From the NCBI RefSeq assembly GCF_039654945.1, contig NW_027361810.1, forward strand, positions 25,234,001-25,298,000: 64,000 bases of DNA, given 5' to 3'. A program made the position numbers and the translations under genes. The stretch comes from Dendrobates tinctorius (lineage: Eukaryota). The notes under the pieces are model-generated. The model was not told the origin of the DNA, did no database searches, and saw only the letters and a list, made by a program, of their open reading frames with translations. This document shows, one piece after another, positions 1 through 64,000 of this stretch. The first letter of the stretch is position 1; each line of letters begins with the position of its first letter.

Positions 1-1881
1 GTAGCCCTCACCAACAAGGGTGCAAATCCCAAGTTGTGATCGGAACCGGTCTCCAAGGCATTCTCCTCCATTAAGTCCCATTTCACTAGCGCTCCCATTC
101 TACATCGCCCCGATGTAGATAAGCCCTTCATTCTGGAAGTGGATGCCTCTTCCTTTGGTGCTGGAGCGGTCCTGTTTCAGGAGGATACGCAAGGTCGGAA
201 GCACCCATGCTTCTTTTTCTCCAAAACCTTCACACCGGCGGAGAGGAATTATGCCATCGGGGACAGGGAGTTGCTAGCGATGAAGTTGGCCTTCTCGGAG
301 TGGCGACACCTCCTGGAGGGGGCTCGCCACTCTTTCCAGGTGTTCACCGACCACAAAAACTTGGTCTATTTGCAAACAGCCCAGTGGCTAAACTGTCGCC
401 AGGCCAGATGGTCTTTGTTCTTCACCCTCTATTTTCTCTCCGGGGAGAAGAACGTCCGGACCGATGCTCTCTCCCGCTCCGTGGTGTCATCGGAGGAAGA
501 GGAGGAGGAGCCTCGGCTGATCGTCCCATCCGAGAGCCTGAGGACTGTGGCTCCGGTTGCCCTTGAGTCAGTACCTCCGGGCAAGACATTTGTCCCTGCC
601 CATCTGCGACCGGAGGTCCTCTCTTGGGCTCATTCATCCAGGGTGGGTGGACATTTCAGGACAAAACGGACCTCTGAGCTTTTGGCGAGGACGTACTGGT
701 GGCCGCATATGGCCCGTGACGTCAGGGATTATATTCAGGCTTGTGTCTCTTGCGTCCAGAATAGGTCCTCTCGGCGGCGGCCCTCTGGGCTTCTTTTTCC
801 TCTGCCGGTAGCGGACAGGCCCTGGGAGATGGTCGGTATGGACTTTGTGGTGGGGCTACCAAGTCCAGTGGCAGCACGGTCATTTGGGTTGTCATCGACC
901 ATTTCTCTAAGATGGTGCACTTGGTACCTCTCTCCCAGTTACCTTCTGCGTGGGGCCTGGCAGTGTTGTCATTAAGCACGTTTTCCGCCTGCATGGCATG
1001 CCGGACAAGATTGTCAGTGACCGGGGTCCTCAGTTTGCGTCCCGGTTTTGGAGAGAGCTTTGTTCCCTGCTCAGCATTGAGCTGAATCTCTCCTCGGCCT
1101 ATTATCCCGAGACGAACGGGTTGGTAGAGAGAGCCAACCAGACCCTGATCACATATCTTTGACATTTTGTCTCGGCCAGGCAGGACGCCTGGGCATCCTT
1201 GCTGCCGTGAGCAGAGTTCGCTTTGAACAATGCTGTGGCCGGCTCCACCGGTCAGACCCCATTCCTCCTAAATTACGGTCAGCATCTGCGTGTCCCTGTG
1301 CCCATGCCCGTGTCATCCACCGACTCCAGGGTGGCAGACGGGGCGGTGGAGGCACGCGACATTTTGGATCGCACCCAGGATGCTAACCGAGCTTCCAAGG
1401 AGAGAATGAGTACCTCCGCTGACGCACATCTGCGCCCTGCTCCGACTTTTGCCCCTGGTGACTTGGTGTGGCTCTCCGCCCGAAACATCAGGCTGCGGGT
1501 AGAGTCCGCTAAGTTCGCACTGCGTTACATTGGCCCCTTCAAGGTCCTCAAGCAGATCAGCTTTGTGGTCTACCTTCTGGCCCTTCCACCACACTTGGCT
1601 ATCTCTGATACATTCCACGTGTCCCTCCTTAAGCCTGTTCACTTGTCCCGGTTCTCCGAGTCATCTGCCGGGACATCAGACTTGTCTTCGGACGAGTTTG
1701 AGGTCAATGCCATTGTGGGATGCAAGGTGATGTGGGGCAAAAAGTTTTATTTGGTGGATTAGAAGGGTCATGGTCCAGAGGCTCGGACCTGGGAGCCAGT
1801 GGAGAACATCCACGCTCCTCTTCTCATTGCGGAGTTTGAGCGCAGCAAGGCTCAGAGGGGAGGGGGCACTAGGGGGGGTAA
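1..1881 (+). mobile_element. Ty3/Gypsy (chromovirus-type) LTR retrotransposon, 3' part of pol: RNase H, integrase, chromodomain; degraded by frameshifts and stops
   Basis: ORF pieces: DAS..GAGAVL..Q / ERNY..GDRELLA / TDHKNL (RNase H); H..GH..YWWPHM..C..C (integrase zinc finger); SDRGPQF and TNGLVERANQ (integrase core); GPF (GPY/F motif); EFEVNAIV...YLVD*KGHGPEARTWEP (chromodomain). Purine tract at about 1855-1880 directly before the LTR. Confidence 0.95.
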
Positions 1882-2838
1882 TGTTAGGCGTCGGATTTTT
1901 GTCGCTGCACAGCGAGAATCCCGAGCCTTACTTCCAGCGGTCTCCCATTCCTCTCCAGCTGCAGAGGAGGTTGCTCAGCAAACTCGTCGGTCCAGGCGCT
2001 CTGCCCAGACCAGCTCCATGGGTTTGCTTGCTGCTGCCACCTCTGGCGCAGCTATAACAATACATGCTGCTCAGCAGCAAGTTTCTCCAGGGACTAAGTC
2101 CCCATGTCGGGCCACTGAGCATGCCCGTGGAGTGACCTCCCATTGGAGATCGATGGTCACGTGCTCAGGTCCTGCTCCTGTTCGGATTGGCCCATCCGAG
2201 AAGCCAGGAAGGTCCCGGACACTCGCAACTATAAAAGGTTCGCATGGCCGCTCGGCCATGCGCTAGGATAAGACTATATTTACAGACTATGTGGAGTGAG
2301 TGATGTATGCACGCATGAATGTCTCTGGTGAATGACTCATTAAGAAACCCCTACCCTTGGTACGCATGTGTTGTGCAGCCTAGCCTGCTAGCGCCCAGGC
2401 ATAGGAGTAGGTAGGACAGAGGTTGAGTCAGGCATCAGTCCTCACCAGGGACTCAGCACGCATCAGTGCACGTGCTCCATAGCCAGCATCTATAGCGGCG
2501 TTCGCGGCAGCGATGCCGCGCGTTCAGTGGGCCTAGAAGGACTCTAACCCCATGTCCTTGGGGTAGAGTTCTGTGGCCGTACACTGTGTGCTCTTTTGGC
2601 CAGGCTCTGTGAGCTTAACAGGCTCCAGCATTTACGTTCAGCGGTTGTGCGGCTCTGTGCATTAACAGAGTTCGCCCCTGTTCACATTGGGTGACGTAAC
2701 CCTCGTGTGACTGGTTTCACACCGCTTAATTCTTCCGCCATTACTTAGCAGCAGTGTAGCACCTCTGCACAGTGGACCCCGGGCTGCGAACGCACCTACT
2801 ATTATTTTATAATTTGGTGTGTTCCGCCAACCCTAACA
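1882..2838 (+). mobile_element. 3' LTR of the Gypsy element (957 bp)
   Basis: Starts TGTTAGG right after the PPT and ends CCTAACA (inverted termini TG...CA); TATAAAA near 2230; similar to the solo LTR at 24432-25676. Confidence 0.9.
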
Positions 2839-5030
2839 GTTGTCATCCATTTCCCTGACTTACCTACATGCATACTCAACTCGGCTGAACAGGCAGTTAT
2901 TTTATTGGGGAAGAGACAAGTTTATCTCCGCAGGACAAGCGATGAAATCCATCATGCCCTTCCCTACATCTCGAGGGAAGACTATATACAACTGAAAATG
3001 TGTATGAACACAGATTACTCCCAACCCTCGCCTCCTATACACATGCATGCTCAATTCAGTTAGGTATGCATGTGTTTTCAAGGAAGAGAGAAAAAAGTGA
3101 CAGCTGCTTTGAAACATCTCTGGCAGTGACTTATGTTCTTGAGAATGAAAGGACTGGGCATGGAAAATCAACATACCCCAGCCTTCTTTTCTCCGCTATT
3201 ATCAGACGGGAGAGCCAAAAGATTTCCTTCAAGAGAATTGGAGAATAGCTGTAGTTCCTGGCAGTGACCACTATGAGGTGTATGGAGCTGTGCTGTTCCA
3301 GCTCCGTCATTGTTTATATGAGGCTGCCACCAGTGCTGCTAACAGCTGATCAGTGGTGGTGCTTAGTGTTGGACCCCTCGGATTTGATATTGATGGAAGG
3401 TATAACTCATCAATATCATAACCTGCACAACCCCTTTAGCTATAAACATGCTTGTATATATTAAAGCAACGTCAACTGAACCTGCTGAATTCAGTGGGAC
3501 CAGTCGATCTCATGTCATCAGCCAGACACCCCCTTTAATCACAGTTGTAATCTTTTATTGGGGTATTTTTCATTTGCATTTTTGTAAATATTAATATATA
3601 TTGCATACATTAATATCTATATAGACACAGACTCGTACACTGACATATCACACAGCCAGATATGAAGCTCTTTGCATTGAAAGCTAAGTATATGAAACAG
3701 CGAGAGTGAAAAGATTACGGAAGATTAGCAGAACAGATGAGATCTGCAGAGAAAATGGACAGTTAATATTCATAAGAAAATGGAGCTTCTCCTTAAAGGG
3801 GTTTTCCATTTTAATTCAAAGAAAAATTTAAAGAAGCACTCCTCCTATCAAAATTATTATACCCTTAGCATATTGCAGTCATCATATTATATAGCAATGT
3901 GCACTTACATTTGCTCATTTTGCATTTCTACCCGGATAATTCTTCTCTTTTTTTTCTGGGCTACTTAAAAACAGGAAATCTCTTTTCTCTGCACGAGTCT
4001 TCCCCCCTGTTCAACTCTTGACACAGCTGCCCCACTCCTCTCCACCCCCAGGTACTTTTGCAGTGAATCATGACTCATACAGGGAAAATTGACCTCCTGT
4101 TTCTACATAGAGCTTAGAAGGATTCAGGTAGTCAGATATTAATCAGGTGATGTCATAGACCTAATTGAAAAGAGAATAATTAAGTAGAAAAGCAAAAGGA
4201 GCAATTGTAAGTACACAGTCCTATATAATATGATTGATGAGAGGAGTGCTTCCTTAAGTTCTGCAATTTTCTAATACACTTTGAGCTTCATTCCCCCCCC
4301 CACCAAGATCCCTCTTTTTGCAATCATGAGCTGCATTGGTTAAAGCGCAGGCTCTATCTAATGAATGGTTTCATTCACAGACACCAAGCAGAGATCTTAA
4401 AAATTGTGTGAAATTGAAACTAAAAATATGTTAGAAAGTTGCAGAAACTTATTTACAGTAAATCAGAAACCCCTTTAATTCAGAAGGTAAGCTGTGAATA
4501 AATAATATGGCTGCTGCCGCATGATTAGCTCCCCAATAACGCAGTAACATTGCAGCATTAGACATGTGCGAATGATGGCGGTAATGAATGTTACTGAAGT
4601 TATTGGAAATTCAATGTATTAAAATGTGATAATGAGCATGAAACAGGATTAAATAGCATCTGTGGTTATAGTGAATGAGTTATCCTGATTTGCTGCCAGA
4701 GGCCGGACATCAGTGCGTCATATGTCCGGGAGAATGAGGGTTAATATGTTTTGCATTTTCTTGCTTTAATCTTCATGAAGCTGCTGTTATAAAGGATTTT
4801 TTTCCACCGGAAAATGCTACCAAACATATATATATAGCCTAATAAAGCAACCTAAGGAATACAAATAGGAGCCTGACCGGACCAAGAATTATTGGAGGAG
4901 GTGTACCAGCACTGCTGTCCCTTTACTTCACTGATCGACGTGGATCATTGTGGCTGAATCTTTGCTGACCAGCTAGAACACTACTCTAAGGTATTATATA
5001 TTATCCACTTTGGCCCTGTAGGGCATATGG

Positions 5031-6294
5031 TTATAAACCTCAAAAAGAATAATCTTGGGTTCAAGAATTCAAGTATTGTACCAGAAAGCACCAAGGGAAG
5101 AACCCCTAAAATATAACTTTCAATTCAATGATTAAAAAGACACATATATGTGAAATCACTAAATACCAGGGGGTCCAACATCAATCAAACAGCAAACATA
5201 ATCCTTTTTCAGAATCTGTATATATCAGAGGGGCAATAGGCTATAATGCCCTAATACACCCTAATACAGCCCTTCCTGACTGCAGAGGTTGGCACCCTAG
5301 TTGTAGACGACATGGCGCCCCCGCCCAACGTCGGCGTCCGTAATAACGTCCTAGACCACGCTGCGTATACAAAAAAGGACACAAAAAAGAAACCACACTC
5401 ACACCTATGATACCGAAAAAACAATAATTAAAAAAAGTGCTATAGTGCTGTAAACTTATCTCGTAGTATGAATACCCAAAAGGTGGAATCTTATCTCGGA
5501 GTCAAGTAAGGGTATAAAAATGCAGCTTAATAAGACTTATCTCGTAGTCAAAAAATACTGACAGCTGCTAATATGAAGATAAAGGGTAAATACCCCTTTC
5601 AAAAAAAAAAAGTCTTACTGAGAAATATAATGGAAGAACAATAATTATCTCATAATATAAATACCCCCATAGTAGAATCTTATCTCGAAGTCAGATAAGG
5701 GTGTATAACAAAATGCAGCTTAATGACACCTATCTCGTAGTCAAAACAAATGTTGAAAGCTGCTAATCGGTAAGTCAGTTGGTAGATACCCAAGAAAAAT
5801 TGAATATAATAAACAGCACCGATAGACAGTGTCCAATAATTCAGGACACCCTACAGAAACACAATGCACATAGATTGATGGACAGAAAAAATTCCACATG
5901 TGGTATACAGTAACCTTATATGACATACAATAAAGATCAAGGAGCAATACTCGTGTAGCAAGAAGCTATATCCACCTCGCCAGATGATGACTGGCACAAA
6001 AATTGCTCACAGAGGTTACATAAAATATACACACCCCATGCACCACAATTAATTCTCAATAGAATGCCATCTCATAAACCTCTGCAGTCAGGAAGGGCTG
6101 TATTAGGGTGTATTAGGGCATTATAGCCTATTGCCCCTCTGATATATACAGATTCTGAAAAAGGATTATGTTCGCTGATTGATTGATGTTGGACTCCCTG
6201 GTATTTAGTGATTTCACATATATGTGTCTTTTTAATCATTTAACTAAAAGTTATATTTTAGGGGTTCTTCCCTTGGTGCTTTCTTGTATAATAT
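5031..6294. mobile_element. Foldback insertion (about 215-bp inverted arms 5074-5290 / 6078-6293), probably a Penelope-like non-autonomous derivative
   Basis: Near-perfect inverted arms; flanking 17-bp direct repeat ccctgtagg(g/t)catatgg at 5014-5030 and 6295-6311; internal about 190-bp tandem duplication (cttatctcg motifs). Confidence 0.6.
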
Positions 6295-6349
6295 CCCTGT
6301 AGGTCATATGGAATTAAGAGGGTATTAACAGGGCCAGAAAGCAGAGTAA

Positions 6350-6708
6350 GGGTACCGTTACACTTAGCGATGCACCAGCGATCCCGACAACAATATGGAT
6401 CGCTGGTGCATCACACAGGCAGATCTCACCAGCGATATAGCAGGGGTCGGGGGTCGCTACTTACCTGTCAGACGAGGCGATCCTGACGTCCTCCTGCCCG
6501 CGTCCACGTGTCGCTCGTCGGCGCCACAGGAAGCCCAGCAGGAAGCGCCCGACGAGAAATGATCCAAGACGTTCTCGCGCGACCAGCGATGAGCAGCGGG
6601 GGAGCCGGTCGGAGGTAAGTGTCAGACATATCGATATCGCTACTACGTCACAAAATCGGTGACGTTACAGCGATATTGCTAGCGATATCGCTATGTGTAA
6701 CGGGGGCT
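6350..6708. mobile_element. PIF/Harbinger-type MITE
   Basis: TAA on both flanks; imperfect TIRs gggtaccgttacac / gtgtaacgggggct; internal repeated AGCGAT/ATCGCT motifs. Confidence 0.65.
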
Positions 6709-6994
6709 TAACTGAAATTTAACTGCTCCTGCTGTGAGATAGACACCCAAGTAATGATTAACCAAGCAGCTGTCAAAAAGAAAATAGTGGAGGTTTCTGC
6801 ATCAATTCTTTTCATATTTTGATATATAGGACTTTTACTCTCTCTCTATATATATAAAATCAGATAGAGAAAAAGAGGTACTGGATCAGTGATCTAACAA
6901 ATAAGGTAAAAATAGGAAAACAGAATTGTCAATTTAATATACCTTTATTATTAAATGGGTGTAAATTTACACCCATTTATATGGCTATAACATA

Positions 6995-7576
6995 CCCCTT
7001 GTGAGATCATATGCTGGTGCAGTTGGCCCTGAGTTCCTCCTAATGCAGGACAATGACAGACCTCATGTTGCTGGAGTGTGTCAGCAGTTCCTGCAAGATG
7101 AAGGCATTGAAGCTATGGACTGGCCTGCCCGAAACCAAGACCTGAATCCGATTGAGCACATCTGGAACAGCATGTCTCGTTCCATCCACCAACGTTACGT
7201 TGCACCACAGACTGTCCAGGAGTTGGCGGATGCTTTAGTCCAGGTGTGGGAGAAGATCCCTCAGGAGACCATCCGCCGCCTCATCAGGAGCATGCCCAGG
7301 CGTTGTAGGGAGGTCATACAGGCACGTGGAGGCCACACACAATACTGAGCCTCATTTTGACTTGTTTTAAGGACATTACATTCCACTTTAATTTTGTGTG
7401 TAACTCCAAATCCAGGCCTCCATTGGTTAATAAATTTGATTTCCATTGATGATTTTTGTGTGATTTTGCTATCAGCACATTCAACTTTGTACAGAACAAA
7501 GTATTCAATGAGAATATTTCATTCATTCAGATCTAGGATGTGTTATTTGAGTGTTCCTTTTATTTTTTTGAGCAGT
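6995..7576 (+). mobile_element. Tc1 transposon 3' fragment (C-terminal DD34E transposase plus right TIR)
   Basis: ORF 7001-7348 with QDND-RPH...WPA...DLNPIE (34 residues between D and E); ends gtgttcctt...ttttttgagcagTA. Confidence 0.9.
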
Positions 7577-8228
7577 AATTATATATATATAATTTATTTT
7601 TAAAATATCCATATTTTAAAATGAGAAATGGCTGGTGATTTTATTTTTTTAACTATTCTTTTACCTTATACTTTAGTAACCTTATAGATTTTAGACCTGT
7701 AATCACTTAATTGCAGAAAACAAGGGGGCAGCCATGGGAAGGATGAGCAAGCCTCAAAATGAAATAACAATCCATAAGCAACCTACACTCTCTACAGAGA
7801 CTTTTTTCATTAATTATTTTTACAAAATTATTTTCTATGGTGTTTACCTTCTAATCTATTCCAACAAGAGCTACTTCTAGTGCCATGTCCCTGAGTGAAT
7901 GTTTCAGAGCTTTTATATGTACGTGAAGGAAATCGGAATATATTAAAAAAAAAACAAAGCTGAAATTTTTCAGCGCAATGTAACTTCACTTTCACTCAAT
8001 TGTATCCATCATAGTGTACATCCTGAGTACCACACATAAATTTACACTAGAGGTTGCTTTTTTTGGTACAAATTGGTGGTTATGCACTTACAGAACTTTA
8101 ATTAATAGAAACATTGAAAGTTCCAAGTTTTTCCGATGGAAAAATTCCTGAGAGCAGAGTAGTTTAAGAAGCGGGAGAAAATGAAAGATTACTTTGCTTT
8201 GAGTTAACGTCTGCTGAGGTGTTGTTAC

Positions 8229-8273
8229 CTCCTCCGTTCCCCCTTCTTCAATGATTGTCTCTTCATAAGAGTA
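8229..8273 (-). CDS. NEB: Nebulin second coding exon (45 nt, phase 0/0), YSYEETIIEEGGTEE
   Basis: Minus strand ctttttatag|TACTCTTATGAAGAG...GAGGAG|gtaac. The acidic peptide resembles the human nebulin segment YYTEEVVYEEVPGE that follows the start exon; in frame with the exon at 18261-18293. Confidence 0.75.
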
Positions 8274-9939
8274 CTATAAAAAGATGAATCCAGACACTCA
8301 GAACATGGTGGTTAGAGTCACATCTGACACTTACCTGTAGAGCTACTAACCAGACAAACAAAAGAGTCATATACAGGTCAATCATAAAAAAAACACATAG
8401 TATTTAGTTAACACATATCAGTCATTTTCCTGACTATCAATGTTTAATGACATGCTACGCCATAGAAGTTGCTTAGTCCAAGATAACCAAAATTACTATT
8501 TTACTTGTACCCCATTTTCAAATTTATATGGTTCTGTTCACATTATGTTTCCATTTGGACTTGAGTGTTTTGATGGCAAAAATAGTTTGGCTCACAGAGA
8601 TAAAGTTTCCATAAAAATACAGAATTCTCAGTAAAAACTTCCAGATCCCATGATAAGTCCATGACGTTCATCAGGATTTGACCATGAAAATGGATCCACC
8701 ACACTATTCATGGCAAGCATGAATCAGAGTCTGGCCTTGTTATTTCAGCCAGGGACCTTTTACTCTGAAACGTGGCGTTTCAGAAATGACATACATTTAT
8801 AAGCTGACTGGGGAATGAGTGGCTCAGTTGATTAGTACAAGAGGGCGATCCTCTGAGGCTTCTCCCAAACCCTACCACGCTCCTTCTACATGTGTTTATC
8901 TGTCATTCAAAAGAAAAGGGGCAAAGTGGCTATGGACTAGTCACCTAAGCCAAACTTTTAAACGTACTCTATGTTTTCACAGCATTTTATAGTCAAACAT
9001 ACCTGCTTGAAATAATGGAGCCAAACTCAGTGTTTGGTCAAAATGTATCAGCTAATCAGGTTCACTTTAAGACAAACACAAGCATGTGCAGAGGATAAAC
9101 CCAAATATGAGAATGAATATGATGGATAAGAAAAGTATATGGCCCCTTCACTGTGTGATCGTTATGTCTCCACAAAAGACCATTAGTATTTGGGAGTTAT
9201 GAAATTGGTTACATGGGTACTTAACAAAAAAATCTAAAAGACAGCTGAAAAATTATTTTAAAGTAAAAAAGAGGCACCTGTTAACTAAAGTAAATAAACA
9301 AATTTCACATATGATATGTCCATCCCCCAAGAATGACATCCATAGATGTTCTCTAAGAATATTTTCATGTAAAGTTTTTGGCTTAAGTGCCTACCTGCCA
9401 AAAATTACATTACAACTTATAAAATTAAAATGTAACATTCAGCTAACTAAGTTACCAAAATAGATAGAAAAATGCTGTAGATAGATAAATGCAATACAAC
9501 AAATAAGATAGCTATGGCAGAAGACTAGATAAATGGATATACAGAATTGATAAACAATTTTTGAGAGTCCAATTCATGGCCCATATAAGCTTGAATCATT
9601 TTTCCATTTACACAATGAGTACATTTCTGAGTTGGCTGTCACTTTTTCCATGACACACCGAAAATAAATTTAGATGTGCTTTCATTGGGGATTACATGTA
9701 TGACATATGCTTGTGTTGACACCATATTCCTAAATTTCAATGGGATAGTTTGCCAAGAGTGCTGTGTCAACTCTGATACCTGAAAGATTTACAGGGATTT
9801 AATATTAGGTCACAGGGCTATTACCACAAAGGATTACTCTCATGTGTGAAGCAAATGCAAGACTCCAGTTACATCATTGTATAATAAGGTATAGTCTATC
9901 AACTTTAACAGAAAAAAAATTAGAAAGTTGTTTACTGCA

Positions 9940-9940
<1 letters not shown>

Positions 9941-9982
<42 letters not shown>
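9941..9982. repeat. (TA)n microsatellite
   Basis: About 21 TA units seen directly. Confidence 0.95.
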
Positions 9983-9990
<8 letters not shown>

Positions 9991-10687
9991 AGGAGCTGGT
10001 GTGGACCCCATAGCAGTACCTTAAAAATTTGTCAACATCATAAATATTGAGCTTAAGTGTTGGCTTAATTTTATAGTCCAAATGTATAGCTAAATATAAA
10101 TGCAATAATCAATACAACATACTATTACTGCTAAAAAAACTGTACCATTGTCTAAGTAGAAAAGTTACATTTGTTAATATTAGTCTAAAGGTATTTACAA
10201 TAGACTAAATCATTCTATAATGGCCTTCCCCCAGAACCAGTGAAAGTAGATACCCAAAATCCTTTCTGCACAGAGGAAGTTTAACAGTACATTGCAGTGG
10301 TTATTTTTACTCTGTAGTCATCAAGGTTCACTAATGTAGCTCTGTACACCAGAACATGGGAAGATTCTAGAACAGCTATGACCGTGGACTTCATGTATCA
10401 GCAAATATTTTCTTTTACCCAACTGCTATTATGAGATTTTTTAGATATTGAACTTTGCATGTGTGAGGTCCAACCACATGGACAAATTAAAATGGCATTA
10501 TATATCAAGGACCAATTAATATTTAACAGGCTGATAACTCCAACTGCATTAAAAGATGCACAAGTACTGTATTAATGGCATAGGCATTTTGTGAGAAAGT
10601 GGCATCATGCACAAATTATGCATATTTTGCTGCAAAATTATATAAAAATTATGTACTAACAATATGCAAAAATATTAATTAAATATA

Positions 10688-10767
10688 TACTGCTCAGAAA
10701 AAATAAAGGGAACACATCCTAGTGCATTGTGTTTTTTAAGTGTTCCCTTTATTTTTTGGAGCAGTAT
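10688..10767. mobile_element. About 80-bp Tc1-derived mini element (TIR pair only)
   Basis: tactgctcagaaaaaataaagggaacac ... gtgttccctttattttttggagcagta; the TIR matches the end of the Tc1 fragment at 7576. Confidence 0.75.
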
Positions 10768-12643
10768 ATTTTAAGGGTTCTGCATTATAACATTTTAATA
10801 GTCTATCACTATATTTATGTTTCATTCTAATTGACAATTTACATTTTCCTTAAATATATCTCATGTGGAAATAAATGGAGGACTATAAATGAAATCTTTG
10901 ATTTTGGATGAATTCACGCTGGGTGAACTTCTACAGTTTGCAGGACCATGATCACATATAGCAAATGCTAATTTTAAACCCTTATTCAGCAGAAAGGTTA
11001 CAGGGGATGTTTCAAACTTGAACAACTCCTGTCTCAAATTGCTCGTTCGCTTCCAGAAGATCTTTGGAGCGGACTCTACTTCTGCAATATGTCTATTAGC
11101 AATTGGGGGACCACAGCGCTCTAGAGAAAGCAAGGTATAAAATAGCACCCATGTAAATCAATAAATGTCCATGTCGGCCATTGTTTACTTCTGGAAATTT
11201 TTTACTAACATATAAAATATGTCCAACAGCCCAAACAATAACCATCACTCACATCTCCTTAAAAGAATTGCTTAATTGCCTGGCTTGACATAGGACCATG
11301 CAGATTTGAAACATGTTGCCTGGAAGCACAGCAGATTTTTCTTTATCTTGGCACAGGAAATTGTAGTTAAAAATGTATTTTTGGGTTTTATAAATACACA
11401 CTTTGCAGATAGATGATTCTCAGCCGCTCTCATTCATCAAGATCTCAACATTTAAAAATCAGTTCACAATATGGTTCAATACAAGAGCTAAATTAATATT
11501 TTCTGATAATTGACAATTTTTCGTGGGAAATTCTTTGGATCACTTAAAAAAAATCTTTGCTATTAGAGCAGGCTTTACATTTTTTTTTTATTGATGTATC
11601 TAATACTGTGCTTTTCATAAATTACATCTTCAAGGTTTTTTAAAGGGCTCCGAAGAGGAGACTAAGTGCTATGCATATAGGTTTATTTTAGTAACATTCG
11701 AGAAAAACAAAAAAAAGCAAAAACTTTAAAAGTTTATATAAAGCCTCTTGAACACGGAAAAATTGCAGAGCCATCTTTAATGGAAAATCTACGGGCCCAT
11801 ACTTTATGTTACTGCTTGGAATGCCTTAGACTTCATTTAGTTACGTCCAATGCATGTGGAATTATGGAGGTGGCAAACGTTGGGTTTGCCATGTGCATGA
11901 GGTTTCACGTCATCAGACTCACTCGGCCCCAACAGTTGACCAGAGAATGCTCTGTGCTCAGGTCCTGATATTACAATCTTACCATGAAGGGTCCTGACAT
12001 ACATATCTGAAGAGCAATTTCCAACTTTCTATCACTTTGTTTTGCTTTATTAGTCCATATTTATCTTAATCATACATTTTTTAATAAGTAAAGGGATACC
12101 AATACCTTACATATATTGATATGTTTTTTGTGCACTTTTTATATTTTTTCCAGGGTGCAGTTGGGCCCAAATGGTTCTGCAAACGTGTGGCCTCTGTTCA
12201 CACGGGATGCATTCTAGTTGGCACTGGGCAGCCCCCCTATATGGTGTTACTAAGAGGTTGGGAACCAGAAGCCCTGCATTCCCTGTGTGAACACTGCCAC
12301 ATGCGGATTATTTCTTCTGCACTGGTGTACCACACGGCCAATCCCTGATTGTAGGCTGGCTGTTTCATTTGGTATTTATGCATCTGTGCAGCTGCCATTT
12401 TACTTGAGTCCGCTGCACCTTGTATTAGTGCAGATGCATTTAGGCCTGTCTGGTTTGTATTTGAATTTTTTGGAGGATTTTTTTCCTCTTTTTGAGGATT
12501 TCATGTTAGAGTAGGACTGGCAAGTAGTAAGGATTTTTTAATAAATAAAGGGATATTACATTTTCAGCAAGTAACGGAACAGGACAAGTTGCACAATTTT
12601 CCATGCAGATGTTGCCACATGTAACTTCTACATTTAATTTAAA

Positions 12644-13652
12644 CTAGATGGAGGCCCGATGCTATCGCATCGGGAGGCCGGTAATGTCACAATGGGGGCA
12701 GGCTTTGCAGTGTTGAGAATCTCTCCCCCCATGTGCTCACCCACCTATCTACTCTCTCTTTCCCCATGTGCTGACTTCTCCCGTCTGTGCTCTCTTCTTT
12801 GACCTGTCTACCCCATGTGCTATCCCTCTTGTCTGCTGTCTCTTTCCTTCCTGTGCTGTGTTCTCCCCTCATGTGCTGTCCCGTTTGAGCTGTCTCCCCC
12901 TGTGCACTTTCTCTCTCCCCCATCTGCTGTCTTCTCTCATGTCATCTCTTGTTTGACCTGTGTACCCCATCACTAAACCGTTAGTGCACAGCATGTCAGG
13001 AGGAATTTGTATTTAAAGGGGTTTTCCCACAAATGAAAGTTCATTTTAAAAATTGCCTGTTTCTGACTGTGTACAGAACATACCACAGCTCCTGGGCAGG
13101 GGAGGAAGCAAAAGACAATACTGACACTACAGCAGGAGAGAGCAGAGGATACATTTTATGAGGTAAAATATTGTTTAAAAACAGTCTGTTGTAATGTCAG
13201 TATTGTCTTTTGCTTCCTCCCCTGCCCAGGAGATGTGGTATGCTCCTTACAAGGTCAGACACAGACAATTTTTAAAATGAACTTTTGTTCATGGGAAAAC
13301 CCCTTTAATGTGACCGGCTTCCTCTGCCTGTAGACACGTCGCAAATCTGCCGTCGGGATCAGCCGCAGTGCGACGGTGTTCCGCTGGTGGTACCACACAA
13401 GAGGCTGCGTGAGTGTGTGTGTGAGTGTGGTGCATATGGCGAATGGAGTGTGTGTGTGTGTGGTGCGACGGTGTTCCGCTGGTGGTACCGCACAATAGGT
13501 TGGTACCAGCAACAGTTTTCCTAATGAGACACCCATCACTTGGGTGTCCCAATATGGCGGTTGGTGAACTTCCTCCGCTTGGAATTCTGGGATATGGTGA
13601 CATCTGGACAGAACAGGAAATTAAAACATTACAAGGCAATTATATTAATAGA
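12644..13652 (-). mobile_element. Non-autonomous Helitron (about 1 kb) with a nested T2-type MITE
   Basis: On the minus strand it begins a|TCTATTAATATAA and ends CTAG|t (AT target, no TSD); perfect 8-bp hairpin cccgatgc-tatc-gcatcggg at 12655-12674 just inside the 3' end. Confidence 0.8.
13017..13304. mobile_element. T2/Kolobok-type palindromic MITE with TTAA TSD
   Basis: ttaa|aggggttttccc ... gggaaaacccct|ttaa; long internal inverted arms. Confidence 0.85.
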
Positions 13653-16388
13653 TATTATCTGCCAAACCTCTGATTTACTAGTAGATGGCCATTTTTACAT
13701 TTTCTAAGGATATTAGGTTTTCTTTAAAAAGAAAAGTCCATTTGGTGAATGCTTTGAGGACAAATTCAGGCATGGATCCAGAGTAAGTCTAGAATTTTTG
13801 GTACTTTCTTAGACGTATCTAAAAAAGGCATCTAAATTGCACCCGATTGGTAATATGTGAATCTGGCTCTTACTCCATGTGCTAAAGCTGACCAGGATTC
13901 ATTAAGATGACCGGTCCAACATCAGAAGTTTACTCTTGAAGGGAAGTTTATCTCTAAATTATTTACACATAATGTGAATGCTGGGGTCTGAATGCTTGGA
14001 CCCCAACTCTTCCTGAGAATTTGGAGCCAACAGTCCCCTGTGCGAAGGAGTCAATAGTGCGCATGCTTCAACACCACACAATTCATTTCAATGGGACGAA
14101 CTGTTCCACCGTTCACATAGAAATTAATGGCGATGTGGTTATGCATGCTACCTACCACTTTATCCACTTGGGTGGAAAACTTTGGATCTTCTGTACTTGG
14201 AATTGGTGGGGTCCCACTTATCAGACTCTAGCATTCATGCAGTTATCACTTATCCTGTGGCCGTGTGACCAAAAAAGCACTGAAAAATTACAAATTATCA
14301 ACCCCTAAAAAAATTGGGAATTAAGTTTAAAGAGTACCATTACAGGAGACCGGTGACGCTAAAACTATTTATTACATATCATCGGTGTTTCCAAGTAATG
14401 TGTTCATTTTTACAAGTTGATTATTTATATTTTTTTAGAATATATTGAGCATTTTTTTTTAAATTAGATATTGCTTTTTGGGTACTTAAATCTCTTACGT
14501 TACATTGATTTACTTTTTTGTTTGTTTATTGATATTTGTCATTTATTTATTAGAAAGTTTTTTTCTGTTTTAATTTTAGATTTTTTTAAACTTGGAAGTA
14601 ATTCTAACTGATGAGAAATTAACAATGTAATCACTTTTATTATTCTATTTCTTTTTTTTGCACACTGATTAAAATTATTAACATGCAACGTTTGCATCCA
14701 CAAATGAAAATTAACTAAGAACATTTTTAAAAAATACTGTGTAAATATAAATATATACTTAATTGTATGCCCCACATTCAGTACTGTAGGTCTGGAAGTT
14801 GCACGCAGTATTTGCACAGCCCAGCTCTCATTACACCTACAGACACTAAAACTATTTTGACCGACATGCCATTTCAGTGTTGGCATACAGTAAATTATAG
14901 AAGCAGCCTCCTGTTTCCAATCCAAGCCTAAACCTGCACCCACCACCGAACAACTGAGCAAAATCCCACTTATCTCATGTAGTATTTCACCGTTATAGCA
15001 TTTCAACCATCAGAAGATCCTCCAACGAAGATCCTCGTTGTTTATGTTGTCAAAATTGTTAATCCTATCATTACTAACTTGTGATAAGCTCCAACGTTTT
15101 GGAATCTGCCGATCAGACTCTAGTAGAAGTCGTTGAGTCTGTCTAGTGCTGTCTGAAGACTATAACTGTGACAATGTAGGGATGGCTCTTATGCTTTGGA
15201 AAATTGGAGAAAATGTAATTTGATGATATCTTTTCCCACTTTTCTTAACCTTTGGCAAATGTTATTTTCGAATGCAAGGAGAATTAGTGGAGTGCTAAAG
15301 CCTTTGCTACCTTCCTTCTCAATATTGTATCCTCCCACATCTGAGCTATGAGACATGTGTCCTCACATGGTAGACCTTCTTTAGGTGTCTTCATCCCCGA
15401 TCTGTAACCTGGTCACCATTTGTTATTGCCAAACCAGGCAGCTGTTCCATCACAGGTATAACAGGCTCTGAAGTGCGAAGACTTCACCCAATGCTCAAAT
15501 CTCAGCTTTCCGGAACCAAGATAGTGTTACATGGTGGCCACATTGGAATATCCAATTTTCAGGACTGAGCTTTTGCAGGACTGATATATCTTCTGTACAC
15601 AGTATTAGGGAAAACTCCATGAGACATTTTCTCTAATATGCTTGAAATTTCCAGAGCAGATCTCGAGGATTGCGTTTGTTGACTTTCAAGTGTTTTTAAG
15701 CATGGAGAGAATCCTTCAAGGACAATAAAATGCATTACAAAAGGAAGGTTTCAATCCCATGGAATCAATAAAAAGCCTCCTGTAGCTTAGACGCCATTAA
15801 GTAGCCAACATGACTGCTTATTTTTCAAGTCTATAATGTCACTGTGGCATAATGGTATCAGAAAGCGGCCATCTTGAACTGTGATGAGGTTCTTGTTGAC
15901 AACTGTCCATAGGATAGTAACTTCTACATGCAGTAAACTAATGGCTCTCTGGATTTATTGCTACCTATTAACCATGGACTAATGATATCCCTTAAATATA
16001 ACCTTTCACTTGTCATTAACAGGTAATTTTTGCTAAGCTGCTCTTATTACCGCTGTTCTCCTGAATCGGGTGTTGATTTGCTTTTATTCCCATGTTTCTC
16101 TGTTCCTGAGATATGGCCTCCTCTTCCCAGTATATAAATTTAGTCTTGTTAGCCATGTGGGTGGGATTCTCAACTCTTCTCTGTGGTTATTTTCAGGAGG
16201 ACCACGCACGCCCCCTTGACTAACAAGATTAGATTTATATACTGGGAAGCGGGGGCCATATCTCAGGAGTGGAGTGCCATTGGAGCCAAAAAATAGGAAA
16301 TCCAGGAATGGAGAGCCATTGGAGCCAAAAAATAGGAATACCAGATTCAGGAGAACAGCAGCATTTAGGTCAGATGAAACAATTATAT

Positions 16389-16781
16389 CCACAAAAAAGT
16401 AAATAGATAGCACTCACCGATCTTCAGAAAAATTCCTAACTTTATTGGCAATGTTAAAACATTGTGGCCGGGGGAGTGAGCACAGGAGAGAGCAAGGTCT
16501 GACGACGGCCGTTTCGCCCCTAGGAGCACTTCTACGGGTCAAATCTCCTGTGCTCACTCCCCCGGCAATAATGTTTTAACATTGCCAATAAAGTTAGGAA
16601 TTTTTCTGAAGATCGGTGAGTGCTATCTATTTACCTTTTAGTGGATTTCCATACACTGTGTTTTTCAAGATTAAGCACCCGAGATCACAAGGCATATTCG
16701 GCAACATGGTGTGATACCAACAGCGTGGAAATATAGCGGTACTGGCGGTGCCTTCCGCCTTTCTTCTCTTGTTTCAGTGTG
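16389..16781. mobile_element. Penelope-like foldback insertion carrying a hammerhead-like motif, nested in an older T2-like MITE
   Basis: About 100-bp inverted arms (16388-16490 / 16545-16646); ATTATAT direct repeats at 16382-16388 and 16782-16788; hammerhead-like core in the loop. Confidence 0.65.
16498..16543 (-). ncRNA. Minimal hammerhead-ribozyme-like motif (variant core)
   Basis: Minus strand tttgac-CCGTAGA-agtgctcctaggggc-GAAAC-ggcc-GTC-gtcaga: stem I pairs, stem III is palindromic (ACGGCCGT), GUC triplet present; the core deviates from CUGANGA. Confidence 0.5.
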
Positions 16782-18260
16782 ATTATATATTGATGACAAG
16801 TGAAGGGTCCTCTTTATATGAGGGACTGACTGATTCCCATTGAGGACTTCCTTGGAAAGGTAACATGGGGAGGATCGTGTCTTTATCCAGCCATAATTTC
16901 ATTTTTTTCTAACTAGTGTATAGAAGAATAGGAAATGTGGCTCATTGGGGACCTGTCATAAGGTCAAAATTGTCCATTTTTTGCTACTATTTATTCCCAT
17001 TGATCCCCTGAGTATTCCATTTCTGGTTGTTTTAAAATCCACCCTACGGTTCCAGAGATAGGGCTTTTTTAATTACTGTTACTTTGTATTGTCTTTACCA
17101 AGAGGGAGTTGCTCACAGGGTAATAATGAAGAACAGCCTTAAGACACGCCCCTGAGGATCCTGTGAGCCATGCCTTCTTGCAGAGACCACAAAAATTAAC
17201 ACTAAATAAAAAGGCCCACATTTCTTGAGCAGTATGACGGATTTAAGAAAAAGATTACTCAGGGGAGCAGTAGGAATAAAATAACAGCAAAAACTGGCCA
17301 CTTTTGACTCGGTGACAGATTCTTTTTAACTTCCCAGAATTTTCCACTTTTGAGAGGAATATGTTTTCACTGCCATCGTGGCTTAATTTGATAATGAAGT
17401 CATGACTGCTAGGATAGATCTGTTTTTAAAAGGATCCAAAAAAGTTAAAGACCCCATTGGCTTATAATGGTGTCCATTGGATTTTAGTTAAGGAATGTGG
17501 CACTTCTGAAAGCGAGAACGGTGCTACAGAATGAACCCCTGACAAAAAGGCTCATGTGAACAGACATAGCCTTCAAGAAAATTAAAAGAAAAATTTGAAA
17601 GAGCAAAGTTTATAAGAAAAACTTGTATAGCCAAACCCAATGAATCCAGTCCTTATTACCATTATCTGTAAATTTCCCCCAAAAATCATATCAATAATGT
17701 CAACTTGTACCAACGCAACCAATACCAACTCAGCGAGGAACGTTATTTATCATTACCGGAAAATATATTTTTTTGTTATTTAATCATAATATAAAAATGG
17801 TAAATAATTCAAATTAAACCTGTATTTTATTTCAGTATTAATTACTTCCAATTAACCCCTCGCCCCCAAATAGCAGCAACGCAACCGTCACCAGATTAGA
17901 AGGGACGACATGACAGTGAGCTTGACGGCTGCATCCTGGCACATACCTATCATATCTCTGTATGTTTCCAGATCTGCTGACTTAATGGGTATCACAGTAC
18001 ATCAGGATCACTCTATCTGCATCAAACCTGTTAGCTGAGGTAGTAGATAGATGAATACTACATGTGTCTGCTATAAATAACAATATATTTTGCAGGAATG
18101 CCACTCCACAATTCTGCAAAACACCTCAATACACCAAGTGCCAGGGCAAGCTGCCACCGTGGACAGGACAAGATGCCCACTTATCAGCTCGCATCCAAAG
18201 TGACCTGACCCCATCATTGGGGGGGAAGAGGGGAGCAATTATCAAAACTGAACTTCTTAC

Positions 18261-18293
18261 CTCATACTCCTCATATTCCTCGTCGTCCGCCAT
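18261..18293 (-). CDS. NEB: Nebulin first coding exon MADDEEYEEYE (exon about 18314-18261 including 5'UTR)
   Basis: ttttgtag|gtgacaggtagaaacctcaaaATGGCGGACGACGAGGAATATGAGGAGTATGAG|gtaag; strong Kozak context (aaaATGG); human nebulin starts MADDEDYEEVVE; lies downstream of ARL5A on the same strand, as in mammals. Confidence 0.85.
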
Positions 18294-18346
18294 TTTGAGG
18301 TTTCTACCTGTCACCTACAAAACTGATGAAAAATATTGTGTTAAAA

Positions 18347-18864
18347 NNNNNNNNNNNNNNNNNNNNNNNNNNNNNNNNNNNNNNNNNNNNNNNNNNNNNN
18401 NNNNNNNNNNNNNNNNNNNNNNNNNNNNNNNNNNNNNNNNNNNNNNNNNNNNNNNNNNNNNNNNNNNNNNNNNNNNNNNNNNNNNNNNNNNNNNNNNNNN
18501 NNNNNNNNNNNNNNNNNNNNNNNNNNNNNNNNNNNNNNNNNNNNNNNNNNNNNNNNNNNNNNNNNNNNNNNNNNNNNNNNNNNNNNNNNNNCAGATAATA
18601 GAGAAGATAGATAATGATAGATAGATAGGTTATGATATAGACAGATAATAGATAGATATATAGATAGATAGATAATAGATAGATAGATGATGGATAAATA
18701 GATAGATAATAAATAGATAATAGACAGATNNNNNNNNNNNNNNNNNNNNNNNNNNNNNNNNNNNNNNNNNNNNNNNNNNNNNNNNNNNNNNNNNNNNNNN
18801 NNNNNNNNNNNNNNNNNNNNNNNNNNNNNNNNNNNNNNNNNNNNNNNNNNNNNNNNNNNNNNNN
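18347..18864. other. Two assembly gaps (18347-18591, 18730-18864) flanking a GATA-type microsatellite
   Basis: N runs with a (GATA)n-like tract at 18592-18729 between them. Confidence 0.95.
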
Positions 18865-19087
18865 GTCTGTACATTGTATATGTGACCACAGGGTTTCTCA
18901 TACACAGTAATCACAAGATAATCAGTAACCTTATGGGATAATCTGCGTTCTGCACAGCATGGGCCTGTTCTGTTGATCCCTGTTTTGTTTCCTGCAGCCT
19001 TACTTTTGGATCAGACCTGGAAAATATTAAAATTCATATTTTTTCCTCCTTTCCCCAGATGGTGAGGCTTTAATGGTTTATGCCGGT

Positions 19088-19230
19088 GTGGAATGCTATA
19101 GCTGGGCCTGTCAGAGGATTCAGTTTTATCACACTGCAGTCCCCAAACTTAGCAGTTGAAGCCTGGGAGCAGCTGGCGCCGGGCGCGGAGGTATGTGCCG
19201 TGTAAGCTAATACCACCAGCTGATTGGTGG
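19088..19230. promoter_or_regulatory. Candidate muscle cis-regulatory module near the NEB 5' end
   Basis: MCAT/TEAD GGAATG (19090), E-boxes CAGTTG (19153) and CAGCTG (19170, 19217), and a reverse CCAAT, all within 140 bp. Confidence 0.4.
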
Positions 19231-19707
19231 GTTTTGTTTAGCCAGTCCAACTGTAAGACCTTCTGAGGAAACCTCAGCCTACTAGATCAGGTTATATATA
19301 GGAACACGTCATGCTGCTCCTTTTTGGTGCCAACATTAACAAAAAAAAAAAAGTATTAATAAATGTCTAAAATAAGTGCAAGTTTAGGTGCACCCAAAGC
19401 CCAATGTATAGGGAACGCCATCACTGTATGCCCCATAGTCATAGATGGCACATAGCACTTAGGGGAGCTGCTACTTCTTATCTGCTCAGCCAGATATCCA
19501 AACACAATGACTAAGGGAAGTTCAGCCAAACTCTCGCTGTACGGCGACCTCTGGTCAGAGAACAGATGAGGCCAACCAAGAGCATAGTCCTGGCCAAGTG
19601 ATGGTCCTAGAAGAAGTCTGCAGGCCAAGCAAATAGCCATTTCCTATGCAGAAAATACAACAGTCTTCAATATGGAAAGAGGAAAATGTAGAAAAAGAAG
19701 CTCTTAC

Positions 19708-19768
19708 CAGTGATATTTAATTAATTTCCTTAGCAGCAAAGCCTCCAACTGTTCCCTCCTCAGAAACG
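19708..19768 (-). other. NEB: Candidate non-coding 5'UTR exon of NEB
   Basis: Strong donor CTG|gtaaga at 19707. Upstream is either a pyrimidine-rich acceptor (ctcttgaccag) or a promoter with CCAAT (19825) and E-boxes (19853, 19889). Confidence 0.4.
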
Positions 19769-20529
19769 CTGGTCAAGAGCAGAGCAAATGCTCCAGCTCC
19801 CAAATTATCATGTGCCTCCGGCAGCCAATCCTGGGAAGGTTTGCTCGGGTTTCAGATGCTAAATTTACTTGGTGACCCTTTTGAAGACCACCTGTTCAGC
19901 AAATCCGCAGCGAGCAAGACTAGTAGTCATTTTCATCCGGAGCAAATAATAACAAGCGACGCTGCACCCAAATATTATATTTTTATTTGAAAAATTTTAA
20001 TTACTTTTTTTCATTTTTTTTATGTTAAGTACTTTTCTAATAATTGTTTTATGCTTTTTTTTTTTTAGGGAAAGGACAGCTGTTTTCAGATTAACATAAA
20101 ATAGCATATTCGTAAACAAAAAAAAGTGATATAGAGTTTATTATGATTAAGGTTAATCACAGTGAATAATAAAATGATTGCAATTTATTTTATTTTCTCA
20201 TCTGATGATGTCCTCGGGATATTTTAAAAATTTGATCATGAAATTAAAAAAAAAATTGTAGTTCTCATGATCTTTGCTCATGTTGCAAATTTTAGCCTAG
20301 CAAAAAAACTTATTGGATCAGGGAATGTCAAATTAAAATAACTGGACTGTGATTGTAAAATATTAATACATTATTACAATAATAATATTGTGCATATAAT
20401 ATATTCTTTGTTTGTAAAATGCTCAATAAAATAGATTGAACATAATAATATTGTAAAAAAATATTTTGCAGAGTGGAAGAATCCATTCCGTAAACGGAGT
20501 AAAGAAATCAAATATAGAAAAAAAAAATG

Positions 20530-20534
20530 AAAGC

Positions 20535-20569
<35 letters not shown>

Positions 20570-21164
20570 TATACTAATCATATAATACTAATATATTGTT
20601 ATACCATAATAAAAAGAAAATTATAATACAAAAATAACATATCCTAATATATCACAAAATACTGTAATATAACAATAATGACAAATCATTCAAAAATATT
20701 GTAATAGAATGCAATAATAATAACAGATTCTGCAACATTATGTAAAGAAAATATTGTAATAAAAATTATACAAAATATAAATATGAACTTGAAACAAAAT
20801 ACATACTGAATATGGAAGGGAAAGTGTTCGGCTATATTCACACTTGTATAGTAATAGTAATAATAATAATAATAATAACATACTAATAATATAATACAAA
20901 AATATTTTCATACCATAATAAAAATAATCCAATAATAATGAAAAAAAAACATATCCTAATATAATACAAAAATACTGTAAGATAATAATAACAATCATTA
21001 AAAAATATTGTAATAGAATATAACAATAATAATAATAATAATAGATTCCTGAACATTACGTAAAGAAAATATTTTAATAAAAATTATACAAAATAGAACA
21101 TGAACGTAGGGTAAAATACATAATGAATATGGGCTGAAAAGTGTTCAGCTATATTCACGCTTGC

Positions 21165-21203
<39 letters not shown>

Positions 21204-21480
21204 TACAAAAATTTTTTATATCATAATAAAAAAAAATACTATAATAATGAACAAAATATAACATATCCTAACATAATACAAAAATACTGTAATATAATAT
21301 AATATAATAATATAATATAATAATCATTCAAAAATATTGTAAAATAATAACAACAATATATTCTGGAACATTATGTAAAAAAAAATTTAATTACAAAAAT
21401 ATAGAAACTATAAACATGAACATAGAGAAAAATACATAATTAATATGGATGGGAATGTGTACGACTATGTTCACACTTGC
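20530..21480. repeat. AT-rich tandem repeat, about 315-bp unit x3, each with a (TAA)n tract
   Basis: Repeated blocks catatcctaatat..., aaaaatattgtaatagaat..., ctatattcacacttg. Confidence 0.85.
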
Positions 21481-22433
21481 TTCAGAAGCCACTACCCGAA
21501 TAACACAGATCCAATTGATCCCATTGATGGTTAAAGGGCATCTAGCATATTTATTGCATGTCTGCAAAATACAGTATGCCATAAATGTTTGATAGTCCCT
21601 CTGGGGTCCACTTCTCAAGAATCAGGCCCCGAGAGGAAGCTCGCGTCTCTCCCCCACTTTCAGAATTCCCATACAAGTGATTGGAAAGAGCCATGCAAAT
21701 AAAGCCTCAAGACGTAAGTGGAGCTGCATCCACTGGTCAGAATTAATAGATGCATTAATGTCTTGTTAATGGAGCCCATCAAGGTTATGCCGTGTTTTAT
21801 ATTGTTTTCATTGCAAAAATATTGCTGTGATGTAAATGGCAAGACTCTCTAAAAGTTACGTAGAGACTGCGAGACAATTAATGGGACGTCCATTCCCCAA
21901 AGCCAGTCTTTCCGGGTATCCAATCATAGCTTTTCTGGATGCTTTCATAGCGGCCATATTGATAAATGTATTGGATTTTGTCACATGAATAAATTATAAT
22001 CGTTATTAGGACTTTATATCCTGGCGATTATCTCATTGTAAATCAGTCAGTGCAGAATTAGCAGGGTTGTAAATAAGCTGAGCCCTCGTTCCCGAGCCTC
22101 TCTGGGTCATTACAGGCTCATATCCTCTTATCTATACAGACAGCATCCTCAGCGAGGAACCCAAAGACATGCTATCAGACGACGTGCAAAGGTTTTATAT
22201 ACTAGGAGCTGTGCATATGGGATAGGATATAGATCTATACAGTGTATGACTGGGTGGGAGCCAAGACATAACACACAGGATTAGCAGCGCACCCCTCCAC
22301 TGAACAACGTCCTCCAAATGCAACAGTAATAAGATCTATAAGTGATAACTCCGTCCGATTAAGAGATACTCAGAGGTCATAATTATACATATGTAAGGAG
22401 ATGGACATGCAGCCCGCATGTTATACAATGTAA

Positions 22434-23370
22434 TGTGAACTGTGATAGTTTGATTTGTGATGTGTGTTTAAGGCATTGGTGCTATTGATAATGTGTGTAG
22501 TTTAACCGTACGGACAGTTAGAGTTAATGGTTGGGACTAGCCCAGAGTGGGAGTGGAAGAGTTGCAGGGAAAGTGACATTTTCCTGTCAGAGAGTTAGAT
22601 AAGGCCTGGTGAAAGGACCCGAGGTTCATTGTGAGCAGTGCCGCATTCTAGGGTGTCCCTAAAGTGAGAGGAAACTGAAGAAAAGAGATAGCCACTTCTG
22701 CTCCGGATCTCGCTAAGAGACAGAGTGATTGTATGGAGATGGGTTCTGGGTGAGGACATCTAGAAGAAAGGCCCAGAGGTTACTGCTCACAAGGTAACAG
22801 GCCTAGGCAGGTCTTTGTACGAGAGATGAATAGATTGTCACGGGCAGGAGTTCCAGAGCGTCAGAGAGCTTGAAGCTAAGTTTTGCCATGCTGGCACCCT
22901 AAGGGGAAGGAAGACGCCAAACCATGGGGCGAGTCAAGGACTCTTGCTAAGCAGGACTGTAAAGTTGAGATTAATTGTAATTAAGTAGTGGGAAACAGTG
23001 GAAACAGAAGACAAGTAAAAAAAATTTAAAAGGAAAGGTGAAGATAGAGAATAGTATGGAAGAGAAGGAAGGAAACTGTGGAAAATGCTTCGAGTTGTAA
23101 AGGAACGTTCCAACACTGGTACCTGCTATATATATTCCCCACCAAATTCCCATTCAGTAAAAAATTGTGTTTTTGACCGGTGGTCTTCCTCATTGAACTG
23201 TCTAACACCTGTTCCTGACAAACCAGCAACATCAGTTACATGTGGCCTGCACGGGCATAGCGTGCTCACAGCAAAGTCCACACACCCAGCCAGGACCCCC
23301 ACCATCATGTAATGGGCCGGGGTGCAGGAGAAGGATACCTTGCCCTTGGCTACCGTCCCACGCCACTTTA
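22434..23370 (+). mobile_element. LTR-like dispersed repeat; a 5' fragment recurs at about 33649-33835
   Basis: Starts TGTGAAC; shares the block gggactagcccagagtggga...gttgcagggaaagtgaca with the second copy; 3' boundary uncertain. Confidence 0.45.
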
Positions 23371-24431
23371 TATGTACAAAAGACTATAGTAGCTATTATT
23401 ATTCTATCTATCTCACCTACATCAGTGTGTCTGTCAATCTATGTTAATTTATATATTGGTTATGGATAAATAGATGGTCATTGGAAAGGTTTCTATCTAT
23501 ATTTCATCTACTACATAAGAAAAGAGGAGACTAATGTATTTTTAATGAAAGTCCATGAATGTATAGATCTGTGTCAGTTTATTTGGACTAGATAATGGGG
23601 TGGTCTTTTCAAAGACAGGATGTTTTGGAGAGGATCTCTATCTATCTATTATCTATCTATCATTTATCTAAAATCTATCTATCTATCTATTCTCTTCTAT
23701 TCTATTCTATCCATTTATAATTCTGGACTGGATAAAAGGGAAGGTGTATCTAGATATATATATATAATGCAGAACCACCACCCCCCCTCGGTGGGCCAAA
23801 CCAAGCCTCCTATCTAAATACTGTACGTCTCGTCTATCCGTTCCATCAGTCCTCTTATTACAGCACATCTGTTCTTTCCATGAGCGTCATATAATGTGAT
23901 CATCTCTCAGAATGGATCCGTTGCACAGTCCACAGTCCGTTACCCTGCATGTAAAATAATGGGATTATTCAATGGTGACAAGAGACATAACTGAGGCATT
24001 CTGTGGTTGGTATATGGGGAACATGGTGATGAGGAGTTTAAGATCTATTCATGTTATGTGCTCATGAATATTGGATCAAGCCAAAAAAAAGTTGTTTTCT
24101 ATGTAACTCCATGAAAATTAAGCACCAGTTCAAAGGAATGTCCCGGAAAGTGATTTTCCATAAATAAGGAGATTATTTTCTAAGCAATAAGAGGCCCCGG
24201 ACCTTGTCTATCAGATATTTGTAACATATCCTATCTGTTATGTTTCTCTTTCATCTGGAAGAGCAGTTCTAATTCAGCATGGACAGATGGTGTTGGTGCG
24301 GCAGAGTGATCCAGTTGGAACCATGAAAACTGATGTGATTGAACGGCAGCTGAACATGGGGAAATGGGCCCATAGAAACCTACAAAGTCACATCACTGTT
24401 TGTAGCAGAGTTAAAGTCTTGGTAATCAATG

Positions 24432-25676
24432 TGTTAGGAACGGCGGAACACACGAAATAAAAATAATAATAAAGTGCGTTCGCCGCTCGGGGTCCACCGT
24501 GCAGTAGGTGTTAGGCTATGTGCACACGTTGCGGATTCCGCTGCGTTTTTTTCCGCGCGGAAACGCAGGTAAAACTGCAGGTAAAGTGACCTGCGGTTTT
24601 CCTGTGGTTTGGTCTGCGGTTTTGCCCTGCGGTTTCACACCTCTACTATGGTAGAGGTATGAAACCGCTGCGGAAACCGCACAAACAATTGACATGCTGC
24701 GGTTTGTAAACCGCAGCAAAACTGCGCGGAAAAAAACGCACCGTCAGCACAGCGTTTTTGAAACCCCATAGGCTTTCATTGTACTGTACTTGGTCAGCGG
24801 AACTGCTGCGTTTCCGCAGGGGCACAACCGCTGTGGAAACGCAGCAGAAACCGCACCGTGTGCACACAGCCTGACAACCGCTGCTGAGTAATGGCAGTCG
24901 AGCAATATGGCGGTATAATGCGCACGGGTTCAACTTCACCCGAAGTGCGCAGAGCGGGCTCTGTTCACACACAGAGGCGCCGCAACAAAAACATACAAAA
25001 AGGCTGAGCCTGTTAGTGACACAGGCCTCAGGTAAATGCACACACGGTATAAGGTCACAGGAGCAGGAACTAAGACAGAGGGGCTGCATCCGTCTAGACC
25101 TACCGTGTGTGCGGCGTCGCTACTGCGAACGCCAAGAAGGGCTGCAACTGCAGCGCGGCGCAGGACACTGCCGCTGGACAACACAGCTACAAAGCAGGCG
25201 CTATGTCGGACGCTAGCACAGAGGTGCGGTGTGCACAGTGGCCTAAGGCTTGCCACAGACTGGCACAGACTACTGAACTAATTCCCTAACCACATGCGTA
25301 ATATCAGAGGGAACGGGTTTCATAATAAGTCAGTCACCAGAATCATACATCCGTCACCATTCACACATAGCAGTATAGTCTATACTAGCGCATGGCCAAA
25401 CGGCCATGCGCGCTTTTTATAGCAGCCGGGACCTTCCGGAAGCTTCCAGATCTCCGAGATGGACCAATGAGATCTGGAACAGGACCTGAGCACATGACTC
25501 CCGATCTCCAATGGGAAACCGTCTCATGAGCATGCTCAGTAGGAGGCCAGAGGGACTTAGCCCCTGGAGAGATTTGCTGCAAGGCAATCTCCTCTGCGGT
25601 AGATAAAGAGCAAGAGACCGCAGAATGTAAGGGTCTGGATTCCTGCAGAGCAGACGCAGGAACCTGACTCCTAACG
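24432..25676 (-). mobile_element. Gypsy solo LTR related to the LTR at 1882-2838
   Basis: TGTTAGG...CCTAAC(G) termini; perfect 5-bp TSD CAATG at 24427-24431 and 25677-25681; reverse-complement similarity to the 1882-2838 LTR (catggccg, ctgagca, gtggaccc). Confidence 0.9.
24514..24871. mobile_element. Harbinger-type MITE nested in the solo LTR
   Basis: TIRs ggctatgtgcacacg / cgtgtgcacacagcc; flanks TTA / TGA. Confidence 0.8.
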
Positions 25677-26733
25677 CAATGTAGCAGAATAGCGCAGTGA
25701 AGTAGCAGAGTTCAGTCACCGACAAGAAATCGGTGAAGCAAAGTTGAATGACATAATATGTTCAGCAGCAAAATTGGTTTAGTGGTATAGAGTCCAAAAT
25801 ACAAAAGACACAGAAATAATATAGGAGTATAGCAGAGCTGGGTTTGTCACAGAGTCCAAGGCTGTCACTGGAACTGTGATAAGGCAGTTTCCCTGTTCTA
25901 TAGAAGAGCTGCAGTTTTCACAGAATCCAAGGCAAGGTTTGCCAGTAAGAAACCAGAGCTGGGTTTGCCATATCTCACTGGGAAAACCCTTTTATTAGTG
26001 AAGGTGTCTAGTAGCTACAGTAACGTGCGGTACTACATAATCTATACTGCTATATACTGTCTGTGTTTCGTGAGGATATGTTCCTTTGGACAACAGGTAT
26101 TTTATTTTTCAGATACATTGTGTATTGTACCTACCTGTCCTCAACATAGAAAGCGGTTTGAAGCCTTCAGCTGCTTTTTCTGACTTTAATATGTAAGAAG
26201 TGTGGCCATTGTTTGCTCTTATTTTATTCCAGTTGCTCCCCAGAGTATTCTGTTTAAGCGCTGTTATTTTTAAATCCACCATACAGCTCCAGAGATACGG
26301 GCGTGATGGTCTAAAGATTCTTTGGGACACTTCTTTAGACTGTTCTGAATAATTTACTCCTTAGTAAAAACAAAAAAAAAATTAGCATATTGTGTGCAGA
26401 AAATAAAAAGACTCAATCTCTGACACTGTCATATGGTGTATATAAAGAGAAAGCAGGAGAAGCGGGGAAAAAATAAGAGAAAATCAGGCCAATTTTGAGC
26501 TGGTGACAGGTCCTCTTCAATCTCAATTTTGGGTTAGTAATACAGTCTCAATTTACAAGATTTTTGATTTACAGTGGTGGTCCCAGAGCCAAACATTATT
26601 GTATCTTGAGGACTGCCGTACTTTGCTTTCACTTATCCATAATCCATAATATTCAATAGATTTGTAGGGATGAAAATCAATTAAATTTAATTCAAGGGGT
26701 TTTATTGAACATAGAGGTAATGAATACTAGTAA

Positions 26734-27150
26734 GGCTACTTTCACACTTGCATTAGAAGGCGCAGCGCCTCCGCTAAGCTCCACCCCCTGCCGTGCCTCC
26801 TCTGGTCAGCTCCTCCTATGGGCGCATGACACAGCATACGACCTGCGTACCTTATATTTAGCGTTGCATACGCAGGCCGTGCGCTGGTATGTTTTTGCCG
26901 GCGCATGCGCCCTTTTGGCGCTGCGCCGAACGCACAAAAATGCAACACGGTGCATTTGGCGCACGTCGGCGCATGCGCCGGCAAAAGCATACCAGCGCAC
27001 GGCCTGCGTACCCAACGCTAAATAATGGGTACGCAGGTCGCATGCAGCATCATGCGCCCATAGGAGGAGCTGACCAGAGGAGGTGCGGCAGGGGGTGGAG
27101 CTTAGCGGCGGCCGTGCGCTGCGCCTCCTAACGCAAGTGTGAAATTAGCC
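26734..27150. mobile_element. Palindromic Harbinger-type MITE
   Basis: taa|ggctactttcacacttgc ... gcaagtgtgaaattagcc|taa; GC-rich and almost fully self-complementary; same family as 62895-63336. Confidence 0.85.
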
Positions 27151-27153
27151 TAA

Positions 27154-27665
27154 GAGGAGAACCTGGAGCTGGTACACCCTTTATATAACTCAGTACAGGG
27201 CAGCAAGGCGACAGGAATTCACACATACTGGACCTATTGGGGGAAGCAATCCTAAAGGTTAACTTTGATCCTTTATCGATCCTTGCCACATGACTTAGGA
27301 TAAAAAAGCCAAACCACATACTCTATTTATAGACACATGTTTTGGGATATTTTCCCCTCAGCAGTGCAAAGCAGAAGGTCTGATTTTGCTAAGTAGGGGG
27401 CCTAATTACTCCAGCTTAGCACTCTCTATAAGAAGATATATTTACCCATAGATAATATGTCAGAGTCCTCTCACTTAGACAGATCAGATCTACACCTTTG
27501 CACTGATGAGGGGCAAACACCCTCAAACATGTGTGGGCAAATTGAGTGTCTGGTTTAGCATTTTATCCTAAGTCATGTGGCAAGGCTCATTAAAGGGTCA
27601 ATATTAACTTCTAGGATTTCAACCCCCAATAGGTGGAGCCGGCGTTCTAGTCCTACTTCTCTCTT
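27154..27665. repeat. Palindromic repeat with two inverted, decayed hammerhead-like motifs
   Basis: Inverted arms cttgccacatgacttaggataaaa / ttttatcctaagtcatgtggcaag; motif tttgcaCTGATGAggg..ccctCAAAC at 27497-27541 and an inverted copy at about 27326-27370. Confidence 0.55.
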
Positions 27666-27799
27666 AAGAGAATATTTGCATAAATAAATTTCCCAGGGAA
27701 GCATTGCATGGCCTATACGTCTCCTTGCTCCAGCTTTGCACTCTCCACAAAGAGAAATGTTCCCCATTAGACTAGGTCACTCTTGAGCCATTTGGACAC

Positions 27800-29515
27800 T
27801 TTCCTACACCAGTTCCATACATTTTCTACTGGATTCAGATCCAGCGATTGCTGGTCCGTTCTAGCAGCTTTATTCTCTCTCTGAAACCAGTTGAGTGCTT
27901 CCTTGACTGTGTGCTTGGAATCACTGTCTTGCTAAAATGTCCACCCTCCTTTCATCTTCGTTATCCTGGTAGATGGCAGCAGAATTTTATCTAGAATGTC
28001 CTTTCAACTTTTCCGCAATTTTATTAAGTTTGCCAATATCGTATGCTGAAAAACAGCCCCACACCATGATGTTCCCACCTCCAAACTTCACTGTTGGTAT
28101 GGTGTTTTGGGTGTGATAAGGAGTGTCCTTTGACCTCCAAACATGGTGGGTATTATGGCATCCAGACAATGCAATTTTGGTCTCATCTGACCAGACTATA
28201 TTCTCCCAGTATTTCACAGGCTTGTCTAAAAGTTGTTGAGCAAACTTTAAAAATGTTTGAAGATGCTTTTTGCTCAGAAACGGAGTCTTGTGTGATGAGC
28301 GTGCATTCAGGCCATGCAGGTTGAGTGCATTACTTATAGTGTTCCTTGAAACAATTGTACCCGAGGATTCCAGGTAATCTGTAGCTCTCCACCGGTGGTC
28401 CTTGGCTCTTGGACAACTCTGTATGAAATTTTGCATAGAGTACCTCGTCGTAGCCAGTTTATGGTGAAATGATGTTATTTCCATTTTCAGATTAAGTCCC
28501 CAACAGTGCTCATTGAACCATCAGTAGTTAGAAATTAATCTGTAACCAATGCCATCAGTATGTTTTGCAACAATAAGGTTGCCAAGGTCTTGAGACAGCT
28601 CACTAATTTTACCCATCTTGAGATGTTTCTTGTGTGGCACCTTGATAATGAGACCGCACCTTTTTATAGGCCAACAGTTGAACCAGCTGACATTAATTTT
28701 CACTAAGTGGCAGGATTGCTTTTTAATTACTGATATATTTCAGCTGGTAACATAGTAACAAAGTTATTAAGGTTGAAGGAAGACTTTAAGTCCATCTAGT
28801 TCAACCCATATCCTATCCTAACTTGCCCTAACATGTTGATCCAGAGGAAGGCAAAAAAAACCCCCATGTGGCAAACAGTGAGCTTCACATTGGGGAAAAA
28901 AATCCCTTCCCAACTCCACATACGGCAATCAGACTAGCTCCCTGGATCAACGCAATATTAAGGAAACTAGTGTATATACCCTGTAATATTATACTTTTCA
29001 AGAAATGCATCCGGTCCCTTCTTAAATTTTAGTAGGGAATCACTCATTACAACATCATATGGCAGAGAGTTCCATAGTCTCACTGCTCTTACAGTAAAGA
29101 ATCCGCGTCTGTGAGCATGCATAAACCTTCTTTCCGCCAGACGTAGAGGATGCCCCCTTGTCCACGTCACAGGTTTAAGAGTAAAAAGATCATTAGAAAG
29201 GTGTGACGACCGTCTGCGAATCTGGGCTGCAGTAGGACAGCGCCCCTCCATGGCTTTTTGTACCTTTCTTTCTTCATGCGTTCAATACTTTTTCCCTGTG
29301 TCATTTCTCATTATTACACATAATTAAATTTATGCACAATCTATAGTTTGATTTCTTTGCCTGTGTGGATTGCATGGATTGTTATCGACATCAGGTGAGC
29401 ATTTCATGGCAATAGCACCTTTAGAAATAATTTTACTTAAAGAATTGGTTGACGTGTTTAATACTTACAGTATTTCACTAACTGCTTACGTGTTCAATAC
29501 TTATTTCGCCAGCTG
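27800..29515 (-). mobile_element. Degraded Tc1 element interrupted by a CR1 fragment
   Basis: ORFs MGKISELSQDL..., WSDETKI, PTVKFGGGNIMVWGCFS; TIR cagctggcgaaataagtattgaac ending at 29515. Confidence 0.85.
28748..29200 (-). mobile_element. CR1 LINE 3' fragment
   Basis: TRGHPLRL...RRGFFTVRAVRLWNSLP..VV...FKKG (CR1 ORF2 C-terminus) plus 3'UTR with a tactatgtt tail. Confidence 0.9.
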
Positions 29516-30499
29516 TTTATGATGAGACTCCAAAACCAGAGGCATCCCGAAAAATGTAGTTTAAGTTTGGAGAACATATTAGGGGAATGGAGATGGAAAG
29601 CAACCTGGAAACAATACCTAAATTAAAACAGTTATACACAAACCCCTCTATATTATTCTTAACCTATGCTGTATTAAATACATTCTGCTGGAGTGCTCTT
29701 TTACATTTGTCTCACATCGGCCCAGATTTTACCACAATTAACCCATTCTATATCAGTTTGCATACACACTGACCTTCACACAAAAACACCAATGTCCCCC
29801 GTCTGGAACAATGACGGCTGTCATCTCCCTTACTGCATGGATGACCATGACTGCGGAGACATTAATAGACATCAGATCAGGAAGGATAACAGGCTGATAT
29901 GTGGGGGATAGCTAATTTAGAAATTGCTCATCGGCCACACCATGTTTTTCTGTCCAGTTTAGATCATGACCGGCCATTATAATCCTCTTTATGACGGCGG
30001 TCGGGTTACTGACCTTTATGTGCCTCTTATTTTCCCCTGTTTGTTTATAACACACAACCTTCCTAGTTGTGCAACACGTCGGGTGCGGTGAAATGCGTCC
30101 GTCGGTAAACATTAATATACGTAGATTTTTGGAACGGATAGAAAGACTGTCTTTCTTGGGTAACCAATCACAGCGCAACTTTCATTTTTTATGAGCCCTG
30201 CTGGAATTGAAAGCTGCGCTGTGATTGGTTGCTATGGGCAACAAAGTCGTTTTTTTTTTTCTTTCACTTTCCTAAATCTCTCCCATGTTTCTTAGGTTTT
30301 ATATGTATGATGTTTGAGTTTTCTGGCAGAACTATTCACCAGCCAACTATACAATCAGCCGGTAGTGTAGCCTGGTGCCACACTTTGCCTGTAAATCACA
30401 GGCCACTCGAGGTTTGCGGCCTACAGGACAACAGAGCCACCCAAAATGTTAGCGGCCGGTCACAGCTTCAAATAACGTGTGCTTGGCCAATTATTGCAC

Positions 30500-31048
30500 A
30501 GTTCTTTATGGGACATTATTACTCATTAAGAGTGCATTAAGAGCGCTATTAACTAAGGGGTCTCTCTGGGCATTATTAGTAGTAGTATTAATCATTAACA
30601 GGGCTCTCTGAGCATTATTATTAATTTTATTATAATTACTATTATCATTTAAGGTGGGCTTTCTGGGTATTATTACTCATTAAGAGTGCATAATGGGCAT
30701 TATTATTATTATTAATAATAATTAAGGGGGCTTTCTGGGTATTATTACTCTTTAAGAGTGCATTCTGGACATTATTATTATTATTAATAATTAAGGAGGC
30801 TTTCTGTGTATTATTACTCATTAAGAGTGCATTCTGGGCATTATTATTATTATTAATAATTAAGGAGGCTTTCTGTGTATTATTACTCATTAAGAGTGCA
30901 TTCTGGGCATTATTATTATTATTAATAATTAAGGAGGCTTTCTGTGTATTATTACTCATTAAGAGTGCATTCTGGGCATTATTATTATTATTAATAATAA
31001 TTAAGGGGGCTTTCTGGGTATTATTACTCTTTAAGAGTGCATTCTGGA

Positions 31049-31094
<46 letters not shown>

Positions 31095-31144
31095 AATTAA
31101 GGGGGCTTTCTGGGTATTATTACTCTTTAAGAGTGCATTCTGGA

Positions 31145-31181
<37 letters not shown>

Positions 31182-31231
31182 AATTAAGGGGGCTTTCTGG
31201 GTATTATTACTCTTTAAGAGTGCATTCTGGA

Positions 31232-31265
<34 letters not shown>

Positions 31266-31484
31266 AATAATAATAATTAAGGGGGCTTTCTGGGTATTAT
31301 TACTCATTAAGAGTGTATTCTGGACATTAATTATTATTATTATTATTATTATTAATTAAGGGGGCTTTCTGTGTATTACTCATTAAGAGTGCATTCTGGA
31401 CATTATTATTATTATTATTAATAATAATAATAATAATAATTAAGGGGGCTTTCTGTGTATTACTCATTAAGAGTGCATTCTGGA

Positions 31485-31524
<40 letters not shown>

Positions 31525-31655
31525 AATAATTAAGGGGGCTTTCTGTGTATTACTCATTAAGAGTGCATTCTGGACATTATTATTATTATTATTATTATTA
31601 TTAATAATAATTAAGGGGGCTTTCTGTGTATTACTCATTAAGAGTGCATTCTGGA

Positions 31656-31689
<34 letters not shown>

Positions 31690-31935
31690 AATTAAGGGGG
31701 CTTTCTGGGAATTATTACTCATTAAGAATGCATTCTGGACATTATTATTATTAATATTAATAATTAAGGGGGCTTTCTGGGTATTATTGCTCATTAAGAA
31801 TGCATTCTGGACATTATTATTATTAATAATTAAGGGGGCTTTCTGGGTATTATTACTCATTAAGAGTGCATTCTGGGCATTATTATTATGAATTAAGAGG
31901 GCACTCTGGGCATTTATATTCATTAAGGTTGCATT
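30500..31935. repeat. Compound minisatellite: about 50-bp core plus variable (TTA)n, about 20 units
   Basis: Unit taagggggctttctg(g/t)gtattattactcattaagagtgcattctgg(a/g)ca(tta)n. Confidence 0.95.
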
Positions 31936-34343
31936 CTGTATAATTATTAATTAAAAGGGGCGTTTTGTGCATTCTTGTTATTCATTAATGGGCATTTGAT
32001 TATAATTATTACTACATTGGGGGGGGGGCTCCCTGGGCCTTACCAATATTTTTTAAAGGTAATCTGGGCATTATTATTGATTAATGAAAACTCTGGGGTC
32101 ATTATCTATTAAATGTGCATTATTACTTTTTAAAGGAGCACTCAGTTACCATTATTATATTTAGTGAAGGGTTTAATCAGGGGTCTCAGCAGAAACAGTA
32201 GGTTGGAAACAGATGGGGGAACTGGAAATGTAAGAAGTGAAATGTGTTGTTTGGCCAACTCCATAGGGTATAGAATAAAACCAAGGAACCACTAGGCGCT
32301 GCAGGAAAAGTTGAACGCCCATAGGTAGAGATATGACCGCTTTATTGAGGCTACGCGTTTCAGAACAGACACCATCAACAGGTATCTGAAAACCTCTTCA
32401 GAAAAAAAAACCCAACCCCGAAAACGCCTCATGTGAACAGTAACATGGCTTTGCGCAATCTGGACCGGTTGAAGAGTGATTAACGCGAAGCGGCCATAGT
32501 CCTGTTTACTGCATGCCTGCACTACGTTGCCCTCTTAAACCTTGTCCATGCACCTTTTGCTCAGATAAAGGACTTAGGTTTTTATTATACGGTTTTCGGA
32601 GTGTGCTGCTTTTCTTCTTATTTTTAGATTTAGTAACATGGCTTTCCCACAGACATTAATTAGTAGAGTTTTCCAGAAGTTTTTTTTTTTTTTAGGAAGT
32701 TTTGATGACCTTTTCCAACCCCCCCAAAATAAAAATACTACTGATAAATGCCCAAAGGTCTGCAGTCAGCCTGAGAGTCTAATCTGTAATATGTGGCTTG
32801 TAATACTGAACTTCAGTCCCTGATCTGGCCAAAAATGGCAGAGAAAATGGCGTAGCAAACTATGCTCATTTGCAGGGTAAATTGCCAGAAACGTGGTAGA
32901 CCCTGTTATAATCAACGGTTTCAGTTGGGCTGGGGTCAATCAGTCATGAGGTCCTGCATTTTCTACTTTTCGGAATTATAATCCTAACATGGATCACAAA
33001 TATGGAAATAACAATGCAGCTGTGAACTGAGCCATAAGCTGCGGATGGACTGATGTAGCAGAGCTGGTTTGACAGTGAAACTCCGTAGAGAGTCCAGCAT
33101 GTACAACACAAGCGCTCAGCACAGGATACACGTCTGTCATCTCCTGGGTATCTAGCGTCATGTAGTGATGAGCCCGGATTACTTATACATGGAATCAAGA
33201 AGCACATGATTTAATGCTCAGAAACAGCTGCACCTGTGGACGTCTGACACCTTCTCATCATGGCTGCCAGCTGTTATGTTGCACTTTGGGGCTGATTCGA
33301 AGATTAAATCAGAAAAATGTATAGATATTGGTACTCTCATATAATATTGGGATTTTTTTGCCCTTGTTGCACTGGTGGTGGGATCTCAAGCAATCAGATG
33401 GTTGGATAGGTGATAAAGAGGTTGTCCAACAACTACAACTTAAGATCTCCTTCAAGCACTTTTTTTTTTGCCGTACATCCGCCATGCTGATTTCAAAAGG
33501 GTGAAATCTGCAGCGAAAATTCCAGCATAAATTCATAAACTGCAGGTTTTAAAGTCAGCGCTCATTTTTTTTTTTTGTTGTTGTTGAGAATAATATGGAT
33601 GATATTTGGAAAATTTCCATCCTCTTTGCTGACATTCTGAGGCATCAGTGTGAACTGTGCCCATTGTGAAGCGTGCTGTATAGTGGGATTTGTGATGTGT
33701 GTTTAAGGTGTTGGTGATATTGATAATGCATATAGTTTGACCATAAGGACAGTTAGTGGTTGGGACTAGCCCAGAGTGGGAAAGGGGAAGAGTTGCAGGG
33801 AAAGTGACAATTTCCTGTCAGAGAAACAGATAGGGTCAGGACTGTATCCTTCACAGATACATTATATTGAAAGTCTTTTCCCGGCAAATTCCACCTGAAA
33901 GAGCACCAGAAAAAAAAACTTACAAAAAGAATGCACAGCAATGTAAAAACGATTTTCTGTTCGTATGTTTGGTCCTTTTCAACGTACAGTTAGGTCCATA
34001 TATATTTGGACAGAGACAACATTTTTCTAATTTTGGTTCTAGACATTACCACAATGAATTTTAAACAAAACAATTCAGATGCAGTTGAAGTTCAGACTTT
34101 CAGCTTTCATTTGAGGGTATCCACATTAAAATTGGATGAAGGGTTTAGGCGTTTCAGCTCCTTAACATGTGCCACCCTGTTTTTAAAGGGACCAAAAGTA
34201 ATTGGACAATTGACTCCAAGGCTATTTCATGCACAGGTGTGGGCAATCCCATCGTTATGTCATTCTCAATTAAGCAGATAAAAGGCCTGGAGTTGATTTG
34301 AGGTGTGGTGCTCGCATTTGGAAGGTTTTGCTGTGAAGGAAAC

Positions 34344-35696
34344 ATGTGGCCAAAGGAGCTCTCCATGCAGGTGAAACAAGCCATCCTTAGGGTATGTGCA
34401 CACGCTCTGAGGGTCCGCAGCAGATTCTGCTGCGTTGTACAGTATCCTTATTTCCTATGGGAAAAAAAAAATGCTGTGCACATGCTGCGGATTTTTCCAC
34501 ACGGTTTTGCTGCGGTTTACAATCCGCAGCATGTCAATTCTTTGTGTGGTTTCTGCTGCGGTTTCACACCTTATCATTATGAGGTGTGAAACCGCAGGTT
34601 AATCCGCAGATAAACTGCAGGACTTTTGTCTTGCGGATTTACCTGCGGATTTTCCAACAAAATCCACACACCCTAAAACCTACGTGTGCCCATACCCTTA
34701 AGCTGCAAAAACAGAAAAAACCCATCCATCCAAGCAATTGCTACAACATTAGGAGTGGCAAAATCTACAGTTTGGTGCATCCTGAGAAAGAAAGAAAGCA
34801 CTGGTGAACTCATCAATGCAAGAAGACCTGGGCGCCCACAGAAGACAACAGTGGTGGATGATCACAGAATAATCTCCATGGTGAAGAGAAACCCCTTCAC
34901 AACAGCCAACCAAGTGAACAACACTCTCCAAGAGGTAGGCGTATCAATATCCAAATCTACCATAAAGAGAAGACTGCATGAAAGTAAATACAGAGGGTTC
35001 ATTGCACGGTGCAAGCCACTCATAAGCATCAAGAATCAAAAGGCTAGACTGGACTTTACTAAAAAACATCTAAAAAAGCCAGCACAGTTCTGGAAGAACA
35101 TTCTTTGGACAGATGAAACCAAGATCAACCTCTACCAGAATGATGGAAAGAGAAAAGTATGGCGACGGCGTGGTACAGCTCATGATCCAAAGCATACCAC
35201 ATCATCTGTAAAACACGGCGGAGGCAGTGTGATGGCTTGGGCATGCATGGCTGCCAGTGGCACTGGGTCACTAGTGTTTATTGATGATGTGACACAGGAT
35301 AGAAGCAGCCGAATGAATTCTGAGGTATTCAGAGCCATACTGTGTGCTCAGATCCAGCCAAATGCAGCCAAACTGATTGGTCGTCGTTTCATACTACAGA
35401 TGGACAATGACCCAAAACATAAAGCCAAAGCAACCCAGGAGTTTATTAAAGCAAAGAAGTGGAATATTCTTGAATGGCCAAGTCAGTCACCTGATCTCAA
35501 CCCAATTGAGCATGCATTTCACTTGTTAAAGCCTAAACTTCAGACAGAAAGGCCCACAAACAAACAGCAACTGAAAACCACCGCAGTGAAGGCCTGGCAG
35601 AGCATCAAAAAGGAGGAAACACAGCGTCTGGTGATGTCCATGAGTTCAAGACTTCAGGCAGTCATTGCCAACAAAGGGTTTTCATCCAAGTACTAG
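34344..35696 (+). pseudogene. Tc1 transposase, disrupted near the N-terminus; catalytic region still open (ORF 34686-35696)
   Basis: HTH (IATTLGVAKSTVW), [23 protein letters not shown]. Confidence 0.9.
34390..34697. mobile_element. Harbinger-type MITE inserted in the Tc1 ORF
   Basis: TTA|gggtatgtgcacacg ... cgtgtgcccataccc|TTA (perfect 3-bp TSD). Confidence 0.9.
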
Positions 35697-36192
35697 AAAT
35701 GAACATTTTATTTACAATTATTTAATCTGTCCAATTACTTTTGGTCCCTTTAAAAACAGGGTGGTACATGTTAAGGAGCTGAAACTCCTAAACCCTTCAT
35801 CCAATTTTAATGTGGATACCCTCAAATGAAAGCTGAAAGTCTGAACTTCAACTGCATCTGAATTGTTTTGTTTAAAATTCATTGTGGTAATGTCTAGAAC
35901 CAAAATTAGAAAAATGTTGTCTCTGTCCAAATTTATATGGACCTAACTGTATTTGCCTAGGGTGCACGAAAGCCTTTCTGCAGAGTTTTCTCGGAGCGGA
36001 AACAAACTTTTTGAGATCTGGAGGAAGATTAGGAGAGCTCAGATTCTGCTCCTTGAAAAACTCCTAGGGCTATAATTACTGTAGTAGAATATCAACTTCC
36101 TCTATTAATATCCCCCACTAATATATTACAAGAATCCCAAAACCAGTGATCTGGAAATAATCAAGTGCTATTAATGTCCACCAGATAATGTG

Positions 36193-36639
36193 AGAGTAAC
36201 GTTCAATCACCGCACACTCTTGATAGATGCTTGGGAGAGTTTTATTGTACCGATACAGATGCAGCAATAACACAAGTCAAGTGCAGGGATAGAGGAAATG
36301 GTGAGGCGACAAGAACAGAACGTTTCGACCCTCACAGGGCCTTATTCATATAGTCGCTGTAGAAGAAAAAACAAGATATGAGAGATCAATTCCATAATAG
36401 AAACTACAAATAAAATTACAAACAAGCAAAAAAAAAAAACAGATAAATAAAATAGAAGTATACACATGGTAAAAAAAACAAACATGTTTATACTTGTATT
36501 TTATCTGTATCATAAAATTCTCTCAAGCATCTGTCAAGAGTGTGCGGTGATTGAACGTGACTCTACTACGGGGATTGCCATCCCACTTCACCATCACCCT
36601 GGAACTCTCCAGGCAAGAGAGTGCTCGCCACACTACCCG
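36193..36639. mobile_element. Penelope-like foldback insertion with 15-bp TSD
   Basis: ccaccagataatgtg at 36178-36192 and 36640-36654; inverted arms about 36193-36252 / 36505-36563; decayed hammerhead-like stem II plus GAAAC on the minus strand near 36320-36350. Confidence 0.6.
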
Positions 36640-38163
36640 CCACCAGATAATGTGGCAGTAAATTCTGCTGCACTTGAAGCAATCAGGTACGGCTATAATA
36701 GAATGCCATATATTATCAGATATACATATATTATATATCTTTGTATTCTGCTGGTATGTGCCGTTCTGAATTACAGATCAATTAGATCCAATGCCCAATA
36801 TAAACATTAGTGATGAGCGAAGGTGCTGGGATAAGGTGTTATCTGAGCATGCTCTGGGGCTAACCAAGTGACTTCGGCGTGCTCCAATATGTTTGAGTCC
36901 CCGCGGCTGCATGTCTCCTGGCTGTTCGACAGCCACAACACATGTAAGGATTGTCTGTGTGTTGGGCAATGACATTATTTTATTGGGGTATCAGCCCCCC
37001 CCCCCCCCCCCGTGCACCTCATTTCTCAGTAAGGCTACATGCGCATGGTCCTGACACTACGGCTATGCACACACATTGATTATTTCCAACAGATTTTTCT
37101 GCATCTGCAGCTTAAAAGGTCAGAGCTTTGGCAGGAAAAACGCTTGCTTTTGAACCATTTATTTGAATGGATCAAAAACGCTGCTAAGTCGTTGACTTGG
37201 CACGTTGCAGGTCTGAAATCTGCAAGGAAAAAAAGAAGCAGCGAGTGCATGACATTTCAGGAAACATCATTCACTTAGCTGGAAGTTTTCTTTTTCCCGC
37301 AGAAGAAAAAAAAACAACAAAAAACGAGAGGACAAATGCAATGTGCAAACAAGTCCGCTCACTTACATTTGCATCCTCTTTTGCCTTTCTGTTCCTGGGT
37401 GCACATCTAAGCATACGAGACCGTATAGTGATTTTCTGCATCCAGTGAGCCGCTGCGTACCTTGTGCCTCGCTACGGCAATGTAATTGTGGACGCATTGT
37501 AACCCGATAGAAAGGTATCGGGCAGATTAGTGGTGCCCGGGGGATGTCTTAGATTAATTGCAAATACAGGTTACATGACACCGTGCTGGAATTTGGACAG
37601 ACCTAAGGGAATCCCAGATGGAAAAGCAAAGCCAAAAGTTGGTTACTCCAGGGTGAAATATTACACGTTGGTCCCGGCTCTTGACATGTAACACGGATTT
37701 GCAGCAGTATAACCCACCAAGTCCCCTTAGAATGAATTGCAATGCATATTATATGTGCAGGGACGAGGTGCAGTGTCAGTAAGCCGATCACTGGGCCTAT
37801 AGGTGCACACAGTATAGACCCTGGGCATATAGTAGGTGCAAGACACTTCTCGCCTCTGCCGGAGACTGAGCAGGACAGCTGCACGTCTATGGAAAACATG
37901 ACATGATGGGGCCAATCACCGGAGGACGGGGCTGCCTGGCTGTTATATATATAGCAGCTCTCAGCCAGAGGCAAAAAGAGCAAAGGGAGGAGGATCTGGG
38001 GACAGTAATGGATTTTGGGGATCGGTCTCATGCGGTTTCGTTTCCAGATGTTTACATTCTAGTTAATTGGAGTCAGCAGTAAAAATGACCCATGATAAAG
38101 AGAAATGTCACATTGTGCATGCAACAAAGCAAGCTATAGAGCAGGAGATCAGCAGATTGATAA

Positions 38164-39062
38164 AACACCAAGGTTACTTACCGGTAGCCGGTTTTTCCAG
38201 CACTCATGACAACACACCTGAGAGAGGGATCCACCCAGCCAGGACACGAACCTACTGAAATAAAAGGACAGTATCTCTCCCCCCGCTTCAGTTGGTTACA
38301 GAGCATGAGAGGACCTCCCGGTTAATTACACATACAACCAACACCGCATCATAACACACCCAACTATAGTGCACACCCATATGGTGAGAAAATGGAGGTA
38401 ATATACGGGTGCTGTCAAGAGTTCTGGAAAAAAAACGGCTACTGGTAAGTAACCTCGGTGCTTTCCCTTCACCCGTGACAGCACACCTAAGAAACTTTTG
38501 GAGAATCTGAAACACCATAGGGAGGGACCACCCTACTACCAAAGGTCAAATCAGCAGAGGAGGATAGATCCAATCTAGTGTCTAAAGAAGGTGGATGGTG
38601 AGAACCAGGTAGTGGCCTTACAGATGTGGTTAATCAATACCTCCACTTTCTCAGTCCAGGAGGTCGCCACGGCTCGGGTGGAGTGACCCTTGATGTCATC
38701 AGGGATTGGAGCACCACTAGCAGAGTAAGCTTCACTAATGGCCTCCCGAATCCACCTGGCAATGGTACCCTTCGACACCCCATAACCCTTCCTACTACCC
38801 TGGAAGGTTATGAACTGGGACTGGGACTTCCTCCACCGTTTAATCACTGACATATATTCTAACATTGCCCTTCTAACGTCCCGATTATGAAACTTCCTCT
38901 CCCCCCCATTAAAGGTTACCGTCCGGTTTTCAGTACGAGAATTACATCAAGGACAGGAACCCAACTGAAGCGGGGGAGAGGTACCGCCCTTTTATTTCAG
39001 TAGATTCCTATCCTGGCTGGGTGGATCCCTCTCTCAGGTGGGCTGTCATGGGTGAAGGGAAA
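38164..39062 (-). mobile_element. Internally deleted DIRS1-like element (about 0.9 kb)
   Basis: Inverted terminal repeats, an internal complementary region (about 38407-38490), and a YR C-terminal remnant (ARWIREAI..GHSTRAVATSW..TFFRH). Confidence 0.88.
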
Positions 39063-39836
39063 ATATGACTTTCAGTGTAACTGGTATTATATTCATTGGA
39101 ATCCCTGCGCATTCTATGATAAGGTGTCCAGTGGGCGGATCTATTTTGTGACTAACAGCCTTTCTTATACAACTGTGCATAGCCATAGCTGTCAGTCACT
39201 AATAAGACTGCCCACTTGATTCCAAAATGTCAAATTTCTGCAGCTAGATTTTTCATGAAAGTCTGTGGAGAGATGGGAAAAAAAAAAAACAACATTACAA
39301 ATAATAATTTATTTTTTTTCTGGCTTTTTGGTGCATTTTTGGGATCAGTCAACACAATAAAAAATAAAGTTTGTATTCAGCTAAAGTGAGCCACCAAGTC
39401 CTCTTCTCCCCTGCACACAGGACGGGCTGACACAAGCTGTGAACCGCAGTGATGTAACAGCGCTGTCTATGCCGGGACGCCGACGTCTTACAGCTCATAG
39501 ACCTGCAGCTACCAGCATGAAAAGTGTAGGGGCATAGGACTCTCTGCTCCAGCACAGGAGACAGTTGTAACAGTGTGACGTTGTCAGGTCAAAGTGGTAC
39601 ACGCCCAGCGATCCGGGGTACCCAGCCAAAAGTCCAGGACATGTGCATTCCCTCGATCTTCATAAAAAGGCTGGAATAAAATGGATTAGAACAGCGCTGC
39701 CATCGGAAGGATGAGGAGGAAACAGGAATCCAAGACTGTGGTTTAGTGGTCAACGCATTTCAAAATATCAGACTTCATCAGGACAAACCACAGCTATCCC
39801 TATGGTTTGCCCTGAAGAAGAGGTTTAATACTGAGT

Positions 39837-40070
39837 AGTGATGAGTGAACGTGCCGGGATAAGGTGTTCGCTTAGCATGCTCGGGTGCTAACCGAGTGTC
39901 TTTGGTGTGATCGAATAATATGTTCTAGTCCCCGCGGCTGTTAGACAATCCCTGTTTGAGTTGCAGTTGTAGAACAGCGATGAGACAAGCAGCCGTGGGA
40001 GCACGCCGAAGACACTCAGCATCCGAGCATGCTCAGATAACACCTTATCCCAACATGCTCACTCATCACT
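39837..40070. repeat. Short palindromic MITE-like repeat (agtgatgag...ctcatcact family); other copies at 36808-36965, 51174-51438, 52966-53154
   Basis: Shared termini and the core ggataaggtgtt...gagcatgctcgggtgctaa. Confidence 0.75.
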
Positions 40071-41262
40071 AATACTAGACTGCTGAGTATAGCTTTATCC
40101 TGTGAATAAGTGATAACGTCTTACTAGAATACTCTTTTAATCTGGTGTCAGAAGCATATTTGTATTTCTTTTCAGAAATCCCCTCTGGTTTTCTTAATTG
40201 GCGGTAAAACAAAGATCACAGAACTGGATCCGATCTTTGCAGTTTGAATTCAAAGCAGAAGTTCCGCAAATAGCCTGAGAAGTGTTGGGCAGGTCTCAGC
40301 TCTGGTCCATGTGGAGACCTGCACTAATACGAACCCTGAACGCTAACAGAGCGCTCTCTTGTGGCCAGATGGTATACTGCTCATCTAACTTTACCCACAT
40401 AAGAATGGATTATGCATTGGCAGCACATGGACTCTTGTTGGGTTACTAGGAGTTGAGCACAGTCTATTACCATTTTGTTACATATTAAAATATTTCCCAG
40501 TTCCATTCATCATTACTACTGCGCAATACAAGAAGACAGTTGGATGAACCCGTCTCTTCTGGCCCATCTGACCAGTAGCTATGTCTATAGTCTGTGCAAT
40601 CATTGCTTTCATCCTGACAATATTTGGATTCCTAATTAGTGACAGCAAGTGTATAAAGTAAAAAAAAAAAAAAGGTGTATAAAGTAAAATGATGGCATCC
40701 CATTTTTCATGGACCCAAAGACTTGCTTTGCCAATTTTGATCCGACACAGATACCAATCCAGACTGATATCGGACAGGTCTCAACAATTTTGCACAGGCC
40801 ACAAAAAAAGAAAAAAGATTAAAAAAAATTGGGCATGTAAACTACCCCATACAGTATACCAGGTACAGGTTCAACCCCTGAAAAAAATCATGCATAGAAT
40901 TTGTGAGCAGAAAACGGATGTCTGAATGAGCCCTTATGGTAAGGGTACATTTTTTTTTAAAATTTAGCACCTTAAAAAAAAATAAAATCATAATTTATGA
41001 ATCGGCCACAAAAATCTTGAACATACTAAATTCTGCCCACAATAGTCAGCATAAAAAAAACAAGGCGAACACCTAGAAATAAGAGGTGCAAATGAGAAAT
41101 GGGTGAACAAAAAACAAATGGGACGCAAATGCAATAATGAATCTCGCCTGTCGAAGTGAATAGTGACGTGGTTTTAGAAAGAAGGCAGCCCTGTTTTACT
41201 AAGCCCAGACAAGTAGGTAAAGAATTAAACAGAAATGACACCAGAGGATTTTCCCCTCCATC

Positions 41263-41273
41263 TTTAATTTATT
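41263..41273 (-). terminator. ARL5A: Probable ARL5A polyadenylation signal (overlapping AATAAA/ATTAAA)
   Basis: Minus strand gatAATAAATTAAAgatgg followed by GU/U-rich sequence, about 680 nt after the stop codon. Confidence 0.5.
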
Positions 41274-41949
41274 ATCACCAGGTCAAAAGTTATTTCAGCA
41301 GGTTTTCCAGACAAGAGCAGGAGAATTAAAGAAAGAACGACTGTACGTGGAGGGAACATAACATGCAAATCGGTATACGCCAAGGAATGTACAATTTAAA
41401 TTAAAAAAATAAAAAATAAAAATAAAGGACCAAAAACAAACCAAAACAAAAAAAGAAAAGTGACAAATAATAGTCTTACATATCAGAGTGTTCAAGTTGG
41501 AACTGTGCAATATTCACTGTCATCAAGGCAATGTTTCTGTACGTTACTGGAACTGAGGAGCATGCGAGAACACGGGAAATACACAGATATGTACCGAGTC
41601 GCTGCTCACAATACTGCTCAGTCCATGCTTGATTCGTAGGCTCGCTGTTGTCAGCTTATTACCACATTCAACTGGACAAGAACCGAAGCTACAATATAAA
41701 AAAGTTTAAAAACCACCTTCTCTGACTTTTGATGTGCAGGGAACAAGGGGGGTGCAAAGACTAAAAAGAATGGTCAGGGGTCAATCACAGCTTTCGTAGG
41801 ACACAGGAGCCGCTGGATCGGAGGTCTCTGGTGTGGTGTTGTCCTGTCGGTGGGACACGACGCTTATAAATACTTGGTTTGCAGCAGTTCAGGCATTTAT
41901 AAATACAGTATGTCCGAAGTCTAATGTCTCGGCACGTGTGTCACTGGGG

Positions 41950-41998
41950 TCATCTGGATTTTAGTCTCGACATCATCCACTCCAGTCCTTGACAAAGG
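41950..41998 (-). CDS. ARL5A: ARL5A exon 6 ([15 protein letters not shown])
   Basis: ctctttgtttag|CCTTTGTCAAGGA...AGATGA. Confidence 0.95.
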
Positions 41999-44900
41999 CT
42001 AAACAAAGAGAAAAGGAGGAGAAGTGAACGGTAGAAAACGCGAGAGGCAGATTTCTACTTATATCCATCAATTCTACAGCTCCAAAAGCCTTCCCAGATA
42101 AGGGAGTCTGCCCGGATATTAGTACATATACCTTGCCATGCAAGGATCTAAGGAACAAGGGGTAACAAATCCTACTAAGCGTGGAATAGCAGGAGTGGTG
42201 GGTGATCCCCAAAACAGATGCAACCGAAGAGAAGAGAGAAATCAACCAGAACTTTCTTTAACTCTTGGAAAAAAACTTGCACCTTTCAGAAACCAAAAAC
42301 CCACTGATCCCATTTTTTTTCCTTTACAGTCCACGGCTGATTTGGAATATTGATGGAGACAATACCCTGAAGGGGACCCCTATAAAGAGCAACCCTAACT
42401 TTGGGGGGACATGCCAATGTACTGGCTGCACAGTGTGCCATCTAATATCCAGTGATGGCACATAACATTCATTAACTAGCCGGCTACCATCTTCCTTTGA
42501 GAAGCTCTATGTCAAAGGAGTTGCCTCAAAAAAAAAAAAAAAAAAAAAGGGTTATCCTAGGTGGATGCTATCCAAACTGAGGCTCTGCAACTCTTGGTCC
42601 ATTAACACATGCTGGGAGTTGTAGTTTCTAAACGGTGGGACAGCAAGAAGTTGGTCTAAGAGGATAATCTTTTTCCCCAGGGTCCTGGTGAATTACTTAT
42701 CACTATAGTTATGGGTATTCCTTGTACAATAAATGTATTACTGTCTACCCACTATATGGCTGATAACATTTTACACCCCAGTGGTCAGACCCCCACAACA
42801 GGGGACGCTGGACTATCACCGGTGAGAAGCTAGAGATGAGCATGCATCCTACCACTCTGATCAAAGTCTATGGGAGTTCTAGAAAGTTTGCCCATGATAT
42901 CGGCGATGATGACAGAAGAGGGATATCACCTCTCCGAATGGGCACAGATAGCAGTAGCCGGTGCCTACCTGTTACCAAACTTCTATATAAAAGAAAGATG
43001 CCCAATTCCTGGAACAGACTCTTACGTGTGTGTTTTACAAGTCAGGACAAATAATGGCCGTCCCTCACCCCTCTCCAGTGAGCGCACAGCAGGCCTGTAT
43101 GTGCCACTGGTGATCCTTTACTGACGTCAACTTCAAGAACTGGGAGATTTCGGCCACCGTCATGCACTCTTTCACATCTTGTTTATTTGCAAACACCAGC
43201 AGTCCGGCTTTCTTTAGGTCCTTCAATTAGCAAAAGAAGTAAAATCTATGATCATCTTTGTATCTTACCTTTTGCTAAGTAGCAATGTTTTTTTTTTTAT
43301 GCTAATCCAATGCAGACATTACACTTAAATGTCGTTCTTGTCGTGGCTGATGTTTCGCCTTTAGTCTAATCCTCTGTAAGCAAAACAGCTTGGATGCTAT
43401 AGATTAAAGAAGTTGTCCACTACTTTTTCAATGATGATCTATCCTGAGGATAGGTCATCAATGTCTGATTGGTCAGGGTCTGACACCCATAATTCCCACC
43501 GTTCAGCTGTTCTCAGTGTCAGTGGCCGCCGGCTGGTACTGCTCGATTACAGAGCTGCTCAGTCTTTTGATAGTGGCCGCGGCGGGTACTTCGCAGCCGC
43601 CTCCTATTCGGATCATCGGAGGACAAATGTGTAGCACCCATCAGAAAAACGGAGCAGTCCGCAACCAAACAGTTCTGTCCGGCTGCCGCCGCCGATCACA
43701 GGTGTTCGGTCAGGGGTTCCGGGTGACTGACATTGATGGAACTCACCTCATGAGATAACATCTTATAAAGCTCCTCTTTGGTCACCGAGATCCGCTCCCT
43801 ATCGGTGCTGTCCACCACCACTATCACAAACTGCAGGAAAAGAGAGGACACGTCAGAGGGGAGAGAAACAAGAACGATGCAAAATCCTGCACACAGAACC
43901 AATCACACATTCAATCCGTGGACACGACTGACGCAATTTTTCACGCACCTGTCTGTTTTCAATCACCCATCTATTTTGGACCTAGCCACCTTTTTGCCAT
44001 GGTGCATTAACAGGCAACCACCTGTGACGTACATTTACATTATGGTTCATAAAGGGGGTTAATGCCACCAGAAGAGATGGAGGAAAAGCTGTCTGCTGTA
44101 ATGGTATGGCTATACCTCTATACCTGCGAGGGGTGGTATTTTTTTTTTTTTTTTTTTTTAAACATCACACCTCGGTACCAATAATGCCAGATTATCAACA
44201 TTTTATTAAACATTTAAAAAAAAAAAAAAAAAAAAGCCAGATTACTTACCGGTAATGCTCTTTTAATGAGTCCACGACAGCACCCACTGGAGGTATCGGA
44301 TCCGCCCATTTGGAACAGGAAACCCTACAGGAAAGATAAAAGGGGCGGTCCGCCTTTCCTCCTCAGTTTTACGTTTCAGAGTACCAGAAGGACCGCCAAG
44401 GATTAGGCAATGTTCTCTTATTTTAACATCTTTCTTATCCATTATTTGGTTGATATACTTTAACTATTGATATCTTTAGGGAGGGAAGTGAGCGGGTGCT
44501 GTCGTGGACTCATTAAAAGAGCATTACCGGTAAGTAATCCGGCTTTTTACTCTTCGCCACGACAGCACCCACTGGAGAGATTCCAGAGACCATCACCTGG
44601 GTGGGACCACCGTGCCAAGGACAGTCCTGCCAAAGCTTAAGTCAGAGGTTGATGAAAGATCAAGTCTATAGTGGTTATAGAAGGTAGAAGGGGATGACCA
44701 AACTGCCGCCTTACATATAGTTTCAATCGGAACATCTCCCTTTTCCGCCCAAGAAGTTGCCATTGCCCTGGTGGAATGCGCCCTGATGTTCCCGGGAGGA
44801 TCTTCGTTTTTTGCGAAGTAGGCTAAACGAATGGCCTCTCTGATCCACCGGGAAATGGTGCTCTTCGTGACTCCATACCCCTTCTTACAGCCCTGAAATG

Positions 44901-47900
44901 AAACAAATAGGGCCCTACTCTGCCTCCAACTGTTGGACCTCTCAATATATTTTAGGACAGTTCTTTTGACGTCCAGAGTATGGAACTTCTGCTCTTCCGG
45001 AGTAGAGGGATTTTTATAGAAGGTTGGGAGGAGTATCTCCTGAGATCTATGGTATTTTGTTGCCACTTTTGGCAGGTAGGCAGGGTCTTGTTTTAATACC
45101 AATCTGTCTTGGTATTCTTGAAAAAAAGGTGGATCTATTGACAAGGCCTGGATATCACCCACTCTTCTAGCTGAGGTCAGTGCTACCAAGAGGGCCATTT
45201 TAAGTGCTAAGTATTTGAAGGGTATTGTGTCGATCGGCTCAAAGGGGTCTACCGTTAGGGCGTCTAAGACCAGATTTAGATCCCATGTAGGGACGGAGGG
45301 TATGTGGATTGGAGCTATTCGTTCACATGCTGTAATGAATCGAGTTATCCACTTGTTGCCTGCTATATTATGGCCATATAGTGCTCCTAATGCCGATATT
45401 TGTACTCTTAGCGTATTTACTGCTAAGCCTAAGTCTTTCCCTTTCTGCAGAAATTCCAAGATTGGGATTATCGGAATTTCTGCTGTATGAGGTACTGTAT
45501 GGAATTGAAGAAATTTTTTCCATATTCTAGTGTAAATTTGGGTTGTGGACTGTTTTCTACTTTGTAGTAGTGTAGTAATTAAAGACTCAGAGAATCCTCT
45601 TGTCCTCAATAACTGCCTCTCAAATTCCACGCCGTCAAGTGCAAGCTGACCACTTGAGGGTGGAAAAAGGGGCCTTGGGAGAGTAGGTTGGGAGTCGAAG
45701 GAAGGACCCAAGGATCTGTTATTGACATAATTTGCAGCCACGAAAACCACGGTCTTTTTGGCCAGAACGGTGCTATTAAGATTATCCTTGCTTTGTCGTC
45801 TCTGATCTTCCGAATTACTTGAGGTAGGAGGATCAATGGAGGGAACGCATACGCCAGGTTGAAATTCCATGGAGCTAGAAGGGCGTCTAGTATGTCTGGG
45901 TGATCTGATGGAGATAGGGAGGCAAATGTTTTTATCTGCCTGTTCTCCTTTGTGGCGAAAAGGTCCACCTCGGGTTGTCCCCATAGGGCTACTATGTCCC
46001 TGAAGACCTTCTGATTGAGGCACCACTCTCCTTGCCGTAGAGTGTGTCGGCTTAGGAAGTCTGCCTTTTGATTGCTCTCGCCTCTGATATGAAGGGCCGA
46101 GAGGGACAAAAAATAGTTTTCTGCTAAGTTTAAAATTCTTGCCGCTGAAGACATCAGAGTCTCTGATCGAGTTCCTCCTTGTCTGTTTATATAGGCCACT
46201 GTGGTGGTGTTGTCCGATAGGATCCTGACATGCTTCTGTTGGAGCTGCGGAAGGAAGTTGTATAAAGCATAGAACACTGCAGTCAGTTCTTTTAAATTGG
46301 ATGAGTACTCGCATTCCTCTCTATTCCACCTTCCCTGATGAAACCCATTCTCCATGTGGGCTCCCCAGCCCTGGGGACTGGCATCGGTGGTTACGATACA
46401 GGATGGAACTATAACCCATGGAACTCCTGAACATAAATGGTCATCATCTAACCACCACTCTAGAGAAGTCAAGACTTCTTGTGACAGGGTTATTTTGCTC
46501 TGTAAATGACCACTATGTCGCTTATCCTCTTGGAGGATCTGGTGTTGTAGTGTACGGACATGGTACTGGGCCCACCGGACTGCCGGGGTGCAAGAATTTA
46601 GTGATCCTAATAGTGACATTGCTCCTCTCAAGGACACCCGTGGTCTATCTATAGCTGCTCGTATTTTTTGTTTCATGAGGGTGATTTTTACCTGAGGTAG
46701 TAGACATCTCTGGGTCAAGGAATCTAGTTGAAATCCTAGAAATGTCTGGAGAGATTGTGGATCGAGTCTGGACTTTTGGATATTGATGATCCAGCCAAGG
46801 CTCTGAAAAGAGGAGATTGTGTCAGTCACGCGTTCGGTACATTGTTTGACTGAATTCCCAATTATTAGGAAGTCGTCTAAATACGGCACGATCAGTGTGT
46901 CCTTTTGGCGAAGGTAGGCCATTACTTCTGCCATCACCTTGGTAAATATTCTTGGTGCCGTGGAAAGCCCGAAGGGCATGGCCGCGTATTGGAAATGACG
47001 AATCCTGCCCTCGACTTCCACTGCGACTCTTAGGTATTTCTGGAATCTATTGTGAATAGGGAGATGATAATAAGCATCTTTTAAATCAATCCCTGCCATT
47101 ACGCAATTTGGGAAAAGAAGCTTTATAGTGGATCTAATTGATTCCATTTTGAAGTTATAATTTTTTATAAATGAATTAAGCTTCTTTAAATTAATAATGG
47201 TTCTAAACGTACCGTCTGGTTTAGGCACCAAAAACAGGGGAGAGTAAAAACCTCTACCCTGTTGTTCCTCAGGGACGTCAACTAAAACATTTTTAGCTAG
47301 TAGGACTCGAATCTCGTCTTCGAGAGCCTTTTGCTGAACTGAGGAATTAAGGCGAGTTATAACAAAGAATTCATAAGGGATCTGAAGGAATTCAATCTTT
47401 ATTCCTTCTTTGATTATGTTCAAAATCCATGGGCTTAACGTAATTTGTTCCCATTTGGTAACAAAAAATTTTAATCTACCCCCAACTGGTGGGTTTAAAC
47501 TCTTAATTTTTATCTCTCCTATATGTTGGCCCTCTGAAGATGGTACCCTTCTGCTTTTCGTCTTTCGTGGCCCATCTATTCGTTCTGTCCGACTGTCTTC
47601 TTCTCCCGAATGGCCGTCTCTTAAAGGTTTTCCTATAAAACGGAATGGGAGAATCACTGAAGGCCTTTTTCCTCTCTTTTGCCTTGGCGAGAATTTCGTC
47701 TAAGGCTTTCCCGAAGAGGAACTCACCCTCGCATGGGGTTGCACTAATTTTGGATTTTGATTGTGCGTCCCCTTTCCAGCTTTTTATCCACAGCGCGCGT
47801 CTGGCGTTATTCACCAGGGCTGCCGACCTCGCTGCCAGTCTTAGGGTGTCCGCTGAAGCATCTGCCATAAAGGCAGCTGCACCTCTTATCAACAGGATGG

Positions 47901-50900
47901 CTGCACGCAGTTTCTCCCTTGACACTCTTTGCTCGATCTGCTGGTCTAATTGATCTAGCCATACCAGCATTGATCTAGCAGTACATGTGCTGGCTATTGC
48001 AGGTTTGAATACCCCGGTGGTGGACTCCCAGGACCTTTTGAGCGAAGATTCTGCCTTTCGGTCTAATGGGTCTGCTAACAATCCTGCGTCCTCGACCGGG
48101 AACGAGGTCTGTTTGGAAGTGGAGGCTATGACGGCATCCACCTTTGGTATTTTAGTCCATTTCAATAGGTCTTCATCAGTGAACGGATACTTCCGTTTTG
48201 AGGCTGATGGGAGAAAACCCCTCTGGTCGTGTTTTTCCCACTCTCTTTTGATGAGGTCCTTAATTGCCGGTATCACCGGAAATGATCTCCTCTTTTTCTG
48301 CCAATCCCGCAAACATAATGTCCTGCGCGGTTTGGGCTCCCCTTTCCTCTTCACACCCCATAGTATTTCTAACCGCTTTTACTAGGTTATCTACGCTGTC
48401 CAGTGGAAAACATGCGCGTCCTTCCATCTCCGAGGATGACGATGAGGACGTGAATGCGGAGCCTGAATTTAACTCCTGTTCTTCCTCTGTCTCTGAACTA
48501 ACAACGACCTGTTTCTTATGACTGGACTCTGAGGGAGTGCTGGCGCGGTTGATGGCTTGTATCTCCTCCCTAATTATGGCTCGGATATCTTTAGAAGATA
48601 TCGTCGACCCCTGCCTGGTTTCTTTCATGCATTGTTTGCAGAGTTTTTTGGGGTAGGAGTCAGGGAGAGGCTCTGAACATAATGCGCATTCTTTATGTTT
48701 AGCTTTTTCTTTTTTCTTTGACTGAAGTGGGAGGTCAAAGGTAAAGAGAGGGGGGGGGTTAGCTTAATAGGTAGAGTATATACTTTGCACACTCACCCAG
48801 TGAAGCTTAATACCGGGTCGGATGGCTGAGACGGTCTGGATCTGGTTTCTGCTGCCTCGCTCCTGCGGGCAGTCTCTGTCCTGGCGCTGCGGTCCCTGGT
48901 GGAATTGCCCCCAGCTGAATCCCCTGCTGGGGCCTGCGACTCCGTGGGGGACGACATGGTTCCATCGTTGCAGCTCTGTTTTATCTTCACTCCTGTCGTG
49001 CCCCCGGAAGTCGCCCTGTGTCAGCCCCGAGGAGACCGCACAGGCGGATGCATGGCCCAGGTAAGATCCTGCAGGATCCTGCTCCATTTGGAACAGGAAA
49101 CCAAAAACTGAGGAGGAAAGGCGGACCGCCCCTTTTATCTTTCCTGTAGGGTTTCCTGTTCCAAATGGGCGGATCCGATACCTCCAGTGGGTGCTGTCGT
49201 GGCGAAGAGTAAAAAAAAAAAAGATGGCATTTCAATAGGACTTTATATTCTGAGGAGGTCCGACTGTGCGCTCTGCACAACAGACTGGTAGTTAACACCT
49301 AGCTGCATGTTAGTTCTTACGACTGTAGAAAAAAAAAAAAAAAAAAAAAAAATTTAATACGCACAAAATACGAAGACATGATGATCATTTTATGAGTTGT
49401 TTTGTCTCCATATAGTTTGTATCGACCTGTATGAACAGAGCAAAGAATTCGATCGGCCCTCTTTTATGGGTGGATACTGGCCTAAATACATTTATTCATA
49501 TAGAAGCATTCCATAAATAATTGGACATCATATCACAGCCGTAGAAGTATGGAGAGATGTCATTTTTTCTTGCTGAGGACACAATCTTACCTCTGTGTTG
49601 GTATAATACGTATTCCACGACGAGCGGAGGGATTCCTGACCGCCGATGTCCCACATAAGAAACCTTGTATTGTTGACCACTATCTCCTCCACGTTGCTGC
49701 CTATGGTCGGAGACGTGTGAACTACTTCATTCATGGAACTGAAAAAAGAAAAGAGACTGATCGATACATTGCTCACAACGATCTGAATGATAAGGCGCGA
49801 GCTCCGTCGCAAATCACGCGACAAACCTAATTGGAGAACGTCGAGGCCCAAGGAAACCCCAACCCCGACGTACCATAAAAACTACACTTAATATTTATAA
49901 CATTATTCAGCATAAAAACCCTCAGTCAATTCTACTATTCATCCAACGTCGTAAAATCAAAGACCAAAACACAATGGGATGGTTGAACTGGATTTTTTTT
50001 TCCCCACCATATCACTCCAATTGGAATGTTTTCCCCCCCAAGTTCAGTACATTATACGGTAAAAATGACCGTTGTACGCCCGGAAATCCACATGAGGATG
50101 TCACCAATTGGGGACAATTCTCAGCTTTCCTTATGGAATAGAAGGAAGGACGAACCATGAAGCTTAGTCGCAGATCGTCGTTGGATTTCATTGCAAATTT
50201 TGCTCTGCATTTGGGAAGGTAAAATCCGCAGTGAATAACCCCGGCATACACAGACGACAAATGCTCGGCGCTGCTTAATTTACGCTGCGGGTTGTCTCTG
50301 CAGCGTGTGCATTCGATTTGATAAAATGGTGCCTACAATACTGGTACTGGAAAATCCGAACAAAAAAGCCGCTTCATATCCCACTGGGTGTGAACATTCC
50401 TTAAAGGTATATTCTGAATTTACTACCTGGAGAACAGTAAAATAAAAAGCAGCGAGCACCCAGTGAACAGGACATCGATATCGCCAGAAGACACAGGTAC
50501 TTACAACTGATACAGTATGGTCGTCTTCCCCGCGTTATCCAGGCCCACAATTATAACCTTGTGCTCTGAAATATAGAAATAAAATAGATACAAATCATTA
50601 CATCCATATATGAAGATAGTGGTTGGAAAGACCAACACTTTTACAATTTACCGTTTAGTAAAATTTTGCAGTCGTTCATGAGATACTAACATTTTTATTT
50701 TGTTTACAGCTCGTTACCTAGGTGACCGACCACTGATGTTGTCCGGCTTGTTAGCACTGCCTTTAATCTTACAAGCTCCATAGAAAAGATAGGCACGTGT
50801 TCTGCTGTCTAGCAGCGATGGTCGGTCACCAAGGCAACGAGCGGTAAACAAGAGAAAAGAGTTTAGATCTCAAGAATGGCTGAAAATTTTAACAAGCCGT

Positions 50901-53900
50901 AAACTGAAAATGTGCTTATATCCATCTATGAAGGCTCGACTCCTAGATGAGAAAAAGCGGATCACAACGCTCCGCAGCCCAATAGGGAATGAATGGAGCG
51001 GTGAACAGGCTTTTGAATCGCTGCTCCATTCTGACCAGCATTTGGACACCCTCCAATCAAGCAGCTATCGCCTGTCCTGTGGATAGACCGGTGATCCTGC
51101 TAACTAACGGCCATGGGGTGAAAAAGTAGGGGAGCAGAGGACCCTTGTTATCTATCACCATTGTAATTAATTGTGATGAGTGAACGTGCTCGGATAAGGT
51201 GTGATATGAGCATGCTCGGGTGCTAAGCAAGTGTCTTCAGCGTGCTCGAATAATATGTTCGTGTCCCCGCGCTTGCATGTCTCGACAACAGGGATTGCCT
51301 AACAAAGAGGCAATCCCTGCATGTGTTGCGGATGCAGGCGTGGGGACGCAAACATATTTTTCGAGCACGCCGAAGACACTCGGTTAACACCCGAGCATGC
51401 TCATATAACACTTTATCCCAGCACGTTCGCTCATCACTAATAACTAAGGATTTGTAAAAACCAGAAAACCTCTTTATGTTTGGAACCACTGGAATGATAA
51501 TTCAACTGGTTGAAAAATTGCATATAAAAAAAAAAAAATCTAATTACTCCAACTGCAGAGATAAGACGAGGGCGTCCAGGGGCAGAGTCTCTCCTGGGTA
51601 AGTTTTCACTACGGAGATCAATTCCAGAGTAAACACAATACACTGCCGAGAGCAAACAATGAATCATTCATACTACGGACCAAGCGACACACGGGAATCC
51701 TGCTGACTACGGGGCACGTGGTGGCACATGCACGACAAATCCTTATCAGGAAATGTCGTCCTCCAAGCCAAGAAATAAAACACATCAACGTTAACCCCCT
51801 TATTTTTTTTCTGTCTACATTGGCGAACGAGGACTTGTGAGGTTTTTGGGTTTTTTTTCACGAGACGAGTTGTAGTTTTTGGATGAGACCGTTCACGCTT
51901 TCCCAACAGTGCTGTGAAAAAATGAAAAACATACAATTCCGCCGTCATCTTCTGTATTTCGTCTATGTGACTAGTCAGATCAGTAGAATTAGGAGGAGAT
52001 CAGACATTTAATCATTTTTTTTTACTTTTTAAATATTTTGAAAAAATTTGGTTTGTTTTTGACATTTTCTAAAACCCACAACTTTAGGTCGACAGGATGT
52101 GGATTTTATTTGCGCCATTCTGGGGGTATATACGACGCTTTGATTATTTTGCATTGCATTTTTATTTGTAGGGGAGGGGGGTGCAGGGAGCAAAAAATAA
52201 AAGTGAAATTTAGGAGTTTTTTTTAATGGCGTTTACTTTATGGAATAATTAATTTTATGAGATCGGACCGGTCTCACACTGGTAACGCCTCCTTCCACAT
52301 GAAATAAGCTCTGGAGGCAGATTTTCAGGAAGATCTATGTCCGAACCATAGATCTTAAAAGCCCATTTACATATTTTTATTTAAATTTTTTTTAAATGTG
52401 GATTTCTATGGAATAAGACGTCGGATCGCAGATATCAAGGTATCAAGTTACTCAATGTCCTATGACCTGCACGGCCAATATAGACGGCTTAGGAGCGATG
52501 ATGCTACTGGCAGCTTCCCTTTAAGTTCAATGCTCTATCACCATAGTTGGGGTCCAGGCTACCTGTATTAGGACCATGTTCACACACACACAGTTTTGAT
52601 GCTTTTTTTTTTTCTCTTTTTAAAGGCAATATCAGGATAGTGCATGAAAATATGGAAAACTGCATATAAGTAGCCCAAAACTGAGTGCTAAAACACAGCC
52701 AAAATTCATTAGCTGATGACACATAGTGCCCACCTTCGTAGCCGATTCAGCTATTGCCGTATATGCACTTGGCATCCGACAATCCCTTTAAGCCGTGAAC
52801 ACAGCGGTGATTCCGGATGGTAAGATGCAAAATAATTACCGTTTCACAAAACCGCAATTATACACTGTTGCCGAGTACGAGAATTAATCCAAAAGGTGCA
52901 AACTGAAAAGAACTAGCTGCATACACGCCAACAAGGTCCAATAGAAAGAGATGGAGAAGGGTTAATAACATGCTCGTGTCCCCGCATACCAGCCACAGCA
53001 CATACAGGGAAGGCCTAACAAACAGGAAATCCCATGTGTTGCGGCTGTCGATCAACCGTTGCAAGACAAAGCCGCGGGGACTCGAGTACACCAAAGTCAC
53101 CCGGTTAGCACCCGAGCATATAACACCTTATCGGAGCACGTTTGCGCATCACTACTCCTTAGGCCACGTGCTCATGGGATTTGCTGCGTTTCTGATATTG
53201 CACATTTTCTGGACCTATTATGAAACTTCGGTTACTTGCGGGGTTTTTTTTCCCACTTTTTTTGTCTCGTTGGGTGTGTCACGTTTTAATTAAAGCCATT
53301 TTGTTTTATACTTTCTGGTAAACTTTATTGATGGAGTCAGGTGCGGATTATATGCGCTTTTAGTGCGTTTTCCACAGCTTTAGCGCAATTCTATGGGGAA
53401 AATATGCACATGAAACTCAGCGTACCCGTAAGAAAAAAAAATCACGTGTGGCCAATTCGAAATACACAGAGTGAAAAAACGCACCAAAACTTATAGTGGA
53501 AACCTAACCTAAAAGCGGTTGTCCACCTCTTGGAATAATTTTTTTTTTTTTTTTTTTTTAACTTGAATGCATGTATTTGCGGATAAAAATCATTTTTGCA
53601 TTTTGCACCAGGCTCTTTGTTCCCTGTGCATTTCATTTTGATGTGGTCATAAATCAACTGAGAAATCGGGGACGGCTCCAGGCTCACAGAAAAACAAAAC
53701 AGGGCTCTGGAGTCAGTAAGATTAAACCTCCACATCCACAGCACTGCCCCCTACTGAGCATGTGCATAAAGTGCAGCACAGATTCATCTCAACTAAAAGC
53801 CCAGATCCTGAGATCAGGAACAGAACAGACATTTAGAGGACATTTCATAACTTCCCCAAATTATTATGACAAAATATTCAGCACATCCTGCATTGATTGT

Positions 53901-56243
53901 ACTACTGAACTCAATCTATTATACAGTGGGGGAAATAAGTATTTTATCCACTGCCGATTTAGCACGTTTCCCACCTACAACGAATGGAGAGGCCTGTAAT
54001 TTTTATCGCAGGTTCACTTCACCTGTGAGAGACAGAATCTAAAAATAAAAAACAGAGAATCACATTGTATGATTTTTAAATAATTAAATTGCTTTTTATT
54101 GCATGAAATAAGTATTTGGTCACCTACCAACCAGGAAGAATTCCGGCTCTCACAGAGAGGTTCGTTTTTCTTTAAGAAGCCTCCTATTCTGCACTCATTA
54201 CCTCTTATTGTTTGCACCTGTATAAAAGACACCTGTCCACACACTCAATTACACTCCAACCTCCCCACCAAGGCCAAGACCAAAGAACTATCTAAGAACA
54301 CCGGTTACAAAATTGGAGATCTGCAAAAAGCTAGGATGGGCTACAGGACAATAGGCAAGCAGCTTGGTGAGAAGGCAACAGCTGTTGTCACAATTATTAC
54401 AAAATGGGAGAAGCACAAGATGACTGTCAATCTTCCTTGGACTGGGGCTCCAGGCAAGGTCTCGCCTCGTGTGGTAAAGAGGATTCTGAGAAAGGTCAGG
54501 AATCAGCCCAGAACTACATGGGAAGACCTGGTCAATGATCTGGTAACTGGGATCTGTTACCTGACTCCATAGGGTAATTGTAAATATGCAGCATTGGAAC
54601 CACAAAACTTCACTTTTACTATAAGTTAAAATTGCTCACAAAAACAGACAAAGCATCAATAAAGTTAAAAAAACTTGACAAAGCAATAATAACTGCCCAT
54701 GACCACAACAGTGCAAAATAAAAAAGATTAAGATAGACCTCATCCGGTCCTGTAGAGATCGAAACCCAAGGACCACTCTGGAGGAGAAAGGGGTATCTGG
54801 TCCCTATTGTACCCTGTCAAGCCCCAAGTGAGTGGCTCCCGCCCTAACAAGCGCAGTACCCAAGTACCTTACAGATGAAACGAAAACAGAACTTCTTGGT
54901 ATTAACTCCACTCGCCGTGTTTGGACGTAGAAGAAGGATGAGTACAACCCCAAGAACACCGACCCAACCGTGAAACATGGTGGGAGGAAACCTCATACTT
55001 TCGGGGTGCTTTTCTGCAAATGGGACAGGACGACTGCTCTGTATTGAAGGGAAGATAGATGGGGTCATGCATGTATCGAGAGATTTTGGCCAACAACCTC
55101 CTTCCCTCAGTAAGAGCATTGAAGATGGGTCGTGGTTGGGTCTTCCAGCATGACAATGACCCGAAACACACAGCCAGGGCAACTAAGGAGTGGCTCCGTA
55201 AGAAGCATTTCAAGGTCCTGGAGTGGCCTAGCCTGTCTCCAGACCTCAACCCAATAGAAAATCATTTGCGTTTCCCCTCTTTTCTCATTGTTGCTCCCTG
55301 GAGGAAGTTCAGGTCCCTGAATTTGACATCAGAACTGTGTTTTTTTGGCTGAGGTTAGTAGGAAACTGAACCTGTACTTCTTGTTTATTTCTGCTGGAAC
55401 CACATCACAAAGCGCTGTCTGTTTTTTTTTTTTCTATTGCATAAATCAGCTAAGAGAAGCTCAGCTAAGAGAAGAATGAGTCATAAACTCCCAGTCAGAA
55501 TGATCTCACTGATAGATACTCAGATAACTCATTCTGCAGCCTGCAATGAACAATACATCACAGAGGGTATAGAAGGCAAACGGTGCAAAATTGCAAATTA
55601 AACCCAACTGCACAATTAGGCCGAGTGCAGGCGATCTGGAAGTAGCAGCGCTTTGGAAGCAGAGCGTGTTCGCTGCATCCGAAGTGCTGCCGTCTATTGA
55701 ACGTAGGTGAATCTGCATGTGAATCCATGCGGATTCACAGCGTCCAATACATTCTATGGGTGAGACTTGCAAGAGAAATGGACGTGCTGCGGTCTAGAAA
55801 GACGCACCGCATGTCTGCCTCCGAGGGTGAATGCTGACTCATGGTGGGCATAGGAGTTCTAGAAATCCCATCCACTATGCTGTAACAGCTGGACGCTGCA
55901 CAAGTACACAGCGTCTAACCCGCAGCGTCCACTGATTGTGTGCATATGTCCTTATAAGTAAAAAAAACACATGTGTTTAAGAAAAACAACAACGCTTGAA
56001 GGTGCACAACCCCTTTAAATGGAAAAAAGAAAAAGAGTGTAATAGCCCTGAGGTGGAGAATCACATTACCAGCTCGTTCTTACTGCACAATGAAAGCTGG
56101 AAATCATTTTGGAGGGAGGGAAGGGGTTAAATATGACGCTAGATAAAGTATTCTATGGGGGCATGATGGGAGTTGTAGTTCTACGCCGCTGCCTTACCCT
56201 GGTGGCTGAACAGCCTCCATATTTTGGTGAATAGGATTCCCAT
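41950..56243 (-). CDS. ARL5A: ADP-ribosylation factor-like GTPase 5A, 6 coding exons, 179 aa: join(56243-56198, 50565-50505, 49738-49591, 43830-43747, 43220-43069, 41998-41950)
   Basis: Exons of 46+61+148+84+152+49 = 540 nt in one open frame: [31 protein letters not shown]...WDIGGQ...NKQD...[22 protein letters not shown]. Residues match ARL5A rather than ARL5B. Confidence 0.97.
43069..43220 (-). CDS. ARL5A: ARL5A exon 5 ([15 protein letters not shown]...CALTGEG)
   Basis: aag|GACCTA...GAGGG|gtgag; G4 NKQD and G5 CAL motifs. Confidence 0.95.
43747..43830 (-). CDS. ARL5A: ARL5A exon 4 ([28 protein letters not shown])
   Basis: cctgcag|TTTGTG...CATGAG|gtgagt. Confidence 0.96.
44593..46314 (-). 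CDS. DIRS tyrosine recombinase ORF (true start probably internal)
   Basis: SARRVGD (R), AHSTR (HxxR), W, HY (Y) catalytic residues; overlaps pol in another frame. Confidence 0.92.
   Translation of the reverse strand: MRVLIQFKRTDCSVLCFIQLPSAAPTEACQDPIGQHHHSGLYKQTRRNSIRDSDVFSGKNFKLSRKLFFVPLGPSYQRREQSKGRLPKPTHSTARRVVPQSEGLQGHSSPMGTTRGGPFRHKGEQADKNICLPISIRSPRHTRRPSSSMEFQPGVCVPSIDPPTSSNSEDQRRQSKDNLNSTVLAKKTVVFVAANYVNNRSLGPSFDSQPTLPRPLFPPSSGQLALDGVEFERQLLRTRGFSESLITTLLQSRKQSTTQIYTRIWKKFLQFHTVPHTAEIPIIPILEFLQKGKDLGLAVNTLRVQISALGALYGHNIAGNKWITRFITACERIAPIHIPSVPTWDLNLVLDALTVDPFEPIDTIPFKYLALKMALLVALTSARRVGDIQALSIDPPFFQEYQDRLVLKQDPAYLPKVATKYHRSQEILLPTFYKNPSTPEEQKFHTLDVKRTVLKYIERSNSWRQSRALFVSFQGCKKGYGVTKSTISRWIREAIRLAYFAKNEDPPGNIRAHSTRAMATSWAEKGDVPIETICKAAVWSSPSTFYNHYRLDLSSTSDLSFGRTVLGTVVPPR
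45606..47657 (-). CDS. DIRS pol: reverse transcriptase, RNase H and DNA methyltransferase-like domain; uninterrupted
   Basis: [49 protein letters not shown]. Confidence 0.95.
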   Translation of the reverse strand: MILPFRFIGKPLRDGHSGEEDSRTERIDGPRKTKSRRVPSSEGQHIGEIKIKSLNPPVGGRLKFFVTKWEQITLSPWILNIIKEGIKIEFLQIPYEFFVITRLNSSVQQKALEDEIRVLLAKNVLVDVPEEQQGRGFYSPLFLVPKPDGTFRTIINLKKLNSFIKNYNFKMESIRSTIKLLFPNCVMAGIDLKDAYYHLPIHNRFQKYLRVAVEVEGRIRHFQYAAMPFGLSTAPRIFTKVMAEVMAYLRQKDTLIVPYLDDFLIIGNSVKQCTERVTDTISSFQSLGWIINIQKSRLDPQSLQTFLGFQLDSLTQRCLLPQVKITLMKQKIRAAIDRPRVSLRGAMSLLGSLNSCTPAVRWAQYHVRTLQHQILQEDKRHSGHLQSKITLSQEVLTSLEWWLDDDHLCSGVPWVIVPSCIVTTDASPQGWGAHMENGFHQGRWNREECEYSSNLKELTAVFYALYNFLPQLQQKHVRILSDNTTTVAYINRQGGTRSETLMSSAARILNLAENYFLSLSALHIRGESNQKADFLSRHTLRQGEWCLNQKVFRDIVALWGQPEVDLFATKENRQIKTFASLSPSDHPDILDALLAPWNFNLAYAFPPLILLPQVIRKIRDDKARIILIAPFWPKRPWFSWLQIMSITDPWVLPSTPNLLSQGPFFHPQVVSLHLTAWNLRGSY
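47503..48721 (-). CDS. DIRS gag-like ORF1 main exon (CxxC...CxxC N-terminus); single frameshift in an A-run near 48295
   Basis: [15 protein letters not shown]...LCKQC continues into ORF 48260-48628, then ORF 47503-48354 (W..PKVD..., DPLDRK, RRALW..W..D..SK, GEFLFG..LD). Confidence 0.75.
49591..49738 (-). CDS. ARL5A: ARL5A exon 3 ([17 protein letters not shown]...WDIGGQ...YTNTE)
   Basis: ttttttcag|TTCCATG...ACAGAG|gtaag; switch I and II motifs. Confidence 0.97.
50505..50565 (-). CDS. ARL5A: ARL5A exon 2 ([19 protein letters not shown])
   Basis: tttcag|AGCAC...CAGTT|gtaagt; P-loop. Confidence 0.96.
53924..55266 (+). mobile_element. Degraded Tc1 element (3'-truncated, unrelated sequence at about 54545-54870) in ARL5A intron 1
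   Basis: TA|cagtggggga TIR; [16 protein letters not shown]; [22 protein letters not shown]. Confidence 0.85.
56161..56181 (-). promoter_or_regulatory. ZNF143/THAP11-type motif ACTACAAnTCCCA just inside ARL5A intron 1
   Basis: Reverse complement AACTACAACTCCCATCATGC, about 20 bp from the exon 1 donor. Confidence 0.55.
56198..56243 (-). CDS. ARL5A: ARL5A exon 1 coding part ([15 protein letters not shown]; myristoylation Gly2)
   Basis: agaATGGGAATC...CACCAGG|gtaag. Confidence 0.96.
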
Positions 56244-56560
56244 TCTAGGACGTTCTCCTGTCGGCGGCACCAGGCGACTACAGGCCGCTTTACATCACGG
56301 GCCGCTCTCCCACGGGCATGTCTCGGTCACTAGACGCTTCCCACAGCCGCCATATCCACAGCTGGAATCAGCCACTAACACCCCGACTCTTTCATCTGAC
56401 ACATAGCTCGTCGCACAGCTAATGACGTCAGCAGGGAGCGACCAGGACAGGATATTAACCGTCACTATGTCCTCGATGCAGCAGCCATTTTTCTGTCGTC
56501 CGTCGCGTAGCCTTTCATGATAAATTGGTCTTTGACAAAATGGCTGCCCCCGTTCTACTT
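56244..56560 (-). promoter_or_regulatory. ARL5A: ARL5A 5'UTR and promoter
   Basis: Locally CpG-enriched; palindromic CRE TGACGTCA at 56423-56430; two oppositely oriented YY1 motifs (gcagccatttt about 56481, caaaatggctgc about 56536). Confidence 0.6.
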
Positions 56561-57107
56561 CTACAGCGTTAGAGGAGACATAACGATTAGCATGAAAATA
56601 ACAAGAGAAGAATTATTGCAGATTAATTGTAGGATATAAGGTAATTACCGACTGTTAATGACATTGTCGTATTCACTTGTTAAAATAAATGGGCAAATGA
56701 AAAGTAAATGTAGATGTGTTACCCTTAGTAACCAATCAGAATCTAGCTGCTATTTTTACTAGCTGCGTGAGAAAATGAAAGCTGTGATCTGATTGGTTGC
56801 TATGGCTGTGACAGAAAACTGCAACAAGAATGGCAGAAAAAAAACGTGGCAGCCTGTGGCTCATTGCCGACGCTCCTGTGTTTCAAGTAAGAGGTAATGA
56901 CTTCAAATCCTGGGACGTACCACATTAAAAAAAAAAACAAATATAAAATTAACTATAAATAAAACCTGAGAAGTGCAGTATATAGGGCAGTTCTTTCCTC
57001 AACACTATGAGAAGGAGAAACTACAGAGGGAGAAGTGGAACAACAACATCTGAGCAACCTGTAGAGGAACTGGGCCTCTTCCCCCACAGGCCCCTGTGCA
57101 GCTGAAC

Positions 57108-58078
57108 TGGATGCTTCATGCAGATTGTTTCTCCATTTAACACAGTAAAATATCGATATTTGCAGATGATGCAAAACTATGTAAAGCAGTCAGTACAAGA
57201 GAAGATAGTATTCTGCTACAGATGGATCTGGATAAGTTGGGAACTTGGGCGGAAAGGTGGCAGATGCAGTTTAACAATGATAAATGTAAGGTTATACACA
57301 TGGGAAGAAGGAATCAATATGACCATTACACACTGAACGGGAAACCACTTGGTAAATCTGACATGGAGAAGGACTTGGAGATTCTAGCTAATGATAAACT
57401 TACCTGGAGCAGCCAGCGCCAGGCAGCGGCTGCCAAGGCAAACAGGATCATGGGGTGCATTAAAAGAGGTCTGGATACACATGATGAGAGCATTATACTG
57501 CCTCTGTACAAATCCCTGGTTAGACCGCACATGGAGTACTGTGTACAGTTTTGGGCACCGGTGCTCAGGAAGGATATAATGGAACTAGAGCGGGTATAAA
57601 GGAGAACAAAAAAAAATAATAAAGGGGATGGAGGAACTACGAAACCCAGAGAGACTAGAAAAATTAGGATTATTTAGTCTAGAAAAAAGACGACTGAGGG
57701 GTGATCTAATAACCATGTATAAGTATATAAGGGGACAATACAAATATCTCTCCGAGGATCTGTTTATACCAAGGAAGGTGACGGTCACAAGGGGGCATTC
57801 TCTGCTTCTGGAGGAGAAAAGGTTTTTCCACCAACATAGAAGAGGATTCTTTACTGTTAGGGCAGTGAGAATCTGGAATTCCCTGCCTGAGGAGGTGGTG
57901 ATGGCGAACTCAGTCAAGGGGTTCAAGAGAGGCCTGGATGTCTTCCTGGAGCGTAACAACATTGTATCTTACAGTTATTAGGTTCTTTAAAAGGACGAAG
58001 ATCTGGGGATTTATTCTGATGGAATATAGGCTGAAACTGGATGGACAAATGTCTTTTTTCGACCTTGCTAACTATGCA
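57108..58078 (+). mobile_element. 5'-truncated CR1 LINE
   Basis: FADDAKL region, W..RWQMQFNNDKCK, LYKSLVRPHMEYC, RRLRGDLI, TRGH, WNSLP; frameshift at the A-run near 57608. Confidence 0.93.
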
Positions 58079-58234
58079 ACAGAAGGCTGCATTCATTTTT
58101 TCAGTGTTTTTTCCCTTTTTTTAATCAACATATGGAATTTTTTTTATGTTGATGATCGGACCACCCGCGTTCAGGAAGTTATATCCAATGAAATAAATAG
58201 GGGAAAACTTGCATTCTTGATACAAATCATTTAA

Positions 58235-58596
58235 AGGGTTTGTCCACTTCTGGGGATTTTTTCTTTAACTTAAATGTATGTATTTGGGGCTACAAATCAT
58301 AATTGCAACTGGCTGTCATCGACACTTTTGCACCGTTTGGCTTTTACAGGCTCCTTGTTTCCCTGCTCTGAAAAATATTATAAAAAAAAAAAAAGTGTGA
58401 ATCTCCCCATCAGAACGAGCTCACTGTCAGATTCTTAATCCATTCTGTAGCCGGCTATAGACAGTGCAACGCAGAGGCCATAGAAGGAAAATGGTGTCAA
58501 ATTTTTAATGAAATCCAATCACAAAAATAATTTTTAGCCAAAAATACAGGCATTTAAGTCAGAGAAAAATATGTCCCCAAAGAAGAACAACCCTAT
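58235..58596. mobile_element. T2-type MITE (decayed)
   Basis: ttaa|agggtttgtccact ... gaacaaccct(a)|ttaa with inverted arms. Confidence 0.6.
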
Positions 58597-59021
58597 TAAG
58601 GCACCTATACATAACAGATAAAAGTCCGTTCACCATATAATGTGAATAGGAGTCTCTTGATTATCCCCAACAGATGTCGGGGGAGAGAAGAATTGGGCTG
58701 CAAAAAATAAAAGTAACCAGCTCACCTGCTTTCTTGGCTAGTAGTGGTGCATGGAAGCTCGGATATTTCGTGAAGCCACACGTGGAGTAAATCAATAATG
58801 AAAAAGTTTCCAGCTTCCAAATATACAAAAATTTATTCAAGGCATAAGAACAAGGATAAACGGACATGCCCCATCATAGAGGAAAGACACAGCAACGCGT
58901 ATCGAACAATATGTTTTTTTTCAAGCTTGAAATTTTTTTTTTTTATGCCTTGAATAAATTTTTGTATATTTGGAAGCTGGAAACCTTTTCATTATAGAAG
59001 AATTGGGTTGATTGAAGTCAA

Positions 59022-59398
59022 CCTGCAGGTGATAAGCCCCCTTCATCCCTTCCCGCAGGAGATAAACCCCCCTCATCCCTTCCCGCAGGTGATAAACCTC
59101 CTTCACCCTTCCCGCAGGTGATAAACCCCCTTCATTCTTTCCTGCAGGTGATAAACCCCCTTCAACCCTTCCCGAAGGTGATAAACCCCCTTCATCCCTT
59201 CCCGCAGGCGATAAACACCCTTCATCCCTTCCCGCAGGTGATAAACCCCCTTCATCCCTCCCTGCAGGTGATAAACCTCCTTCATCTCTCCCTGCAGGTG
59301 ATAAACCCCCTTCATCCTTCATCCCTCCCCGCAAGTGATAAACCTCCTTCATCCCTTCACCCAGGTGATAAAACTACCTTCATCCTTTCCTGCAGGTG
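59022..59398. repeat. 30-bp minisatellite, about 12 copies
   Basis: Unit gcaggtgataaacccccttcatcccttccc. Confidence 0.93.
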
Positions 59399-60424
59399 AA
59401 AAGCTTCTTTAAAAAGCCATAACTTTTTTTTTTTTTTTTTTTACTATTTTTTTGTTGACATGTCAATATGAGGGCAAGTTTTATGCAAGACAACTATTTT
59501 TTTGTGATACCTTTAATTTTTTTTTCATGTACTGTAGAGAGAAAGATTCTAAGTGAGGTGAAATGGTGAAGAAAAGCGGCTCCGGCATTGTTTTTTTTTG
59601 TTTTACTTTTATGATGTTCACTGTATGGTAAAAATGACTCGGCAATGTTATTTCCCAGATCACAAAGATTACAAAGATACCAGACTTATACGTTCTGTAT
59701 TTTGGTGACCAGAAAAATGCCCTTGACTATGTTGTCATCTTTTGTTTTGAGAAATGAATGGCACTTTGAAGAGCGATGCAGTCGGCATCTCCAAGCCACC
59801 ACTGCGTTGATTGTATGAAATGCAAGATATTCAAACCCCAAGTAAATCATAACTTTGTTGTTCCACTGGCTAGAATACTTTAGATGAACTCAAAATACAC
59901 TTTTATTGAAAAGAAATTAAAAAATATGGGGATAGATCTATTAAAGTACATGCTTTAACTAACCAAAACACAATTGGCTGGCACCACAGGAAAGCTATTG
60001 TTCACTGGGGTTGTACCAAAAGGAATGACAGGATTGCCAATTTGAAACAATGGGGGTGGGGGAGCGCTGGAAGGAACATGTGAAATAATGTCAACAAGGA
60101 AAGCCCGGTGACTTCCATGGGCTCCATTGAAATACAATACAGCACAACACAGACAGCAAAGAAAATGCAGAATGGATTTCACCACAGGTCTCTGGGCCCA
60201 GCTTACTGGTCCGGGTTCTACAGGTTCGGTTCACTCATACCTAGTCCCAGAGGACAGATTCTGTTCTTACGAGCTGTCAGTCCACGCTCAGTGTGGTGTG
60301 TATGGGCCTAGAGACCCTGATTCCAATCCATTCTGCATTTTCTTTCATCCTATGCCTGCCTACACCTGCAATATATGTGTTATATGTGTATGATACATAA
60401 CTATGTAGGATCTGTTCACTCTTA

Positions 60425-60735
60425 GGCTATGTACCTTCCTAGAAAATGCGCGTTTTTGACGCAATTTTGGCACTTTTTTGCCGCAATTTTTTCCGGAGCG
60501 TCCCCAGTCTCATAGAATATAGTTAGAAATGCGGATTTTTCAGCGAATTTAATGAGCATGCTGTGCTTTTTACCGCGATGCGTTTTTTTCGCGGAAAAAA
60601 AACGCATCAATATGCACAAAAAGTGCGGAATTCATTCAAATGAATGGGATGCTTCTTGTTAGCGTTTTTTAAGCGTTTTTGCCGGTAAAAACGCTTAAAA
60701 AACGCGAAAAAAAGTGCTTACGTGTGCACACACTC
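60425..60735. mobile_element. Harbinger-type MITE (decayed); similar relics at about 37060-37350, 53160-53500 and 55620-55950
   Basis: tta|ggctatgt ... gtgtgcacacactc|taa; internal aaaacgc / gcgtttt motifs. Confidence 0.55.
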
Positions 60736-61429
60736 TAACTCTTGGTAGTCATAAGTGGACAGGGAAGGAAGTGCAGGCGCCAGTTTCACTGCCACTGAAA
60801 TCAATGGGATAGCGGCGCTGCTCTGGCACGTCCGGCTCCTGTGTTCGTCAGTGACATCACTATGGAGACACATGGCTCAATGGGTGCTCTTGTCTGCTGA
60901 CCTGGCTGTCTTTCGAGAGCCCGCAAAAACCAGGGCTCATCCCACTGAACGCCCGCACTCGATCTCCACCGGTAGAACATCACTCAGACAACACAGGGGG
61001 AGGGGAACACACATTGGTAAAACTATTGGTTCACCAACAGAAAAAAACACAGAGGTGCAACGACTGTTTTGAAGGCCACGAGCAGGCACGGGGGTACAGG
61101 TGCCTGCTTCTGCTGGATCTCCGTCCTCACTGAAGACGCAGATCCAGATGACATGCACAGTGTTGCAGAGACCCGTCGGGTCCCTGCACTGCAATACATG
61201 CTGCACTGCAACACATGCAGTGGCTGTGAGCTGACGTCGGAGGTGCAGCCACAGGGAGCAGCGCATGACAATGGCGCGCACACTCCGATGTTAGCTGCCG
61301 GGCTGTGCGGTGGATACAAAAGACACTGGGCGACATGGGAGCAGAGGAAAGGTGAGTAGAATGTTTTTGTTTTTAATTATGCATTAGGGGCAGAACGGGG
61401 ACACATACAGTAGGATTGGGGACCATGTA

Positions 61430-61603
61430 AACCAGAATGGGGACATATATACCAGGAAGTGGGCATATATACCAGGACGGAGACCATTTGGACCATACAT
61501 ACCAGGATGGGGACCATATATACCAGCATTGGGACATATACTGTATACCAGGATGCGGACATATTCACCAGGATGATGGGCATATATACCAGGATGGGGG
61601 ACA
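61430..61603. repeat. About 20-bp minisatellite
   Basis: Unit ggggacatatataccaggat, about 8 copies. Confidence 0.8.
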
Positions 61604-62628
61604 TTTTACTACATAATGAAAGGGGCAATTGATAAGTCTTTATAGAATTTAGAACACTACAGGGGCCCATACATCTGACCAACGCATGTGTGTGTGTGTG
61701 TGGGGGGGGCAGGTCCATATTTGGCACTGGGGCACATCGGACTCCAGTTACACCACTGCAAAAACATACATTCTCAGCAAGTACACAAGGTGGTACAAGT
61801 GGCAGAATTTCACCTTTCTGCTGTGCCTTCTGGGCTTCCAGGAACAACTATCTCTGCCAGCAGCTCCCTGCTTTTGGTGGGCTCCCATTGAGATGATAAT
61901 GTATTAGATGTGACCTGCAGTCCCATGTAACTCCACAGATAACTCAGTGATGCTTTTGTGAGTACTGATAGCAGTGATGGCTCCTCTGGATCACACTGCT
62001 TCTGGTTCTTCATGTGTTGCTGTTTTGGGCTGGTGGGAGGAGTAAGGCAGAATCGGTGAGAGATGAGAGCAGACTATCTATCTATTGCTGATAATGACAG
62101 ACTGCTACAAGCACAGATCTTCATTTTTGCAGTTTTGCACTAGATCAACTGTAAATCACATACCATGTGAACATTCTCACCTTGCACCTCAAAAATCATA
62201 GATCTTAAACTTTGTGATGCTGCAATTGGCAATTTTCCGTGTGGGCAATTTTCTTGTGGCCATTTTTCCTGTGAGCATTTTTCAGGGAACCCTGTATTTT
62301 ATGGTATATGTCCTACTGGCAACACATTTTTTTTTTTATTTTTGTAAAAACAATTGTGTAGCCAGTTTCTGACATTCATAATTTTTTTTATTTTTTACGA
62401 CTATGGCGCAGTGTTAGAGGCTTGTGTTTTTGCTTGCTTAGCTGTAATTTTTATTCATGCCATTTCGTGGTACAAATATCATTTGAATCGCTGATGTTGG
62501 CTTTCACTGCGCATGCACCGAATCATAACCCGCCCCAGACTCGGCTGTTTTTTGGTGTCTCTCGTTACTCCCGGGCGCAATCTCCAACATCATCAGCTCT
62601 TATCTAAAGAAGGCTTTACAGGGAGTCA

Positions 62629-62670
62629 CAGCCCCCCGAGGAAGCCCACGTGAAACACGCGTTGGAGCTG
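62629..62670 (+). ncRNA. Hammerhead-like motif in a Penelope-type relic
   Basis: cagcccc-CCGAGGA-agcccacgt-GAAAC-acGCGTT-ggagctg; 6 of 7 stem I pairs. Confidence 0.4.
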
Positions 62671-62894
62671 CCAGTTTCTGCATAGCCACATACAGGTTAC
62701 TGTGGGTGAGATATTTCTCTTTTATGTATGCCTTGTTTCTTTAAAATAACACTTCTCCAAGTCTCTTTAAGGATATATATATTCTCGTGGAGTGTCCAGT
62801 ATTTGTTCACTTTGGTGAGTTATCGGCATATATTGTCGCTATATAATGCTCTGTTTGGAGTATATTGGTGGAATGTGTTGTTTTAGCAGTGTAA

Positions 62895-63336
62895 GGCTAG
62901 TTTCACACTAGTGTTTATGAGCGCAGCGACGGCCTGCGCACGGCCGCCGCTAAGCCCCGCCCCCTGTCGCGCCCCGCCGGTAGCTCCGCCCACCGGCGCA
63001 TGACGCTGCATGCGCCCTGCGTCCCCTATCTTTATCACAGGGGGGCGCAGGCCGTGCGCAGTATGCGTTTGGCGGCGCATGCGTCCTTTTGACGGTGTGC
63101 CGATCTGCGCCAAACGCAGCAGGTTGCGTTTGGCGCAGGTCGGCGCACCGTCAAAAGGACGCATGCGCCACCAAAACGCATACTGCGCACGGCCTGCGCC
63201 CCCTGTGATAAAGATAGGGGACGCAGGGCGCATGCAGCGTCATGAGCCGGTGGGCGGAGCTACCGGCGGGGCGGGGCTTAGCGGCGGCCGTGCGCAGGCA
63301 GTCGCTGCGCTCATAAACGCTAGTGTGAAACTAGCC
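62895..63336. mobile_element. Near-perfect palindromic Harbinger-type MITE (442 bp)
   Basis: TAA|ggctagtttcacactag ... ctagtgtgaaactagcc|TAA. Confidence 0.9.
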
Positions 63337-63670
63337 TAAGAATAGGAATGCCCATTCTGCTATGTGAAGCTGGATGCACAGAGAGGTAGATAGAGATGAA
63401 AAAAACCGCAAAGGTACGAGAAGGAAACGTTATGTTTAGTCCGCAAATTAAAACCACAACACTGTTCCGTAACCTTTATTTTACGTTATACTGACCAAAT
63501 TAAGTCCAAAAGACTTTCTTTTGGCATCCGCCTAGCTAATGGAAACGTATGGAAACATTTATTTTTAATTTCAAGAGTTTTCCTGGTGTTCAAGCTAATC
63601 ATTCAAGAATAAAACTAAGCCTAACAACTGTGGATAGGAGAGCATTGCCGATAGTGGTGCACATTGTTAA

Positions 63671-64000
63671 CCCCTTCGCACCCGAGCCTGTTTTTGCTTT
63701 CGTGACCGGGCCAATTTTTTCAATTCTGACCAGTGTCACTTTATGAGGTCATAACTCTAGAACGCTTCAACGGATCCTACTGATTCTGACATTGTTTTCT
63801 CATGACATATCGTACTTCATGATGGTGGTAAAAAATTTTAGATATGATCTGCGCCTATTTGTTAAAAAAATCAAAATTTGGCGAAAATTTAGAAAATTTT
63901 GCAATTTTCAAACTTTTAATTTTTATGCCCTTAAATCAGAGAGTGATATCACACAAAATAGTTAATAAATAACATTTCCCACATGTCTACTTTACATCTG
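63671..64000. mobile_element. Left end of a piggyBac-like non-autonomous element, running off the window
   Basis: TTAA|CCCCTT terminus; no right end visible. Confidence 0.45.

Follow-up and report, generated by a model that had tools for sequence, protein, structure and literature searches.

A retrotransposon whose gag frame has no start codon ahead of its zinc knuckle raises the question of how Gag is made at all. Such an element lies in the window (the whole 64,000-nucleotide (nt) stretch of dendrobatid frog DNA analyzed here), where minus-strand positions 44231-49215 form a DIRS1-like tyrosine-recombinase (YR) retrotransposon. It has both the inverted terminal repeats (ITRs) and the internal complementary region that characterize DIRS1-like elements. 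The 5' ITR (49097..49202) pairs with 44272-44377 in a blastn comparison of the element with the window, the arms being 106 nt long and 98% complementary. The 3' ITR (44272-44377), the internal complementary region, and terminal repeats occupy 44231..44577; the ITR arms form repeat I1, and I2 and I3 connect 44231-44288, 44491-44577, and 49182-49215. A search of Rfam gave only sub-threshold miRNA-like matches, on the ITR hairpin. The window element itself sits in an intron, in sense orientation.

All features described here are on the minus strand. The first part of gag exon 2 (48263..48721) contains a lysine-rich run and a CxxC...CxxC zinc knuckle. The gag frame of the window copy is broken near 48292-48296, where there is a short indel relative to other copies, and the rest of gag continues in a shifted frame (47506..48354) that encodes a LAP2alpha-like domain (PF11560, E = 8.6e-18) and is 79-86% identical to dendrobatid proteins. 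The Pol open reading frame (ORF; 45606..47657) encodes reverse transcriptase (RT; RVT_1, 1e-20), RNase H (RT_RNaseH, 3e-6), and a methyltransferase-like tail, and has no ATG of its own upstream of the RT domain. ORF3 (44593..46314) overlaps pol and encodes the tyrosine recombinase; its matches to Phage_integrase (E = 2e-4) and to a SAM-like domain (E = 4e-4) are both below the Pfam cut-offs, and its HxxR and Y motifs were recognized by eye in the translation. The element thus combines RT and RNase H with a tyrosine recombinase, as DIRS1-like elements do, and the Pfam search found no match in it to (DDE) integrase or protease families. To our knowledge, how the overlapping ORFs of DIRS elements are expressed is essentially unknown outside Dictyostelium.

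An earlier note on this DNA proposed that a spliceosomal intron lies at the head of gag and can be entered from either of two ATG/donor pairs. All of its coordinates held when the minus strand was read again. One pair begins at ATG 48957 (accATGt) and opens a leader exon (48814..48957, MSSP...SDP) of 144 nt, or 48 codons, that ends in phase 0 at donor D1 (CCG/GTATTA, 48808..48816; exon end 48814, GT 48813-12). D1 is weak, matching the consensus at 5/9 positions. Intron 1 (48722..48813) is 92 nt long, of the GT..AG type and in phase 0. Its branch-site-like GCTAAC (48758..48763) puts the putative branch A at 48759, at a distance of 37 nt from the AG, and the pyrimidine tract with acceptor A1 (ttcag) takes up 48722..48757. 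The tract extends to 48724, and the intron ends ...ccacttcag with its AG at 48723-48722. Exon 2 opens at 48721 in phase 0 (TCA AAG AAA...) and reads to ...LCKQC. GT, AG, branch-like motif, and tract are therefore all present at the distances proper to a U2-type intron.

The second pair starts at ATG 49087 (49085..49087) and reads 291 nt, or 97 codons, in what is here called frame A (that of ATG 48957 being frame B) to donor D2 (TGG/GTGAGT, 48791..48799), a strong site 17 nt inside intron 1. Its exon ends at 48797 with GT at 48796-95, leaving a 75-nt intron. In the window, exon 2 is reached in phase 0 from either pair. Without splicing both frames stop, frame A at TAA 48766-64 and frame B at TGA 48796-94. 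Unspliced RNA read from ATG 48957 yields only a 54-codon peptide (6 codons past the donor), so that removal of intron 1, in phase 0 on both sides, restores the frame and retention breaks it. Frame A is the same frame as gag, and the one TAA is the sole stop in the intervening 75 nt. The first ATG of the gag frame after this TAA is at 48628, beyond the CxxC knuckle; the interval from the TAA to the knuckle has none. The central claim of the earlier note, that a spliceosomal-type intron stands at the head of gag and that knuckle-bearing Gag would have no way to start unless it is removed, is thus borne out by the reading of the window.

Comparison with relatives covered nine loci of about seven families, from Ranitomeya, Dendrobates, and Engystomops and from Logan contig L011. 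In relatives intron 1 is annotated by NCBI gene models; gene ranges there exceed the CDS by 85-102 nt, and the GT..AG intron could be reconstructed exactly. Its position and phase 0 are common to all nine loci, and leader exon, donor, branch region, and acceptor recur across them, while length and sequence drift. The intron measures 102 nt in L001, 85 in L002 and L003, 87 in L004, 86 in L013, 96 in L012, 86 in the Engystomops loci L005-7, 94 in L011, and 92 in the window. From intron 1 to CxxC there are 11 codons in all eight dendrobatid loci including the window, and 25 in Engystomops. CCG/GTA is invariant in alignment A1 (the window and four Ranitomeya loci), the branch-region block is partly conserved (best in the window, L001, and L002), and the branch equivalents CTAAC, CTGAC, and CTGAT line up across families.

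NCBI models P0002, P0003, and P0001 begin with N-termini homologous to the leader, and an MSSP... leader is homologous in every family examined. Region-wise pairwise identity is too coarse a measure of intronic constraint, and motif-level comparisons and a comparison of the window with the D. tinctorius family L012 were used instead. The latter gives a leader pN/pS of 0.20 and an exon 2 value of 0.15, at a pS of 0.55-0.72; by these ratios the leader is under purifying selection. Upstream of the zinc knuckle the gag frame has no ATG in 8/9 loci, the exception being L011, where an in-frame ATG at the second donor could start Gag unspliced. Reading through the intron meets stops or a frame shift in the six loci that were translated through. 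Judged by its conservation, the pairing of ATG 48957 with the weak donor is beyond chance.

Other copies in the window genome were represented by contigs from four runs (Logan; kind unrecorded, probably DNA). In these the intron is unspliced, with donors, branch site, AG, and TAA all unchanged, and the pyrimidine tract of another copy shows five differences, all from pyrimidine to pyrimidine. Splice joints numbered zero in these probably genomic contigs, and word searches for spliced cDNA based on the N-terminal part of P0002 brought up NCBI models alone, transcriptome contigs being absent from the matches. The annotated introns of the relatives probably do rest on transcripts, since Gnomon introns fall within fully open pol ORFs that an ORF-driven predictor would have no reason to split. 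On this evidence the most probable reading, at about 0.72, is that the copy in the window is a slightly damaged DIRS1-like retrotransposon with a gag split by a U2-type intron, and splicing would be expected in the source species as well.

The GTGAGT of D2 calls for an explanation of its own. It is conserved 17-31 nt downstream of D1 in six families and lies in a 34-nt intronic block that is identical at 34/34 positions to that of L012, where synonymous sites differ by 55-72%; this is the most conserved non-coding stretch. The block is part of a predicted conserved intronic hairpin (48762..48807; -16.1 kcal/mol, z = -2.8), whose 5' strand holds D2 and whose 3' strand stops immediately ahead of the branch site. 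Hairpin cells are paired in 89% of cases as against 24-47% when the structure is slid, but the hairpin was derived from the same sequences used to assess its conservation. Three pairs are changed on both sides and the stems are otherwise mostly invariant, so that covariation support is thin. Conservation goes beyond what U1 pairing needs, the upstream TCAC and the partner strand also being kept. From this pattern GTGAGT is apparently conserved as a strand of the hairpin and not as a second donor for Gag.

The block may instead be mainly a mark of genomic RNA, a hairpin serving packaging, dimerization, or priming. This proposal, unlikely as it is, fares best among the alternatives: the hairpin lies wholly within intron 1 and would therefore occur in unspliced RNA only, and both the identity of the block against a pS of 0.55-0.72 and its conservation past U1 pairing are what such a mark would leave. 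However, the block is not universal, L003 having lost the donor dinucleotide and Engystomops lacking the block, and it serves as a donor in three Ranitomeya imitator models. A role in marking genomic RNA is compatible with a spliced gag and does not exclude it.

The three R. imitator models include P0022, which uses D2 as its donor, and their D2 splices skip gag. A fixed coding role for splicing of D2 to the pol acceptor was considered and rejected: the product is in the pol frame (phase 1) only in the L001 family, is in phase 2 and reads the gag tail in the window and L002, and meets a stop in the spacer in L004 and L011. Splicing that would connect the leader with ORF3 (in the window, D2-A2 and then D4 to an acceptor at 46244) was likewise set aside, as the L001 family follows a different path and some of the sites are missing in L002 and L004.

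Intron 2 (47633..47726, 94 nt, phase 1) runs from donor D3 (GAGG/GTGAGT) to acceptor A2 (ttttatag/GA). It is 94 or 97 nt long in 5/5 dendrobatid families, with donor, acceptor, and phase kept, and its junction is used in NCBI models P0023, P0010, P0004, and P0007. At the level of sequence, a conserved in-frame donor in gag and acceptor in pol are present, and removal of the intron produces an in-frame Gag-Pol fusion. These observations bear on the view that the splices are cryptic or imposed by the host and lie outside the expression plan of the element. NCBI models also excise in-frame pieces of intact RT (with its YLDD motif) and other parts of pol in a manner that looks destructive, and some internal pol splice sites are missing in L002 and L004, all of which such a view would explain. 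It is nevertheless improbable as an account of introns 1 and 2: the element depends on the intron-1 splice for want of a Gag ATG in eight of the nine loci, the selected leader terminates precisely at the donor, synonymous sites change much faster than the intronic block, and intron 2 keeps its donor, acceptor, length, and phase in five families.

The earlier note further suggested that both donors could be used with their own ATGs, giving two Gag N-termini of 97 residues (frame A) or 48 residues (frame B). Both pairs are in frame in the window, an in-frame ATG-ORF at donor 2 is also found in the L001 family and L011, and a 145-codon open frame is uncommon (ATG-ORFs of at least 97 codons that reach the donor occur in 3-9% of dinucleotide shuffles). 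However, the frame-A pair does not stay in frame, either within the family or among its relatives: the donor-2 ORF is in frame in only three of the six families that have D2, and the frame is closed with no ATG in L002 (8 open codons), L004 (5), and L012 (8), the last being the nearest family, with a donor-2 spacing of 76 nt. Even among copies of the L001 family its start and length vary (129, 53, and 79 codons). Frame-A peptides are unrelated between families whereas frame-B leaders are homologous, and copy variants in frame A comprise one synonymous and five replacement changes, against two synonymous and two conservative for the four of these that lie in frame B.

In some copies 2 nt are deleted at 48988, and position 49025, inside the frame-A ORF, is spanned by no contig from other copies; the ORF is therefore best seen as a feature of the window copy, and it is judged to be a copy-specific ORF that probably arose by chance. 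The proposal of two N-termini, already very improbable, is largely refuted by the comparison of sequences, and the ranking of the pairs is reversed, the one described as weaker (ATG 48957 with CCG/GTATTA) being the conserved Gag start. In L001, L012, and L013 a TATA-like box precedes the leader ATG by 37-40 nt, the segment being missing in the window; these boxes hint that transcription might start downstream of ATG 49087. Scarcely credible, finally, is the absence of any functional intron, with a decayed copy, a consensus that reads through (which the earlier note had named as counting against an intron), and TAA 48766-64 as a private nonsense mutation: frame A and gag do share a frame with one stop in 75 nt and the window copy does have a private gag frameshift, but the TAA lies within a block conserved across families and is kept with all the signals in contigs of other copies and individuals, the segment at eight other loci has a length not divisible by 3 or up to three stops, and it is retained in three mutually identical Engystomops copies and in an R. 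variabilis cluster of 20 members.

In the expression scheme that follows from a split gag, translation would start at ATG 48957 and produce a 48-residue leader rich in Ser, Arg, Thr, and Pro. Splicing of 48814/48813 to 48722/48721 would remove 92 nt and place the leader, in phase 0, in front of the LAP2alpha-like Gag with its lysine-rich run and zinc knuckle, and a second splice (47726..47633, 94 nt) would turn Gag into Gag-Pol. Every genomic copy seen keeps intron 1, and the copied RNA must therefore be unspliced, as the earlier note supposed; the form that is reverse-transcribed, and presumably packaged, would be the one unable to start Gag. Since Gag needs spliced and copying unspliced RNA, translation would draw on one RNA form and copying on another. 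Most likely, the hairpin hides the strong D2 and brings the weak donor near the branch point, which would tune the amount of RNA spliced, and D2, when used, would be the donor for gag-skipping splices such as those annotated in R. imitator. A point against the scheme is that D1 is weak and competes with a stronger D2 closer to the acceptor; were D2 dominant, Gag starting at ATG 48957 would be encoded by only a minority of the spliced RNA.

Taken further, frog DIRS may run a retrovirus-like splicing program of reversed polarity, a tentative proposal that falls short of even odds. The one source of Gag would be RNA spliced at a donor kept deliberately weak, Gag-Pol would come from a second splice with no frameshift, a hairpin-locked strong decoy or alternative donor would set the ratio of spliced mRNA to unspliced genome, the same donor might also tag genomic RNA for packaging and connect the leader with ORFs farther downstream, and the built-in gag acceptor might have allowed two mammalian captures as an alternative terminal exon (LAP2alpha and ZNF451). 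If gag indeed begins with an obligatory intron, the translated and the copied RNAs would be physically different molecules, a clean answer to the conflict between translation and packaging that retroviruses and long terminal repeat (LTR) elements solve otherwise, and making Gag-Pol by splicing would be another solution besides frameshifting. Existing frog RNA-seq could be used to count the DIRS junctions directly, their sequences being sufficiently specific.

According to the earlier note, introns have been reported in some DIRS-group elements. The window element shares with vertebrate DIRS1-like elements (e.g., those of Xenopus) the ITRs and internal complementary region, a LAP2alpha-like gag, a pol with RT, RNase H, and methyltransferase-like domains, and an overlapping YR ORF (PMC9210276, PMC3266345). 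It differs from the elements of the published overviews surveyed in that gag is split by a conserved intron and a second intron must be removed for Gag-Pol. The DIRS overviews surveyed present three plain ORFs and leave introns and splicing unmentioned; the older papers of Goodwin and Poulter (including that of 2001) lie outside the survey. In the Ty1/copia elements EVD of Arabidopsis and BARE of barley, alternative splicing is reported to set Gag output and to separate translated from copied RNA (PMC5580714, PMC3735527), and in EVD U1 snRNP at the donor reportedly also governs the fate of unspliced RNA. In those elements Gag is also made from unspliced RNA and downstream pol is spliced out, whereas the Gag of frog DIRS would need splicing. 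Frog DIRS differs, too, in having its intron at the extreme 5' end of gag and in being a YR element of an animal host.

Retroviruses have a 5'-proximal major donor, use unspliced RNA as the genome, and carry, downstream of that donor, structured packaging signals that spliced RNA lacks. Like them, frog DIRS has one 5'-proximal donor region and a predicted structured element confined to unspliced RNA, and in both cases suboptimal splice signals would be expected to keep the RNA forms in balance (for retroviral donors and unspliced-RNA signals see PMC5035971). The polarity is reversed, retroviral Gag being made from unspliced RNA and that of frog DIRS from spliced RNA, and Gag-Pol would arise by splicing where retroviruses use frameshift or readthrough. 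TMPO/LAP2alpha and ZNF451 contain DIRS-gag-derived exons of host genes, whereas frog DIRS is the element itself. A native, conserved acceptor upstream of gag may be the kind of site that lies behind these exons; it would explain concretely how DIRS gag came to be exapted more than once as host exons under alternative splicing, and how elements that are sense-oriented in introns, as the one in the window is, could trap host transcripts.

The element on the minus strand from approximately 49215 to 44231 is a DIRS1-like retrotransposon. It has inverted terminal repeats (ITRs; 106 nt, 98% complementary), an internal complementary region (ICR), a LAP2alpha-like gag (PF11560, 8.6e-18), RT and RNase H domains, and a tyrosine recombinase (YR) ORF whose Phage_integrase match (2e-4) is below Pfam's cut-off. 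Its top protein relatives are NCBI models of Ranitomeya variabilis, R. imitator and Dendrobates tinctorius (79-86% identity), which makes the host a dendrobatid frog. The gag frame of the window copy is broken near 48292-48296 (minus strand), and contigs of other copies show a short indel difference at that spot. In all four runs contig depth over the ITR (49100-49215) far exceeds that of the element interior (5-30 times), pointing to numerous ITR copies that are solo or shared. Just upstream, at 49591-49734 (minus strand), lies an exon of an Arf-family GTPase (Pfam Arf, 4.7e-16). The element thus sits in sense orientation just 3' of a same-strand host exon, and its acceptors could capture host splicing. 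A weak tyrosine-recombinase-like remnant is present at 38576-38905 (minus strand; 37% identity over 110 residues to the element's YR).

The earlier note proposed a gag intron with two in-frame ATG/donor pairs that might give two Gag N-termini, and minus-strand reading bears out all of its sequence statements. The acceptor ttcag/ is present (AG at 48723-48722), and exon 2 opens in phase 0 at 48721 onto a stretch that includes LCKQC, with no ATG before the zinc knuckle (CxxC) in the gag frame of the window copy. From ATG 49087, 97 codons lead to the strong donor TGG/GTGAGT (frame A, 75-nt intron); from ATG 48957, 48 codons lead to the weak donor CCG/GTATTA (frame B, 92-nt intron). Without splicing, frame A stops at TAA 48766-48764 and frame B at TGA 48796-48794. 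Frame A shares one minus-strand reading frame with gag, from which a single TAA separates it.

The interpretation placed on these signals stands in part: the gag intron that joins the leader from ATG 48957 to exon 2 by way of the weak donor is conserved and very probably functional. The leader (MSSP..., Ser/Arg-rich, ending SDP) aligns with the N-termini of three NCBI model proteins (P0002, P0003 and P0001), in which a K-rich run and CxxC come straight after an MSSP...SDP-type leader. The gene ranges of related models exceed their coding lengths, and exact reconstruction puts a phase-0 GT..AG intron at the corresponding position of the relatives' loci. The intron is 96 nt in L012 (D. tinctorius, the family closest to the window element), 102 nt in L001, 87 nt in L004 and 86 nt in L013 (all R. 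variabilis, the last a 20-member cluster), 85 nt in L002 and L003 (R. imitator), 86 nt in L005-7 (three identical Engystomops copies) and 94 nt in L011 (an unspliced Logan contig). CCG/GTA does not vary in an alignment of the window with four Ranitomeya loci. The knuckle begins at exon 2 residue 12 in 8 of 8 dendrobatid loci (window counted), no ATG precedes it in the gag frame of 8 of 9 loci, and reading through the intron meets stops or a frameshift in all six loci so translated. Compared with D. tinctorius, pN/pS is 0.20 for the leader and 0.15 for exon 2 (pS 0.55-0.72), so the leader is coding, in frame B. Other copies in the four runs retain intron 1 with every splice signal unchanged; changes in the tract are exclusively pyrimidine to pyrimidine, and the four variants inside frame B in this genome are two synonymous and two conservative. 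In L011 an ATG (378-380) lies exactly at the second donor (ATG/GTGAGT) and the remaining 63 nt of intron are open and in frame; Gag of that family could, from its sequence, also start there without splicing.

The ATG 49087 pairing as a second Gag start does not survive and is a copy-specific coincidence, neither conserved nor beyond shuffle expectation (3-9% of shuffles hold an ATG-ORF as long as frame A). The frame from the strong donor toward gag closes after 8 codons in L002, 5 in L004 and 8 in L012. It is open in the L001 family, where start and length differ among three copies, and frame A peptides show no relationship between families, whereas frame B leaders are homologous. Variants of frame A among other copies in this genome are one synonymous and five replacement, and a 2-nt deletion is present at 48988 in some copies. 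At 49024-49026 contigs of all four runs end from either side and then run into unlike sequence. Because none crosses 49025, continuity from 49087 to 48957 is a feature of the window copy, and in the link between its ITR side and leader side it departs from the family's common form.

Sequence comparison marks the strong donor as both conserved and structured. GG/GTGAGT occurs 17-31 nt into the intron in the window and the L012, L001, L002/L013, L004 and L011 families; of the other loci compared, L003 has lost it and Engystomops lacks it. The 34-nt block around GTGAGT is identical between the window and D. tinctorius, whereas synonymous sites differ by 55-72%. Another conserved block lies immediately ahead of the branch site; the two are complementary and form a predicted hairpin (48807..48762; -16.1 kcal/mol, z = -2.8). 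Pairing holds in 89% of cells in 11 sequences versus 24-47% with the partner slid, both sides have changed in three pairs, and every shuffle falls short of the observed covariation score, the structure having been derived from the same sequences used for these tests. Three R. imitator models (P0021, P0022 and P0025) join the strong donor to an acceptor just before pol (1408 nt), skipping all of gag. Relative to the leader, the L001 family has this donor in phase 1, and the window, L012, L002 and L013 have it in phase 2; in L004 and L011 a spacer stop closes the leader frame ahead of it. No single protein fusion accounts for conservation of the donor, and a role at the RNA level is the preferred reading. 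The hairpin would mask the strong GTGAGT site and bring the weak donor next to the branch point, and thus may set the spliced share of the RNA; once exposed, GTGAGT may act as an alternative donor. GTRAGT occurs only three times on the sense strand of the element: here, at the donor of intron 2, and in a perfect donor-like CCG/GTAAGT at 44249 (44244-44252, minus strand) in the right-end/ICR-mirrored segment.

Intron 2 (47726 to 47633, minus strand; 94 nt) lies in the 3' part of gag and runs from GAGG/GTGAGT (exon end 47727) to ttttatag/GA (exon start 47632). Its excision places Gag in the pol frame, fusing Gag to Pol; ahead of its RT domain, pol lacks an ATG. All five dendrobatid families preserve the donor, the phase and a length of 94 or 97 nt, as well as the acceptor, which is the one with the best pyrimidine tract. 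Mapping shows that models P0023 and P0010 use the junction, and it is visible in the P0004, P0007, P0024 and P0017 sequences. At three loci NCBI models place introns inside entirely open pol ORFs, for which a predictor otherwise has no reason, so the NCBI junctions are likely backed by transcript alignments. For this genome, no spliced joints were found in the four runs, which are contigs of unrecorded kind and most likely DNA. Ranitomeya models (L008, L009 and L010) excise further pol pieces (498, 123 and 447 nt), and the YLDD motif falls within the 123-nt one. The window has matching GT/AG sites (47547/47046, 46925/46802 and 46691/46244, minus strand); L002 and L004 lack some of them. The exons concerned connect the leader to the ORF3 (recombinase) frame in the L001 family.

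In retroviruses, signals that mark the genome lie downstream of a 5' donor. The DIRS overviews and the Xenopus DIRS study consulted describe three plain ORFs and make no mention of introns or splicing. Abascal et al. inferred that an acceptor came with the DIRS sequence from which LAP2alpha and the ZNF451 isoform arose; the acceptor of gag intron 1 (48722/48721) is a natural candidate for it. In the Ty1/copia elements EVD and BARE, Gag is known to be tuned by splicing (PMC5580714, PMC3735527). Unlike these elements and the retroviruses, the frog DIRS element needs a splice for Gag itself.
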